Shown here: piece after piece, positions 1 to 32,517 of the stretch
Numbering within the stretch: the stretch's first letter is position 1
Layout: each line of letters opens with the position of its first letter
Source of the DNA: a virus
Taxonomy: Duplodnaviria > Heunggongvirae > Uroviricota > Caudoviricetes
Virus record (IMG/VR): IMGVR_UViG_2718218100_000008
DNA: 32,517 nucleotides
Reading direction: 5' to 3' (one strand)
The notes under the pieces: model-generated
The model's input: only the letters and a program-made list of their open reading frames with translations
What the model was told of the DNA's origin: nothing
Database searches by the model: none
Program-made: the position numbers and the translations under genes

Positions 1-1143
1 CTATGCTGTTTTGATATCTACGATAATCCAGTCTTTACCACGATCATCATTGTATCGGTCGGTCATTTTTCTGGATTTATGACCTAACAACTTTTGCGTA
101 TCCAGACCCTGTTCCCGATATAACCGTTCTGACAGAGATCGCTGCTCATGAAATGTGGGCGCAGTTCCTTGCTCCCATTTTATGCCACATTTTTCCCTGG
201 CCTTTTTAAAAGCCGTTGTAAGAGTATTTGCAGACACCTGGTCTCCTCTGTTTGCTTGAGAGGTAGTGTGACGGTAATGGACCAGATATTTACTAACAAC
301 AGCATCCCTGCACTGAGATATAACTTCACGAAGGGTAATATTCAGAGCATCGCATTTCAGGTTAAGCGGAATAGCAAGTTTTGAACCGGTTTTTTCCTGA
401 GTAATGTGCAACATGTCGTCCCAGATATCAGAGAATTTCAAATTGCAGATATCGCTTAAACGTTGTCCAGTGACAAGAGCAAGTAGCATCCCGCATTTTA
501 AATAGGGCTGCCGTCTGCTTACGCTGTCAAATATTGCCTGCCATTCGGGCAGTGATAATCTTTGGCGGTTTACTCGATTTCGCGGTTGTTTTGTTGCCTG
601 CGCTGGGTTAAATCCTGGCGGAACATGTCCTGCGTGTTGTGCTTCTTTGAAGACGTCGATCAACACCATTCTCACGACTTGCGCCATCCTGTTATGACCT
701 TCAGCCTTTACAGCATCAATTATTTCGGCAATATCAAGTGCGGTAATATCCTTGAGGTGTTGCATTCCACAATGCTCACGGAAAAGACGGATGGGTTTGC
801 CTTTTTGCCGATAGGAGTTGGGTCTTAGTTCATTATGTTGCAGCCTGTCCTCCTGGATAGAATTATATTTATCAAGCCATTCTGTCACCGTAATGTCTGA
901 GCGCCTGCCTTTCATTCTTTCCAGACGCTCATTGACGCTTAATATTTGTCGGGTACGTTGTTCAGCAATAATGGTATTTGCTTCAGTAGCAACTTGTTTT
1001 GCTTCATTCTCATCAGTTCCTAAGCTATGAAAACGACCGGATAGTGGATGTTTGTATTGCCAATATACCTTTCCGGTTCGCTTATCTAATTTGCAATATA
1101 AATTGGGTATAGAGATTTTGTGAGATCGGGGGCTAGCAGCCAT
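1..1143 (-). CDS. int: Phage tyrosine integrase (site-specific recombinase), complete; stop codon at window positions 1-3
   Basis: 380-aa ORF; C-terminal catalytic region shows the H-x-x-R (TFHEQRSLSERLY) and terminal Tyr (KSRKMTDRY) pattern of tyrosine recombinases; 11-bp overlap with the upstream excisionase-like ORF; sits at the prophage end. Confidence 0.9.
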   Translation of the reverse strand: MAASPRSHKISIPNLYCKLDKRTGKVYWQYKHPLSGRFHSLGTDENEAKQVATEANTIIAEQRTRQILSVNERLERMKGRRSDITVTEWLDKYNSIQEDRLQHNELRPNSYRQKGKPIRLFREHCGMQHLKDITALDIAEIIDAVKAEGHNRMAQVVRMVLIDVFKEAQHAGHVPPGFNPAQATKQPRNRVNRQRLSLPEWQAIFDSVSRRQPYLKCGMLLALVTGQRLSDICNLKFSDIWDDMLHITQEKTGSKLAIPLNLKCDALNITLREVISQCRDAVVSKYLVHYRHTTSQANRGDQVSANTLTTAFKKAREKCGIKWEQGTAPTFHEQRSLSERLYREQGLDTQKLLGHKSRKMTDRYNDDRGKDWIIVDIKTA

Positions 1144-1369
1144 CAGCGATTATCCGTTGGAGTTTTGGGTTTGCGTTTATTGGGAGTTGCGGTTCTGCAA
1201 GCGTTCCTACAAAACGGGAATTTCGGTCAATCATCCAGTAGCGACCAACTTTTATAGCGGGTGGGGCCATCATTTTCCCTTGCGCGTATTTTTTCAGAAC
1301 TCGCTCACTTGGTGCTAAGTCCCCAAATTCTTCTTTAGCCCAGTCCCGTAAAGTGATTAGTCGAGACAT
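1133..1369 (-). CDS. xis: Excisionase-like small DNA-binding protein
   Basis: 78-aa ORF directly upstream of and overlapping int on the same strand, the classic xis-int arrangement; family assignment from recalled similarity to lambdoid prophage excisionases. Confidence 0.7.
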   Translation of the reverse strand: MSRLITLRDWAKEEFGDLAPSERVLKKYAQGKMMAPPAIKVGRYWMIDRNSRFVGTLAEPQLPINANPKLQRIIADGC

Positions 1370-1472
1370 TTGTCCTCCTCTTAGCTGCTGAGGGAGTTTG
1401 TGACCGATATATCTGACATGATATTAAGCTCATGGCAGGTACATCTCTTGACTGGTCATAGAGATAAATTTA

Positions 1473-2297
1473 ATGCTGAGAAATGCAGTATTGAATTTAT
1501 CAATTTTTCACCAGCTTCTGGTCTTTCTGGCTGTCATGCGCAAAACATATGGCTTTAATAAAAAACTGGATTGGGTTAGCAACGAGCAACTTTCCGAATT
1601 AACCGGGATATTGCCGCACAAGTGTTCTGCTGCAAAAAGTGTTCTGGTAAAGCGTGGGATTTTTATTCAGAGCGGGCGGAATACCGGCATTAATAATGTG
1701 GTCAGTGAATGGTCAACATTACCCGAATCAGGTAAGAAAAATAAAGTTTACCTGAAAGAGGTAAATTTACCTGAATCAGGTAAAAAAAGTTTACCCAAAT
1801 CAGGTAAAGGCGTTTACCCGAATCAGGTAAACACAAAAGACAAACTAACAAAAGACAATATAAAACCTTTTTCGTCCGAGAATTCTGGCGAATCCTCTGA
1901 CCAACCAGAAAACGATCTTCCTGTGGTGAAACCGGATGCTGCAATTCAGAGCGGCAGCAAGTGGGGGACAGCAGAAGACCTGACCGCCGCAGAGTGGATG
2001 TTTGACATGGTGAAGACCATCGCGCCATCAGCCAGAAAACCGAATTTTGCAGGGTGGGCTAACGATATCCGCCTGATGCGTGAACGTGACGGACGTAACC
2101 ACCGCGACATGTGCGTGCTGTTCCGCTGGGCATGCCAGGACAACTTCTGGTCCGGTAACGTGCTAAGTCCGGCCAAACTCCGCGACAAGTGGACCCAGCT
2201 CGAAATCAACCGTAACAAGCAACAGGCAGGCATGATAGCCAGCAAACCAAAACTCGACCTGACAAACACTGACTGGATTTACGGGGTGGATTTATGA
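1473..2297 (+). CDS. O: Replication initiation protein O; C-terminal half matches lambda O as recalled, N-terminal iteron-binding part diverged and apparently shortened
   Basis: 274-aa ORF; C-terminus (TKDNIKP...NFAGWANDIRLMRERDGRNHRDMCVLFRWACQDNFWSGNVLSPAKLRDKWTQLEINRNKQQAG...TDWIYGVDL) matches lambda O; an in-frame TGA at 1449-1451 prevents any upstream extension; stop overlaps the P start (ATGA). Confidence 0.85.
   Translation: MLRNAVLNLSIFHQLLVFLAVMRKTYGFNKKLDWVSNEQLSELTGILPHKCSAAKSVLVKRGIFIQSGRNTGINNVVSEWSTLPESGKKNKVYLKEVNLPESGKKSLPKSGKGVYPNQVNTKDKLTKDNIKPFSSENSGESSDQPENDLPVVKPDAAIQSGSKWGTAEDLTAAEWMFDMVKTIAPSARKPNFAGWANDIRLMRERDGRNHRDMCVLFRWACQDNFWSGNVLSPAKLRDKWTQLEINRNKQQAGMIASKPKLDLTNTDWIYGVDL
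1719..1831. repeat. Replication origin iterons: five direct repeats of a ~19-bp palindromic unit (TTTACC-N7-GGTAAA) inside the O gene, followed by an A/T-rich block (1832-1870)
   Basis: Repeat copies read at 1719-1735, 1747-1765, 1766-1784, 1790-1808 and 1813-1831; lambdoid origins are known to lie inside O as iterons followed by an AT-rich unwinding region. Confidence 0.8.
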
Positions 2298-2995
2298 AAA
2301 ACATCGCCGCACAGATGGTTAACTTTGACCGTGAGCAGATGCGTCGGATCGCCAACAACATGCCGGAACAGTACGACGAAAAGCCGCAGGTACAGCAGGT
2401 AGCGCAGATCATCAACGGTGTGTTCAGCCAGTTACTGGCAACTTTCCCGGCGAGTCTGGCTAACCGTGACCAGAACGAACTGAACGAAATCCGCCGCCAG
2501 TGGGTTCTGGCTTTCCGGGAAAACGGGATCACCACAATGGAACAGGTTAACGCAGGAATGCGCGTAGCCCGTCGGCAGAATCGACCATTTCTGCCATCAC
2601 CCGGGCAGTTTGTTGCATGGTGCCGGGAAGAAGCATCCGTTATCGCCGGACTGCCAAACGTCAGCGAGCTGGTTGATATGGTTTACGAGTATTGCCGGAA
2701 GCGTGGCCTGTATCCGGATGCAGAGTCTTATCCGTGGAAATCGAACGCGCATTACTGGTTGGTTACCAACTTGTACCAGAACATGCGGGCCAATGCGCTG
2801 ACTGACGCGGAATTACGGCGCAAGGCTGCCGATGAACTGACCTGTATGACAGCGCGAATTAACCGTGGTGAGACGATACCTGAACCAGTAAAACAACTTC
2901 CTGTTATGGGCGGTAGACCTCTAAATCGTGCACAGGCTCTGGCGAAGATCGCAGAAATTAAAGCTAAGTTCGGACTGAAAGGAGCAAGTGTATGA
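2294..2995 (+). CDS. P: Replication protein P (DnaB helicase loader)
   Basis: 233-aa ORF matching lambda P along its length as recalled (MKNIAAQMVNFDREQMRRIANNMPEQYDEKPQVQQ...KAKFGLKGASV); ATGA overlap with O. Confidence 0.95.
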   Translation: MKNIAAQMVNFDREQMRRIANNMPEQYDEKPQVQQVAQIINGVFSQLLATFPASLANRDQNELNEIRRQWVLAFRENGITTMEQVNAGMRVARRQNRPFLPSPGQFVAWCREEASVIAGLPNVSELVDMVYEYCRKRGLYPDAESYPWKSNAHYWLVTNLYQNMRANALTDAELRRKAADELTCMTARINRGETIPEPVKQLPVMGGRPLNRAQALAKIAEIKAKFGLKGASV

Positions 2996-3294
2996 CGGGC
3001 AAAGAGGCAATTATTCATTACCTGGGGACGCATAAGAGCTTCTGTGCACAGGACGTTGCCGCGGTAACAGGTGCAACCGTAACCAGCATAAATCAGGCTG
3101 CGGCTAAAATGGCGCGGGCAGGAATCCTGGTCGTTGATGGTAAGGTCTGGCGAACGGTGTATTACCGGTTCGCTACCAGAGAAGAACGGGAAGGAAAGGT
3201 GAGCACGAATCTGATTTTTAAGGAGTGTCGCCAGAGTGCCGCGATGAAACGGGTATTGAGGGTATATAAAAGAACATCAATGGGTACACAATGA
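2992..3294 (+). CDS. ren: Ren protein with a divergent C-terminal tail
   Basis: 100-aa ORF; the first ~85 residues match lambda Ren (MTGKEAIIHYLGTH...FATREEREGK...KECRQSAAMKRVL), after which the sequence diverges at the edge of the emrE island; ATGA overlap with P. Confidence 0.8.
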   Translation: MTGKEAIIHYLGTHKSFCAQDVAAVTGATVTSINQAAAKMARAGILVVDGKVWRTVYYRFATREEREGKVSTNLIFKECRQSAAMKRVLRVYKRTSMGTQ

Positions 3295-3311
3295 TGAAAC
3301 AGGTGAGTTGA

Positions 3312-3346
3312 GTTCAAACTGTAGTACAATTCTCTCCAGTTTGAAC
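3312..3346. promoter_or_regulatory. Perfect 10-bp inverted repeat (GTTCAAACTG / CAGTTTGAAC, 15-nt spacer) about 15 bp upstream of the emrE start
   Basis: Read directly from the sequence; candidate operator or RNA hairpin; no T-run follows, so not a typical intrinsic terminator. Confidence 0.3.
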
Positions 3347-3361
3347 AGGAAAGAATATGTT

Positions 3362-3694
3362 ATGAACCCTTATATTTATCTTGGTGGTGCAATACTTGCA
3401 GAGGTCATTGGTACAACCTTAATGAAGTTTTCAGAAGGTTTTACACGGTTATGGCCATCTGTTGGTACAATTATTTGTTATTGTGCATCATTCTGGTTAT
3501 TAGCTCAGACGCTGGCTTATATTCCTACAGGGATTGCTTATGCTATCTGGTCAGGAGTCGGTATTGTCCTGATTAGCTTACTATCATGGGGGTTTTTCGG
3601 CCAACGGCTGGACCTGCCAGCCGTTATAGGCATGATGTTGATTTGTGCCGGTGTGTTGGTTATTAATTTATTGTCACGAAGCACACCACATTAA
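3362..3694 (+). CDS. emrE: Small multidrug resistance (SMR) efflux transporter EmrE
   Basis: 110-aa product MNPYIYLGGAILAEVIGTTLMKFSEGF...LLSRSTPH matches E. coli EmrE as recalled; four hydrophobic helices; first in-frame ATG chosen at 3362 (the ORF-track start at 3308 is an upstream extension). Confidence 0.9.
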   Translation: MNPYIYLGGAILAEVIGTTLMKFSEGFTRLWPSVGTIICYCASFWLLAQTLAYIPTGIAYAIWSGVGIVLISLLSWGFFGQRLDLPAVIGMMLICAGVLVINLLSRSTPH

Positions 3695-3938
3695 AAATAA
3701 TTTCTTTTAAAAGACTGCAATATGGCGGTTCATATCTTTACATGGGCCGCTTTTGTTAATGTTTTTAGTTTTTGTGTATTCTTTTGTGCCTTCAAGATTA
3801 TTGCGTAAGCAAATTGCAATACGATTATTGTTGTATATTCAAGATAGTGTGATCGTAATTGTCTTTTTAAATAAAAATTAAACAAAAATTATATCTCACC
3901 ACTAAGGTTTATAAAAGCATAAGTTAGCAGGTGTCACC

Positions 3939-5465
3939 ATGAAAAAAGCCATAGCATATATGCGATTTTCATCACCAGGTCAGATGTCTGGCGACTCATT
4001 AAACCGACAGAGAAGACTTATTGCTGAATGGTTAAAGGTAAATAGTGATTATTATCTTGATACCATAACATATGAAGATTTAGGATTAAGTGCATTCAAA
4101 GGAAAGCATGCACAATCAGGAGCTTTTTCGGAATTTTTAGATGCTATAGAGCATGGTTATATATTGCCAGGAACTACATTGTTAGTTGAAAGTCTGGACA
4201 GACTTTCAAGAGAAAAAGTCGGTGAAGCGATTGAACGTCTGAAATTGATTTTGAATCACGGTATTGATGTTATAACTCTTTGCGACAATACAGTCTATAA
4301 TATTGACTCTTTGAATGAGCCATATTCATTAATAAAAGCCATACTTATAGCACAAAGGGCAAATGAAGAAAGCGAGATAAAGTCAAGTCGGGTTAAATTA
4401 TCATGGAAGAAAAAACGGCAGGATGCACTGGAATCAGGTACGATTATGACGGCGTCTTGTCCGAGATGGCTCTCCTTAGATGACAAAAGAACGGCTTTTG
4501 TTCCAGACCCCGACAGGGTGAAAACTATTGAGCTAATTTTTAAACTCAGGATGGAAAGGCGCTCATTGAATGCAATAGCCAAGTATTTAAATGATCATGC
4601 TGTAAAGAATTTCTCAGGAAAAGAAAGTGCATGGGGGCCTTCTGTAATTGAAAAATTATTAGCGAATAAAGCTCTGATAGGTATATGCGTACCTTCATAT
4701 CGTGCAAGAGGGAAAGGGATAAGTGAAATCGCTGGCTATTATCCCAGAGTCATATCAGATGATTTGTTTTACGCTGTACAGGAAATTCGGTTGGCACCTT
4801 TTGGTATTAGCAATAGTAGCAAGAATCCTATGCTAATAAATCTACTTCGAACAGTTATGAAGTGTGAGGCTTGTGGTAATACCATGATTGTTCATGCGGT
4901 ATCTGGAAGTTTGCATGGCTATTATGTTTGTCCGATGAGAAGATTACATCGATGTGACAGGCCATCAATAAAGAGAGATTTGGTTGATTATAATATCATT
5001 AATGAATTGCTTTTTAATTGTAGCAAAATTCAACCAGTTGAAAACAAGAAAGATGCTAATGAAACTTTAGAGTTAAAAATTATTGAGCTTCAGATGAAAA
5101 TTAATAATTTAATCGTTGCATTGTCTGTCGCGCCTGAAGTTACCGCTATAGCAGAGAAAATAAGACTATTAGATAAGGAATTACGAAGAGCTTTGGTATC
5201 ATTGAAAACTTTGAAGAGTAAAGGTGTAAATTCATTCAGTGATTTTTATGCTATTGACTTAACCAGTAAAAATGGACGAGAGTTATGCCGTACACTTGCC
5301 TATAAAATATTCGAAAAAATCATAATTAATACGGATAATAAAACCTGTGATATCTATTTTATGAATGGCATTGTTTTTAAACACTATCCTTTAATGAAAG
5401 TAATATCCGCCCAGCAGGCGATAAGTGCTCTCAAATATATGGTTGATGGTGAGGTTTATTTTTGA
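3939..5465 (+). CDS. ybcK: Large serine recombinase (resolvase/invertase-type N-terminal catalytic domain plus recombinase domain and zinc ribbon)
   Basis: 508-aa ORF; N-terminal motif AIAYMRFSSPGQ with candidate catalytic Ser; later Cys cluster CEACGN...YYVCPMRRLHRCD typical of large serine recombinase zinc ribbons; AT-rich codon usage; same emrE-adjacent position as ybcK in DLP12. Confidence 0.85.
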   Translation: MKKAIAYMRFSSPGQMSGDSLNRQRRLIAEWLKVNSDYYLDTITYEDLGLSAFKGKHAQSGAFSEFLDAIEHGYILPGTTLLVESLDRLSREKVGEAIERLKLILNHGIDVITLCDNTVYNIDSLNEPYSLIKAILIAQRANEESEIKSSRVKLSWKKKRQDALESGTIMTASCPRWLSLDDKRTAFVPDPDRVKTIELIFKLRMERRSLNAIAKYLNDHAVKNFSGKESAWGPSVIEKLLANKALIGICVPSYRARGKGISEIAGYYPRVISDDLFYAVQEIRLAPFGISNSSKNPMLINLLRTVMKCEACGNTMIVHAVSGSLHGYYVCPMRRLHRCDRPSIKRDLVDYNIINELLFNCSKIQPVENKKDANETLELKIIELQMKINNLIVALSVAPEVTAIAEKIRLLDKELRRALVSLKTLKSKGVNSFSDFYAIDLTSKNGRELCRTLAYKIFEKIIINTDNKTCDIYFMNGIVFKHYPLMKVISAQQAISALKYMVDGEVYF

Positions 5466-5818
5466 GTAATAATCACTTTTTCAACCGTGCTATGGTATGA
5501 AAGTAAAGTAACTACTATGATATTAACTATCGAGCAAGAATATCCCCAGGCACTCAACAGGGCGCAGGTCAACGTGAATCGGTCATGACACGACACCGAT
5601 TTTGCGGAATCAATGTTGCTTATGAATACAACATCCCGCTTAGTACATGTTCAACACATCAGCAAATTTTGAACTGGGTGTGGCACTTAACTGAAAAAAC
5701 ATGGATGACACAAAATGTTACTCGTCGCTTCATTGAAGTAGCTTGTGGATATCACAAGCTAGACTATCGCCAATGATATTCAATTTTTGATTTTTTAGTA
5801 TCAACCTTCCATAATAAT

Positions 5819-5847
5819 GTCACCGGAGCTTGAACAACTCCGGTGAC
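5819..5847. other. Perfect 10-bp inverted repeat GTCACCGGAG-N9-CTCCGGTGAC (strong hairpin or dimeric protein-binding site)
   Basis: Read directly from the sequence; lies in the unassigned spacer between the recombinase gene and ninB; flanking T-runs are weak, so terminator function is uncertain. Confidence 0.4.
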
Positions 5848-5871
5848 TTCTGCGCATTTAAGGGGACTTAA

Positions 5872-5970
5872 ATGCGACCACAATCTGAACTCCTTACCTT
5901 GTCACAGATGCAGAAATGCACCTGCGATGTCTTGCATCCAGCGTTTGATCTCTGCGGAGGTGAAGCGTGA
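5872..5970 (+). CDS. Small ORF (32 aa, [32 protein letters not shown]), possibly ylcH-like
   Basis: ATG preceded by an AAGGGGA Shine-Dalgarno-like motif; stop overlaps the GTG start of ninB/ybcN (GTGA); too short to judge by sequence alone. Confidence 0.3.
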
Positions 5971-6422
5971 ACCTCCCACAAGATGGCATCAAATTACATC
6001 GCGGTAACTTCACCGCTGTCGGTCAGCAGATCCAGACTTATCTGGAAGACGGCAAATGCTTTCGCATGGTGCTTAAACCGTGGCGCGAGAGACGCAGTCT
6101 TTCCCAGAATGCACTCAGCCACATGTGGTACAGCGAAATCAGTGAATACCTCATCAGCAGGGGGAAATCGTTCGCTACTTCAGCATGGGTAAAAGATGCT
6201 CTCAAACACACATACCTCGGTTATGAAACCAAGGACCTGGTTGATGTCGTAACCGGCGAAATCACTACTATCCAGTCGTTACGCCATACCTCCGATCTTG
6301 GTACCGGAGAGATGTATGTCTTCCTGTGTAAGGTTGAAGCCTGGGCGATGAATATTGGCTGCCACCTGACTATTCCACAGAGCTGCGAGTTCCAGCTGCT
6401 GCGTGACAAGCAGGAGGCGTAA
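5967..6422 (+). CDS. ybcN: NinB (Orf) family recombination protein, YbcN-like
   Basis: 151-aa ORF with GTG start; contains the [13 protein letters not shown] motif that resembles lambda NinB; position at the head of the nin block. Confidence 0.8.
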
Positions 6423-6592
6423 TGGCTACACCGCTTATTCGTGTCATGAACGGACACATCTACAAAGTACCAAATCGTCGTAAGCGTAAACCTGAGCTGA
6501 AGCCATCCGAAATACCAACACTGCTCGGATATACCGCCAGCCTGGTTGATAAAAAATGGTTGCGACTGGCAGCAAGGAGGAATCATGGCTGA
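6422..6592 (+). CDS. ninE: NinE family small basic protein (56 aa; below the ORF-track length cutoff)
   Basis: Translated by hand: [56 protein letters not shown]; TAATG overlap with ybcN and ATGGCTGA overlap with ybcO. Confidence 0.7.
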   Translation: MATPLIRVMNGHIYKVPNRRKRKPELKPSEIPTLLGYTASLVDKKWLRLAARRNHG

Positions 6593-6875
6593 TTTGAGAA
6601 AAGCAGCGCGTAGTCGGGAATGCCAAGTAAGAATCCCTGGCGTATGTAATGGCAACCCTGAAACGTCTGTACTGGCACATATCCGGCTGACTGGATTGTG
6701 CGGCACCGGTACCAAACCGCCAGACTTGATTGCCACCATTGCATGTTCTGCCTGCCACGACGAAATCGACCGCCGCACACATTTTGTCGATGCTGCATAT
6801 GCAAAAGAATGCGCGCTGGAAGGTATGGCGAGAACACAGGTTATCTGGCTGAAAGAGGGGGTTATTAAGGCGTGA
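6585..6875 (+). CDS. ybcO: YbcO-like Cys-rich protein (DUF1364 family, putative nuclease)
   Basis: 96-aa product starting [28 protein letters not shown]; conserved Cys/His positions; start chosen at the second in-frame ATG by recalled homologue length. Confidence 0.75.
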
Positions 6876-7234
6876 ATACCTACAGCATCACATTACCCTG
6901 GCCTCCGAGCAATAATCGCTACTACCGGCATAATCGCGGGCGCACGCACATCAGCGCAGAAGGGCAGGCATACCGTGATAACGTCGCCCGAATCATCAAA
7001 GGCTCCATGCTGGATATCGGCCTGGCTATGCCAGTGAAAATCCGTATTGAGTGCCACATGCCGGATCGCCGTCGCCGTGACCTGGATAATCTGCAAAAAG
7101 CCGCTTTTGACGCACTCACCAAAGCAGGTTTCTGGCTGGATGATGCTCAGGTCGTTGATTACCGTGTTGTGAAGATGCCCGTTACCAAAGGTGGGAAGCT
7201 GGAGCTGACCATCACCGAACTGGGGAATGAATGA
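6872..7234 (+). CDS. rusA: Holliday junction resolvase RusA
   Basis: 120-aa ORF; RusA-like sequence with acidic residues in [30 protein letters not shown]; nin-region position. Confidence 0.9.
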
Positions 7235-7371
7235 TGTTTGAGTCTTATATGGCAGAACGTCTTCGCCACCGCTGGATGCGCCTGCGCTTATATCGTTTTC
7301 CTGGTTCTGTTTTGACCGATTACCGGATACTGAAGAATTACGCCAAAACACTGAAAGGAGCTGCCGCATGA
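7231..7371 (+). CDS. ylcG: Small ORF (46 aa, [46 protein letters not shown]), ylcG-like
   Basis: Fills the gap between rusA and the Q-position gene with start/stop overlaps on both sides; below the ORF-track cutoff. Confidence 0.45.
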
Positions 7372-8057
7372 ATACCCAATATTTACAGTATGTCCGCGAG
7401 CAACTCATTGTGGCTACCGCTGATTTGAGCGGAGCAACGAAAGGACAGCTTGAAGCCTGGCTGGAGCATGCACAATTTGATACTGGTACATACAAACGAA
7501 AGAAGCCGCGCATTCTGGATGAGGTAACTGGCAGGATGATTACGCTGGATAATCCGCCGATTTCCGGTAAGCAGTCGTACGCAAAAGGTTCATCCATTGC
7601 ACTGGTCAGCCAGGTTGAGTTCTCAACCTCGTCATGGCGCCGCGCGGTTCTGTCTCTCGAAGAACATCAGAAAGCGTGGTTGCTGTGGAGTTACAGCGAA
7701 AGTGTTCGCTGGGAACATCAGGTCACCATAACGCAGTGGGCATGGAGCGAGTTTAAGACTCTGTTGGGTACCAGGAAAATTGCAGGTAAGACACTGGAAC
7801 GTTTGAAGAAGTTGATCTGGCTGGCGGCACAGGATGTGAAGAACGAGCTGGCAGGGCGTAAGACCTATGAATACCAGGAGCTGGCATCACTGGTGGGAGT
7901 GACATCAAAAAACTGGTCTGAGACATTTACTGAACGCTGGGTTGCAATGAAACACATTTTTCTACAGCTTGATAGCCAAGCTTTATTGCTTTTAACGAAA
8001 ACACGTTCAAAACAAAAGACCACATTTTCACAGCAAGATATTGCAAAACTGGATTAA
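7368..8057 (+). CDS. Putative late-gene antiterminator (Q-position protein), not the lambda Q family
   Basis: 229-aa ORF in the position where lambdoid phages encode Q (after the nin genes, before the lysis cassette); contains no cysteine, so it lacks the Zn-finger of lambda Q; helix-turn-helix-like segment YQELASLVGVTSKNWSETF; call is by synteny. Confidence 0.5.
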   Translation: MNTQYLQYVREQLIVATADLSGATKGQLEAWLEHAQFDTGTYKRKKPRILDEVTGRMITLDNPPISGKQSYAKGSSIALVSQVEFSTSSWRRAVLSLEEHQKAWLLWSYSESVRWEHQVTITQWAWSEFKTLLGTRKIAGKTLERLKKLIWLAAQDVKNELAGRKTYEYQELASLVGVTSKNWSETFTERWVAMKHIFLQLDSQALLLLTKTRSKQKTTFSQQDIAKLD

Positions 8058-8069
8058 AAATCATATATT
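8041..8069 (+). promoter_or_regulatory. Candidate late promoter (pR'-like): -35 TTGCAA (8041-8046), 17-bp spacer, -10 TATATT (8064-8069)
   Basis: Sigma-70-like hexamers read directly; overlaps the 3-prime end of the Q-position gene as in lambda; predicted start ~8077 gives a ~190-nt leader to the terminator at 8239-8264. Confidence 0.3.
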
Positions 8070-8124
8070 TTATGTAAATCTGATATTTTGCCAATGTTGT
8101 ACGCACTGGCAGTAATCCAAATTC

Positions 8125-8160
8125 AAGCCCGAGGTTTAAAGCCTTGGGCTTTTCTGTTTC
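8125..8160 (+). terminator. Intrinsic terminator-like hairpin (AAGCCCGAGG / CCTTGGGCTT with one G-U pair) followed by TTTCTGTTTC
   Basis: Stem, loop and U-rich tail read directly from the sequence. Confidence 0.45.
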
Positions 8161-8238
8161 TGAACGGTGAGTAGCCTTCCAACCTACCCCAGCCAGGGGG
8201 TCTTCAGCTGTTGAGTTGATATTGCTTAGCCCTCTGTT

Positions 8239-8264
8239 GCCAGCTACATGCTGGCTTTTTTATT
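8239..8264 (+). terminator. Intrinsic terminator (GCCAGC-TACAT-GCTGGC followed by TTTTTTATT), candidate tR'
   Basis: Stem-loop plus T-run read directly; located ~100 bp upstream of the holin start. Confidence 0.55.
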
Positions 8265-8378
8265 CCAGGCTTGTGGGGAGCATCAACTCCGTGCTTTGTC
8301 GTTAAATTACCCCGTGAGCCTGATTTCTGACATTTAACGTCCCGGCCTTTTGTCGGCGGCGAAACATTGGCTATTCAT

Positions 8379-8684
8379 ATGCACGAAAAAGAGAGCCTTG
8401 CCGGAGCGTTCTGGCTCGTTTTGCTGATCATCGCAGGTTGGGGCGGTCTGGTCCGCTACCTGATAGATGTGAAGCAGAGTAAAGCAACGTGGAGTTGGAT
8501 AAATGCTCTGGCTCAAATAGTGGTATCAGGATTCACCGGTGTTATTGGTGGCCTGATCAGCATCGAAAGTGGATTCAGTATTTACATGATTCTCGCGACA
8601 GCGGGGATTAGTGGTGCGATGGGTTCGGTTGCACTGACGTACTTCTGGGAACGACTGACAGGGGTGAAAAATGCAAAATCTTAA
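8379..8684 (+). CDS. Putative holin with three predicted transmembrane segments; not lambda S
   Basis: ORF immediately upstream of and overlapping the endolysin gene; three hydrophobic stretches (FWLVLLIIAGWGGLV, WINALAQIVVSGFTGVIGGLISI, IYMILATAGISGAMGSVALTY) and a short charged C-terminus; first ATG at 8379, a possible TTG start at 8367 would add 4 residues. Confidence 0.6.
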   Translation: MHEKESLAGAFWLVLLIIAGWGGLVRYLIDVKQSKATWSWINALAQIVVSGFTGVIGGLISIESGFSIYMILATAGISGAMGSVALTYFWERLTGVKNAKS

Positions 8685-9147
8685 TCCTCAGCGTAAAGCC
8701 TTCCTCGATATGTTGGCGTGGTCAGAAGGAACGGATAACGGGCGACAACCGACACGTAACCACGGTTATGATGTTATTGTTGGCGGCGAACTGTTTACTG
8801 ATTACTCCGATCACCCTCGCAAACTTGTCACGCTACACCCCAAACTCAAATCAACAGCCGCCGGACGTTATCAGCTTCTTTCACGCTGGTGGGATGCTTA
8901 CCGTAAACAGCTTGGTTTGAAAGACTTCTCCCCCAAAAGCCAGGACGCAGTGGCATTGCAGCAGATTAAAGAGCGTGGTGCTTTACCTATGATTGATCGC
9001 GGTGATATCCGTCAGGCAATCGACCGTTGCAGTAATATCTGGGCTTCACTGCCGGGCGCTGGTTATGGTCAGTTCGAGCATAAGGCTGACAGCCTGATTG
9101 CAAAATTCAAAGAAGCTGGCGGAACGGTCAGAGAGAGTGAGGTATGA
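8671..9147 (+). CDS. R: Endolysin R (lytic transglycosylase)
   Basis: 158-aa ORF matching lambda R as recalled except the first ~7 residues ([20 protein letters not shown]...[11 protein letters not shown]). Confidence 0.95.
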
Positions 9148-9605
9148 GCAGAATAACCGCGATTATCTCCGCTCTGCTCATCTGCATCATCGTCTGCCTG
9201 TCATGGGCTGTTAATCATTACCGTGATAACGCCATTACCTACAAAGCCCAGCGCGACAAAAATGCCAGAGAACTGAAGCTGGCGAACGTGGCAATTACTG
9301 ACATGCAGATGCGTCAGCGTGATGTTGCTGCGCTCGATGCAAAATACACGAAGGAGTTAGCTGATGCGAAAGCTGAAAATGATGCTCTGCATGATGATGT
9401 TGCCGCTGGTCGTCGTCGGTTGCACATCAAAGCAGTCTGTCAGTCAGTGCGTGAAGCCACCACCGCCTCCGGCGTGGATAATGCAGCCTCCCCCCGACTG
9501 GCAGACACCGCTGAACGGGATTATTTCACCCTCAGAGAGAGGCTGATCACTATGCAAAAACAACTGGAAGGAACCCAGAAGTATATTAATGAGCAGTGCA
9601 GATAG
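9144..9605 (+). CDS. Rz: Spanin inner-membrane subunit Rz
   Basis: 153-aa ORF matching lambda Rz as recalled; N-terminal TM segment and coiled-coil region. Confidence 0.95.
9364..9546 (+). CDS. Rz1: Spanin outer-membrane lipoprotein Rz1, embedded in the +1 frame of Rz
   Basis: 60-aa ORF; lipobox LVVVGC; proline-rich ([15 protein letters not shown]); matches lambda Rz1 as recalled. Confidence 0.9.
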
Positions 9606-9636
9606 AGCTGCCCATATCGATGGGCAGCTCATGCAA

Positions 9637-9930
9637 TTATTGTGAGCAATACACACGCGCTTCCAGCGGAGTATAAATGCCTAAAGTAATAAAACCGAGC
9701 AATCCATTTACGAATGTTTGCTGGGTTTCTGTTTTAACAACATTTTCTGCGCCGCCACAAATTTTAGCTGCATCGACAGTTTTCTTCTGCCCAATTCCAG
9801 AGACGAAGAAATGGTGGGTGATGGTTTCCTTTGGTGTTACTGCTGCCGGTTTGTTTTGAACAGTAAACGTCTGTTGGGCACATCCTGTAATAAGCAGGGC
9901 CAGCGCAGTAGCGAGTAGCATTTTTTTCAT
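9637..9930 (-). CDS. bor: Bor lipoprotein (serum-resistance-associated)
   Basis: 97-aa ORF MKKMLLATALALLITGCAQQ... matching lambda Bor as recalled; signal peptide with lipobox LITGC. Confidence 0.95.
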   Translation of the reverse strand: MKKMLLATALALLITGCAQQTFTVQNKPAAVTPKETITHHFFVSGIGQKKTVDAAKICGGAENVVKTETQQTFVNGLLGFITLGIYTPLEARVYCSQ

Positions 9931-10062
9931 GGTGTTATTCCCGATGCTTTTTAAAGTTCGCAGAATCGTATGTGTAGAAAATTAAACAAACCCTAAACAA
10001 TGAGTTGAAATCTCATATTGTTAATATTTATTAATGTATGTCAGATGCGAAGGATCGTCACT

Positions 10063-10128
10063 GTATTCCCGGATTAACTATGTCCGCAGCCCTGACAGGG
10101 AAACTCCTCTGCGGGAGTGTCCGGGAAT
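10063..10128. other. Nested inverted repeats: outer TATTCCCGGA / TCCGGGAATA (10 bp), inner CCGCAG / CTGCGG and a central CCCTG-A-CAGGG palindrome
   Basis: Read directly from the sequence; lies in the bor-ybcV intergenic region; candidate structured RNA or protein-binding site. Confidence 0.35.
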
Positions 10129-10221
10129 AATTAATAACGATGCACACAGGGTTTAGCGCGTACACGTATTGCATTATGCCAACGCCCCGGTGCTGACACG
10201 GAAGAAACCGGACGTGATGAT

Positions 10222-10632
10222 TTAGCGTGGAAAGATTTGTGTAGTGTTCTGAATGCTCTCAGTAAATAGTAATGAATTATCAAAGGCATAGTAATATCTT
10301 TTATGTTCGTGGATATTTGTAACCCATCGGAAAACTCCTGCTTTAGCAAGATTTTCCCTGTATTGCTGAAATGTGATTTCTCTTGATTTCAACCTATCAT
10401 AGGACGTTTCTATAAGATGCGTATTTCTTGAGAATTTAACATTCACAACCTTTTTAAGTCCTTTTATTAACACAGTGTTATCGTTTTCTAACACAATGTG
10501 AATATTATCTGTGGCTAGATAGTAAATATAATGTGAGACATTGTGACGTTTTAGTTCAGAATAAAACAATTCACAGTTTAAATCTTTTCGCACTTGATCG
10601 AATATTTCTTTAAAAATGGCAACCTGAGCCAT
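10222..10632 (-). CDS. ybcV: Uncharacterized moron protein, YbcV-like
   Basis: AT-rich ORF; start set at the internal Met ([11 protein letters not shown]...) giving 136 aa by recalled homologue length; the ORF track allows an in-frame extension to 10755. Confidence 0.65.
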
Positions 10633-10917
10633 TGGTAAAACCTTCCATGTGATACGAGGGCGCGTAGTTTGCATTATCGTTTTTATCGTTTCAATCTGGT
10701 CTGACCTCTTTGTGTTTTGTTGATGATTTATGTCAAATATTAGGAATGTTTTCAATTAATAGTATTGGTTGCGTAACAAAGTGCGGTCCTGCTGGCATTC
10801 TGGAGGGAAATACAACCGACAGATGTATGTAAGGCCAACGTGCTCAAATCTTCATACAGAAAGATTTGAAGTAATATTTTAACCGCTAGATGAAGAGCAA
10901 GCGCATGGAGCGACAAA

Positions 10918-11124
10918 ATGAATAAAGAACAATCTGCTGATGATCCCTCCGTGGATCTGATTCGTGTAAAAAATATGCTTAATAGCACCATTTCTATGAG
11001 TTACCCTGATGTTGTAATTGCATGTATAGAACATAAGGTGTCTCTGGAAGCATTCAGGGCAATTGAGGCAGCGTTGGTGAAGCACGATAATAATATGAAG
11101 GATTATTCCCTGGTGGTTGACTGA
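10918..11124 (+). CDS. ybcW: Uncharacterized small protein, YbcW-like (68 aa)
   Basis: 68-aa AT-rich ORF divergent from ybcV; corresponds to an ORF near the right end of lambda by recalled collinearity. Confidence 0.65.
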
Positions 11125-11288
11125 TCACCATAACTGCTAATCATTCAAACTACTTAACCTGTGACAGAGCCAACACGCAGTCTGTCACTGTCAGGAAAGT
11201 GGTAAAACTGCAACTCAATTACTGCAATGCCCTCGTAATTAAGTGAATTTACAATATCGTCCTGTTCGGAGGGAAGAACGCGGGATGT

Positions 11289-11483
11289 TCATTCTTCATC
11301 ACTTTTAATTGATGTATATGCTCTCTTTTCTGACGTTAGCCTCCGACGGCAGGCTTCAATGACCCAGGCTGAGAAATTTCCGGACCCTTTTTGATCAAGA
11401 GCGATGTTAATTTGTTCAATCATTTGGTTAGGAAAGCGGATGTTGCGGGTTGTTGTTCTGCGGGTTCTGTTCTTCGTTGACAT
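11289..11483 (-). CDS. ylcI: Small protein with a ribbon-helix-helix-like fold pattern (YlcI-like)
   Basis: 64-aa ORF; basic N-terminus (KNRTRRTTTRNIRFP) then two helical segments (NQMIEQINIALDQ, NFSAWVIEACRRRL), the pattern of Arc/CopG-type repressors; convergent with ybcW. Confidence 0.55.
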   Translation of the reverse strand: MSTKNRTRRTTTRNIRFPNQMIEQINIALDQKGSGNFSAWVIEACRRRLTSEKRAYTSIKSDEE

Positions 11484-11682
11484 GAGGTTGCCCCGTATTC
11501 AGTGTCGCTGATTTGTATTGTCTGAAGTTGTTTTTACGTTAAGTTGATGCGGATCAATTAATACGATACCTGCGTCATAATTGATTATTTGACGTGGTTT
11601 GATGGCGTAGATGCACGTTGTGACATGTAGATGATAATTATTATCATTTTGCGGGTCCTTTCCGGCGATCCGACAGGTTACG

Positions 11683-11694
11683 GGGCGGCGACCT
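11683..11694. other. cosN: 12-nt cohesive-end sequence GGGCGGCGACCT
   Basis: Exact match to the lambda cohesive end; flanking sequence collinear with the lambda genome termini as recalled. Confidence 0.85.
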
Positions 11695-11871
11695 CGCGGT
11701 TTTTCACTATTTATGAAAATTTTCCGGTTTAAGGCGTTTCCGTTCTTCTTCGCCGTAACCTAATGTTTTTATTTAAAACACCCCCTGAAAAGAAAGGAAA
11801 CGACAGGTGCTGAAAACGGGCTTTTTGGCCTCTGTCGTTTCCTTTCTCTGTTTTTGTCCGTGGAATGAACA
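11695..11871. promoter_or_regulatory. cosB terminase-binding region with R3 (11735-11752), R2 (11793-11806) and R1 (11832-11845) elements
   Basis: R3 CGTTTCCGTTCTTCTTCG and the inverted pair AAAGGAAACGACAG / CTGTCGTTTCCTTT read directly; lies between cosN and the nu1 start. Confidence 0.75.
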
Positions 11872-12391
11872 ATGGAAGTCAACAAAAAGCAGCTGGCTGA
11901 CATTTTCGGCGCGAGTATCCGTACCATTCAGAACTGGCAGGAGCAGGGAATGCCCGTTCTGCGGGGTGGTGGCAAGGGTAATGAGGTACTTTATGACTCT
12001 GCCGCCGCCATAAAATGGTATGCCGAAAGGGATGCTGAAATTGAGAACGAAAAGCTGCGCCGGGAAGTTGAAGAACTGAGGCAGGACAGCGAGACAGATC
12101 TCCAGCCAGGGACTATTGAGTACGAACGCCATCGACTTACGCGTGCGCAGGCCGACGCACAGGAACTGAAGAATGCCAGAGACTCAGCTGAAGTGGTGGA
12201 AACCGCATTCTGTACTTTCGTGCTGTCGCGGATCGCAGGTGAAATTGCCAGTATTCTCGACGGGATCCCCCTGTCGGTGCAGCGGCGTTTTCCGGAACTG
12301 GAAAACCGACATGTTGATTTCCTGAAACGGGATATCATCAAAGCCATGAACAAAGCAGCCGCGCTGGATGAACTGATACCGGGGTTGCTGA

Positions 12392-12417
<26 letters not shown>
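11872..12417 (+). CDS. nu1: Terminase small subunit Nu1
   Basis: 181-aa ORF matching lambda Nu1 as recalled (MEVNKKQLADIFGASIRTIQNWQEQGMPVLRGGGKGNEVLYDS...). Confidence 0.97.
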
Positions 12418-16098
<3,681 letters not shown>

Positions 16099-16118
<20 letters not shown>

Positions 16119-17418
16119 TCTCCCGCATATTGCCAGCATGGCTTTTAATGAGCCGCTGATGCTTGAACCCGCCTATGCGCGGGTTTTCTTTTGTGCGCTT
16201 GCAGGCCAGCTTGGGATCAGCCGCCTGACGGATGCAGTATCCGGCGACAGCCTGACTGCCGGAGAGGCACCCGCGGCGCTGGCGTTATCCGGTGATGATG
16301 ACGGACCACGACAGGCCCGGAGTTATCAGGTCATGAACGGCATCGCCGTGCTGCCGGTGTCCGGTACGCTGGTCAGCCGGACGCGGGCGCTGCAGCCGTA
16401 TTCGGGAATGACCGGTTACAACGGCATTATCGCCCGTCTGCAACAGGCTGCCAGCGATCCGATGGTGGACGGCATTCTGCTCGATATGGACACACCGGGC
16501 GGGATGGTGGCGGGAGCATTTGACTGTGCTGACATCATCGCCCGTGTGCGAGACATAAAACCGGTATGGGCGCTGGCCAACGACATGAACTGCAGTGCAG
16601 GTCAGCTGCTTGCCAGCGCCGCCTCCCGGCGTCTGGTCACGCAGACCGCCCGGACAGGCTCCATCGGCGTCATGATGGCTCACAGTAATTACGGTGCTGC
16701 CCTGGAGAAACAGGGCGTGGAAATCACGCTGATTTACAGCGGCAGCCATAAGGTGGATGGCAACCCCTACAGCCATCTACCGGGTGATGTCCGGGAAACA
16801 CTGCAGTCCCGGATGGATGCAACCCGCCGGATGTTTGCGCAGAAGGTGTCGGCATATACCGGCCTGTCCGTGCAGGCTGTGCTGGATACCGAGGCTGCAG
16901 TGTACAGCGGTCAGGAGGCCATTGATGCCGGACTGGCTGATGAACTTGTCAACAGCACCGATGCGATCACCGTTATGCGTGATGCACTGGATGCACGTAA
17001 ATCCCGTCTCTCAGGAGGGCGAATGACCAAAGAGACTCAATCAACAACTGTTTCAGCCACTGCTTCGCAGGCTGACGTTACTGGCGTGGTGCCAGCGACG
17101 GAGGGCGAAAACGCCAGCGCGGCGCAGCCGGACGTGAACGCGCAGATCACCGCTGCGGTTGCGGCAGAAAACAGCCGCATTATGGGGATCCTCAACTGTG
17201 AGGAGGCTCACGGACGCGAAGAACAGGCCCGCGTGCTGGCAGAAACCCCCGGTATGACCGTGGAAACGGCCCGCCGCATTCTGGCCGCAGCACCACAGAG
17301 TGCACAGGCGCGCAGTGATACTGCGCTGGATCGTCTGATGCAGGGGGCACCGGCACCGCTGGCTGCAGGTAACCCGGCATCTGATGCCGTTAACGATTTG
17401 CTGAACACACCAGTGTAA
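16099..17418 (+). CDS. C: Capsid assembly protease C (GTG start)
   Basis: 439-aa product beginning (V/M)TAELRNLPHIASMAFNEPLMLEP matching lambda C as recalled; GTG preceded by AGGAGGAG; 20-nt overlap with B; the longer ORF-track reading (15964) is an upstream extension. Confidence 0.9.
16813..17418 (+). CDS. nu3: Scaffold protein Nu3, translated from an internal in-frame start inside C
   Basis: In-frame ATG at 16813 (MDATRRMFAQK...) at the position expected from lambda, where Nu3 shares the C reading frame. Confidence 0.6.
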   Translation: MDATRRMFAQKVSAYTGLSVQAVLDTEAAVYSGQEAIDAGLADELVNSTDAITVMRDALDARKSRLSGGRMTKETQSTTVSATASQADVTGVVPATEGENASAAQPDVNAQITAAVAAENSRIMGILNCEEAHGREEQARVLAETPGMTVETARRILAAAPQSAQARSDTALDRLMQGAPAPLAAGNPASDAVNDLLNTPV

Positions 17419-17427
17419 GGGATGTTT

Positions 17428-17760
17428 ATGACGAGCAAAGAAACCTTTACCCATTACCAGCCGCTGGGCAACAGTGACCCGGCTCATACCGCAACCGCGC
17501 CCGGCGGATTGAGTGCGAAAGCGCCTGCAATGACCCCGCTGATGCTGGACACCTCCAGCCGTAAGCTGGTTGCGTGGGATGGCACCACCGACGGTGCTGC
17601 CGTTGGCATTCTTGCGGTTGCTGCTGACCAGACCAGCACCACGCTGACGTTCTACAAGTCCGGCACGTTCCGTTATGAGGATGTGCTCTGGCCGGAGGCT
17701 GCCAGCGACGAGACGAAAAAACGGACCGCGTTTGCCGGAACGGCAATCAGCATCGTTTAA
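17428..17760 (+). CDS. D: Capsid decoration protein D
   Basis: 110-aa product [27 protein letters not shown]... matching lambda D as recalled. Confidence 0.95.
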
Positions 17761-17780
17761 CCTGACCCTTCATCACTAAA

Positions 17781-17802
17781 GGCCGCCTGTGCGGCTTTTT
17801 TT
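17781..17802 (+). terminator. Hairpin GCCGC-CTGT-GCGGC followed by a T7 run between D and E
   Basis: Read directly; likely attenuator or mRNA-stabilising stem-loop. Confidence 0.4.
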
Positions 17803-17815
17803 ACGGGATTTTTTT

Positions 17816-18841
17816 ATGTCGATGTACACAACCGCCCAACTGCTGGCGGCAAATGAGCAGAAATTTAAGTTTGATCCGCTGTTTCTGCGTCTCTTTTTCC
17901 GTGAGAGCTATCCCTTCACCACGGAGAAAGTCTATCTCTCACAAATTCCGGGACTGGTAAACATGGCGCTGTACGTTTCGCCGATTGTTTCTGGTGAGGT
18001 TATCCGTTCCCGTGGCGGCTCCACCTCTGAATTTACGCCGGGATATGTCAAGCCGAAGCATGAAGTGAATCCGCAGATGACCCTGCGTCGCCTGCCGGAT
18101 GAAGATCCGCAGAATCTGGCGGACCCGGCTTACCGCCGCCGTCGCATCATCATGCAGAACATGCGTGACGAAGAGCTGGCCATTGCTCAGGTCGAAGAGA
18201 TGCAGGCAGTTTCTGCCGTGCTCAAGGGCAAATACACCATGACCGGTGAAGCCTTCGATCCGGTTGAGGTGGATATGGGCCGCAGTGCGGCGAACAACAT
18301 CACGCAGTCCGGCGGCACGGAGTGGAGCAAGCGTGACAAGTCCACGTATGACCCGACCGACGATATCGAAGCCTACGCGCTGAACGCCAGCGGCGTGGTG
18401 AATATCATCGTGTTTGACCCGAAAGGCTGGGCGCTGTTCCGTTCCTTCAAAGCCGTCAGGGAGAAGCTGGATACCCGTCGCGGCTCTCATTCCGAACTGG
18501 AGACAGCGGTAAAAGACCTGGGCAAAGCGGTGTCTTATAAGGGAATGTATGGCGATGTGGCCATCGTCGTGTATTCCGGACAGTACGTGGAAAACGGCGT
18601 CAAAAAGAACTTCCTGCCGGACAACACGATGGTGCTGGGGAACACTCAGGCACGCGGTCTGCGCACCTATGGCTGCATTCAGGATGCGGACGCACAGCGC
18701 GAAGGCATTAACGCCTCTGCCCGTTACCCGAAAAACTGGGTGACCACCGGCGATCCGGCGCGTGAGTTCACCATGATTCAGTCAGCACCGCTGATGCTGC
18801 TGGCTGACCCTGATGAGTTCGTGTCCGTACAACTGGCGTAA
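17816..18841 (+). CDS. E: Major capsid protein E
   Basis: 341-aa product MSMYTTAQLLAANEQKFKFDPLF... matching lambda E as recalled; start at the internal Met of the ORF-track reading. Confidence 0.97.
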   Translation: MSMYTTAQLLAANEQKFKFDPLFLRLFFRESYPFTTEKVYLSQIPGLVNMALYVSPIVSGEVIRSRGGSTSEFTPGYVKPKHEVNPQMTLRRLPDEDPQNLADPAYRRRRIIMQNMRDEELAIAQVEEMQAVSAVLKGKYTMTGEAFDPVEVDMGRSAANNITQSGGTEWSKRDKSTYDPTDDIEAYALNASGVVNIIVFDPKGWALFRSFKAVREKLDTRRGSHSELETAVKDLGKAVSYKGMYGDVAIVVYSGQYVENGVKKNFLPDNTMVLGNTQARGLRTYGCIQDADAQREGINASARYPKNWVTTGDPAREFTMIQSAPLMLLADPDEFVSVQLA

Positions 18842-18843
18842 TC

Positions 18844-18869
18844 ATGGCCCTTCGGGGCCATTGTTTTTC
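18844..18869 (+). terminator. Hairpin ATGGCCC-TTCG-GGGCCAT followed by TGTTTTTCT after E
   Basis: Read directly from the sequence. Confidence 0.4.
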
Positions 18870-18882
18870 TGTGGAGGAGTCC

Positions 18883-19281
18883 ATGACGAAAGATGAACTG
18901 ATTGCCCGTCTCCGCTCGCTGGGTGAACAACTGAACCGTGATGTCAGCCTGACGGGGACGAAAGAAGAACTGGCGCTCCGTGTGGCAGAGCTGGAAGAGG
19001 AGCTTGATGACACGGATGAAACTGCCGGTCAGGACACCCCTCTCAGCCGGGAAAATGTGCTGACCGGACATGAAAATGAGGTGGGATCAGCGCAGCCGGA
19101 TACCGTGATTCTGGATACGTCTGAACTGGTCACGGTCGTGGCACTGGTGAAGCTGCATACTGATGCACTTCACGTCACGCGGGATGAACCTGTGGCATTT
19201 GTGCTGCCGGGAACGGCGTTTCGTGTCTCTGCCGGTGTGGCAGCCGAAATGACAGAGCGCGGCCTGGCCAGAATGCAATAA
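18883..19281 (+). CDS. FI: DNA packaging protein FI
   Basis: 132-aa product MTKDELIARLRSLGEQLNRDVSLTGTKEELALRV... matching lambda FI as recalled. Confidence 0.9.
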   Translation: MTKDELIARLRSLGEQLNRDVSLTGTKEELALRVAELEEELDDTDETAGQDTPLSRENVLTGHENEVGSAQPDTVILDTSELVTVVALVKLHTDALHVTRDEPVAFVLPGTAFRVSAGVAAEMTERGLARMQ

Positions 19282-19292
19282 CGGGAGGCGCT

Positions 19293-19646
19293 GTGGCTGA
19301 TTTCGATAACCTGTTCGATGTTGCCATTGCCCGCGCCGATGAAACGATACGCGGGTACATGGGAACGTCAGCCACCATGACATCCGGTGAGCAGTCCGGC
19401 GCAGTAATACGTGGTGTTTTTGATGACCCTGAAAATATCAGCTATGCCGGACAGGGCGTGCGTGTTGAAGGCTCCAGCCCGTCCCTGTTTGTCCGGACTG
19501 ATGATGTGCGGCAACTGCGGCGTGGAGACACGCTGACCATCGGTGAGGAAAACTTCTGGATAGACCGGATTTCGACGGATGATGGCGGAAGCTGTCATCT
19601 CTGGCTTGGGCGGGGCGTACCGCCTGCCGTTAACCGTCGTCGCTGA
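19293..19646 (+). CDS. FII: Head completion protein FII
   Basis: 117-aa ORF matching lambda FII as recalled. Confidence 0.95.
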   Translation: MADFDNLFDVAIARADETIRGYMGTSATMTSGEQSGAVIRGVFDDPENISYAGQGVRVEGSSPSLFVRTDDVRQLRRGDTLTIGEENFWIDRISTDDGGSCHLWLGRGVPPAVNRRR

Positions 19647-19657
19647 AGGGGGGATGT

Positions 19658-20235
19658 ATGGCCATAAAAGGTCTTGAGCAGGCCGTTGAAAACCTCAGTC
19701 GTATCAGCAAAACGGCGGTGCCTGGTGCGTCAGCAATGGCCATTAACCGCGTTGCTTCATCCGCGATATCGCAGTCGGCGTCACAGGTTGCCCGTGAGAC
19801 AAGGGTACGCCGGAAACTGGTAAAGGAAAGGGCCAGGCTGAAAAGGGCCACGGTTAAAAATCCGCAGGCAGAATCAAGGTTAACCGGGGGGATTTGCCCG
19901 TAATCAAGCTGGGTAACGCGCGGGTTGTCCTGTCCCGACGCAGGCGTCGTAAAAAGGGGCAGCGTTCATCCCTGAAAGGTGGCGGCAGCGTGCTTGTGGT
20001 GGGAAACCGTCGTATTCCCGGCGCGTTTATTCAGCAACTGAAAAATGGCCGGTGGCATGTCATGCAGCGTGTGGCCGGGAAAAACCGTTACCCCATTGAT
20101 GTGGTGAAAATCCCGATGGCGGTGCCGCTGACCACGGCGTTTAAACAGAATATTGAGCGGATACGGCGTGAACGTCTTCCGAAAGAGCTGGGCTATGCGC
20201 TGCAGCATCAACTGAGAATGGTAATAAAGCGATGA
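19658..20235 (+). pseudogene. Z: Tail completion gene Z disrupted by a single-base deletion (frameshift near 19870)
   Basis: Two ORF-track pieces (19658-19903 and 19894-20235) together reproduce lambda Z; reading frame A gives ...KNPQAESRLTGGICP-stop, while frame B from 19870 gives RIKVNRGDLPVIKLGNARVVLSRRRRRKKGQ... as in lambda. Confidence 0.8.
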
Positions 20236-20627
20236 AACATACTGAACTCCGTGCAGCCGTACTGGATGCACTGGAGAAGCATGACACCGGGGCGACGTTT
20301 TTTGATGGTCGCCCCGCTGTTTTTGATGAGGCGGATTTTCCGGCAGTTGCCGTTTATCTCACCGGCGCTGAATACACGGGCGAAGAGCTGGACAGCGATA
20401 CCTGGCAGGCGGAGCTGCATATCGAAGTTTTCCTGCCTGCTCAGGTGCCGGATTCAGAGCTGGATGCGTGGATGGAGTCCCGGATTTATCCGGTGATGAG
20501 CGATATCCCGGCACTATCAGATTTGATCACCAGTATGGTGGCCAGTGGCTATGACTACCGGCGCGACGATGATGCGGGCCTGTGGAGTTCAGCCGATCTG
20601 ACTTATGTCATTACCTATGAAATGTGA
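20232..20627 (+). CDS. U: Tail tube terminator protein U
   Basis: 131-aa ORF matching lambda U as recalled. Confidence 0.95.
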
Positions 20628-20634
20628 GGACGAT

Positions 20635-21375
20635 ATGCCAACACCAAATCCTCTGGCACCGGTGAAAGGGGCCGGGACCACACTGTGGGTTTATAACGGG
20701 AACGGCGACCCATATGCAAACCCGCTTTCAGACAATGACTGGTCGCGTCTGGCAAAGGTTAAAGACCTGACGCCCGGCGAACTGACCGCTGAGTCCTATG
20801 ACGACAGTTATCTCGATGATGAAGATGCGGACTGGGCCGCGACCGGACAGGGGCAGAAATCCGCTGGAGATACCAGCTTCACGCTGGCGTGGATGCCCGG
20901 AGAGCAGGGGCAGCAGGCGCTGCTGGCGTGGTTTAATGAAGGTGATACCCGTGCCTATAAAATCCGCTTCCCGAACGGCACGGTCGATGTGTTCCGCGGC
21001 TGGGTCAGCAGTATCGGTAAGGCGGTGACGGCGAAGGAAGTGATCACCCGCACGGTGAAAGTCACCAACGTGGGACGTCCGTCGATGGCAGAAGATCGCA
21101 GCACGGTAACAGCGGCAACCGGCATGACCGTGACGCCTGCCAGCACCTCGGTGGTGAAAGGGCAGAGCACGACGCTGACCGTGGCATTCCAGCCGGAAGG
21201 CGCAACCGACAAGAGCTTCCGTGCGGTGTCTGCGGATAAAACAAAAGCCACCGTGTCGGTCAGTGGTATGACCATCACCGTGAAAGGTGTTGCTGCAGGC
21301 AAGGTCAACATTCCGGTCGTATCCGGTAATGGTGAGTTTGCTGCGGTTGCAGAAATCAACGTCACCGCCAGTTAA
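20635..21375 (+). CDS. V: Major tail tube protein V
   Basis: 246-aa product [33 protein letters not shown]... matching lambda V as recalled, with a C-terminal Ig-like domain. Confidence 0.95.
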
Positions 21376-21390
21376 TCCGGAGAATCAGCG

Positions 21391-21813
21391 ATGTTCCTGA
21401 AAACCGAATCATTTGAACATAACGGCGTGACCGTCACGCTTTCTGAACTGTCAGCCCTGCAGCGTATTGAGCATCTCGCCCTGATGAAACGGCAGGCAGA
21501 ACAGGCGGAGTCAGACAGCAACCGGAAGTTTACTGTGGAAGACGCCATCAGAACCGGCGCTTTTGTGGTGGCGATGTCCCTGTGGCATAACCATCCGAAG
21601 AAGACGCAGATGCCGTCCATGAATGAAGCCGTTAAACAGATTGAGCAGGAAGTGCTTACCACCTGGCCCGCGGAGGCAATTTCTCATGCTGAAAACGTGG
21701 TGTACCGGCTGTCCGGTATGTATGAGTTTGTGGTGAATGATGCCCCTGAACAGGCAGAGGACGCCGGGCCTGCAGAGCCTGTTTCTGCGGGAAAGTGTTC
21801 GACGGTGAGCTGA
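21391..21813 (+). CDS. G: Tail assembly chaperone G
   Basis: 140-aa ORF matching lambda G as recalled. Confidence 0.95.
   Translation: MFLKTESFEHNGVTVTLSELSALQRIEHLALMKRQAEQAESDSNRKFTVEDAIRTGAFVVAMSLWHNHPKKTQMPSMNEAVKQIEQEVLTTWPAEAISHAENVVYRLSGMYEFVVNDAPEQAEDAGPAEPVSAGKCSTVS
21789..21795 (+). promoter_or_regulatory. Programmed -1 ribosomal frameshift slippery heptamer G GGA AAG (G to G-T)
   Basis: Heptamer read in the G zero frame; the -1 frame downstream encodes T (VFDGELSFALKLAREMGRPDWRAMLAGMSSTEYADWHRFY...), the known lambda G-T arrangement. Confidence 0.8.
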
Positions 21814-22229
21814 GTTTTGCCCTGAAACTGGCGCGCGAGATGGGGCGACCCGACTGGCGTGCCATGCTTGCCGGGATGTCATCCACGGAGTATGCCGACT
21901 GGCACCGCTTTTACAGTACCCATTATTTTCATGATGTTCTGCTGGATATGCACTTTTCCGGGCTGACGTACACCGTGCTCAGCCTGTTTTTCAGCGATCC
22001 GGATATGCATCCGCTGGATTTCAGTCTGCTGAACCGGCGTGAGGCTGACGAAGAGCCTGAAGATGATGTGCTGATGCAGAAAGCGGCAGGGCTTGCTGGA
22101 GGCGTTCGTTTTGGCCCGGACGGGAATGAAGTTATCCCCGCTTCCCCGGATGTGGCGGACATGACGGAGGATGACGTAATGCTGATGACAGTATCAGAAG
22201 GGATCGCAGGAGGAGTCCGGTATGGCTGA
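21795..22229 (+). CDS. T: T portion of the G-T frameshift fusion chaperone (expressed only as a fusion by -1 frameshifting from G)
   Basis: -1 frame ORF continuing from the slippery site; matches lambda T as recalled. Confidence 0.85.
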   Translation: MFDGELSFALKLAREMGRPDWRAMLAGMSSTEYADWHRFYSTHYFHDVLLDMHFSGLTYTVLSLFFSDPDMHPLDFSLLNRREADEEPEDDVLMQKAAGLAGGVRFGPDGNEVIPASPDVADMTEDDVMLMTVSEGIAGGVRYG

Positions 22230-22815
22230 ACCGGTAGGCGATCTGGTCGTTGATTTAAGTCTGGATGCGGCCAGATTTGACGAGCAGATGGCCAGAGTCA
22301 GGCGTCATTTTTCCGGTACGGAAAGTGATGCGAAAAAAACAGCGGCAGTCGTTGAACAGTCGATGAGCCGGCAGGCGCTGGCTGCACAGAAAGCGGGAAT
22401 TTCCGTCGGGCAGTATAAAGCCGCCATGCGTATGCTGCCTGCGCAGTTCACTGACGTGGCCACGCAGCTTGCAGGTGGGCAAAGTCCGTGGCTGATCCTG
22501 CTGCAACAGGGGGGGCAGGTGAAGGACTCCTTCGGCGGGATGATCCCCATGTTCCGGGGGCTTGCCGGTGCGATCACCCTGCCGATGGTGGGGGCCACCT
22601 CGCTGGCGGTGGCGACCGGTGCGCTGGCGTATGCCTGGTATCAGGGCAACTCAACCCTGTCCGATTTCAACAAAACGCTGGTCCTTTCCGGCAATCAGGC
22701 CGGGCTGACGGCAGATCGTATGCTGGTCCTGTCCAGAGCCGGGCAGGCGGCAGGGCTGACGTTTAACCAGACCAGCGAGTCACTCAGCGCAGAGTTTGAA
22801 CAGGTGGTGAACTGA
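22222..22815 (+). pseudogene. H: Tape-measure gene H remnant: about 190 N-terminal codons fused in frame to the last ~7 codons of M; the rest of H and almost all of M are deleted
   Basis: 197-aa ORF matches the lambda H N-terminus through ...LTFNQTSESLSA and then reads EFEQVVN-stop, which is the C-terminus of lambda M; the junction at ~22786-22792 lies in a short AGCGCA stretch; L follows immediately (TGATG). Confidence 0.85.
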
Positions 22816-23513
22816 TGCAGGATATCCGGCAGGAAACACTGAATGAATGCACCCGTGCGGAGCAGTCGGCCAGCGTGGTGCTCTGGGAAATCGATCTGAC
22901 AGAGGTCGGTGGAGAACGTTATTTTTTCTGTAATGAGCAGAACGAAAAAGGTGAGCCGGTCACCTGGCAGGGGCGACAGTATCAGCCGTATCCCATTCAG
23001 GGGAGTGGTTTTGAACTGAATGGCAAAGGCACCAGTACGCGCCCCACGCTGACGGTTTCTAACCTGTACGGTATGGTCACCGGGATGGCGGAAGATCTGC
23101 AGAGTCTGGTCGGCGGAACGGTGGTCCGGCGTAAGGTTTACGCCCGTTTTCTGGATGCGGTGAACTTCGTCAACGGAAACAGTGACGCCGATCCGGAGCA
23201 GGAGGTGATCAGCCGCTGGCGCATTGAGCAGTGCAGCGAACTGAGCGCGGTGAGTGCCTCTTTTGTACTGTCCACGCCGACGGAAACGGACGGCGCTGTT
23301 TTTCCGGGACGTATCATGCTGGCCAACACCTGCACCTGGACCTATCGCGGCGATGAGTGCGGTTATCACGGTCCGGCGGTCGCGGATGAATATGACCAGC
23401 CAACGTCCGATATCACGAAGGATAAATGCAGCAAATGCCTGAGCGGTTGTAAGTTCCGCAATAACGTCGGCAACTTTGGCGGCTTCCTTTCCATTAACAA
23501 ACTTTCGCAGTAA
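22815..23513 (+). CDS. L: Tail tip protein L
   Basis: 232-aa ORF matching lambda L as recalled (MQDIRQETLNECTRAEQSASVVLWEIDLTEVGGERYFF...). Confidence 0.95.
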   Translation: MQDIRQETLNECTRAEQSASVVLWEIDLTEVGGERYFFCNEQNEKGEPVTWQGRQYQPYPIQGSGFELNGKGTSTRPTLTVSNLYGMVTGMAEDLQSLVGGTVVRRKVYARFLDAVNFVNGNSDADPEQEVISRWRIEQCSELSAVSASFVLSTPTETDGAVFPGRIMLANTCTWTYRGDECGYHGPAVADEYDQPTSDITKDKCSKCLSGCKFRNNVGNFGGFLSINKLSQ

Positions 23514-23518
23514 ATCCC

Positions 23519-24262
23519 ATGACACAGACAGAATCAGCGATTCTGGCGCACGCCCGGCGATGTGCGCCAGCGGAGTCGTGCGGCTTCGTGGTAAGCACGC
23601 CGGAGGGGGAAAGATATTTCCCCTGCGTGAATATCTCCGGTGAGCCGGAGGCGTATTTCCGTATGTCGCCGGAAGACTGGCTGCAGGCAGAAATGCAGGG
23701 TGAGATTGTGGCGCTGGTCCACAGCCACCCCGGTGGTCTGCCCTGGCTGAGTGAGGCCGACCGGCGGCTGCAGGTGCAGAGTGATTTGCCGTGGTGGCTG
23801 GTCTGCCGGGGGACGATTCATAAGTTCCGCTGTGTGCCGCATCTCACCGGGCGGCGCTTTGAGCACGGGGTGACGGACTGTTACACGCTGTTCCGGGATG
23901 CTTATCATCTGGCGGGGATTGAGATGCCGGATTTTCATCGCGAGGATGACTGGTGGCGTCACGGTCAGAATCTCTATCTGGATAATCTGGAGGCCACAGG
24001 GCTGTATCAGGTGCCGTTGTCATCAGCACAACCGGGCGATGTGCTGCTGTGCTGTTTTGGTTCATCGGTGCCGAATCATGCCGCCATTTACTGTGGTGAT
24101 GGCGAGCTGCTGCACCATATTCCTGAACAACTGAGCAAACGAGAGAGGTATACCGACAAATGGCAGCGACGCACACACTCCCTCTGGCGTCACCGGGCAT
24201 GGCGCGCATCTGCCTTTACGGGGATTTGCAACGATTTGGCCGCCGCATCGACCTTCGTGTGA
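23519..24262 (+). CDS. K: Tail tip assembly protein K (JAB/MPN-like and NlpC/P60-like motifs)
   Basis: ORF matching lambda K as recalled; HSHP motif (ALVHSHPGG); the true start may be an internal Met. Confidence 0.9.
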   Translation: MTQTESAILAHARRCAPAESCGFVVSTPEGERYFPCVNISGEPEAYFRMSPEDWLQAEMQGEIVALVHSHPGGLPWLSEADRRLQVQSDLPWWLVCRGTIHKFRCVPHLTGRRFEHGVTDCYTLFRDAYHLAGIEMPDFHREDDWWRHGQNLYLDNLEATGLYQVPLSSAQPGDVLLCCFGSSVPNHAAIYCGDGELLHHIPEQLSKRERYTDKWQRRTHSLWRHRAWRASAFTGICNDLAAASTFV

Positions 24263-24831
24263 AAACGGGGGCTGAAGCCATCCGCGCACTGGCCACACAG
24301 CTCCCGGTGTTTCGTCAGAAGCTGAGCGACGGCTGGTATCAGGTACGGATTACCGGGCGGGACGTCAGCACGTCCGGGTTAACGGCGCAGTTACATGAGA
24401 CTCTGCCTGATGGCGCTGTGATTCATATTGTTCCCAGAGTCGCCGGGGCCAAGTCAGGTGGCGTATTCCAGATTGTCCTGGGGGCTGCCGCCATTGCCGG
24501 ATCATTCTTTACCGCCGGAGCCACCCTTGCAGCATGGGGGGCAGCCATTGGGGCCGGTGGTATGACCGGCATCCTGTTTTCTCTCGGTGCCAGTATGGTG
24601 CTCGGTGGTGTGGCGCAGATGCTGGCACCGAAAGCCAGAACTCCCCGTACACAGACAACGGATAACGGCAAACAGAACACCTATTTCTCCTCACTGGATA
24701 ACATGGTTGCCCAGGGCAATGTTCTGCCGGTTCTGTACGGTGAAATGCGCGTGGGGTCACGCGTGGTTTCTCAAGAGATCAGCACGGCAGACGAAGGGGA
24801 CGGTGGTCAGGTTGTGGTGATTGGTCGCTGA
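24160..24831 (+). CDS. I: Tail tip assembly protein I
   Basis: 223-aa ORF matching lambda I as recalled; overlaps the K 3-prime end in another frame. Confidence 0.9.
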   Translation: MAATHTLPLASPGMARICLYGDLQRFGRRIDLRVKTGAEAIRALATQLPVFRQKLSDGWYQVRITGRDVSTSGLTAQLHETLPDGAVIHIVPRVAGAKSGGVFQIVLGAAAIAGSFFTAGATLAAWGAAIGAGGMTGILFSLGASMVLGGVAQMLAPKARTPRTQTTDNGKQNTYFSSLDNMVAQGNVLPVLYGEMRVGSRVVSQEISTADEGDGGQVVVIGR

Positions 24832-24888
24832 TGCAAAATGTTTTATGTGAAACCGCCTCCGGGCGGTTTTATCGTTTATGGAGCATGA

Positions 24889-28290
<3,402 letters not shown>

Positions 28291-28308
28291 ATTTTATAAC
28301 CCAGAACG

Positions 28309-28335
28309 GGCGTCAGAAATGACGCCTTTTTTATT
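28309..28335 (+). terminator. Intrinsic terminator after J (GGCGTCA-GAAA-TGACGCC followed by TTTTTTATT)
   Basis: Read directly from the sequence. Confidence 0.6.
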
Positions 28336-28356
28336 GCAGAAAAGCGAGAGGTAATT

Positions 28357-28956
28357 ATGCGTAAACTTTATGCCGCCATTTTGTCCGCAGCCATTTGTCT
28401 GGCCGTATCCGGTGCGCCTGCATGGGCATCTGAACATCAGTCCACGCTGAGCGCGGGGTATCTTCATGCCCGGACCAACGTTCCCGGCAGTGATGATCTG
28501 AACGGGATTAACGTGAAATACCGTTATGAGTTTACGGATACGCTGGGGCTGGTGACGTCATTCAGCTATGCAGGAGACAAGAATCGCCAGCTGACCCGTT
28601 ACAGCGATACCCGCTGGCATGAAGATTCCGTGCGTAACCGCTGGTTCAGCGTGATGGCGGGGCCGTCTGTGCGCGTGAATGAATGGTTCAGCGCGTATGC
28701 GATGGCGGGTATGGCTTACAGCCGTGTTTCGACTTTTTCCGGGGATTACCTTCGCGTAACTGACAACAAGGGGAAAACGCACGATGTGCTGACCGGAAGT
28801 GATGACGGTCGCCACAGCAACACGTCTCTGGCGTGGGGGGCTGGCGTGCAGTTTAACCCGACCGAATCCGTGGCCATTGATATTGCTTATGAAGGTTCTG
28901 GCAGTGGTGACTGGCGCACTGACGGGTTCATCGTGGGTGTTGGTTATAAATTCTGA
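28357..28956 (+). CDS. lom: Outer membrane beta-barrel protein Lom (Ail/Lom family)
   Basis: 199-aa ORF with signal peptide; matches lambda Lom as recalled; C-terminal ...GVGYKF. Confidence 0.95.
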   Translation: MRKLYAAILSAAICLAVSGAPAWASEHQSTLSAGYLHARTNVPGSDDLNGINVKYRYEFTDTLGLVTSFSYAGDKNRQLTRYSDTRWHEDSVRNRWFSVMAGPSVRVNEWFSAYAMAGMAYSRVSTFSGDYLRVTDNKGKTHDVLTGSDDGRHSNTSLAWGAGVQFNPTESVAIDIAYEGSGSGDWRTDGFIVGVGYKF

Positions 28957-28982
28957 TTAGCCAGGTAACACAGTGTTATGAC

Positions 28983-29009
28983 AGCCCGCCGGTTCAGGCG
29001 GGCTTTTTT
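28983..29009 (+). terminator. Intrinsic terminator after lom (AGCCCGCC-GGTTCA-GGCGGGCT followed by TTTTTT)
   Basis: 8-bp perfect stem plus T-run read directly. Confidence 0.65.
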
Positions 29010-29020
29010 GTGGGGTGAAT

Positions 29021-31936
29021 ATGGCAGTAAAGATTTCAGGTGTACTGAAAGACGGCACAGGAAAACCGGTACAGAACTGCACAATCCAGCTGAAAGCAAA
29101 ACGTAACAGTACCACGGTGGTGGTGAACACGCTGGCCTCAGAAAATCCGGATGAAGCCGGGCGTTACAGCATGGACGTTGAGTACGGTCAGTACAGCGTT
29201 ATTCTGTTGGTGGAAGGGTTCCCGCCGTCACATGCCGGGACCATCACCGTGTATGAAGATTCTCAACCCGGTACGCTGAATGATTTTCTTGGTGCCATGA
29301 CTGAGGATGATGTCCGTCCGGAGGCACTGCGCCGTTTTGAGCTGATGGTGGAAGAGGTGGCGCGTAACGCGTCCGCGGTGGCACAGAACACGGCAGCCGC
29401 GAAGAAGTCAGCCAGCGATGCCAGCACATCAGCCCGTGAGGCGGCAACCCATGCGACTGATGCTGCGGACTCAGCACGCGCAGCCAGCACGTCAGCCGGA
29501 CAGGCCGCGTCGTCGGCTCAGTCAGCGTCTTCCAGCGCAGGAACGGCATCAACAAAGGCTACTGAAGCATCAAAAAGTGCTGCCGCTGCAGAGTCCTCAA
29601 AAAGCGCGGCGGCTACCAGTGCCGGTGCGGCGAAAACGTCAGAAACGAATGCGGCAGTGTCACAACAATCAGCCGCCACTTCTGCATCCACCGCGACCAC
29701 GAAAGCGTCAGAAGCTGCCTCCTCAGCCAGGGATGCGTCGGCTTCAAAAGAGGCGGCAAAATCATCAGAAACGAGCGCAGCCTCGAGCGCCAGTAGTGCA
29801 GCCTCCTCGGCAACGGCGGCAGGCAATTCCGCGAAGGCGGCCAAAACGTCTGAGACAAACGCTAAGTCCTCTGAAACGGCAGCAGAACAGAGTGCCTCCG
29901 CAGCAGCAGGCTCAAAAACAGCGGCTGCATTATCTGCCAGTGCCGCGTCAACAAGTGCCGGGCAGGCCTCAGCCAGTGCCACCGCCGCCGGAAAATCGGC
30001 AGAAAGTGCCGCATCGTCTGCTTCAACAGCCACAACGAAGGCTGGCGAAGCCACTGAACAGGCCAGCGCAGCAGCGAGTTCTGCTTCCGCAGCGAAGACA
30101 TCCGAAACGAACGCGAAAGCGTCGGAAACCAGCGCAGAATCCTCAAAAACGGCTGCCGCATCGTCAGCCAGTTCGGCGGCGTCATCGGCATCATCTGCGT
30201 CTGCTTCAAAAGATGAGGCGACCAGACAAGCGTCAGCAGCGAAGAGCAGCGCCACGACGGCATCCACGAAGGCGACAGAGGCAGCTGGTAGTGCGACGGC
30301 AGCAGCTCAGAGCAAAAGTACGGCGGAATCTGCAGCAACGCGCGCTGAGACAGCGGCAAAACGGGCAGAGGATATTGCATCCGCCGTGGCGCTTGAGGAT
30401 GCGAGCACGACGAAAAAGGGGATAGTACAGCTCAGCAGTGCGACTAACAGCACTTCCGAGTCACTGGCGGCAACGCCAAAAGCCGTTAAGGCCGCGTATG
30501 AGCTGGCTAACGGGAAATACACCGCACAGGATGCAACGACAGCACAGAAAGGGATAGTTCAGCTTAGCAACGCGACCAACAGCACATCTGAAATGCTGGC
30601 GGCAACGCCAAAGTCGGTAAAGGCAGCCTATGACCTTGCTAACGGGAAATATACTGCTCAGGACGCTACGACAGCACAAAAAGGAATTGTCCAGCTCAGT
30701 AGTGCAACCAACAGCGCATCTGAAACGCTTGCCGCGACACCGAAAGCAGTGAAAGCAGCTAATGATAATGCGAATGGTCGGGTACCTTCTGCCCGTAAGG
30801 TGAATGGTAAGGCGCTTTCATCGGATATAACACTGACGCCGAAAGATATTGGTACGCTTAACTCAACAACAATGTCATTCAGCGGTGGTGCTGGTTGGTT
30901 CAAATTAGCAACGGTAACCATGCCACAGGCGAGTTCTGTTGTTTCAATTACGTTGATTGGTGGCGCGGGATTTAACGTGGGGTCACCTCAACAGGCAGGT
31001 ATATCTGAACTTGTTTTGCGTGCAGGTAATGGTAATCCGAAGGGGATTACTGGTGCTTTATGGCAGCGCACATCGACAGGGTTTACAAATTTTGCCTGGG
31101 TCAATACATCTGGTGATACTTACGATATTTACGTTGCAATCGGAAATTATGCGACTGGTGTAAATATTCAATGGGATTATACCAGTAATGCCAGCGTGAC
31201 GATTCATACGTCACCAGCATATTCTGCTAATAAGCCGGAAGGGTTAACGGACGGTACAGTTTATTCACTCTATACGCCATCAGAGCAGTTTTATCCGCCT
31301 GGCGCACCAATCCCGTGGCCATCAGATACCGTTCCGTCTGGCTATGCCCTGATGCAGGGGCAGACTTTTGACAAATCTGCATACCCGAAACTTGCAGCCG
31401 CTTATCCGTCAGGCGTGATCCCTGATATGCGTGGCTGGACGATTAAGGGCAAACCTGCCAGTGGTCGGGCCGTATTGTCTCAGGAACAGGACGGCATTAA
31501 ATCGCACACCCACAGCGCCAGCGCATCCAGTACGGATTTGGGGACGAAAACCACATCGTCGTTTGATTACGGCACTAAATCCACGAATAACACCGGGGCG
31601 CACACGCACAGTGTGAGCGGTACAGCCGCAAGTGCCGGAAACCATACTCATAGTGTCACAGGCGCATCAGCAGTCAGCCAGTGGTCACAAAATGGGTCAG
31701 TACATAAGGTAGTGTCTGCGGCCAGTGTGAATACAAGTGCTGCAGGAGCGCACACTCATAGTGTCAGCGGCACAGCTGCATCTGCAGGTGCTCACGCACA
31801 TACTGTCGGTATTGGTGCTCATACGCACTCTGTTGCGATTGGCTCACATGGACACACCATCACCGTTAACGCTGCGGGTAACGCGGAAAACACTGTCAAA
31901 AACATCGCATTTAACTACATTGTGAGGCTTGCATAA
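29021..31936 (+). CDS. stf: Side tail fibre protein Stf, full-length single ORF
   Basis: N-terminus [26 protein letters not shown]... and C-terminus with HxH repeats ending ...[22 protein letters not shown] match the recalled full-length Stf of the original lambda isolate; long Ala/Ser/Thr-rich central region; ATG at 29021 preferred over the upstream GTG. Confidence 0.9.
30407..30760 (+). repeat. Three in-frame tandem repeats (about 129-132 bp each) inside stf
   Basis: Repeat units start at 30407, 30536 and 30668; they encode TT(A)(Q/K)KGIVQLS(S/N)ATNS(T/A)SE(S/M/T)LAATPK(A/S)VKAA...; the third copy diverges after ~31 codons. Confidence 0.8.
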
Positions 31937-32517
31937 TGGCATTCAGAATGAGTGAACAACCACGGACCATAAAAATTTATAATCTGCTGACCGGAACTAA
32001 TGAATTTATTGGTGAAGGTGACGCATATATTCCGCCTCATACAGGTCTGCCAGCAAACAGTACCTATATTGCACCGCCAGATATTCCGGCTGGCTTCGTG
32101 GCTGTTTTCAACAGTGATGAGTCATCGTGGCATCTCGTTGAAGATCATCGGGGTAAAACGGTTTATGACGTGGCTTCCGGCGACGCGTTATTTATTTCTG
32201 AACTCGGCTCATTACCGGAAAATGTTACCTGGTTATCGCCGGAAGGGGAGTTTCAGAAGTGGAACGGCACAGCCTGGGTGAAAGATGCAGAAGCAGAAAA
32301 ACTGTTCCGGATCCGGGAGGCGGAAGAAACAAAAAACAGCCTGATGCAGGTAGCCAGTGAGCATATTGCGCCACTTCAGGATGCTGTAGATCTGGAAATC
32401 GCAACGGAGGAAGAAACCTCATTGCTGGAAGCCTGGAAAAAGTATCGGGTGTTGCTGAACCGTGTTGATACATCAACTGCACCTGATATTGAGTGGCCTG
32501 TAATACCTGAAGTTTAA
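31936..32517 (+). CDS. tfa: Tail fibre assembly chaperone Tfa, complete; stop codon at the window end
   Basis: 193-aa [56 protein letters not shown]... matching the lambda Tfa family as recalled; TAATG overlap with stf. Confidence 0.9.

Follow-up and report, generated by a model that had tools for sequence, protein, structure and literature searches.

The window analysed here, i.e. the whole stretch of 32,517 nt of the Caudoviricetes record IMGVR_UViG_2718218100_000008, carries an integrase- and an excisionase-encoding gene at its left end, followed on the opposite strand by a lambda-type replication region. The features that define this region, together with the late antiterminator gene located further downstream, were as follows.

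1–1143, minus strand: integrase of the phage 21 type (icd site), 380 aa; ORF annotated by PGAP as 'site-specific integrase', its flank being 99.2% identical in Lambda_4C10 and phage 21
1133–1369, minus strand: excisionase (xis), 78 aa, intact; Pfam Exc (PF07825), E 3.7e-5; PGAP 'excisionase'
1370–1509, no strand: spacer of the parental phage between xis and the DUF4222 stop codon, representing the left flank of the probable deletion; identity with phage records
1463–1508, plus strand: hairpin followed by a T-run; predicted terminator-like site, fold energy
1473–1508, plus strand: 12 apparently fortuitous leader codons (MLRNAVLNLSIF) fused to the O remnant and consisting of DNA of the xis flank
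1509–1510, no strand: probable deletion junction sharing a single base (C at 1509); both flanks compared base by base
1509–2297, plus strand: O remnant, corresponding to codons 78–339 of a 4C10-type O; PGAP, Pfam and alignment
1719–1835, no strand: five iterons, TTACC(C/T)GAATCAGGTAA, followed by an A-rich stretch (1833–1862); repeat family with 5 copies
2294–2995, plus strand: replication protein P, 233 aa, intact; Pfam Phage_lambda_P, positions 1–162 of 162, E 9.5e-62; PGAP
2992–3294, plus strand: ren, 100 aa, intact; PGAP 'protein ren', collinear with 4C10
7368–8057, plus strand: late antiterminator Q (PF06323), 229 aa, intact; Pfam Phage_antiter_Q, positions 1–217 of 220, E 1.4e-94

The next gene after ren on the plus strand was shown to be emrE. 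As described in the original prediction, the start of xis (1369) and that of an O-like ORF (1473) are separated by only about 100 bp, both ORFs being recovered here (1133–1369 on the minus strand and 1473–2297), and a TGA stop codon could be read directly at 1449–1451, in frame with the ORF start (1473−1449=24).

Identity and distribution of the prophage

The region spanning positions 1100–2400 of the window was found to be 100% identical to E. coli O157:H7 chromosomes, and the rest of the window exhibited 99.7–99.97% identity to EDL933, the exceptions being a deletion of 2,274 bp and an indel of 1 nt. According to PGAP, icd is followed in EDL933 by int and then xis, the integrase being encoded directly downstream of icd, and the int–xis side of the window is 99.3% identical to the phage 21 int-xis-icd record M61865. 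The integration site of Sakai prophage Sp8 in O157 is likewise icd (PMC8190617), and the window element combines this site with an integrase and excisionase of the phage 21 type. As its gene content also agrees with the published Q (Z1874) and Bor (Z1878) of CP-933X (PMC10789677, PMC3210124) and with the Sp8 catalase ECs1652, which corresponds to the catalase gene located at the right end of the prophage in EDL933, the element is, as judged from its sequence, the Sakai prophage Sp8, equivalent to CP-933X of EDL933, at the icd site of E. coli O157:H7. Consistent with Table 1 of PMC2669165, neither a CI/Cro pair nor general recombination genes were present. The conservation of all morphogenesis genes that has been published for Sakai Sp8 does not extend to the window copy, in which the tape-measure/M region has suffered a deletion and the gpZ-like gene is split (see below), a deviation that is strain- or assembly-specific and does not affect the identity of the element. 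The accessory genes emrE, bor, lom and that encoding catalase are still present.

The xis|O junction was detected in 295 of 5,426 complete E. coli genomes and was identical in all 295; among the matches listed, the junction-bearing genomes were O157:H7. The prophage would appear to be locked in the chromosome and to be passed on vertically within the O157:H7 lineage. That the junction merely represents an assembly artefact, i.e. a collapse between repeated prophage sequences, is vanishingly unlikely: long near-identical stretches are indeed common to O157 prophages, and the source assembly may hold errors elsewhere as the tape-measure deletion of the window occurs in no complete genome, but the 295 genomes are independent and include long-read assemblies, and an Sp8-like prophage at icd is present in published long-read O157 assemblies (PMC8190617).

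The element itself and its missing immunity region have been published, and the pseudogene status of O is part of the PGAP annotation. New aspects are the position of the breakpoint (1509|1510), the use of extant functional phages to reconstruct the deleted segment, and the finding that the first 12 codons of the O-like ORF are not derived from O.

Deletion junction between xis and O

The left flank (1100–1509) matched 27 phage records (phage 21 and 26 others) at 99.3–99.5% identity, with the matches ending at window position 1509. From position 1509 onwards, the right flank exhibited 97–99% identity to the full-length O genes of Lambda_4C10, 4A7, 1W, 3W, Perceval, PhiR phages including PhiR34_1, and others. 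In the Lambda_4C10 record, the left match stops at 30569 and the right match begins at 37655, so that 7,086 bp are missing from the window relative to this phage (7,086–7,265 bp across relatives); base-by-base identity to 4C10 amounted to 99.2% over 1,508 nt on the left and 97.3% over 1,791 nt on the right. In at least seven sequenced phages, both flanks are present with identical order and orientation, approximately 7.1 kb apart. Since one and the same set of functional phage genomes is matched by the two flanks, in a collinear manner and at this distance, a chance pattern can be dismissed.

The left breakpoint corresponds to the end of DUF4222, the gene next to xis in the parental phage (the end of the DUF4222 CDS of 4C10 being equivalent to window position 1509), and the right breakpoint to codon 77/78 of a 339-codon O gene. 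The base equivalent to window position 1509 is also where the PGAP pseudogene starts in EDL933. The original prediction was correct in that the recombination and immunity region is absent, yet had placed the breakpoint in the gap between the two ORFs (1370–1472), whereas the junction is located at 1509|1510, within the O-like ORF and beyond the interval considered at that time (1370–1480).

This arrangement very probably reflects a single illegitimate deletion of approximately 7.1 kb in a lambdoid prophage located adjacent to icd. The ancestor would have resembled the functional phages Lambda_4C10 and 4A7, with a presumed layout of phage-21-type int/xis, an exo-xis region, exo/RecT/gam/kil, cI-cro-cII and O-P-ren-emrE; since lambdoid phages are mosaic, the true ancestor may differ from 4C10 in the length and gene content of the deleted segment. 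The deletion would have fused the base just past the DUF4222 stop codon to O codon 78 via a one-base microhomology, and would have removed in one event the cI/cro switch with its divergent early promoters, cII, the recombination genes and O codons 1–77. The 274-aa ORF would then be an accident, with an ATG codon of the spacer lying by chance in frame with the O remnant.

Alternatively, the junction could have arisen by illegitimate recombination between two prophages or phages, one contributing the int-xis module and the other the O-P module. Such an origin is suggested by the unequal identity of the two flanks to 4C10 (99.2% versus 97.3%), by the mosaicism of lambdoid genomes (e.g. the Q-lysis module of the window is unrelated to that of 4C10) and by the many lambdoid prophages found in O157, but is considered very unlikely, as the existence of at least seven phages holding both flanks about 7.1 kb apart makes an intramolecular deletion the most parsimonious explanation. 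The end result is identical for both routes.

Gene content of the deleted segment

When compared with 4C10, the segment very probably lost by internal deletion comprises DUF4222, a DksA-like zinc-finger gene and three small genes, followed by genes encoding an exonuclease (exo), a RecT-type annealing protein, gam and kil, two accessory genes (an ASCH-domain gene and a gene encoding a 353-aa protein), and genes specifying a CI-like repressor (HTH and S24 peptidase), a cro-like repressor and a cII-like (YdaT) protein. A tblastn search with the 16 deleted products against the whole 32.5-kb window returned no homologue (best E 0.026), a Pfam scan of the small or unannotated ORFs of the window revealed no HTH or repressor family, and the PGAP annotation of the entire EDL933 prophage contains none of the deleted early genes and no repressor-like gene. 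The loss of the recombination and immunity region proposed previously is thereby corroborated, exo/bet/gam, cI, cro and cII being absent between xis and O as well as elsewhere in the window, and the search for a cI- or cro-like HTH ORF that had been recommended yielded none by Pfam, PGAP or tblastn.

The accompanying claim that the element lacks an N antiterminator holds in so far as the early region is gone. However, no N-like ORF has been annotated or could be recognized in the deleted segment of 4C10 (kil-ASCH gap), which does not point to an ancestor of the N type, and the absence of N is for this reason ascribed to loss of the whole early control region rather than to that of a demonstrated N gene.

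Truncation of the O protein

The product of the O-like ORF (1473–2297, 274 aa) scored 69.6 bits against Pfam Phage_rep_O (PF04492; cut-off 28.7), covering positions 28–95 of the 95-position profile from ORF residue 13 onwards, whereas the parental O covers positions 1–95. PGAP designates the corresponding EDL933 gene as a pseudogene ('replication protein, incomplete, missing N-terminus'). ORF codons 1–12 (1473–1508) were shown to consist of xis-side spacer DNA, the flank 1370–1509 continuing the phage-21-type sequence at 99.2% identity, and the faint likeness of these codons to the O N-terminus is due to chance. BLASTP aligned ORF residues 13–274 with residues 48–299 of lambda O, and a lambda-type O from the database (P0056, 299 aa) gave the same register. 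Homology to lambda O consequently commences at lambda residue 48, equivalent to ORF residue 13, and not at approximately residue 28 as originally proposed. The lack of an O N-terminus itself was borne out, the truncation being larger than first described, with 27 of 95 Pfam domain positions and the most conserved N-terminal motif of the family lost.

The closest full-length relatives, which are annotated as 339 aa, possess 77 codons that the remnant lacks, or 47 if translation starts at the lambda-equivalent Met31. The protein is 94–96% identical to the full-length O of 4C10 and PhiR34_1, and among the homologues listed that are of approximately full length, most cover 94–96% of the query, excluding its first 12 residues, and two cover 100%. 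Alignment with 21 full-length relatives (297–339 aa) revealed that the lost part includes the nearly invariant RVADLDDGYTRIANELLEA (V52, A53, D57, G58, T60, R61, A63, N64 and L66); the conserved N-terminal origin-binding segment (R)VADLDDGYTRIANELLEA is present in all 21 relatives and absent from the remnant. A search of solved structures by sequence with full-length O retrieved no match. An AlphaFold2 model based on a 22-sequence alignment showed a mean pLDDT of 52.8 (50–68 in the N-terminal domain) and, at this low confidence, is suggestive of a first helix formed by residues 52–72, just upstream of the junction.

The remaining part of the gene is well preserved. The last ~143 residues of O exhibit three differences from lambda O, and no gap interrupts the alignment of the protein with those of 4C10 and PhiR34_1 across the iteron-encoded residues. 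The five iterons (1719–1835) are embedded in the gene, as is characteristic of an O-type initiator, with a spacing of 19–29 bp and with every copy representing an inverted repeat. Also retained in intact form are the HTH/wing portion of the domain, the C-terminal half that binds P, the iterons and the P gene. As the predicted first helix and the conserved motif of the origin-binding domain are gone, O function has presumably been lost.

A different reading would be that the 274-aa ORF represents a genuine, naturally short O protein that starts at the Met codon at 1473 and is still able to fire the origin. In favour of this, the ORF is open and has been deposited as a 'replication protein' on at least 999 contigs, its Pfam score exceeds the threshold, the iterons, P and the C-terminal half of O are intact, and Sp8 replication was scored as '+' in silico by Asadulghani et al. 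Nevertheless, this reading is highly improbable in view of the spacer origin of the first 12 codons, the pseudogene call by PGAP, and the fact that all 21 aligned full-length relatives extend further at the N-terminus and possess the nearly invariant motif that is lost here; moreover, no replication of Sp8 was observed experimentally (Asadulghani et al. 2009, PMC2669165).

The context of the start codon also argues against a naturally short O. The ATG at 1473 lies within the 5′ arm of a hairpin (1463–1501) of 16 pairs, which is AT-rich (−22.9 kcal/mol, z=−2.76) and followed by a T-run up to 1508; together these constitute a terminator-like element on the plus strand, inherited from the parental xis–DUF4222 spacer. 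A scan for sigma-70 consensus promoters on both strands of positions 1100–3500 detected none (shuffled sequences gave 3.4), a result with which transcription is still compatible.

A naturally short O of this type had been named as the finding that would overturn the original interpretation, and the two short forms belonging to the same 90% cluster (P0004 and P0006) were accordingly inspected; neither was found to be natural. The 269-aa form (P0004) results from a miscalled start at Met71 of an intact 339-codon O, the 70 upstream codons being open, and at its loci (L008–L011, 5791–6810) cI, cro and cII are present beside the full-length O gene. The 283-aa form (P0006) originates from a prophage at the ybhC site, in which an independent deletion has joined kil to O (kil|O).

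Functional consequences

In lambda, cI and cro are flanked by pL and pR, int and xis are expressed from pL and the cII-dependent pI, transcription from pR is needed for O/P expression and origin activation, and the iterons are bound by the N-terminal domain of O. By analogy, the deletion proposed here would have left nothing to repress or induce, would have deprived int and xis of pL and of cII-dependent pI activation, and would have deprived O of pR-driven expression and origin activation. Loss of the cI–cro interval and cII would in this way remove induction, excision and replication together, the truncation of O acting as a second block to replication. Similarly, Q would now be without the upstream pR region that normally drives its expression, pR being lost with the cI–cro interval. 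That the late genes require another route of expression, as suggested originally, is a reasonable inference.

These expectations are consistent with published data. Sakai Sp8 lacks CI/Cro and general recombination functions, and its circularization, replication and packaging were all negative (Asadulghani et al. 2009, PMC2669165), in line with the original description of a cryptic, non-inducible prophage. In array experiments, most non-induced prophages, Sp8 among them, showed no response to mitomycin C (PMC2669165). The same study predicted in silico that Sp8 is excisable and 'Replication +', scoring its replication genes as conserved (PMC2669165, Table 1). The discrepancy between this prediction and the negative experiments may be explained by the truncated O and the missing promoters: the failure of Sp8 to circularize despite intact int and xis would be due to the missing early promoters and cII, and the published score of a functional O is corrected here, as O is N-terminally truncated.

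It is conceivable, though improbable, that the element persists as a helper-dependent passenger, to which a 4C10/4A7-like phage with the same type of O and iterons, either co-resident or superinfecting, could provide O, early transcription and virions in trans. This notion derives from the fact that the origin (five iterons), P, Q, the terminase genes, int and xis have all been kept intact, and a full-length O of the same type has been recorded from O157 strains (P0021). If correct, it would imply mobilization of the emrE, bor, lom and catalase cargo. With respect to late gene expression, a Q–holin query (7368–8400) was partly matched at a second place in each O157 genome listed; if this second copy carries the same Q and target site, activation of the Sp8 late genes in trans would be possible.

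The internal deletion would account, at base resolution, for the inactivation of one of the 18 Sakai prophages. It conforms to the usual pattern of prophages being inactivated through loss of the induction module, does not open up new biology, and adds to DLP12 and the ybhC-site prophage one more early-region deletion that ends in the replication genes of this phage backbone.

Comparison with related phages and prophages

Lambda_4C10 and 4A7 (Bievrevirus), 1W, 3W and Perceval share with the window element the phage-21-type int/xis with an icd fragment and the O iteron type, as well as P, ren, emrE, ybcK, the nin region and most tail genes at 93–99% identity. Unlike the window element, these phages have kept the 7.1-kb exo-xis/recombination/immunity segment and a full-length O, and they possess a different Q-lysis module and right-arm cargo. 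Positions 5532–5808 and 7362–9143 of the window showed no match in Lambda_4C10. The spacer between ybcK and ybcN is replaced in the window, this position being occupied by an alpha/beta hydrolase gene in 4C10 and by ybcL/ybcM in K-12, and the Q–holin–lysozyme module is of a different type, with a 229-aa Q (PF06323) in the window versus a 127-aa Q in 4C10.

The backbone running from the 3′ end of P via ren, emrE, ylcJ, ybcK and ybcN to ylcG is also found in DLP12 of K-12 (93–99.5% identity), the stretch P′-ren-emrE-ybcK...ybcN-ninE-ybcO-rusA-ylcG being 93.5–99.5% identical over window positions 2684–7372 with one segment replaced. In DLP12, too, the early region has been deleted and int/xis abut a replication-gene fragment. 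In contrast to the window element, however, DLP12 resides at the argU site, its int/xis show no relationship to those of the window at the DNA level, an IS3 is present in its ren, and it has undergone a larger deletion (exoD′|peaD′), in which an exo fragment was kept and all of O plus two-thirds of P were lost. A blastn comparison of the window with K-12 positions 563500–578500 gave no match before window position 2684; the comparison with the DLP12 left arm that had been called for therefore revealed unrelated int/xis genes and a shared backbone only from inside P. Membership in DLP12 is ruled out by the icd site and by the absence of the intD/xisD argU arm and the exoD′|peaD′ junction, and the two scars represent independent events of the same kind.

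The prophage at the ybhC site (L012, 4868–5852; also L013) resembles the window element in its O type, in the deletion of the immunity region and in a right breakpoint within the 5′ part of O. Here, a kil fragment abuts O at approximately codon 62, generating the chimeric 283-aa ORF (P0006) mentioned above. It differs from the window element in its integrase and site, in a left breakpoint located within kil, and in the retention of exo/RecT/gam.

Other lesions in the window copy

Two lesions that are absent from EDL933 distinguish the window copy from Sp8/CP-933X. At positions 22784–22791 (ORF 22222–22815), 2,274 bp are missing compared with EDL933, with an 8-nt microhomology (TCAGCGCA); tape-measure codon ~190 is fused in frame to the last nine gpM codons, most of the tape-measure gene and gpM being gone. 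This tape-measure/M junction was found in none of the 5,426 complete RefSeq E. coli genomes, and the deletion is either strain-specific or an assembly error. At approximately position 19870, a 1-nt deletion relative to EDL933 splits a 579-bp gpZ-like tail gene into ORFs 19658–19903 and 19894–20235. Finally, 24 of the 26 substitutions that distinguish the right 9.7 kb from EDL933 cluster at positions 28593–29161, which encompass lom and the start of the tail-fibre gene, a distribution that looks like a recombination patch from another prophage.

Follow-up and report, generated by a model that had tools for sequence, protein, structure and literature searches.

Gene order and prophage context

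The DNA analysed here, referred to as the window, is a stretch of 32,517 nucleotides from a virus (IMGVR_UViG_2718218100_000008), numbered from its first letter. At its left end lie an integrase gene (1-1143, minus strand) and the excisionase gene xis (1133-1369, minus strand), now directly beside a gene O that lacks its 5′ end (1509-2297, plus strand). This truncated O contains an array of five repeats, followed by an A/T-rich block. Gene P, which encodes the helicase loader, comes next on the plus strand (2294-2995); it is intact and 98% identical to lambda P. It is followed by ren, an emrE multidrug efflux gene (3362-3694) and a large serine-recombinase-like ORF, and emrE occupies the same place in phages PhiR34_1 and 4A7. 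The recombinase ORF itself (3939-5465, 508 aa) is intact in the window and in Escherichia coli O157:H7 Sakai (ECs_1615), and is annotated as frameshifted in strain TR01. Near the far end of the window, the Rfam family IS009 has a full-length match on the plus strand (32279-32477; 229 bits, gathering score 117), within a region annotated as a tail-fibre N-terminal gene.

By its sequence, the window is a prophage of Sp8 type, inserted at icd in E. coli O157:H7. It matches many O157:H7 chromosomes at 100% identity, and in these the integrase adjoins icd. The Sakai counterpart is annotated as 'prophage Sp8; lambda-like phage' and differs from the window at one base over the first 12 kb; the name Sp8 is also used for the icd prophage elsewhere (PMC10925052). 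Over the first 19.8 kb there are seven mismatches between the window and Sakai Sp8, and register is then lost from about 19870, in the tail gene region. This loss of register points to an indel or a replaced segment, and the window therefore derives from an O157:H7 strain other than Sakai.

Truncation of gene O by a deletion

That O is shortened had been noted earlier, and the cause can now be placed at a deletion junction at position 1509, with loss of O residues 1-47. The two sides of the junction share 1 bp; the left side lies just past xis and the right side lies within O. In a phage genome search, window positions 1370-1509 were identical to the stretch just past xis in phages such as Lambda_2E9. 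Positions 1509-1900 were 100% identical to the internal part of gene O of PhiR34_1, a deposited phage with K-12 as its listed host, and 98% identical to 4A7, Perceval, 1W, 3W and others, all of which are deposited complete phage genomes. Intact O is annotated at 339 aa, and the lambda-equivalent start (MANTAE..., preceded by GGAGG) gives 309 aa. On the latter numbering the truncated gene comprises codons 48-309, so that a partial DNA-binding domain remains, together with the linker encoded by the iterons and a C-terminal domain of lambda type. Twelve foreign codons from beside xis (MLRNAVLNLSIF; 1473-1508, plus strand) are fused in frame to O codon 48. The fusion yields an ORF of 274 aa (1473-2297, with its ATG at 1473), which corresponds to ECs_1611 in Sakai and is called O′ below.

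The extent of the loss is apparent from phage 4A7, in which the undeleted order is icd fragment, int, xis, DUF4222 gene, exo, recT, gam and kil, then cI, cro, a cII/YdaT gene, O, P, ren and the emrE-like gene. Relative to 4A7 about 7.1 kb is missing (4A7 coordinates 30286 to 37372), from gp36 through gp50 together with the 5′ end of O. The window prophage has thus lost the repressor and immunity region, pL and pR, cro and cII, as well as O codons 1-47.

The product of the 1473-2297 ORF still matches the Pfam family Phage_rep_O (PF04492; E = 3e-19), with profile positions 28-95 of 95 covered in the truncated protein and positions 1-95 in intact O. The match extends to O′ residue 80 (SEW), with the array beginning three codons on, so that the repeats sit between the DNA-binding N-terminal part and the partner-binding C-terminal domain of a Phage_rep_O family gene. 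No solved structure matching O by sequence was found. AlphaFold2 applied to an intact O relative placed helices at residues 27-43, 47-61, 72-79 and 83-95, followed by a beta hairpin at 99-108; the N-domain so predicted has the secondary structure of a winged helix. The model was built from a shallow alignment of 15 sequences (mean pLDDT 47; 66-81 over residues 30-100), and was used for secondary structure only. With modest confidence, the deletion is predicted to remove helix 1 (residues 27-43) of the O DNA-binding domain.

The module left behind consequently falls short of a functional one in three respects: its DNA-binding domain is incomplete (Pfam positions 1-27 are gone), a promoter-like site upstream was not found when positions 1300-2400 were searched, and pR, cro and cII have been deleted. 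The cognate initiator is very probably non-functional in the window prophage, and the origin would be orphaned in cis, as had also been suggested, its O being truncated at 1509.

The iteron array

A pattern scan for TTACC-N7-GGTAA returned exactly five matches in the 32.5-kb window, all within 1719-1830, and a repeat finder agreed. The 17-bp cores lie at 1719-1735, 1748-1764, 1767-1783, 1791-1807 and 1814-1830, with start-to-start spacings of 29, 19, 24 and 23 bp. Chance accounts for a mean of 0.03 such units in the window, and five were never reached in 100 dinucleotide-preserving shuffles. The array lies within the O-like ORF 1473-2297, in keeping with the preliminary description of five tandem units inside O. 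Every unit is dyad-symmetric, giving five tandem dyad-symmetric repeats of about 19 bp. A literature search for the iteron sequence returned nothing usable.

Iteron 1 (ATTACCCGAATCAGGTAAG; 1718-1736) is an additional unit on the upstream side that both lambda and P22 lack, and is read in O frame 0 as LPESGK. The remaining four align in order with lambda iterons 1 to 4: iteron 2 (TTTACCTGAAAGAGGTAAA; 1747-1765) is read in frame 2 as VYLKEVN, iteron 3 (TTTACCTGAATCAGGTAAA; 1766-1784) in frame 0 as LPESGK, iteron 4 (TTTACCCAAATCAGGTAAA; 1790-1808) in frame 0 as LPKSGK, and iteron 5 (TTTACCCGAATCAGGTAAA; 1813-1831) in frame 2 as VYPNQVN. The 19-bp form TTTACC-N7-GGTAAA given in the preliminary description holds strictly for copies 2-5, while copy 1 has the 17-bp core only.

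Related origins give the class consensus TTTACC(C/T)GAATCAGGTAAA, with about 2 bits per arm position, a value that is partly circular as the instances were chosen by their arms; the column count from the MAFFT alignment described below is free of this. The gap between the arms is 7 bp in all five window units and in all units of 58 related origins. Unit number changes by whole units among related origins, with four units in two contigs and seven in two others. Such whole-unit changes among near-identical origins are consistent with the pattern expected from unequal exchange between repeats.

Conservation of the repeats as DNA sites

The repeats lie in coding sequence, and the repetitive LPESGK/LPKSGK peptide of the O product had been attributed to them. 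This explanation holds for units 1, 3 and 4. Units 2 and 5, however, are read in another frame and yield VYLKEVN and VYPNQVN. The frame pattern 0,2,0,0,2 is kept in 53 of 58 distinct related origins. Since the units are read in two frames, it is the DNA that drives the peptide and not the reverse.

Conservation was counted in a MAFFT alignment of 54 distinct five-unit origins, taken from phage contigs with O N-domains of 83-100% identity. The arms were almost constant, with 5 of 50 columns variable and 1.3% of cells differing, compared with 18 of 35 columns (12% of cells) in the centres and 20 of 27 columns (30% of cells) in the spacers. Arms thus differ strongly from centres and spacers taken together (5/50 vs 38/62 variable columns; Fisher p = 1.7e-8). 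Flanking coding sequence was variable in 11 of 28 columns (20% of cells). The arms are conserved at all three codon positions, whereas the adjoining coding sequence varies freely. Use of two frames, combined with conservation of arms over centres and spacers, therefore identifies the repeat as a DNA site and not a coding repeat.

The A/T-rich block

Directly after iteron 5 lies a 36-bp block (CACAAAAGACAAACTAACAAAAGACAATATAAAACC; 1832-1867) of 72% A+T, with 64% A on the top strand, which is the presumed DNA-unwinding element. Local G+C dips to 0.30 here, against 0.45-0.6 on either side. An A/T-rich block after the array was part of the preliminary description, and the segment aligns with the A/T block of lambda. 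In a multiple alignment its core (ACACAAAAGACA..ACAAAAGA) is invariant across five origin types, namely those of lambda, P22, HK446, a Klebsiella phage and the window.

Right after the A/T block lies the point at which one C-terminal partner module gives way to another (lambda P type, DnaC type or P22 gp12 type). The core of the block may double as a recombination joint for module swapping.

Relationship to other lambdoid origins

The window was aligned with the lambda iterons (NC_001416), the stretch annotated as rep_origin in P22 (OQ031658.1), HK446 and the Klebsiella phage. Column for column, units 2-5 match the register of lambda iterons 1-4, and the A/T block that of its lambda counterpart, with unit spacings of 19/24/23 bp in the window and 20/24/23 bp in lambda. 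The register is likewise kept with the P22, HK446 and Klebsiella phage origins. The lambdoid layout proposed for this locus is thus borne out. Lambda also shares the position of the array inside an O-family gene, the 19-bp dyad units, a near-identical O C-terminal domain and, as noted above, P. The differences lie in the units and in what surrounds them. Lambda has four iterons of the form ATCCCTC-N5-GAGGGAT (ATCCCTC..GAGGGAT) and a 40-bp A/T-rich region, whereas the window has five of the form TTTACC-N7-GGTAAA, a truncated initiator gene and a deleted pR. The units of the window read TTTACC(C/T)GAATCAGGTAAA and do not carry the consensus of the lambda specificity class (ATCCCTCAAAACGAGGGAT). 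Both parts of the earlier view, a non-lambda iteron sequence and a diverged O N-terminal part, are upheld, as the N-domain is only 49% identical to that of lambda O.

Comparison with the known lambdoid origin types, which the preliminary description had recommended, sets the window apart from the arms of lambda and HK446 and brings it to the half-site of P22 at a wider spacing. On sequence comparison, the closest classical relative found would be the origin in P22 gene 18 (OQ031658.1), which has the same half-site (TTTACC/GGTAAA) and the A/T block, and an N-domain 59% identical to that of the window. In P22-type origins, however, only 5-6 bp separate the TTACC and GGTAA arms, against 7 bp here, so that the half-sites are 1-2 bp closer. 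P22 also differs in having four less regular units and a C-terminal domain that pairs with a DnaB-like helicase (gp12) and not with P. Among the origins retrieved with P22 gp18 none had a 7-bp arm gap, all having gaps of 5-6 bp. The last P22 unit is a hybrid (TTTACCGAATCAGTCAAA).

HK97/HK446-type origins have the same architecture and the same invariant A/T block. They differ in their half-site (TTAGCC/GGCTAA) and in an HK446 protein that is 31% identical over its whole length, with a more distant N-domain. Taken across types, arm sequence tracks the type of N-domain: the N7 arms go with the window type, the narrower arms with P22 gp18, TTAGCC with HK446 and ATCCCTC with lambda. The same units accompany N-domains 83-100% identical in phages of E. 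coli, Klebsiella and Salmonella, whatever the C-terminal partner. Three kinds of such partner module occur within the N7 class: the window has a lambda-type P, and the Klebsiella phage and the 284-aa proteins of E. coli and Salmonella go with a DnaC-type loader.

The origin of phage 82, reportedly described in 1979 by Grosschedl and Hobom and by Moore and colleagues, is said to combine non-lambda iterons with an O C-terminus and a P that are compatible with lambda. The nin region of the window prophage (ybcN-ninE-rusA-Q) is presumably of the kind reported for phage 82, and the iteron class of the window may be the one published for that phage in 1979-81. Both of the 1979 papers are cited in PMC5043065 and PMC6022878.

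The Stx phages 933W and P27 are likewise lambdoid and carry extra upstream iterons (six in all), and their O is longer to match (PMC7466680). On a six-iteron Stx template the same four iterons are bound by lambda O (PMC7466680), and for this reason we treat 933W and P27 as lambda-type. Their origins have been studied biochemically, whereas the units of the window are not lambda-type and their class is known here by sequence.

Two further candidates were rejected as relatives. The Rac prophage genes ydaU/oriJ were considered in view of the YdaT gene upstream of intact O, but YdaU is an unrelated DUF1376 protein. Sp6 of Sakai was considered as a carrier of the same origin type, but it lacks such units and has an initiator of another family.

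Distribution of the origin class

The intact O type was found in 2272 of 5426 complete E. coli genomes (42%), counted with the first 631 bp of intact O, array included, at a coverage of at least 80%. The corresponding O protein cluster has 7825 members. The truncated junction occurs in 295 genomes, and the best 25 of these 295 are O157:H7-type chromosomes. Among the records examined, none carried an origin annotation for the N7 class.

A scan of genome contigs for two adjacent TTACC-N7-GGTAA units gave one enterobacterial match, in Pseudocitrobacter, among the matches listed. The same listed matches included many Prevotella and Bacteroidales genomes in which paired TTACC-N7-GGTAA motifs recur every 44 bp, up to six in a row. 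These arrays occupy many loci per genome and are unrelated to O-family genes.

Proposed mechanism and present state of the origin

Taken together, we consider it highly likely that positions 1718-1867 are a genuine lambdoid origin of a non-lambda class, now a relic in a deleted Sp8-type prophage that probably has no working O. We infer O-driven initiation at this class of iterons entirely by homology with lambda, for which the O/P mechanism serves as the model (PMC5043065, PMC6022878, PMC7466680). In intact relatives, each dyad unit would be bound by O dimers, which use their N-terminal winged-helix domain and come together as an 'O-some'; this would strain and open the adjoining A/T block. 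The lambda-type C-terminal domain of O would then recruit P bound to the host helicase DnaB. In the window, the deletion of about 7.1 kb has left the cis site intact, the initiator damaged and rightward transcription gone; lambda-type origins need transcriptional activation in cis (PMC5043065), and the lost promoter is the one that serves both this activation and the expression of O. Such an orphan origin would be expected to stay silent as long as no phage of the same O type provides an initiator.

Experimental observations on Sakai are available for comparison. Asadulghani et al. scored the replication function of Sp8 as '+' in silico, from annotation (PMC2669165). In the experiments of the same study, circularisation, replication and packaging of Sp8 were all absent, whether or not mitomycin C was given (PMC2669165, Table 2). 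The truncation of O and the missing regulatory region account for the failure of Sp8 to replicate in Sakai, and the older '+' score appears to be an annotation artefact.

Alternative readings

The silence expected of an orphan origin might be broken from outside. In this alternative the origin is dormant but usable in trans, such that an O of the same specificity, provided by a co-resident phage or a superinfecting one, for example of the 4A7 type, either fires it or is titrated by it as a decoy. Opportunity would not be lacking, since an intact O type carried by so large a share of complete E. coli genomes (2272/5426) should make encounters frequent. Indeed, O157:H7 strain 10671 carries a truncated copy at 1.54 Mb and an intact-O prophage at 2.90 Mb, 1.36 Mb apart; a single N-domain residue distinguishes its intact O, whose iteron arms are identical. 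Lambda origins placed ectopically on plasmids are known to arrest lambda growth (PMC4488673, PMC3349717), and in Sakai replication of the regions that surround induced prophages has been observed (PMC2669165). However, these published decoy effects were obtained with multicopy plasmids, whereas the origin is present here as a single chromosomal copy. Moreover, pR and all rightward transcription into the origin have been deleted, although lambda-type origins require cis transcriptional activation (PMC5043065), and Sp8 in Sakai did not replicate after mitomycin C (PMC2669165). We consider this use in trans unlikely. Were it to occur, firing in situ would amplify the icd/Sp8 region and raise the dosage of the complete head, tail and lysis gene set of Sp8, making the amplified genes available to other defective prophages; as a weak chromosomal decoy, Sp8 would damp the replication of phages of this very common type.

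In the intact-O prophage of strain 10671 (2898674-2904304), a SIR2-family gene lies beside the repressor, and upstream of YdaT and O there is a YdaS-family gene with a frameshift.

A second alternative holds that the 274-aa O′ is still a working initiator, in which case the origin would not be orphaned and Sp8 would replicate itself. The O′ ORF is open and in frame from its ATG, P is intact, and Sakai annotates ECs_1611 as an ordinary 'phage replication protein'. O′ also keeps predicted helices 2-4 and the predicted helix-turn-helix, together with the wing, the linker and the lambda-type, P-binding C-terminal domain, and residual binding of O′ to the iterons is possible on this model. Against this, 12 unrelated residues stand in place of the first 27 of 95 Pfam positions, which are equivalent to predicted helix 1. 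The promoter search of 1300-2400 was negative, and a terminator-like hairpin with a T run (1463-1501, plus strand) in the xis-side sequence overlaps the ATG at 1473; this hairpin has only three G-C pairs, and the hairpin count lies within the range of shuffled sequence. The NCBI annotation pipeline PGAP marks 1509-2297 as a pseudogene 'missing N-terminus', and replication of Sp8 was absent in experiment (PMC2669165). A functional O′ is, in our assessment, very improbable.

Finally, the repeats might be kept only for a repetitive peptide linker in O, as their LPESGK-like products and the predicted disorder of this region could suggest, or be chance palindromes with no role as DNA, but this is hardly credible for a dyad-symmetric unit that gives two unrelated peptides in two frames, keeps its arms at all codon positions while neighbouring coding sequence varies, is expected only 0.03 times in the window by chance, and occupies the position of the lambda iterons, whose binding by O has been demonstrated experimentally (PMC7466680). 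Coding-only conservation, which the preliminary description had named as grounds for abandoning its reading, is contradicted by the same frame and conservation results.

Implications

On the preferred reading, that of a relic lambdoid origin of a non-lambda class, the Sp8-type prophage of O157:H7 would lack a working initiator, despite its annotation in Sakai and its '+' score in the survey, which amounts to a correction of annotation. The analysis also defines an iteron class, TTACC-N7-GGTAA, usually of five units, for one of the commonest O types of E. coli. As the same half-site stands 1-2 bp closer together in P22, the P22 and window classes form a natural pair for asking how O-family initiators read the spacing of half-sites. 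The understanding of lambdoid replication is unchanged, the array being probably an ordinary origin whose class is widespread, distinct from that of lambda and related to that of P22.

Follow-up and report, generated by a model that had tools for sequence, protein, structure and literature searches.

A variable ren/nin slot in an Escherichia coli lambdoid prophage probably holds stacked accessory modules that include emrE and the serine recombinase gene ybcK

Results

The emrE-ybcK block of DLP12-type prophages lies between ren and the nin region. The window analyzed here is a stretch of 32,517 nucleotides (IMG/VR record IMGVR_UViG_2718218100_000008, Caudoviricetes). Its segment at 3270-5784 is 100% identical to E. 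coli chromosomes of the O157:H7 type, in which the genes at this locus are annotated emrE and ybcK (RefSeq). This segment is the accessory block, already annotated as emrE plus ybcK, that E. coli lambda-like prophages of the DLP12 type carry. DLP12 of strain K-12 and the functional lambdoid phages Perceval, 4A7, Turner, 1W, and 3W carry the same genes in the same order, with the same spacing and left junction, at 97 to 99% DNA identity over positions 2900-5504 (97.4% for the DLP12/K-12-type arrangement). Existing annotations read "multidrug efflux SMR transporter EmrE" and "recombinase family protein / Large serine recombinase." The host prophage differs from DLP12 in several respects: it is a defective lambdoid that adjoins icd rather than argU, it has an e14/phage-21-like integrase, and its whole immunity and early-left region is missing. 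In addition, a 253-bp remnant with a 63-amino-acid (aa) open reading frame (ORF) stands in place of ybcL-ybcM, and ylcJ has no start codon. The features of the locus, in window coordinates, are as follows.

2992..3294, + strand: ren (backbone); its final ~8 codons and stop fall on the cargo side of the junction
3258..3292, no strand: left backbone/cargo junction; backbone sequence stops at 3258-3267, with the emrE module beginning at 3285-3292
3312..3346, + strand: dyad/hairpin with 13-nt arms in the emrE leader, part of the emrE module and not an island end
3362..3694, + strand: emrE, encoding a 110-aa multidrug/quaternary-cation efflux pump of the SMR family (Pfam PF00893, PHROG 1395, RefSeq emrE)
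3724..3756, + strand: intrinsic terminator 3' of emrE, a hairpin followed by a T-run (terminator scan)
3753..3881, + strand: ylcJ remnant, a small-protein ORF that is the untranslated leader of ybcK (Pfam PF23688, YlcJ-like, E=4.5e-19)
3939..5465, + strand: ybcK, an intact large serine recombinase (LSR) gene, 508 aa, with three LSR domains and invariant key residues
5466..5531, + strand: 66-bp tail 3' of the ybcK stop, common to all non-K-12 arrangements; the emrE-ybcK linkage block ends here on the right
5532..5784, + strand: third, variable cargo slot (blastn against L101 and L007)
5785..5966, + strand: conserved leader of the phage-82-type nin region (backbone), by homology with phage 82, L004, L006, L007, and Perceval
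5787-5815: promoter-like site in the backbone leader, with -35 and -10 annotated in the phage 82 record
5819-5847: hairpin 1 of the backbone leader, the right palindrome of the earlier note
5853-5876: hairpin 2 of the backbone leader
5872-5970: orf33-like ORF of 32 codons in the backbone leader
5967..6422, + strand: ybcN (phage 82 orf151), backbone, positional counterpart of lambda ninB (RefSeq annotation)

Base composition set the cargo apart from its surroundings. The AT-rich segment at 3270-5784 has a GC content of 0.35 to 0.43, versus 0.50 to 0.53 in the backbone, and is flanked by ren and the phage-82-type nin genes. Along the sequence, GC dropped from 0.50-0.57 at 2000-3150 to 0.30-0.42 over 3150-5850 and returned to ~0.50 from 5850. 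By module, GC was 0.397 for emrE (3285-3702), 0.346 for ybcK (3703-5531), and 0.427 for 5532-5784; the comparison genes P and ybcN had values of 0.530 and 0.507. GC3 revealed two compositional grades within the cargo, 0.351 in emrE and 0.287 in ybcK, versus 0.573 in P and 0.599 in ybcN (backbone range, 0.50 to 0.60). An earlier note, made from the sequence alone, had described an AT-rich cargo island between ren and the nin genes and had matched its gene pair to the emrE-ybcK arrangement of DLP12; the compositional profiles and the identity to DLP12 bear out both statements.

The boundaries required some revision. In every comparison made, the backbone ended at 3258-3267 and restarted at 5785. 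On the left, DNA homology to lambdoids without the cargo stopped at 3258-3267, as judged from alignment and from megablast and blastn end-points. Similarity to lambda Ren does end, as first noted, but not near codon 85: identity is 90% through residue 92 of 100. On the right, lambda-like synteny had been thought to resume at ninB near 5967. This is indeed where ybcN begins, but the backbone is already back 182 bp upstream, and homology from there onward to phage 82, L004, L006, L007, and Perceval is independent of the cargo. The YbcN match to Pfam NinB (E=1e-4) falls slightly below the gathering score. The content of the slot varies, from only 73 bp in lambda to unrelated genes in other prophages, and the cargo is absent from lambda, phage 82, L006, and others despite conserved flanks.

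The two palindromes belong to the emrE leader and to the backbone. Four perfect inverted repeats (10 nt or longer, loops of 3 to 15 nt) occur in 3000-6200, versus 0.035 expected from 200 Markov simulations. The left palindrome (arms 3312-3324 and 3334-3346) is complementary at 12 of 13 positions, the right one (arms 5819-5828 and 5838-5847) at all 10. Their existence, reported previously, is therefore above chance, but their placement at the two island edges does not hold. The left palindrome ends 3 nt before AGGAAAG, the ribosome-binding site of emrE (a second count puts it 15 nt upstream), and has an RNA folding z-score of just -0.8. The right palindrome is part of the conserved backbone, 34 bp in from its edge. 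It does not vary among phage 82, a prophage whose cargo is unrelated, and the remaining arrangements that were compared, and the phage 82 record labels it a "possible regulator-binding site." The folding z-score of the backbone leader is -6.2. An Rfam scan of 2900-6500 (E<=1), run to see whether the palindromes form part of a riboswitch or another known RNA, returned one chance-level match to a lncRNA.

These observations bear on the proposal that YbcK inserted emrE and ybcK into the phage as a single mobile unit and uses the palindromes for recombination. At the fliE locus, which lacks ybcK, emrE still has the left palindrome, and the right one is present with any cargo. No significant direct or inverted similarity was detected between the block junctions (3235-3300 versus 5466-5545) or between one palindrome and the other (p about 0.06 to 0.6). 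Both palindromes were consequently dropped as candidate recombination sites.

emrE forms a putative module with a terminator of its own. The gene product matches Pfam Multi_Drug_Res (PF00893) over residues 3-94 (E=2e-35), retains Glu14 (within "AILAEV"), and is 98% identical to K-12-type EmrE, in agreement with its initial reading as an SMR efflux pump. The terminator downstream has a folding z-score of -3.6, and the alleles of the window, the K-12 type, and Perceval differ in its stem by compensatory changes. Promoter-like matches for emrE and ybcK did not exceed chance (10, versus 9.8 expected from shuffled sequence).

ybcK encodes a complete and strongly conserved recombinase. Upstream of ybcK, alignment showed that the ATG start of ylcJ is missing from the window owing to a 10-bp deletion. 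In K-12, ybcK is silenced by a Rho/NusG-dependent terminator in its leader (PMC4150792). YbcK contains Pfam Resolvase (PF00239; residues 4-161, E=5e-19), Recombinase (PF07508; 191-284), and Zn_ribbon_recom (PF13408; 302-357) domains. Across 25 homologues, R9, S11, Q15, D87, R88, and R91 are invariant, as are zinc-ribbon residues C309, C312, C331, and C339; the catalytic and zinc-binding residues persist down to 32% identity. The intact 508-aa LSR with a serine motif and a zinc-ribbon cysteine cluster described at the outset is thus upheld, and YbcK looks functional: as judged by its sequence, it is complete and catalytically competent, and it would be an active recombinase. A single-sequence search of the PDB with YbcK gave no match, whereas a family profile matched SPbeta SprA (9dxd) and the catalytic domain of TP901-1 integrase (3bvp). 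At the level of sequence profiles, the alignment to SprA spans residues 364-471, including the SprA coiled-coil region.

YbcK is under strong purifying selection, with dN/dS of 0.06 to 0.10 at dS of 0.12 to 0.18 in E. coli and of 0.04 to 0.10 in other genera, and the full-length 508-aa cluster has 6,144 member sequences. These data, with the residue invariance, disfavor the idea that ybcK is a decaying, functionless relic hitch-hiking beside a selected emrE. Transcriptional silencing in K-12 would suit such a relic, as would the lack of a reported ybcK mutant phenotype in one K-12 recombinase screen (PMC5426353) and the existence of disrupted copies: an internal stop in H1827/12, an IS1203 insertion in F7386, and an emrE-ybcK fusion by deletion in FDAARGOS_403. 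Weighed against the selection signal, we regard this reading as barely credible. Our literature search found no paper that assigns YbcK a function, and a PADLOC scan of YbcK, the 63-aa ORF, and YlcJ gave no match to a defense system. Constraint on the 66-bp tail (one mismatch to Perceval, at dS 0.13) was considered and rejected, given that mosaic recombination tracts along ybcK explain it.

The third slot is variable. In the window it contains 37 bp that remain of a P22AR-C (antirepressor C-terminal) gene after a 228-bp microhomology deletion, and the 63-aa ORF at 5585-5776 (PHROG 2559, E=4e-51). Elsewhere, the slot holds ybcL-ybcM, an alpha/beta hydrolase gene, or other genes, with at least five arrangements to the right of ybcK among 80 viral contigs. 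The alpha/beta hydrolase gene also adjoins ybcN in the absence of emrE-ybcK.

emrE and ybcK are linked in E. coli phages. The emrE-ybcK block was detected in ~1,400 of 5,426 complete E. coli genomes (about one quarter) and in functional phages that carry a tyrosine integrase. Every one of the 78 IMG/VR contigs that include upstream sequence has emrE 245 to 258 bp upstream of ybcK. An "empty" site, ren-emrE-ybcL without ybcK, was sought with a chimeric query and found in none of the 5,426 genomes, and no phage record contains an emrE-ybcL junction. Within E. coli lambdoid phages, then, the two genes form one linkage block. Such linkage is what a single mobile unit predicts, as are the AT richness of both genes, an intact recombinase under selection, and the position of ybcK at the right end of the block, 40 to 66 bp from the boundary. 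However, all copies of the pair found sit between ren and the ybcN leader; confined to this one backbone slot, the pair shows no trace of transposition. Nor was emrE found within 10 kb of YbcK relatives at loci outside E. coli (80 genome loci surveyed). Thus, delivery of emrE by YbcK as a mobilized unit, inferred earlier, received no positive support. The criteria set out in the note do not formally refute it, since the pair was seen in one context rather than many unrelated ones and the catalytic residues appear intact. We consider the single-unit proposal quite unlikely.

Since emrE and ybcK are never apart in E. coli phages, the case for independent modules rests on the fliE locus, on composition, and on other genera. 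At fliE, emrE-ybcL-ybcM is contiguous and ybcK absent in 2,630 of the 5,426 genomes. Relative to this arrangement, ylcJ-ybcK in the K-12 type is a clean 2,083-bp indel that starts 8 bp past the emrE stop. The fliE locus is a decayed prophage remnant, ~9% diverged, and the indel could be a deletion instead of an insertion.

Solitary YbcK relatives occupy accessory positions in other Enterobacterales. Homologues with 40 to 61% identity are found downstream of tail-fibre genes, in the interval from the replication genes to Q, or on plasmids, and have no conserved partner gene. In Ewingella, Atlantibacter, and Pantoea, solitary recombinase modules of 1.6 to 2.0 kb are all that otherwise unrelated prophages have in common (L017 with L025/L026, 87%; L008 with L023, 76%; L028 with L037, 94%). 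Module ends vary, from 62 to 236 bp upstream and from 0 to 405 bp downstream. The sharp edges of these modules could reflect ordinary phage mosaicism or self-mobility.

These modules, together with the clean indel at the emrE-ybcL junction and strong purifying selection in the absence of a partner gene, favor an alternative in which ybcK (with ylcJ) is an autonomous, LSR-only element that inserted just past emrE in a phage whose ancestral order was emrE-ybcL-ybcM. The element would then have landed right behind the emrE stop, and emrE would be a neighbor or target rather than cargo. More broadly, the YbcK family might consist of minimal LSR-only elements of ~1.6 to 2.1 kb that hop among co-resident Enterobacterales prophages and plasmids. 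Terminal direct or inverted repeats were sought at the ybcK-module junctions of seven loci from other genera and of the K-12 type, and none scored above shuffles. The sole junction set that did so was that of the Perceval-type segment, where a second, diverged emrE 3' end (~49 nt with a 20-nt core) lies 2.07 kb downstream and flanks ybcK. This repeat would fit an LSR-only element, but a mosaic joint with an emrE-hydrolase ancestor accounts for it equally well. The repeat was considered as an att "core," with the emrE 3' end as attB, and was rejected as evidence of general value: the corresponding "repeat" of the K-12 type lacks significance, and the two segment types have non-homologous right ends, unlike the expectation for a fixed att arm. 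The variable module ends and the lack of presence/absence polymorphism in E. coli phage contexts also count against an LSR-only element. Insertion of such an element past emrE is, in our view, unlikely, and the same holds for the family-wide version.

A third possibility is that YbcK serves as a second or alternative integrase, or was recently captured as a serine-integrase module, giving the phage a second attachment site. The best PHROG match for YbcK is to the "integrase" family phrog_95 (E=7e-120), its architecture is that of SPbeta SprA, and homologues often lie at a prophage end near host genes (as in Atlantibacter, where the tmRNA 3' end is 540 bp away, and in Erwinia, where lepA is the neighbor). 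However, the E. coli carriers examined all have ybcK in the same internal position. Both Perceval and the window have a tyrosine integrase with an excisionase, which argues that YbcK is not the phage's integrase. No prophage permuted at ybcK was found. Three Ewingella prophages share the recombinase module at 87 to 93% identity but are unrelated in sequence beyond it, and thus no common attachment site is evident; this also argued against a prophage-integrase role for the family. We judge a second-integrase role very improbable.

Discussion

The evidence is best explained, and probably correctly so, by a stack of accessory ("moron") modules at 3270-5784 in the variable ren/nin slot, rather than by one island bounded by a recombinase. 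The first module would comprise emrE and the leader dyad, ribosome-binding site, and intrinsic terminator that belong to it, and would supply the lysogen with a proton-coupled efflux pump against toxic cations. The second would be the ylcJ remnant with ybcK, whose product is a complete LSR of predicted competence, and the third the variable slot, here a gene fragment and the 63-aa ORF. As a co-inherited block, emrE-ybcK probably spreads along with its phage and through homologous exchange among lambdoids rather than through transposition by YbcK. YbcK itself would belong to a family of recombinase genes that, in Enterobacterales, stand alone at accessory sites on prophages and plasmids. We propose that terminators in the leader keep ybcK silent in the lysogen and that, because ybcK is sense-oriented in the early-right operon, N-type antitermination readthrough would lead to its transcription during lytic growth. 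YbcK may then act on DNA sites.

YbcK resembles the LSR integrases SPbeta SprA, TP901-1 Int, phiC31 Int, and Bxb1 gp35 in domain order, serine nucleophile, and a four-cysteine zinc ribbon, after which there may be a coiled-coil-like stretch (SprA residues 143-516 aligned). Sequence identity to LSRs of solved structure is low, with a profile E value of 9e-12. Unlike phage LSR integrases, E. coli YbcK is encoded internally and not at a prophage end, alongside a tyrosine integrase and excisionase. No attP/attB pair or directionality factor was identified for YbcK, and repeats at the junctions were likewise absent.

The pair itself is not new, having been annotated in DLP12 of K-12 for decades. 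What the reanalysis adds is a map of the island recast as three modules, with the backbone restarting at 5785, and the placement of a strongly conserved YbcK in a family of solitary recombinase genes across prophage accessory slots. If the family were self-mobile or had a role in lytic growth, it would add modestly to the picture of phage mosaicism and might offer new recombinase/att pairs for genome engineering.

Like other lambdoid morons (bor, lom, and other ren/nin cargo), the modules combine patchy presence with conserved flanks and lower GC, and emrE has a terminator. Unlike the usual ones, one module encodes a recombinase, an unusual cargo. Tn4451 (TnpX), Tn5397 (TndX), and SCCmec (CcrAB) are resistance elements moved by large serine recombinases, and emrE-ybcK shares with them a mobile genetic setting in which an LSR gene adjoins one of the resistance type. 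In contrast to those elements, emrE-ybcK lacks defined ends, occupies no second insertion site, and does not co-occur beyond one phage slot, and its recombinase family elsewhere travels without the resistance gene.

The emrE-ybcK block lies between ren and the nin genes of a defective lambdoid prophage

The window is a lambdoid prophage with 100% identity to E. coli O157:H7-type chromosomes, where it adjoins icd.

Gene layout of the prophage
1-1143, minus strand: tyrosine integrase
1133-1369, minus strand: excisionase
After excisionase, before P: replication gene O, N-terminally truncated
Between O and ren: P
2992-3294: ren
3362-3694: emrE
Between emrE and ybcK: ylcJ remnant
3939-5465: ybcK
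Between ybcK and ybcN: short spacer
5967-6422: ybcN
After ybcN, in order: ninE, ybcO, rusA, ylcG, Q, then lysis genes

The lambda-like head and tail gene set is complete in the remainder of the window. At 1133-2297, the excisionase gene lies directly against the truncated O, so the early-left and immunity genes exo/bet/gam, N, cI, cro, and cII are all missing, and the prophage is defective. Its late genes appear complete.

Across 3150-5850, GC content dropped from ∼0.50-0.57 to 0.30-0.42. This drop and the gene order agree with the earlier note, which had placed AT-rich cargo carrying emrE and a recombinase gene between ren and the nin genes, although its coordinates required correction. The arrangement is also, as proposed there, that of the emrE-ybcK pair of DLP12, a block already well known and annotated. 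On the left, the first 92 residues of Ren share 90% identity with the lambda protein, and DNA homology to lambdoid phages with other or no cargo stops at 3258-3267. On the right, homology with phage 82, a prophage with unrelated cargo (L006), and three other arrangements (L004, L007, and Perceval) starts at 5785 in every case. Because this start is the same whatever the cargo, 5785-5966 is backbone.

EmrE (110 aa; Pfam E=2e-35) is a standard SMR pump in which Glu14 is present. An intrinsic terminator lies 3' of its gene (3724-3751), and compensatory changes among alleles support it; the ATG of ylcJ is located in the 3' arm of this hairpin. In the window, a 10-bp deletion at 3741-3760 that is absent from the K-12, Perceval, and L101 alleles cuts the ylcJ reading frame off from its ATG, so YlcJ is probably not produced from this allele.

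ybcK encodes an intact recombinase under purifying selection

YbcK has the full domain set of the large serine recombinases: Resolvase (residues 4-161), Recombinase (191-284), and zinc ribbon (302-357). In an alignment of 25 homologues (32-97% identity), the catalytic residues R9, S11, Q15, D87, R88, and R91 were invariant, as were the zinc-ribbon cysteines C309, C312, C331, and C339. The family profile matched the recombinase, zinc-ribbon, and coiled-coil regions of the solved SPbeta SprA, together with the catalytic domain of the TP901-1 integrase. The recombinase had been described as apparently intact from the sequence alone, and these data bear that description out. ybcK is under strong purifying selection, with dN/dS of 0.06-0.10 between E. 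coli alleles (at dS 0.12-0.18) and 0.04-0.10 for homologues in Ewingella and Pantoea pairs. The gene is thus not a decaying relic, though single disrupted copies occur. In O157:H7 strain F7386 (NZ_CP038360.1), for example, ybcK is interrupted by the IS3-family element IS1203. Within the gene, 4186-4209 forms a perfect 10+10 nt palindrome, TTGAAAGTCT ggac AGACTTTCAA, which is the coding sequence of the invariant catalytic motif ESLDRLS; codon choice probably produced it by chance.

Junction sequences do not link YbcK to the movement of emrE

As the signature of site-specific insertion, we sought related direct or inverted sequences at both junctions. None were found for the emrE-ybcK pair, for the K-12-type ybcK segment, or in seven recombinase modules of other genera. 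The sole significant junction repeat was in Perceval-type phages: a diverged second copy of the last ∼15-17 nt of emrE plus ∼30 nt downstream, which follows the first copy at a distance of 2.07 kb, the two flanking ylcJ-ybcK and a gene fragment. In phage Perceval (L019), the ∼49-nt copy occupies 41052-41100, with a 20-nt core at 41063-41082, and is placed between a P22AR-C gene fragment and a convergent alpha/beta hydrolase gene. A Campbell-type core is one possible reading of this repeat, but the K-12-type and Perceval-type segments lack homology in their right-hand parts, and the corresponding K-12 "repeat" was not above chance. A mosaic joint with an ancestor in which emrE adjoined the hydrolase gene is the simpler reading.

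In E. coli lambdoid phages, emrE and ybcK were invariably linked. We examined this linkage in 80 IMG/VR contigs with E. coli-type ybcK. In every contig having upstream sequence (78/78), emrE was located 245-258 bp upstream of ybcK. A chimeric query detected ren-emrE-ybcL without ybcK in none of 5,426 complete genomes, and no emrE-ybcL junction was present among phage records. The common 2.25-kb block stops 40-66 bp past the ybcK stop codon, to the right of which at least five arrangements were observed, comprising ybcL-ybcM, a P22AR-C-domain gene alone, or this gene with the alpha/beta hydrolase gene, a 310-aa ORF, or a 63-aa ORF. The window carries the last of these, less 228 bp deleted between short "ATC" microhomologies. 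Its 63-aa ORF (5585-5776), which RefSeq leaves unannotated in the identical genome, matches PHROG 2559 (function unknown) over its full length (E=4e-51). The hydrolase gene also adjoins ybcN without emrE-ybcK; together with the varied arrangements, this indicates that accessory genes stack up in this slot. The pair itself was never found outside the ren/ybcN slot and so gave no sign of transposition. With no junction repeats and the pair confined to one slot, the proposal that emrE was delivered as a recombinase-mobilised unit gained no positive support, and several observations speak against it.

emrE and ybcK show signs of separate histories

In 2,630 of the 5,426 genomes, ybcL-ybcM directly follows emrE in a decayed prophage remnant adjoining fliE. 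This arrangement and that of K-12/DLP12 differ by a clean 2,083-bp indel, ylcJ-ybcK, which starts 8 bp past the emrE stop; the fliE locus is ∼9-10% diverged from the phage copies, and the difference reflects a single event, insertion or deletion. In E. coli APEC E19019 (L005, 5001-7252), the DLP12-like remnant runs emrE-ybcL-ybcM, the backbone hairpin/orf33 region, and then directly the quuD 3' end. The two modules are also unlike in composition, with GC3 of 0.287 for ybcK and 0.351 for emrE.

Full-length YbcK homologues (40-61% identity) were detected in Atlantibacter, Yersinia, Erwinia, Ewingella, Pantoea, Citrobacter, and Kluyvera, always solitary and in accessory positions, namely on plasmids, in lambdoid prophages with replication genes on one side and Q on the other, and at prophage ends, where they follow tail-fibre and tail-fibre-assembly genes. 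The search for homologues gave roughly 1,000 in all. Of the 80 genome loci carrying YbcK relatives, those outside E. coli had neither emrE nor ylcJ within 10 kb. The neighbours are unrelated, including umuDC-like genes, a DNA methylase, an autotransporter, and a PilV-like gene. In pairwise comparison, otherwise unrelated prophages of the same genus had only a 1.6-2.0 kb recombinase module in common; in the three Ewingella prophages, sequence beyond the module was unrelated.

Recombinase modules common to prophages of one genus, pairwise comparison
Ewingella, L017 7939-9938 versus L025/L026: 87%
Atlantibacter, L008 7933-9530 versus L023: 76%
Pantoea, L028 versus L037: 94%

Genes like umuD/umuC (translesion polymerase) adjoin the homologue in Ewingella (L017 7453-7845, L025 8100-9865, and L026) and likewise in G50 (L024), an unclassified Enterobacteriaceae isolate; IMS, IMS_C, and DUF4113 domains make up the matches of the UmuC-like protein. 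In Atlantibacter (L008 9530-10432), 540 bp separate the end of the homologue from the tmRNA gene 3' end, at a prophage-host junction; the homologue or an unseen tyrosine integrase may have set this integration site. On a plasmid-like contig of Citrobacter koseri (L014 6145-9530), it and a 555-aa gene that faintly matches Shufflon_N (PilV-like) are divergently oriented, with TraD and MobA genes nearby. Recombinases beside shufflon adhesins are, as a rule, of the tyrosine type.

YbcK is best explained as accessory cargo

YbcK is not the phage's integrase, since both the window prophage and the functional phage Perceval also have a tyrosine integrase and an excisionase. No known defence-system protein matched YbcK. 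In K-12, YbcK is among 16 listed site-specific recombinases (PMC5426353), and ybcK is silenced via Rho/NusG-dependent termination in its leader (PMC4150792). ybcK lies in sense orientation within the early-right operon, and homologues downstream of tail genes are mostly in sense with the late operon, suggesting that ybcK expression would come from antiterminated read-through in the lytic cycle. The best-supported reading is that YbcK is a conserved recombinase, probably active, carried as accessory cargo; we consider it unlikely that the family is self-mobile.

The two palindromes belong to the emrE module and the backbone leader

In the 3.2 kb searched, four perfect inverted repeats of ≥10 nt were observed versus 0.035 expected, and the palindromes at 3312-3346 and 5819-5847 are real and nonrandom. 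The earlier note had set them at the two island edges, as candidate sites for the recombinase. Neither marks an island end: the emrE module contains the left one, which precedes the emrE ribosome-binding site by 15 nt, and the right one is backbone. Nor did either gain positive support as a recombinase site, the left being kept, with one substitution, at the chromosomal locus where emrE has no adjacent ybcK. The two have in common only the 10-nt string "AGyTTGAACA" (p about 0.06-0.1 versus shuffles).

Features of the backbone leader, 5785-5966
5787-5815: promoter-like site
5819-5847: palindrome
5853-5876: hairpin
Within the leader: 32-codon ORF like phage 82 orf33

The palindrome at 5819-5847 forms a hairpin with a 10-bp stem that is invariant in the backbone leader. 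The phage 82 record of 1996, with putative -35/-10 signals upstream of this palindrome, had already labelled it a "possible regulator-binding site". The stem of the second hairpin differs in sequence from that of other phage-82-type phages, and its pairing is kept through compensatory changes, which suggests a functional structure. The leader at 5785-5880 may be a tR2-equivalent terminator or an operator region. The lambda ren-ninB gap is only 73 bp. In other phages, the counterpart of the promoter-like site overlaps a near-perfect dyad, TTGATTTT..AAAATCAA.

Follow-up and report, generated by a model that had tools for sequence, protein, structure and literature searches.

Leader open reading frames (ORFs) that are coupled to a downstream gene with a masked ribosome binding site are known from the mok-hok system of plasmid R1 and from the coat-lysis-replicase couplings of phage MS2. 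In lambdoid phages, the nin region lies between the replication genes and the Q switch and has hitherto been treated as a set of dispensable genes that are read through from pR. The records of phage 82 (X92588, orf33 region) and of the K-12 prophage DLP12 (ylcH, b4588) describe an element of this region, in which a palindrome is marked as a DNA site to which a regulator may bind, and a small ORF as an ordinary hypothetical protein. The phi80 record (JX871397) annotates part of the same element merely as a repeat, "IR4," and leaves its intact 31-codon small ORF unannotated. The window analyzed here, a stretch of 32,517 nucleotides from a virus of the Caudoviricetes (IMG/VR record IMGVR_UViG_2718218100_000008), is identical to the O157:H7 prophage Sp8 at icd, and it contains this element within positions 5466–5970. 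We consider it reasonably probable that this spacer is composed of dead mosaic DNA and a conserved leader cassette, the latter acting as a translational-coupling gate for ybcN (Table 1).

Table 1. Features of the spacer and of the adjoining gene, in window coordinates.
Feature	Position	Strand	Description
3′ flank of ybcK (serine-recombinase gene)	5466..5531	+	By similarity; common to DLP12-type prophages
Junction DNA	5532..5605	.	O157-lineage-specific; occurs only in ~307 O157-type genomes
63-codon ORF	5585..5776	+	5′-truncated remnant of an ~88-codon phage gene; homology from ~5606
Sigma70-type promoter-like element	5787..5815	+	−35 TTGATT 5787–5792, 17-bp spacer, −10 CATAAT 5810–5815
Hairpin H1	5819..5847	+	10-bp stem, 9-nt loop CUUGAACAA
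H1–H2 linking motif	5845..5855	+	GACUUCUGCGC, nearly invariant (by conservation)
Hairpin H2	5853..5876	+	10-bp stem, GGGA tetraloop; perfect inverted repeat CGCATTTAAG-GGGA-CTTAAATGCG
32-codon leader ORF	5872..5970	+	ylcH/phage 82 orf33 family; UGA stop overlaps the ybcN GUG start
Linker	5877..5904	+	C/A-rich, G-poor, unstructured (A8 C10 G2 U8); nearly invariant ACAAUC..AAC
Hairpin H3	5905..5924	+	CAGAUGCA-GAAA-UGCACCUG, 7 pairs, GNRA loop
Hairpin H4	5941..5968	+	Covers ybcN ribosome binding site and start; 5′ arm inside leader ORF
ybcN	5967..6422	+	NinB/Orf-family recombination mediator, 151 codons; first gene that the leader would serve

The left part of the spacer is readily separated from the remainder. 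A sequence-only reading of this DNA had seen no convincing gene in 5466–5870, in agreement with the RefSeq annotation of identical O157 genomes, which places nothing in 5466–5871. Relatives outside O157 were found only for 5440–5531 and 5785–5990, and from such comparisons 5466–5784 is best read as non-functional mosaic DNA, unrelated to the cassette at 5785–5970, in which the end of an emrE-ybcK cargo insert appears to be fused to a 5′-truncated phage gene remnant. Up to 5504, the ybcK flank and K-12 share 97.6% identity, and matches to ybcK and its flank in other E. coli extend to 5531. A search of the phage collection with the junction that follows (5532–5605) returned no match. The 63-codon ORF had been suspected of being a remnant without a ribosome binding site, and both points are borne out: no Shine-Dalgarno (SD) sequence lies upstream, the ORF aligns only with the C-terminal two-thirds of ~88-amino-acid homologues, 25–42 additional conserved N-terminal residues of these homologues are missing from it, and in-frame stops lie upstream. 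It matches PHROG 12459/2559, a gene of unknown function, and no Pfam or NCBIfam family. In related prophages, the intact ~88-codon gene is situated between ren and the nin genes; in one of them (L023), this intact gene downstream of ren shares 76% DNA identity with the ORF and is followed directly by a cassette copy. A DDE_1 match to the 63-residue translation (E = 0.012) fell below the cut-off and was dropped once the true homologues turned up. The expectation that the spacer might hold remnants of AraC-family or PEBP-family genes found no support, as a tblastn search of 5466–5870 with K-12 YbcL and YbcM (E ≤ 10) returned nothing.

By sequence comparison, 5785–5970 is a leader cassette that many lambdoid phages conserve 5′ of their first nin gene (ybcN or ninB type). 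Loci from IMG/VR and GTDB yielded 109 distinct variants, most of them collected by a search pattern inside H3, and the hosts (Escherichia, Enterobacter, Citrobacter, Huaxiibacter, Siccibacter, Phytobacter, and Klebsiella) all belong to the Enterobacteriaceae. The ybcN homologues of Pantoea and Rosenbergiella have no cassette upstream, and lambda itself has none, its terminator tR2 adjoining the ninB ribosome binding site. A covariance-model search of Rfam 15 (E ≤ 10) gave engA as its sole match, at 14.9 bits against a gathering score of 46 (E = 3.6), and a functional study of the cassette leader was not found in the literature on ylcH, ybcN, and nin-region promoters. The cassette RNA is thus far uncharacterized and represents a candidate new family for Rfam.

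Structure modeling indicates that the cassette encodes a plus-strand RNA with four hairpins, H1–H4. Perfect 10-bp inverted repeats with loops of 3–12 nt occur five times in the whole window, compared with 0.36 expected (200 shuffles, maximum 3), and H1 and H2 are two of the five. The predicted free energy of the RNA from 5816 to 5972 is −58.2 kcal/mol, compared with −39.9 ± 4.3 kcal/mol for dinucleotide shuffles (z = −4.3). In a covariance-model alignment of 70 copies, which was fitted to the structure, 98.2% of cells were paired, compared with 22–36% in slid controls, and compensatory changes were present at 24 of 27 pairs. The covariation score was 0.398, versus 0.03–0.05 in the slid controls, and none of 500 shuffles reached it. 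G·U combinations outnumber A·C combinations by 91 to 20, a bias expected of a plus-strand RNA and not of a DNA operator; the covariance-model score was 136.6 bits on the plus strand and 17.9 bits on the minus strand.

The palindrome that had drawn attention to the spacer, a perfect 10-bp inverted repeat (GTCACCGGAG-N9-CTCCGGTGAC) at 5819–5847, is present and is kept in related prophages, a point on which the earlier proposal had been made to hinge. The 41-nt H1 segment, comprising stem, loop, and flanks, occurs in ~56 distinct variants, nearly all of which form the same hairpin when folded one by one (−7 to −23 kcal/mol), with compensatory changes at 9 of 10 pairs and a family loop consensus of NYUGARCNM in which the UGARC core is invariant. 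Both the annotation of the phage 82 record and, implicitly, the sequence-only reading regard the palindrome as an operator, i.e., as double-stranded DNA bound by a dimeric regulator of the promoter just upstream. In keeping with such a role, X92588 shows putative −35 and −10 elements followed by the homologous 29 bp, labeled "possible regulator-binding site"; the center of the palindrome falls at approximately +10 to +12 relative to the predicted start, where operators are typically found; and the promoter-like element is conserved, yet lysogen maps show no transcription start site (TSS) at the predicted +1, as expected of a repressed promoter. Nevertheless, likeness to a protein-binding DNA palindrome is not supported by the pattern of variation, because the arms vary yet stay complementary, often through plus-strand G·U pairs, while the non-palindromic center is conserved. 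Variable arms around a conserved, asymmetric 9-bp center are the opposite of what a dimer-binding palindrome should display, and complementarity is held through G·U pairs that are confined to a single strand (in H1, 76 G·U versus 17 A·C). Furthermore, Sp8 and DLP12 are defective prophages without an immunity region to supply the cognate repressor. An operator is therefore very unlikely. On the minus strand at H1, neither a terminator nor an antisense RNA was accepted: no promoter was found on that strand, the terminator called there depends on the complement of the −10 element, and A·C mismatches would arise in most variants. H1 would probably act in early rightward read-through RNA, as an element for recognition or for stability; this is a weaker part of the proposal.

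The remaining three hairpins, H2, H3, and H4, had been missed in the sequence-only reading. H2 is predicted to sequester both the SD sequence AAGGGGA (5860–5866) and the AUG (5872–5874) of the leader ORF, with a free energy of −12.0 kcal/mol. Compensatory changes were present at all 10 of its pairs, 99.9% of its cells were paired, and the loop was GGGA in 65 of 70 copies. The leader ORF had been credited with a good ribosome binding site; an SD sequence is indeed present at a proper distance from the start codon, but both are buried in this −12 kcal/mol structure. The start codon, AUG or GUG, lies in the 3′ arm of H2 in most sequence types; one type (L013) has no usable start there and instead has an in-frame AUG further downstream. 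H3 (−6.2 kcal/mol) is missing from the minimum free energy (MFE) fold of the window's own sequence, and its invariance in most copies is partly a matter of ascertainment, the search pattern having covered it. In L012, however, double changes from A:U to U:A keep the pairing and alter two amino acids, and in L017 H3 is rebuilt from a different sequence. H4 appears in the MFE and centroid folds alike (−14.2 kcal/mol at 37°C; −17.5 kcal/mol for the surrounding segment 5925–5975). Its 3′ arm includes the ybcN SD sequence GGAGG (5956–5960) except for the first G, which belongs to the loop, and extends over the GU of the GUG start (5967–5969). In all three unrelated tail sequence types, an equivalent 10–12-bp hairpin over the SD sequence is predicted, at −12 to −21 kcal/mol. 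An alternative pairing of AUGCAGAAA with downstream UUUCUGCAU is possible in most copies but, as judged by reading, is lost in the window, L012, and L017, and it was rejected as a conserved switch.

The leader ORF itself is as had been described, with AAGGGGA upstream and a GTGA overlap (5967–5970) with the start of the 151-codon ybcN/NinB-like gene. The suggestion of translational coupling is strengthened by the conservation of this architecture: the ORF ends in ATGA or GTGA on the next start wherever a ninB- or ybcN-type gene follows. PGAP annotates the ORF as hypothetical in identical O157 genomes, and its residues 11–32 match orf33 at 20 of 22 positions (BLASTP, E = 4e-15). Its length is 31, 32, or 33 codons and the distance from the AUG to the core is 36 or 39 nt, the frame always being kept. 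The mere openness of this frame is only weakly discriminating because the region is G-poor and frame +1 is likewise free of stops in 48 of 66 spans.

These features could also describe a functional small protein of the YlcH family, with hairpins incidental to the coding sequence. Of 70 copies, 69 have an intact ORF; its SD sequence and start codon are properly spaced; the annotations of K-12 and phage 82 list it as YlcH and orf33, respectively; and the peptide core, SQMQKCTC(D)FLH(S/P)A, is well conserved, which could reflect a functional peptide rather than H3 alone. Against this, variants are spread evenly over codon positions 1, 2, and 3 (17/16/19 and 10/11/14), with no third-position excess, such that purifying selection on the amino acids is not evident. 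The N-terminal third is unrelated among sequence types, "conserved" residues are altered in L012 and L017 while H3 stays base-paired, and the C-terminus is dictated by the SD sequence and start of the next gene. In the linker, too, the encoded amino acids vary among sequence types while the nucleotide motif ACAAUC..AAC is retained. A protein search with the 32-residue peptide gave no match among Pfam, NCBIfam, and PHROG families. RNA from ylcH has been detected in K-12, with a 2-fold increase under microaerobic conditions, and the protein is marked "X," i.e., not detected, in the same study, the sole proteomic table that includes ylcH (PMC8910356). The supplement of a RIBOseq study of strain Sakai lists no entry at the leader ORF coordinates, a weak negative because these could differ between reference versions. 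A functional small protein consequently has only a modest chance of being the explanation. Because the frame and the stop/start overlap are kept while the amino acids drift, translation of the leader ORF seems to matter, and the peptide is probably irrelevant.

The gene that follows is a member of the Orf/NinB group, with an NCBIfam PRK09741 match at 1e-81 and a match to PHROG 72 (NinB/Orf); its Pfam NinB score of 22.5 bits is slightly below the 23.8-bit cut-off. From the modeled structures, we infer that the first recombination gene of lambda-like prophages is probably translated under the control of the cassette leader, which would act as a gate. Because H4 hides the ybcN start, ybcN would not be translated independently. 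A ribosome translating the leader ORF would melt H3 and H4, terminate on the UGA of GUGA, and re-initiate on ybcN. Since initiation on the leader ORF would itself be limited by H2, the opening of H2 would be the control point for ybcN translation, and polarity perhaps extends this control to the downstream nin genes and Q. A point against this proposal is that expression of rusA, which lies downstream in DLP12, requires a promoter supplied by an IS element (PMC4118853).

Transcription into the cassette could begin at its left edge, where a consensus scan finds a sigma70 promoter-like element, TTGATT-17-CATAAT, that matches 9 of 12 consensus positions. The A and final T of the −10 element are invariant among 111 sequences and the 17-bp spacing is present in 59 of 64 distinct upstream contexts. 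In one variant class TTGATA is 21 bp upstream, a distance unsuited to a −35 element, and the hexamer at 17 bp is a poor TAATCA; this class carries TGTTATAAT, an extended −10. In five relatives (L011, L012, L027, L097, and L115), an intrinsic terminator lies 3–13 nt upstream of the −35 element. The listed TSSs of K-12 Cappable-seq, from an uninduced lysogen, include none at the +1 predicted from CATAAT; the sole listed TSS within the element is weak and lies 23 nt downstream of that position, at the 3′ edge of H1 (571565 in U00096.2, equivalent to 572342 in NC_000913.3, the first G of GACUUCUGCGC). Entries for annotated genes in a TSS table of uninduced EDL933 include emrE and none for ybcN, and a SMRT-Cappable-seq supplement lists no TSS for the element; in such maps a 5′-terminal hairpin may hinder capping. 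By eye, the spacings upstream of the K-12 TSS are unsuited to sigma32, sigmaE, or sigma54 promoters. An inverted repeat, TTGAT-N8-ATCAA (5787–5804), overlaps the −35 element and spacer, and was rejected as an FNR site, whose half-sites would need to be 4 bp rather than 8 bp apart. The −10 element ends only 1–4 nt from the base of H1, and RNA from the predicted +1 would miss part of the covarying stem. TTGATT-17-CATAAT is a putative promoter that may be silent or weak in lysogens.

The same geometry allows a complete H1 only in RNA started upstream, which is one reason to consider that H1, alone or with H2 and H3, might act on transcription itself, within the early rightward transcript. Such a signal might be a tR2-like terminator or attenuator, a Rho-entry region, or a nut- or put-like antitermination RNA controlling read-through to Q. 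The cassette occupies the position of tR2, between the ren-side genes and ninB, and the H2–H3 linker is C-rich, G-poor, and rut-like, though the C-rich stretch amounts to merely 28 nt. No U-tract follows H1, H2, or H3, and a terminator scan gave no plus-strand call, H1 being followed by CUUCUGCGC. The H1 loop sequence CUGAACA resembles the lambda boxB loop region CUGAAAA, but the loop is 9 nt rather than a 5-nt GNRA-like loop, boxA-like sequence is absent, and the phi80 nutL core, annotated as CACGUAAACGUG, bears no relation to it. Scans of the window and of phi80 found a single H1-like hairpin in each and no second copy, hence no left/right pair, and on these grounds identity with a nut site was rejected. 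Moreover, the element is common to phages of differing N and Q types. A transcription-level signal is therefore unlikely. The prophage sRNAs AgvB/AsxR and PasA-D were set aside as well, being located 3′ of pR′ or beside lysis genes and not at the spacer. A related reading, which we regard as quite unlikely, is that H1–H3 form a regulatory RNA bound by a trans-acting factor and set how far early rightward transcription and translation extend into the recombination genes and to the Q antiterminator. Such an RNA would present the UGARC loop and the ACAAUC..AAC single strand, both invariant, together with two GNRA tetraloops.

The mosaic surroundings raise the question of whether the cassette regulates nothing by itself and owes its conservation chiefly to use as a recombination "boundary sequence" where phage modules meet. 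The homology breakpoint in the window lies exactly at the left cassette edge, 5785; the gene on the 3′ side is ybcN-type, ninB-type, or other; and six related phages (L023, L142, L049, L115, L127, and L050) have two cassette copies flanking cargo genes. In these two-copy phages, the first copy precedes a hydrophobic ORF of ~29 amino acids. A pure linker, however, should conserve sequence and not base-pairing, and here stems are swapped for unrelated complementary sequences, G·U pairs are strand-specific, and SD sequences and start codons lie systematically inside stems. As the main reason for the conservation of the cassette, boundary function is highly improbable. It is compatible with the translational gate as a secondary consequence: conserved between otherwise unrelated modules, the cassette may for that reason double as a recombination joint.

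A leader with conserved pairing that precedes whichever Orf/NinB-type recombinase is present would imply a deliberate gate on the expression of these genes. Such a gate offers a testable reason for the poor expression of ybcN-rusA in DLP12, and the K-12 "protein" YlcH would be re-labeled as probably a leader ORF. The cassette would also provide a precise joint for swaps of cargo, such as emrE-ybcK, ybcL-ybcM, and antirepressor modules, in prophages of pathogenic E. coli. Should the trans-factor reading be true, the cassette would represent an unrecognized checkpoint in lambdoid lytic development that is common to heteroimmune phages and independent of N and Q specificities.

The closest relatives of the window's cassette are those of phage 82 and DLP12, which represent the same element, with 79–84% DNA identity over 5785–5990 (83.7% for X92588) and the same place before orf151/ybcN, and which share the palindrome, the small ORF, and the stop/start overlap. 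They differ in that H2 and the first 11 codons are of sequence type B, whereas the window is of type A, and in that the K-12 element lies 3′ of ybcL-ybcM and that of the window 3′ of a gene remnant. Phi80 IR4 is the cassette H2, identical in sequence to that of the window, while the phi80 H1 stem has an entirely different sequence that is still complementary. The ren-tR2-ninB segment of lambda occupies the same position, from the replication/ren module to the first nin gene, and several relatives of the cassette have a tR2-like intrinsic terminator just upstream; in lambda, however, the terminator is followed directly by the ninB ribosome binding site, with no promoter-like element, H1–H4, or leader ORF. 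The lambda nut sites (boxA/boxB) and HK022 put sites are likewise cis-acting hairpin RNAs of early lambdoid transcripts with a conserved loop and variable stems, the likeness to put being drawn at the level of description. Unlike nut, the cassette has no boxA, has a 9-nt loop, has a single H1-like hairpin per genome (window and phi80), and lies ~5 kb from pR-type promoters, and its H1 is unrelated to the annotated phi80 nutL. With mok-hok and the MS2 couplings there is no sequence homology; the cassette has no identified antisense RNA or repressor protein, its coupling is predicted here from sequence, and its downstream genes encode recombination functions rather than toxins. What it shares with these systems is a downstream start codon in a hairpin whose other arm falls in the upstream ORF, a stop/start overlap, a structured start for the upstream ORF, and a leader peptide that is only loosely constrained.

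The window has the same sequence as Sp8, a lambda-like prophage of Escherichia coli O157:H7 that is integrated beside icd, and its genes run in the order int, xis, truncated replication gene, P, ren, emrE, ybcK, spacer, ybcN, ninE, ybcO, rusA, ylcG and Q. This prophage no longer has an immunity region, and its O-type replication gene lacks the 5' part. As in DLP12 of E. coli K-12, cargo genes lie between ren and the leader of the nin genes (3362-5465), namely emrE, for a multidrug SMR pump, and ybcK, for a serine recombinase; the emrE transcription start site (TSS) at 1707125 in EDL933 was active in 8/8 Cappable-seq conditions. By sequence comparison, the spacer is a mosaic, in which a continuation of the ybcK region and a conserved segment upstream of ybcN (table) are separated by 250-280 bp seen only in ~307 O157-type genomes. 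Relatives of the conserved segment occur in DLP12, phage 82, phi80, HK639, HK225, and Klebsiella and Enterobacter phages. The corresponding position in K-12 is occupied by ybcL and ybcM, and tblastn with both K-12 proteins found no trace in the spacer of these PEBP and AraC genes, which the sequence-only reading had brought into consideration.

The same reading suspected that a 63-codon ORF at 5585-5776, present and lacking a Shine-Dalgarno (SD) sequence as described, was a remnant, and this is borne out. Its relatives are hypothetical proteins of 75-105 amino acids (PHROG 12459 and 2559) with no Pfam or NCBIfam family. All full-length relatives carry 25-42 additional N-terminal residues with the conserved pattern LGEET.NSIIEE...LSEQVQIIDG.IV, while the window match begins only at INVAYEY (~5606). 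Because the match is partial, in-frame stops and no SD sequence lie upstream, and an intact gene exists elsewhere (after ren in strain 09A19CPO009, with a copy of the conserved cassette directly 3' of it), the ORF is a 5'-truncated remnant. Its 3' end contains a perfect inverted repeat, TAGCTTGTG-N5-CACAAGCTA (5739-5761), absent from the intact homologue in L023, one of the related phage and prophage loci (L numbers) compared with the window.

The conserved cassette (5785-5970) contains the perfect 10-bp inverted repeat noted from sequence alone (H1) and, as also noted, a 32-codon leader ORF (5872-5970) that is preceded by AAGGGGA and overlaps through GTGA the start of a 151-codon NinB-like gene, ybcN. 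That reading overlooked that the leader ribosome-binding site and ATG sit within a second perfect 10-bp inverted repeat (H2), and that two further hairpins (H3 and H4) follow. These hairpins exceed chance: shuffles predict 0.36 perfect 10-bp inverted repeats with short loops for the window, which holds five, and the fold of the RNA from 5816 to 5972 is 4.3 standard deviations more stable than those of dinucleotide shuffles. Elsewhere in the window, TTGAAAGTCT-GGAC-AGACTTTCAA (4186-4209) is a perfect 10-bp repeat within the ybcK coding sequence, and the perfect 11-bp repeat GAGCTGCCCAT-ATCG-ATGGGCAGCTC (9605-9630), between the rzpD end and the convergent bor 3' end, may be a bidirectional terminator, with no T-run after it.

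Coordinates of the spacer segments, cassette elements and two-copy loci
Feature	Position	Remarks
ybcK-region continuation, as in DLP12-type prophages	5440-5531	K-12 identity 97.6% up to 5504
Conserved part upstream of ybcN/ninB	5785-5990	79-93% identity to homologous sequences
Promoter-like element	-35 5787-5792; -10 5810-5815	TTGATT; 17-bp spacer; CATAAT
Hairpin H1	5819-5847	perfect 10-bp inverted repeat
Nearly invariant motif	5845-5855	GACUUCUGCGC
Hairpin H2	5853-5876	perfect 10-bp inverted repeat, GGGA loop; contains leader SD and AUG
C/A-rich linker between H2 and H3		carries invariant ACAAUC..AAC
Hairpin H3	5905-5924	GAAA loop
Hairpin H4	5941-5968	contains SD and GUG of ybcN
Two-copy loci	L023 4170-4480; L142 509-616; L127 266-373; L050 12967-13071; L049 2280-2387; L115 6850-6958	

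A scan of IMG/VR for a 22-nt core and a search of GTDB genomes for loci of YbcN homologues yielded 109 distinct cassette variants, and a covariance model trained on 13 of them recovered 70 copies in 64 loci. The model found no cassette in lambda, whose tR2 terminator is immediately followed by the ninB ribosome-binding site, or upstream of the Pantoea and Rosenbergiella YbcN homologues. These Erwiniaceae prophage homologues (L014, L015, L016, L018; 61-65% identity) lack the cassette entirely and have another coding sequence with a plain SD immediately 5'.

The pattern of variation bears on whether H1 acts as RNA or as DNA. The palindrome is kept in relatives: among ~56 distinct variants of the segment, with stems as unrelated as GUCAUCGGAG, UCGCAGUCGG, UUGCUGAUGG, UCUGCCAGCGG and GGUUGUCAG, nearly all form a 9-13-bp hairpin with the loop NYUGARCNM. 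An operator bound by a dimeric protein should have fixed arms and a centre free to change, and the reverse is seen. In an alignment fitted to the structure, with counts inflated by kinship among the sequences, standard pairs fill 98.2% of cells versus 22-36% with slid partners. Compensatory double changes affect 24/27 pairs, and 0/500 shuffles reached the observed scores. Non-Watson-Crick cells comprise 91 G·U and 20 A·C, and scores are 17.9 bits for the reverse strand and 136.6 for the forward strand. Invariance of H3 is largely set by the search pattern; in L012 an A:U to U:A swap keeps its pairing and alters two amino acids, and in L017 it is rebuilt from different sequence. H4 is predicted in 3/3 unrelated 3'-tail types, with the downstream SD always within its 3' arm. 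H1 occurs once per genome and is unlike phi80 nutL. Judged by these comparisons, the cassette appears to be conserved as RNA and not as a DNA operator; nor is it a terminator or a nut site.

The leader ORF is intact in 69/70 copies and starts in most sequence types with AUG or GUG within the H2 3' arm; the L013 type has no usable start there and an in-frame AUG further downstream. Wherever a NinB/YbcN-type gene follows, the ORF ends ATGA or GTGA on its start. The frame survives in ORFs of 31, 32 or 33 codons and with 36 or 39 nt from the AUG to the core. The three codon positions carry similar numbers of variants (17/16/19 and 10/11/14), and the sequence types have unrelated peptides in the first third. 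Frame +1 is also stop-free in 48/66 spans, because the region is G-poor, so the case is carried by indels that keep the frame, by where the start codons sit and by the overlap of stop and start. This looks like the signature of an ORF whose translation, not its peptide product, matters.

Both ribosome-binding sites and start codons lie within conserved predicted hairpins, and the 5' arm of H4 lies inside the leader ORF, whose stop overlaps the ybcN start. Translation of the leader would be a prerequisite for that of ybcN: H2 (-12 kcal/mol) would limit leader initiation, and a ribosome translating the leader would unfold H3 and H4, then re-initiate at GUGA. More speculatively, some factor might read the invariant H1 loop, some trigger might open H2, and the C-rich linker might tie translation to polarity that depends on Rho, ahead of Q.

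In the promoter-like element the A and the final T of the -10 never vary, and the -35/-10 spacing is 17 bp in 59/64 contexts. One variant class has TTGATA 21 bp upstream, too distant to act as a -35, a poor TAATCA at 17 bp and an extended -10, TGTTATAAT. Several phages place an intrinsic terminator 3-13 nt upstream of the -35. In most variants an inverted repeat, TTGAT-N8-ATCAA (5787-5804), covers the -35 and parts of the spacer; its half-sites are those of FNR at a spacing wrong for FNR. One class has the imperfect palindrome ATCAYTTTT-N-AAAAGTGAT instead, and L012, L013 and L017 have no inverted repeat there. Public TSS maps of K-12 and EDL933 do not confirm the predicted +1. The single weak K-12 Cappable-seq TSS in the element, 571565 (U00096.2) or 572342 (NC_000913.3), equivalent to window 5845, is the first G of GACUUCUGCGC at the H1 3' edge, 23 nt downstream of that +1. 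No recognisable -10 precedes it; relative to this TSS, invariant ATAAT falls near -34/-30 and invariant UGA.C near -14/-10. The EDL933 table of gene-associated TSSs has an entry for emrE and none for ybcN. RNA of ylcH is detectable in K-12, and rusA, downstream in DLP12, needs an IS-borne promoter. Since only 1-4 nt separate the -10 from the first paired H1 base, and pairing nonetheless reaches the stem base, full H1 would form only in RNA begun upstream, which is in tension with the conserved promoter-like element.

The breakpoint at 5785, together with two cargo-bracketing copies in six phages, supports a secondary role of the cassette, an evolutionary one, as a recombination joint. Examples of the bracketed cargo are a gene resembling P22AR-type antirepressors and a HolE-like gene. 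In L023, L142, L127 and L050 the first-copy leader ORF has 46-53 codons, and a short, very hydrophobic reading frame comes after it (~29 codons in L023, MEIVMSWPEAIVTVVVTMAMIIVVSIYWG), an arrangement that recalls leader-coupled small toxins.

No functional study of the element was found in the literature, nor an Rfam family, and the cassette is best filed as an uncharacterised leader-coupling element and candidate RNA family. The 1996 phage 82 record annotates the same element as orf33, with a 'possible regulator-binding site'; K-12 ylcH is its counterpart, and phi80 IR4 corresponds to part of it. Translational coupling through a leader ORF with masked start sites is a well-known logic, and the cassette probably shares it.

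Follow-up and report, generated by a model that had tools for sequence, protein, structure and literature searches.

The lysis cassette of the window, i.e., the whole stretch of 32,517 nucleotides analysed here (IMG/VR virus record IMGVR_UViG_2718218100_000008), carries in the position of lambda S a holin of another family. This protein is very probably a canonical large-hole holin of the LydA family (PF16083, subgroup of the ST64T/L gp13 proteins), encoded by the first gene of a Q-dependent late operon, starting at ATG 8379, acquired as a cassette, and with its antiholin start decayed. The ORF is located on the plus strand and spans 8367 (TTG) or 8379 (ATG) to 8684, which gives 105 or 101 aa. 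The 101-aa form (8379–8684) is identical in sequence to RefSeq WP_000544528.1, ‘phage holin family protein’, known from E. coli O157, many other E. coli and PhiR47_2 (PV340567). The context of WP_000544528.1 is also that of the window (Q, holin, GH24 endolysin, RzpD and Bor). It is the same gene, and the annotated start alone varies, being the ATG in RefSeq and the TTG, i.e., the long form, in the PhiR47_2 record. A spacer of 310 nt separates the ORF from Q, and its 3′ end overlaps the start of the endolysin gene R by 14 nt in a different frame. Its general features are those of a holin, namely a small membrane protein with a charged C-terminus, encoded in a lysis cassette adjacent to an endolysin gene.

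The family assignment came from profile searches. The protein matched Pfam PF16083 (Phage_holin_3_3, LydA holin) with 77.6–77.7 bits against a cutoff of 28.4 (E = 8e-22), and the match covered positions 2–78 of the 78 in the profile. It also matched PHROG 785, ‘holin’, over residues 5–104 of 105 (E = 5.5e-40). When the Pfam search was opened to E = 10, the window protein matched PF16083 only, and lambda S matched PF05106 only (2.4e-30). No similarity to lambda S was detectable by BLASTP (E = 9), and hhalign of a 13-sequence family profile against lambda S gave a probability of 0.2%. A distant homology to lambda S, under the name of ‘holin superfamily III’, was considered and rejected; BLASTP, Pfam to E = 10 and hhalign yielded nothing beyond a six-residue coincidence at the N-terminus (MHEKES/MPEKHD). 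NCBIfam returned no family for any of the five proteins, and its sub-threshold CrcB match to the holin (E = 0.0096, 16.6 bits against a cutoff of 101) was treated as noise. The first-pass annotation had proposed that the ORF in the S position belongs to a family other than that of lambda S, and the searches bear this out, all family matches above threshold being to holin families.

Relatives were sought by tblastn among 50,697 phage records. The protein of PhiR47_2 is 100% identical, those of Klebsiella prophages are 84–88% identical, gp13 of the Salmonella phages ST64T, L and ST160 73–74% along its full length, that of Serratia phage Eta 66% and that of Hafnia phage Meifeng 54%. With P1 LydA, BLASTP found 26% identity over 77 aa (E = 1e-3), and hhalign of a 13-sequence family profile gave E = 1.2e-4 with a probability of 56%, leaving the C-terminal third unaligned. 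The two proteins share PF16083 membership and the motif GG-x-x-x-[YF]-L-[IM]-D-V-[KR] after TMD1. Judged from these alignments, the relationship to LydA is remote and the precise placement of the window holin is in the ST64T/L gp13 subgroup of PF16083. The same gene order, with the holin as the first late lysis gene overlapping the endolysin gene, was found in the window, ST64T, the Klebsiella prophage, Serratia Eta and the Hafnia phage. In ST64T, L and ST160, gp13 likewise is the first lysis gene after a Q-type antiterminator and overlaps the endolysin start, and it also has three hydrophobic segments and an upstream SD-sequestering hairpin. The ST64T/L gene differs in its canonical dual start, ATG-A-K-R-ATG with GGAGG, where the window has TTG-A-I-H-ATG with GGCGG, and its partner is a different endolysin (gp19, 132 aa), whereas the window holin is paired with a lambda-type R.

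Genetic data are available for two of these relatives. The lysis mutation 13-am43 of phage L is an amber mutation at the Gln codon 50 of gene 13 (PMC8022706), and this Gln is invariant in the holin family alignment. The genes for which hybridization and/or complementation with P22 was reported, as compiled in that paper, include the L lysis genes 13, 15 and 19 (PMC8022706). In P1 with lyz replaced by lambda R, LydA was the main holin cooperating with R (PMC9025707), and thus LydA behaves as a canonical large-hole holin. P1 LydA is reported to be a class II holin with two TMDs; it has a separate antiholin gene, lydB, and naturally works alongside a SAR endolysin (PMC9025707). Unlike P1, where lydB is downstream of lydA, the window has R directly after the holin gene; no separate downstream antiholin gene is present in its cassette, and there is no room for a lydB-like gene because R starts 14 nt before the holin stop. 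The lydB gene is a feature of the P1 system and not of the PF16083 family.

The membrane topology was predicted from hydropathy and charge. In the 105-aa numbering, TMD1 covers approximately residues 11–29, and a hydrophobic stretch of 49 residues (45–93) is interrupted by the turn I-E-S-G. The net charges are −1 for the N-terminus, +2 for loop 1, −1 for the turn and +2 for the C-terminus. By the positive-inside rule, these features suggest three spans with the N-terminus out and the C-terminus in, and they are compatible with a class I topology. A single-sequence AlphaFold2 model, of low confidence (pLDDT 66), has helices at 3–31, 35–64 and 68–93 in the 101-aa numbering, with breaks at K-Q-S and G-F-S; only the helix boundaries were taken from this model, which is too weak for a fold search. 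Hydropathy, the AlphaFold2 helices and the 14-nt overlap agree with the first-pass description of an ORF with three hydrophobic segments overlapping the start of R. A second ORF embedded in the holin gene as a possible antiholin (e.g., 8489–8611, 40 aa) was rejected, as it has neither a family match nor a start context and is also out of frame inside a gene under purifying selection. The window holin resembles lambda S in genomic position, size (101–105 aa, as compared with 105–107 aa), three hydrophobic segments, predicted N-out/C-in charge pattern, overlap of the 3′ end with R and an upstream SD-sequestering hairpin. It differs from S in that sequence and profile similarity are absent, the overlap with R is 14 nt instead of 17 nt, and a functional dual-start motif is lacking.

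The region upstream of the holin gene encodes the late-gene antiterminator Q (7368–8057, plus strand; PF06323, E = 1.4e-94; PHROG 304), which is not lambda Q-like at the DNA level; lambda DNA similarity is absent left of 8688. A candidate late promoter of the pR′ type (8041–8069, plus strand) overlaps the Q stop codon. It is a sigma-70-like TTGCAA-17-TATATT, recognized by a consensus match only (9/12), and its position fits the start of a short-RNA match at 8073. This Rfam match, to isrJ at 8073–8152, is sub-threshold (30.4 bits against a gathering score of 37, E = 0.008). The short leader region (8073–8160, plus strand) ends in a first intrinsic terminator with a 12-pair stem at 8125–8151 and a T-rich tail, and we infer that it is the analogue of lambda 6S RNA plus tR′, the target of Q antitermination. 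A second intrinsic terminator is located between Q and the holin gene (8239–8265, plus strand), GCCAGC-TACAT-GCTGGC followed by TTTTTTATT. The promoter-like site, the isrJ-like match and the two terminators (8125–8160 and 8239–8265) form the layout that would be expected for a Q-antiterminated late operon.

Downstream of the holin gene the cassette is lambda-like, as had been claimed in the first-pass annotation. The endolysin R, a lambda-type transglycosylase of 158 aa (8671–9147, plus strand; PHROG 90 ‘endolysin’), is identical to lambda R at 149 of 158 positions; residues 2, 3, 4 and 6 account for four of the nine differences. The i-spanin Rz (9144–9605, plus strand; PF03245, E = 5e-53) is identical to lambda Rz at 149 of 153 positions, and the o-spanin Rz1, embedded in Rz in the +1 frame (9364–9546, plus strand; PF06085, E = 2.8e-20), is identical at 58 of 60. 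The lipoprotein gene bor (9637–9930, minus strand; PF06291) follows, its product matching lambda Bor at 96 of 97 positions. Thus R, Rz, Rz1 and bor are 94–99% identical to lambda, and all of the lysis ORFs are intact. The N-terminus of R is hydrophilic and has no hydrophobic (SAR) segment, and the protein is 94% identical to the soluble lambda R.

The first-pass annotation had placed a recombination junction inside the 5′ end of R, with R matching lambda except for its first ~7 residues. The nucleotide alignment with lambda did place a boundary within the first R codons, at 8685–8688, but the point is not an arbitrary one, since it falls directly after the holin stop codon (8682–8684). In the megablast search against phage genomes, lambda similarity began at query position 589, i.e., window position 8688 and lambda position 45510; this is the base after the lambda S stop, S ending at 45509. 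To the left of this junction (junction A), and unrelated to lambda, are an SD-like GGGGTG for R (8660–8665, plus strand), the R ATG and R codons 2–5. The SD-like element was read from the sequence, inside the 3′ end of the holin gene and 5 nt upstream of the ATG at 8671, and it would serve as the ribosome-binding site of R. The R residues 2, 3, 4 and 6 differ from those of lambda because the R start and first codons come with the holin cassette. The junction is therefore ‘inside the 5′ end of R’ only because holin and R overlap; in terms of modules, it is the right end of the holin cassette. Comparison with another E. coli context, of the UTI89 type and with a different Q, puts the left edge at approximately 8330–8348. 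When E. coli genomes were surveyed with window positions 8300–8760 as the query, 1004 genomes matched the holin and the start of R, and ~690 further genomes matched only from window position 8680–8685 onward. The latter should carry this R behind some other holin, which makes junction A a recurrent breakpoint at the population level.

A second junction, missed in the first-pass annotation, is present within R. To its left the sequence is 85.6% identical to lambda (42 mismatches in 292 nt), and to its right 98.0% (20 in 1011 nt); the maximum-likelihood change point is at 8980, with a 2-lnL support interval of 8941–9011, a likelihood ratio of 61.6 and a Fisher p of 5.6e-15. By segment, the identity is 79% at 8688–8800, about 90% at 8801–9000 and 98% at 9001–9990. 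This step indicates that the 5′ two-thirds of R are an older, diverged R allele, while the 3′ third, together with Rz, Rz1 and bor, is nearly lambda. In other strains, the R C-terminus co-varies with the type of the downstream spanin.

The start regions were compared across ~20 homologous loci, and a profile scan of genome contigs gave 11 loci, which are enough for the start-codon comparison and too few for strong covariation statistics. ST64T, Enterobacter, Citrobacter, Dryocola and one Klebsiella prophage have ATG-GCx-AAA/G-CGT-ATG (M-A-K-R-M). The corresponding sequence is M-A-K-H-M in K. pneumoniae ATCC 13883 and phage 716R3, M-K-R-M in Serratia Eta and Erwinia, M-R-M in Hafnia Meifeng and M-T-R-M in Salmonella MS2 LVA. 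A dual-start motif, defined as two Met codons with 1–3 codons between them, at least one of these being Lys/Arg, was thus present in 14 other relatives, and Serratia sp. PL17 has a single start. All dual-start relatives have a strong GGAGG or GGGGG SD 3–6 nt before the first ATG, and the downstream ATG, equivalent to 8379, is kept in all ~20 relatives. The motif was found neither in the window allele, TTG-GCT-ATT-CAT-ATG behind GGCGG, nor in the UTI89-type E. coli allele, GCG-GCT-ATT-CAT-ATG (WP_000544527.1, one amino-acid difference). In comparison with the relatives, the window allele has TTG for ATG, I-H for K-R, with both basic residues lost, and GGCGG for the SD GGAGG. The TTG GCT ATT CAT at 8367–8378 (plus strand) aligns with ATG GCT AAA CGT of the relatives.

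A hairpin is predicted immediately upstream of these starts (8338–8361, plus strand; MFE fold of approximately −12 kcal/mol), a 9-bp stem with one bulge that holds GGCGG (8355–8359) in its 3′ arm. The sdi stem of lambda likewise buries the SD of S. Of the 14 family members that were folded, 13 are predicted to form an equivalent SD-sequestering hairpin, although their arm sequences differ. In these 13, the first start, or what remains of it, is led by an SD; Serratia sp. PL17, the one member without such a hairpin, has a single start. In the alignment of the 13 sequences, 92% of the cells pair, as compared with 40–63% when the partner is slid by 1–3 columns. The covariation is weak, with double-sided changes in two pairs only, and the E. 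coli alleles are distinguished by one compensatory change from A-U to G-C. When compared with shuffled sequences, single folds had unremarkable z-scores (−0.2 to −2.0). The conservation of the hairpin is suggestive, and the structure probably functions in translational control.

Several E. coli O157 chromosomes match the first 12 kb of the window at 100% identity, and in them the element adjoins icd. Its genes are in the order int, xis, a 5′-truncated O pseudogene, P, ren, emrE, ybcK, ybcN, ninE, ybcO, rusA and ylcG, followed by Q, holin, R, Rz/Rz1, bor, ybcV, ybcW, ylcI, nohD, terminase and later genes. The element lacks the immunity and N region, with xis joined to the truncated O and no cI, cro or N; hence it is a defective DLP12-like prophage, whose late region appears to be complete, and the lysis cassette may seldom, if ever, be expressed in this genome. 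Another O157 strain carries a version of the prophage from which even more has been deleted. The same cassette is found, 98.8% identical over 8100–9700, in PhiR47_2, a phage whose genome was deposited as complete and for which E. coli C is given as the host. Its sibling PhiR47.1 appears in a panel of temperate phages related to lambda. Of 5426 complete E. coli genomes, 1012 (about a fifth) carry the holin gene, in most cases with at least 99% identity. A comparison of two E. coli alleles (101 codons; 93–94% identical in DNA) yields 15 synonymous differences and one nonsynonymous codon, and by this count the holin protein is under strong purifying selection. The identical 318 nt in hundreds of genomes, together with the 15:1 synonymous bias, confirm that the pattern is not due to chance.

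These observations bear on three other readings of the gene. The first-pass annotation had likened the two candidate starts, both of which are present as it described, to a dual-start holin/antiholin arrangement. If this arrangement were functional, TTG 8367 would give an antiholin of 105 aa and ATG 8379 a holin of 101 aa, like S107 and S105 of lambda, and the hairpin would set their ratio. The TTG shares the reading frame of the ATG at 8379, and its position in the alignment is exactly that of the first ATG in the real dual-start motif of the relatives. It is located 7 nt after GGCGG, a good SD spacing, while ATG 8379 has no SD at normal spacing, its nearest SD-like element being 19 nt upstream; from the SD spacing, some or even most initiation could occur at TTG 8367. 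The SD-sequestering hairpin has also been kept with a compensatory change, the Serratia phage Eta homologue is annotated with a ‘possible dual start motif’, and the PhiR47_2 record uses the long form. However, the antiholin behaviour of lambda S107 and S21-71 depends on the extra positive charge at the N-terminus, and M-A-I-H, having no Lys/Arg where the relatives have K-R, K-H, R or T-R, would lack this charge even if the TTG were used. Both TTG and GGCGG are weakened forms of ATG and GGAGG, and RefSeq uses the ATG. Furthermore, the upstream start appears not to be under selection, because the UTI89-type sister allele has GCG there with an almost identical protein. A functional dual start is accordingly quite improbable. 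From the aligned start regions, we conclude that TTG 8367 is best read as a decayed relic of an antiholin start, that the window allele would effectively be single-start, and that it probably makes no antiholin.

It is also unlikely that the gene is an inert relic in a defective prophage, unexpressed, no longer part of lysis and intact only through recent acquisition, although the fusion of int/xis to the truncated O pseudogene, the loss of cI, cro and N, the more deleted version in another O157 strain and the weak appearance of both possible holin starts would all fit such a history. The excess of synonymous differences between alleles that have diverged by several percent in DNA argues against it, as do the intactness of every lysis ORF, the occurrence of the cassette in PhiR47_2 and the presence of the gene, mostly nearly identical, in so many complete genomes; in addition, a Q of matching specificity from a co-resident lambdoid phage could switch the cassette on. 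The third reading, that the ORF encodes a pinholin or a small non-holin membrane protein merely occupying the S position, is most improbable. It could draw on the natural pairing of P1 LydA, the Pfam namesake, with a SAR endolysin and on the sub-threshold CrcB match noted above, but pinholin systems combine a two-TMD holin with a SAR endolysin, whereas the window has three predicted hydrophobic helices, an R with a hydrophilic N-terminus and above-threshold matches to holin families only. Pinholes cannot release a soluble endolysin such as R, and LydA supports lysis with lambda R (PMC9025707).

The reading of a canonical large-hole holin is consistent with the following mode of action. The holin would be made from ATG 8379 as a protein of 101 aa with three transmembrane helices, N-terminus out and C-terminus in. 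If it acts like other holins, it would build up in the inner membrane and open large holes at a set time. Since R is soluble with a hydrophilic N-terminus, its partner holin should have to open holes that pass a folded cytoplasmic enzyme; the holes would thus release the signal-less transglycosylase R, and Rz/Rz1 would then disrupt the outer membrane. A cassette of ~350 bp (about 8330–8685), ending at the holin stop codon, would have brought its own hairpin and SD region together with the ribosome-binding site and first five codons of R.

The holin gene is already known, from its RefSeq holin annotation, a curated Pfam family and its occurrence in approximately a fifth of complete E. coli genomes. 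Lambdoid phages are textbook mosaics, in which holin, endolysin and spanin modules are mixed at gene boundaries, and the window cassette is an ordinary case of such module exchange. Beyond correct annotation, in which the holin start should be placed at ATG 8379 and not at TTG 8367, the finding matters little. The boundary of holin and R neatly illustrates why recombination between overlapping lysis genes takes place at such points: as the module boundary is located exactly at the holin stop, the holin cassette supplies the translation-initiation region of R. One point is mildly new: the antiholin start has been lost, but the SD-sequestering hairpin has not. Tentatively, and with slightly less than even confidence, we propose that the E. 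coli branch of the ST64T-gp13/LydA holins dismantled the antiholin start, kept the hairpin through compensatory substitutions and became a natural ‘S105-only’ holin, in which an sdi-like structure is re-used to throttle holin translation. The E. coli alleles and their M-A-K-R-M relatives offer a natural comparison for the contribution of an intrinsic antiholin to lysis timing. If the proposal is true, no intrinsic antiholin would take part in setting the lysis timing of a widespread lineage of E. coli prophages (19% of complete genomes).

The C-terminal ~25 residues of the endolysin R were found to co-vary with the type of spanin encoded downstream, lambda Rz versus DUF2570/LysC (9100-9147 in the window; ~2200-2301 in the homologous loci L019 and L020). 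Therefore, R has a further module boundary in its 3' end, the counterpart of that at the 5' end of the gene. In phage PhiR47_2 (PV340567), which carries the same holin cassette, one nucleotide is missing from a run of C residues in R (CTCCCCCAAAA versus CT-CCCCAAAA), which leaves the gene as two CDSs (3572-4047 in locus L001). For a genome deposited as complete, a homopolymer sequencing error is more likely than a true frameshift.

The N-termini of the holin family, in the window (8379-8396) and in loci L015, L016 and L021, were M-P-D-K-E, M-P-D-K-D-P, M-Q-D-K-E and, in the window, M-H-E-K-E. They are similar to M-P-E-K-H-D, the N-terminus of the S105 holin form in lambda and P22 (lambda S codons 3-8), but beyond this segment the S105 proteins are unrelated to the family of the window. 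The likeness could have arisen convergently, with both groups arriving at a short, acidic N-terminus in the periplasm. In the relatives with the dual-start motif M-A-K-R-M (L004, L007-L010 and L012-L014), a second small hairpin was predicted within the 12 nt separating the two start codons, in which AUAUG of start 1 pairs with CGUAU directly 5' of start 2. This hairpin might affect which of the two starts is used. An ambiguous start was also noted for the DUF1398 gene ybcV (10222-10755, minus strand), of which the ORF can be extended to 177 aa from a TTG, as compared with the 136-aa form in RefSeq.

The prophage adjoins icd. Its int gene (1-1143, minus strand) and xis are located within 1-2300, and a 5'-truncated O pseudogene (1473-2297) is joined directly to xis. 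The immunity, N and recombination region is entirely deleted, although no damage is apparent in the late genes, which extend from terminase to tail fibres. An emrE-type SMR efflux gene (3308-3694, plus strand) and ybcK, encoding a large serine recombinase of 508 aa (3939-5465, plus strand), are carried within the prophage between ren and the nin region, the same placement as in DLP12 of K-12.

Downstream of the antiterminator gene Q, an Rfam search gave a sub-threshold match to the Salmonella sRNA isrJ at 8073-8152 on the plus strand (30.4 bits, the gathering threshold being 37; E = 0.008), accompanied by a promoter-like site at 8041-8069 on the same strand. The 3' end of the match coincides exactly with the first terminator after Q. 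This segment looks like a short pR'-to-tR' leader transcript, an analogue of lambda 6S RNA, and the resemblance suggests that isrJ-type sRNAs may be late-leader RNAs of lambdoid phages.

Follow-up and report, generated by a model that had tools for sequence, protein, structure and literature searches.

Frameshift of the tail gene Z as lineage-specific decay of the prophage Sp8 in Escherichia coli O157:H7

The window analyzed here, a 32,517-nucleotide stretch of DNA, carries the lambdoid prophage Sp8 of E. coli O157:H7, and the tail completion gene Z of this copy has lost a single C. Judged from its sequence, this Z is a pseudogene of the lambda gpZ/PF06763 family and no functional member of it, because the 1-bp deletion places a stop after codon 81, and a functional gpZ is presumably absent from this copy. 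The deletion is a real, inherited mutation rather than a homopolymer miscall, and the frameshift is a case of ordinary, lineage-specific prophage decay. We hold with high confidence the account as a whole, in which one C was spontaneously lost from Z of Sp8 on a single occasion, was passed on by vertical inheritance, and formed part of neutral decay. The frameshift itself is already known, as public annotations mark the gene as frameshifted, with PGAP applying the label "phage tail protein, frameshifted" in 8 of the 8 carrier genomes that were fetched.

Z lies at 19658-20235 on the plus strand and measures 578 nt in the window, compared with 579 nt in intact genes. The original prediction held that Z is covered by two overlapping ORFs, that the second frame is readable from 19870, and that one base is missing near this position, and all three statements were borne out. 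The first ORF (19658-19903) encodes 81 aa ending in ...KNPQAESRLTGGICP*, and the second, listed in the -1 frame at 19894-20235, encodes 113 aa. The -1 frame is in fact open over 19858-20235, with the translation KSAGRIKVNRGDLPVIKLGNARVV...MVIKR*, of which RIKVNRGD begins at 19870. Comparison with the nucleotide sequences of lambda Z (J02459 7977-8555) and EDL933 Z gives a single gap, between 19869 and 19870, where codon 71 has lost one C (CAG GCC AGA to CAG GC- AGA, on the basis of the lambda/EDL933 alignment and the SNP tables), so that the intact CAG-GCC-AGA reads CAGGCAGA at 19865-19872 in the window. Since GCA also encodes alanine, Ala71 is retained in the first ORF despite the lost base. 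Translation from the Z start codon terminates at the TAA at 19901-19903, 330 nt before the native stop, and the C-terminal 121 residues are missing. The 5' part of the gene (19658..19903, plus strand) thus comprises 81 codons, corresponding to 70 native gpZ residues, Ala71, and 10 out-of-frame residues (ESRLTGGICP), while the 3' part (19870..20235, plus strand, -1 frame) retains gpZ residues 72-192 (RIKVNRGDLPV...MVIKR).

The identity of the gene is clear from both pieces. The first ORF matches Pfam PF06763 (Minor_tail_Z) at profile positions 1-72 (E 2.9e-25) and the second frame at positions 67-190 (E 7.6e-53), matches that are far beyond chance and jointly span the whole family profile (positions 1-72 and 67-190 of 190), as the intact allele does in one piece (positions 1-190, E 3.8e-82). 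What is lacking is an uninterrupted frame of about 192 codons, given the stop after codon 81. When the C is re-inserted in silico, the translation is 192 aa long and the same as EDL933 Z (WP_000975100.1), with A25S and K49R as the only changes from lambda gpZ (2 of 192 residues). Z also sits between FII and U, as in the lambda morphogenesis order (PGAP annotation of locus L001; J02459), and both neighbors are intact. The head-tail joining gene FII (19293..19646, plus strand) carries a private C>T change at 19321 that results in A10V in the window only, with alanine found in all 15 compared strains and in lambda. The tail terminator gene U (20232..20627, plus strand), the start ATG of which at 20232 overlaps the native TGA of Z at 20233-20235, encodes a gpU identical to that of lambda.

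The original prediction suggested looking for the frameshift in related strains, and 18 of 5,426 complete E. coli genomes as well as several drafts proved to carry it. All 18 are O157-type and match exactly over 61 nt across the deletion site; the remaining 1,632 matching records fell in the 95-99% band for this 61-nt query, with one extra base in all of them among the matches listed. A comparison of the whole gene gave 299 genomes with a Z at least 99% identical, of which 18 were 100% identical over 578 nt and 281 were intact, and for many O157:H7 strains the deletion is the sole difference from the window Z (99.8% identity at 579 nt). The two allele states can be separated at the deletion by k-mers (AATCCGCAGGCAGAATCAAGG vs AATCCGCAGGCCAGAATCAAGG). 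The carriers are strains 319, 350, 644-PT8, 180-PT54, Z1834, 2571, 7636, DEC4E, F6321, F6667, AUSMDU00002545, ERL04-3476, ERL05-1306, NZRM4165, 1613, NCCP 13892, 13894, and 13906, with recorded origins in the UK, USA, Denmark, and Australia and, by strain name, New Zealand and Korea. Annotation and SNPs were compared for 8 of these 18 complete carriers, the other 10 having a Z with 100% identity across its 578 nt. Separate drafts contain the exact 81-aa product as well, namely the DEC4E entry EHV15218.1, NCTC and Japanese assemblies, and the Logan assembly of SRR8867855, and DEC4E therefore appears to show the deletion in two independent assemblies. Outside of these chromosomes, the exact 61-nt sequence had no match among 50,697 phage records or 72,556 plasmid records, and an exact 36-nt pattern of the deleted form had 0 matches in IMG/VR viral contigs.

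A table of SNPs within the prophage, which describes prophage SNPs and is not a core-genome tree, was compiled for the window, 8 carriers, and 7 non-carriers. The pattern is nested and without homoplasy, and the C is missing in 9 of the 9 carriers compared, the window included. At the broadest level, G at 19804 is found in all carriers and in the intact strains PV15-279, 7784, and FRIK944. Within the carriers, the T>G change at 20324 (U F31L) is restricted to a sub-clade of six (644-PT8, 319, 350, 180-PT54, 7636, and DEC4E), three of which share 14742T, 15203T, 15206T, and 18454T. The variants 13159A and 26102C are found only in the window and AUSMDU00002545, and 19321T, the FII A10V change noted above, in the window only. 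The position of the deletion within this nested, homoplasy-free pattern of nine carriers indicates that it arose once, in an ancestor with a Z that otherwise matched the gene of many O157:H7 strains exactly. The kind of Australian O157 that has AUSMDU00002545 as its reference is reported to be of lineage II (PMC7498637), and the carrier clade probably lies within this lineage.

The same data bear on the possibility that the base was merely dropped in this assembly and that the true Z is intact, to which we give very little credence. Single-base indels are common among long-read errors, and a record in the same searches exemplifies the problem: CP061244.1 (STEC411, labeled as a plasmid) has four scattered indels of 1-2 bp in one Z gene. 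However, the deletion site is only a CC dinucleotide and no long homopolymer, the identical deletion is found in 18 complete genomes from different laboratories as well as in older drafts and an SRA-derived assembly, and none of the 1,632 other complete-genome records with a match to the 61-nt sequence has it. Errors of this kind are expected to be sporadic, unlinked to phylogeny, and usually located in homopolymers, whereas the deletion in Z has its place in a nested SNP genealogy. The prophages of the window and AUSMDU00002545 are separated by 1 SNP over the shared 32.5 kb, with the H-M deletion discussed below as the only indel, and a coincidental miscall in the window at exactly the inherited site is for this reason very unlikely. 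It is also very unlikely that resequencing of the window strain would restore the base, given that independently sequenced strains share the deletion and that the SNP genealogy is clean. CP061244.1 was also considered as an independent frameshift in Z, as it is a plasmid hit of equal length, and was rejected, since its several indels are at other positions and of the type seen in unpolished assemblies; this 1.41-Mb "plasmid", pSTEC411_1, looks like an unpolished or mislabeled fragment of a chromosome.

The prophage in which the inherited deletion is found is Sp8. The window is 99.97% identical to the icd-adjacent prophage of the O157 strain 644-PT8, and the prophage at the icd site has been described as Sp8 of Sakai (PMC8190617), to which the putative catalase ECs1652 has been assigned (PMC2323221). 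The layout begins with icd, int, xis, an N-terminally truncated O, P, and ren, continues with the DLP12-like genes emrE, ybcK, ybcN, ninE, rusA, Q, the lysis genes, and bor, and ends with a complete lambda-like set of head and tail genes, with a manganese catalase past the tail fibre genes, beyond the window. The site at icd, the lambda-like morphogenesis genes, the lack of cI and cro, and the downstream catalase (from L001 and the literature) all agree with Sp8. Between ren and the nin region (3362-5465), the DLP12-like cargo includes emrE, encoding an SMR-type multidrug efflux protein, and ybcK, of a recombinase family. The truncated replication gene O follows directly after int and xis (1133-2297), and the immunity and early region (N, cI, cro, cII, and the recombination genes) is missing entirely, a state common to all O157 strains examined. 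Previous work has reported that Sp8 has neither repressor nor antirepressor, that Sakai yielded no evidence of excision, a circular form, or packaged DNA, and that the morphogenesis genes of Sakai Sp8 are all intact (PMC2669165), while elsewhere Sp8 has been classed as a "fixed" prophage that is highly similar in most O157 strains (PMC5359411). Sp8, having lost the early region, was non-viable before the lesion in Z.

One C was lost spontaneously from the GCC codon 71, turning Z of Sp8 into a pseudogene, and the deletion has since been inherited vertically as the sub-lineage diversified and reached several countries. The loss of Z was presumably selectively neutral, with the tail genes of Sp8 under no purifying selection, as Sp8 lacks cI, cro, and most of the early region and undergoes no excision, replication, or packaging. 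For the same reason, namely that Sp8 is already non-viable, the lesion is probably without phenotypic consequence.

It is conceivable, although about as doubtful as a sequencing error, that Z is rescued at a low level by slippage on the GGGGGG run at 19886-19891 or by re-initiation in the second frame, and that the tail module of Sp8 stays usable. If this were true, other resident lambdoid prophages, Stx phages among them, could draw on the module by complementation or recombination. Taken separately, each of the two routes is more improbable still. The first, a compensated or programmed -1 slippage within the overlap at 19858-19900, for example on the six Gs, would yield a near-native gpZ. 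The shift required is indeed -1, the -1 frame is open through the 43-nt overlap that contains the six-G run, and P-site slippage on GGG GGG would, by the sequence, leave the length of the protein unchanged and alter just 6 residues. Nevertheless, a scan of the frame of the first ORF found no heptamer of the form X XXY YYZ, only the G6 run. The 99 nt at 19892-19990 fold at -31.5 kcal/mol compared with a shuffled mean of -33.4 (z = +0.58), which provides no stimulatory structure. Intact alleles have the same G run with the same flanks, so that no slippage-promoting change has evolved here, and the two-frame Z occurs in 18 of the 299 genomes with an allele at least 99% identical and in no phage, plasmid, or viral-contig record. 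An inert prophage would also be under no selection to rescue a frameshifted Z. With none of the marks of a programmed -1 frameshift present, be it the heptamer, the downstream structure, or conservation among relatives, programmed frameshifting in Z was rejected.

The second route, in which the 81-aa N-terminal piece and a C-terminal piece re-initiated internally (for example at the TTG at 19894) together supply the function of gpZ, is just as hard to credit: a TTG-initiated 113-aa ORF is present and the gene calls of carrier assemblies include a downstream piece of Z, but residues 72-79 are missing from both pieces, the internal starts chosen by the callers differ (giving 79- or 81-aa products), which suggests no strong initiation signal, the split arrangement is not found in any phage record, and the prophage is inert.

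Several known systems can be compared with Z of the window. Lambda gpZ (UniProt P03731; PF06763) is encoded at the same position between FII and U, by a gene with 16 nucleotide differences over 579, the gap included, whereas the window Z, being one C of codon 71 short, cannot encode the 192-aa protein. Close relatives are the Z genes of Sp8 in Sakai and EDL933 (WP_000975100.1), which lie in the same icd prophage and, in the case of EDL933, are distinguished from the window Z solely by the synonymous SNP at 19804 and the deletion; the references are intact at 579 nt, while the window belongs to the carrier sub-lineage (18 of 299). The programmed -1 frameshift of lambda G/GT is conserved across lambdoid phages. 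It resembles Z of the window in having two overlapping frames in a tail gene and a -1 shift; the slippery heptamer, the stimulatory structure, and the conservation are lacking in Z. Another parallel is the frameshift that disrupts the side-tail-fibre gene stf of laboratory lambda, a tail gene mutation common to the whole laboratory lineage (PMC10721106). In that case, however, the gene is dispensable and the laboratory phage is viable, whereas gpZ is needed for infectivity and the element that hosts the window Z was already dead. GpZ is a component of the virion (PMC10721106), and lambda particles lacking it look normal and are mostly non-infectious (PMC11099176).

The window has a further lesion in its tail genes, a deletion of 2,282 bp between H and M that corresponds to L001 23135-25416. 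The junction, TCAGCGCA at 22784..22791 (plus strand), is what remains, in a single copy, of an 8-bp direct repeat found on both sides of the segment in related strains, and the resulting in-frame H'-'M fusion ORF (22222..22815, plus strand) consists of H residues 1-190 followed by the final 7 residues of M. Among 5,426 complete E. coli genomes none has this junction, and a collection of 15 billion proteins has no match to the fusion protein. H and M are intact in every inspected carrier of the Z frameshift, and in the draft carriers with contigs that reach it, the tape-measure protein H is predicted at 849 residues. The H-M deletion seems to be private to the window strain, or it could be an assembly collapse. 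The two lesions are therefore independent, in agreement with what had been proposed from the window alone, with the Z frameshift as the older and the H-M deletion as the younger, strain-private event, which would carry the same decay further. In the window strain, loss of the early region, in the common ancestor of Sp8, was followed by the frameshift in Z and then by the private H-M deletion.

The overall significance of the frameshift is small, as it is one more documented decay step of a fixed, non-inducible prophage. Having arisen once, the deletion provides a clean marker for one sub-lineage of O157:H7. This copy of Sp8 can also no longer donate a working Z to the many lambdoid prophages of O157 by recombination or complementation, although the practical effect is probably nil, because O157 genomes have 2-4 Z-like copies.

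Several other changes were seen in Sp8 copies. In GCA_000267185.1 (AKMA01000021.1; locus L017, 2157-3184), the major capsid gene E is called as two products of 200 and 94 aa, which is either a further lesion or a draft error. In strain 86-24 (NZ_CP038408.1; locus L015, 9076-11877), gene U is split by a group II intron with ltrA, a lesion that is independent of the Z frameshift and belongs to another sub-lineage. In strain 2571, itself a carrier of the Z frameshift, a divergent allele, with the gene of a PerC-family regulator upstream, takes the place of the nohD and terminase region (locus L008, 1-2250, corresponding to 12016-13402 of the window), which indicates recombination with another lambdoid prophage. 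The U lesion of 86-24, the replacement at the left end of the packaging region in 2571, and the U missense change in part of the carrier clade are unrelated lesions and fit a relaxed constraint on Sp8.

Follow-up and report, generated by a model that had tools for sequence, protein, structure and literature searches.

The window analysed here, the whole stretch of 32,517 nucleotides, is the icd-integrated prophage of Escherichia coli O157 strain 472 (human, UK; NZ_CP018245.1), which it matches at 100%, with positions 2600-32517 identical to that record. At its left end it carries an integrase gene adjoining icd (1-1143, minus strand), an excisionase gene (1133-1369, minus strand) and, directly after the latter, an O replication gene that is truncated at its 5' end (1509-2297, plus strand); these left-end coordinates (1-2297) were converted from those of the record. 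No N, cI, cro, cII or recombination genes are annotated, and nothing lies between xis and O. The gene order then continues through P, ren, emrE, ybcK, nin-region genes, Q, lysis genes and bor into a lambda-like head and tail module that extends to tfa. Beyond the right end of the window (L001 30038-36110) are genes for a Mn catalase, two ferritin-like proteins, a general stress protein and a methyltransferase, followed by a tfa fragment, ISEc8 and then ompT.

We classify this element as an Sp8-type prophage because of its location at icd, the absence of CI and Cro, the lambda-type P and the catalase cargo. Sp8 is the icd prophage (PMC8190617), it carries the putative catalase ECs1652 (PMC2323221), and it has neither CI nor Cro, its helicase loader is of the lambda type, and its morphogenesis genes form a complete set (PMC2669165). 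The strain 472 element has the icd-adjacent integrase and a lambda-type P with no CI/Cro region, but its morphogenesis set is incomplete, with a frameshift in a Z-like gene, a truncated H and the loss of M. In this it differs from Sp8 of strain Sakai, for which every morphogenesis gene was rated as conserved (PMC2669165). Both that prophage and the equivalent copy in EDL933 occupy the same icd site and share the order int, xis, truncated O, P, ren, emrE and ybcK, followed by the head and tail genes and, on the ompT side, the catalase cargo; what sets strain 472 apart from them is the loss of 2,282 bp, which takes in H codons 191-849 and M codons 1-102, and the 1 bp deletion in the Z-like gene that is common to its sublineage. 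Identity with Sakai Sp10 or EDL933 CP-933X was considered and rejected, as Sp10 occupies the Rac attachment site and its loader is of the DnaC type.

The H position and its neighbours

Where the tape-measure gene H is expected there is instead an ORF of 197 codons (22222-22815, plus strand), a pseudogene remnant in which the beginning of H is joined to the end of M. It is preceded by the chaperone gene G (21391-21813) and the T frame (21795-22229), both on the plus strand and intact, and the GGGAAAG slippery heptamer at 21789, at which a programmed -1 frameshift makes the G-T fusion, is intact as well. G and T are identical in all four genomes used for comparison (strains 155, EDL933, 319 and 180-PT54), so that chaperones are still encoded for a tape measure that has vanished. 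Downstream, and likewise on the plus strand, are the genes for minor tail protein L (22815-23513), K (23519-24262), I (24259-24831), J (24892-28290), lom (28357-28956), stf (29021-31936) and tfa (31936-32517).

The fusion ORF was noticed in the initial annotation, which read it as about 190 codons of lambda H followed by the C terminus of M, and both the ORF itself, on the plus strand, and this reading of it are borne out by comparison with the parental locus. It consists of parental H codons 1-190, the last seven codons of M (EFEQVVN) and M's own stop codon, such that the protein ends in ...FNQTSESLSAEFEQVVN*. The Ser-Ala at residues 189-190 is encoded by sequence that H and M share at this point, and either gene could be its source; the M remainder is therefore seven residues, or nine if the repeat-encoded Ser-Ala is counted. 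The fusion TGA overlaps the ATG of L (TGATG) at 22815, exactly as at the parental M/L junction.

Comparison with Pfam shows how little of either protein is left. The fusion aligns only with positions 2-141 of the 208-position TMP_2 profile (PF06791; E = 9e-50), the parental H protein aligns with positions 2-207, and the ORF thus stops within the TMP_2 domain. Tape_meas_lam_C (PF09718), present at residues 627-701 of parental H, was not found by Pfam in the 197-residue product, nor was Phage_min_tail (PF05939), for which parental M matches positions 1-108 of 108. The product therefore has neither the length of a lambda-type gpH of about 850 residues (197 as compared with 849 in the parent and 853 in lambda) nor a complete N-terminal TMP_2 domain, and it does not contain the Phage_min_tail domain of about 108 residues that defines the distal tail protein gpM. 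Since its residues 1-190 are 100% identical to parental H and it ends inside TMP_2, it is not a naturally short protein unrelated to H and M, an alternative that the initial annotation had set against its own reading. In public annotation the H remnant is already known as a pseudogene: RefSeq lists 22222-22791 as BFL23_RS11555, 'incomplete; missing C-terminus'.

The genes that follow the fusion were initially described as intact from L through K, I, J, stf and tfa, and this description stands. L is intact, its product (WP_001152612.1) being identical in strains 472, 155, 319, 180-PT54 and EDL933, and the protein accessions of K, I and tfa are also those of the undeleted relatives; J, lom and stf are full-length, as are K, I and tfa. 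Across 22784-32517 a single SNP separates the window from strains 319 and 180-PT54, at position 26102, where it produces the I404T substitution by which J differs from the relatives. The intactness of these genes most likely reflects the recency of the deletion.

The deletion junction

Alignment with lambda (NC_001416) places the breakpoint precisely. Window positions 21390-22791 correspond to lambda 9710-11111 at 98.1% identity and positions 22784-23520 to lambda 13398-14134 at 98.5%, and the two alignments share eight bases, TCAGCGCA, at window positions 22784-22791. This segment is the one kept copy of a direct repeat, matches lambda in both the left and the right register (plus strand), and occurs in lambda itself both in H (11104-11111) and in M (13398-13405). 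The initial annotation had recognized microhomology at this point but gave it as the 6 bp AGCGCA; the microhomology is real, and its extent is 8 bp. The junction k-mer is ACCAGCGAGTCACTCAGCGCAGAGTTTGAACAGGTGGTG.

The parental locus was taken from the copies of the same prophage in strains 155, EDL933, 319 and 180-PT54, in all four of which H is 2,550 bp (849 residues), M is 330 bp (109 residues) and L follows. Measured against this true parent the gap is 2,282 bp, and against lambda it is 2,294 bp, both in agreement with the first estimate of about 2.3 kb; the two values differ because parental O157 H is 12 bp (four codons) shorter than lambda H. Lambda has the same gene order and overlapping stop and start codons, with nucleotide identities of 98.1% across G-T-H' and 98.5% across 'M-L, and its H (853 residues) and M (109 residues) genes are complete. 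In the parental H and M genes TCAGCGCA occurs exactly twice, 2,282 bp apart and at both of the end points (in EDL933, L004 20985-20992 and 23267-23274), one copy being at H codons 188-190 and the other 31 bp before the end of M. When 2,282 bp are taken out of the parental sequence the result is exactly window 22001-23600. The coding sequence removed comprises 659 H codons (191-849) and 102 M codons (1-102), close to the 660 or so H codons and nearly all of M that had been thought absent.

The M frame is offset by 2 from that of H, and 2,282 mod 3 is also 2, so that the length of the deletion restores the reading frame as had been proposed. There are no filler bases at the junction, nor any IS element or IS terminal repeat, and both sides are parental base for base; the nearest annotated IS is ISEc8, about 14 kb downstream and outside the window. 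An IS-mediated deletion was considered and is rejected, given that the junction is parental sequence on both sides. Apart from the deletion, no difference from EDL933 or strain 155 is seen between 19870 and 26101, an interval that includes all of 19870-22791; strains 319 and 180-PT54 likewise match the window throughout 20325-22791.

How unusual an 8 bp junction homology is was assessed by simulating 2,000,000 random deletions of 0.5-5 kb in the parental sequence, in which homology of 8 bp or more was found in a fraction of 2.4e-4. The rarity of such homology points to a deletion between short direct repeats. Direct repeats are plentiful in the parental H and M region, with 192 8-mer pairs and a few repeats that extend to as much as 11 bp, and there were thus many possible repeat substrates, of which the deletion event used one. 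The event has a direct repeat at both parental ends, one copy kept, and homology longer than expected by chance, which are the hallmarks of a slippage-type deletion. Spontaneous lacI deletions are the classical E. coli example of replication slippage between short direct repeats, and we see no feature that distinguishes the strain 472 case from classical events of this kind, in which there are likewise two parental repeats, one is kept, the interval is lost, and there is neither filler sequence nor a mobile element.

The deletion would thus have begun with mispairing between the two 8 bp repeats in H and M, and one repeat copy together with all of the sequence between the copies would have been removed, with replication slippage or another RecA-independent short-homology deletion as the likely route. 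The remnant would then read through as H(1-190)-M(103-109), ending at the M stop codon that overlaps the L start. This route is suggested by the signature of the 8 bp repeats in the sequence, and a RecA-independent process is its likely form. The in-frame outcome is a one-in-three chance and needs no selection, both because of this prior expectation and because the two out-of-frame alternatives would yield ORFs of 195 and 191 residues, which end within a few codons anyway.

Relatives, distribution and order of decay

The junction is very rare. A 401 bp junction query has a full-length match in only one of 5,426 complete E. coli genomes, that of strain 472 (100%), and the remaining matches cover either the M-L side or the H side alone. 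The H N-terminal segment, by comparison, is found in about 3,680 of the 5,426, and many O157:H7 genomes have it at 100% identity inside a full-length 'phage tail tape measure protein'; in strain 472 three places match the H N-terminal query. The exact 39-mer junction was absent from species-representative genomes and from metagenome contigs. The exact fusion protein was absent from the public gene-position collection, although this is uninformative: its gene counts as a pseudogene, and assemblies made from short reads will probably fragment within tail genes that recur across prophages.

The evidence for the deletion thus comes from a single long-read assembly, that of strain 472 (BioProject PRJNA336330, BioSample SAMN05544767). 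This genome was assembled from long-read sequencing, and the paper that describes its sequencing does not mention the H-M deletion (PMC5359411). Strains 155 and 319 are sister assemblies from the same project. The prophage of strain 472 lies at about 2.08-2.13 Mb and in the opposite orientation to those of strains 155 and 319, which are at 1.56-1.65 Mb, some 0.5 Mb away; this shifted and flipped position may reflect a large chromosomal inversion bounded by prophages, or just the orientation of the assembly.

A survey of the same prophage in related genomes had been proposed from the outset, and it finds full-length H and M in EDL933, 155, 319 and 180-PT54. Identity between the window and the EDL933 copy is 99.97% across the left 21 kb and 99.73% across the right 9.7 kb. 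Strains 319 and 180-PT54 are closer, with 8 SNPs separating them from the window in about 30.7 kb; they have the frameshift in the Z-like gene in common with it and retain H and M intact. This frameshift lies in a tail completion gene (19658-20235, plus strand) that is split, relative to EDL933 and strain 155, by a 1 bp deletion at 19869 (GGCCAG to GGCAG), and the gene is annotated as frameshifted in strains 472 (RefSeq), 319 and 180-PT54. That the missing base is a long-read error was considered and is rejected, since the sequence recurs at 100% in no fewer than seven further O157 genomes, which come from several projects (319, 350, 180-PT54, 644-PT8, 2571, 7636 and DEC4E). The Z frameshift is a genuine marker of a sublineage, and it is older than the H-M deletion, because strains 319 and 180-PT54 share the frameshift but keep H and M.

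The truncation of O is identical in all five genomes examined (472, 155, EDL933, 319 and 180-PT54), and every copy examined is without the immunity and early region. The prophage has thus suffered at least three inactivating events, of which the H-M deletion is the latest. Decay probably started when the early region was lost and O was truncated, as seen in every copy examined; the Z frameshift came next, in the sublineage, and the H-M deletion last, in strain 472 only.

Several smaller differences were recorded in the course of these comparisons. Private to strain 472 with respect to the four comparison genomes are a nonsynonymous SNP at 19321 (A10V in the head-tail joining FII-like protein), the nonsynonymous SNP at 26102 in J and a synonymous SNP at 13159 in the large terminase gene. 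Within the window, 24 SNPs relative to EDL933 and strain 155 are concentrated in about 570 bp at 28593-29161, covering the 3' end of lom and the 5' end of stf; this segment is present at 100% in strains 319, 350 and 272, in several other O157 genomes and in a few non-O157 E. coli, and it resembles a tract passed between lambdoid prophages by recombination. In strain 155 one extra A in an A-run frameshifts the large terminase gene (L003 11082, equivalent to window position 12883). The extra base is absent from the other four genomes, and it could be either a homopolymer sequencing error or a private inactivating mutation.

Origin and meaning of the deletion

Taken together, these observations very probably describe a 2,282 bp deletion specific to strain 472, formed between 8 bp repeats in an Sp8-type prophage that was already defective, as the latest of its inactivating events and as part of its neutral decay. 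There are other ways in which such a junction might come about, and the simplest is that it is an artefact of assembly or consensus calling, or else a deletion that arose on laboratory passage and is absent from the natural strain 472 population. The occurrence of the junction in one genome of 5,426 and the want of any independent record of the fusion protein or junction in the gene-position collection, the representative genomes or the metagenomes would fit either version; the strain 155 genome from the same project has a probable homopolymer error in the extra A of its terminase gene, and a deletion that had arisen in the stock of the sequenced clone would look identical to what we see. We nonetheless regard an origin of this sort as unlikely. 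Long-read consensus errors are typically 1 bp indels, and a clean 2.3 kb loss of unique sequence is atypical of them; its ends in 8 bp repeats are a biological signature (P = 2.4e-4), and such repeats are far too short for repeat collapse by an assembler. Moreover, the indel in the Z-like gene of this same assembly proved genuine, being present in independently sequenced genomes.

A second group of alternatives accepts the deletion but gives it another origin or another meaning. Recombination between prophages, whether as an unequal crossover or as gene conversion templated by an already deleted copy, might be entertained because the tail genes of several prophages in an O157 genome resemble one another, as seen in the three places matching the H N terminus in strain 472, and because the SNP-dense segment at 28593-29161 is consistent with recombinational exchange within this prophage. 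Both flanks of the deletion are, however, 100% identical to the Sp8-type parent up to the junction, the gene order follows that of Sp8 without a break on either side, starting at the integrase by icd and running to the catalase and ompT, and a check for further copies of the junction in strain 472, which covered one of the record's two matching places, found it at this locus only. Eight base pairs are also too short for RecA-dependent homologous exchange, and we consider this route hardly credible. Only slightly less remote is the suggestion that the in-frame fusion was selected and is functional, being expressed so that ribosome coupling into L lets a dead prophage supply tail-tip and fibre parts to other O157 prophages, or so that a truncated tape measure bound by G/GT poisons the tails of co-resident or superinfecting lambda-like phages. 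The native M stop codon overlapping the L ATG is kept and with it the coupling signals, the downstream tail genes are intact, and defective O157 prophages have been reported to interact in transfer (PMC2669165). Against a role of this kind, which we hold to be very improbable, are the one-in-three chance of an in-frame outcome, with ORFs of 195 and 191 residues expected in the other frames; the restriction of the allele to one genome, with no sign of spread or retention; the absence of the early regulatory region, and the inactivity of Sp8 in strain Sakai; and the frameshift that was already present in the Z-like gene upstream in the same operon.

A deletion between short repeats in a prophage already in decay thus remains the reading that we prefer, and its consequences for the tail can be judged from what is known of lambda, in which a hexameric ring of gpM anchors the tip complex on the tail tube, a C-terminal helix of gpH (residues 818-842) forms a coiled coil in the lumen of the tip on the gpI tripod, and the gpH oligomer sets the length of the tube (PMC10721106). 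The fusion is without the C-terminal 659 residues of H, which include Tape_meas_lam_C and the tip helix, and without nearly all of M. Since it has none of the gpM ring, the gpH tip helix or the length-setting parts of gpH, the prophage is predicted to be unable to make a tail initiator or tube of its own.

The prophage was, however, dead before this happened. With the early region absent, O truncated and the Z-like gene frameshifted earlier, the H-M deletion disabled no working phage, and it changes nothing in the ability of the prophage to form phage, the element being already immobile and its tail already defective. Sp8 of strain Sakai, for its part, shows no circularization, replication or packaging (PMC2669165). 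We infer that the deletion represents neutral decay and not adaptation.

The case has little significance beyond bookkeeping and opens no new question. It is nevertheless a clean example of the erosion of a cryptic prophage, with the parent, the end points and the 8 bp repeats all identified, and it illustrates how genes for the tail can survive undamaged downstream of a deletion even when the prophage has become unable to use them. The deletion might also serve as a strain or sublineage marker for strain 472, by a PCR that would give 0.85 kb in place of 3.1 kb.

DLP12 of E. coli K-12 is another lambdoid prophage that has progressively lost structural genes. It has the gene names emrE, ybcK, ybcN, ninE, ybcO, rusA, rzpD, bor, ybcV, ybcW and nohD in common with the strain 472 element, as well as ompT as a neighbour, and by these annotated names the emrE-to-nohD module corresponds to DLP12. 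In DLP12 nearly the whole head and tail module has gone, and the attachment site is a different one; the strain 472 element, unlike DLP12, has kept most of its structural genes and sits at icd.
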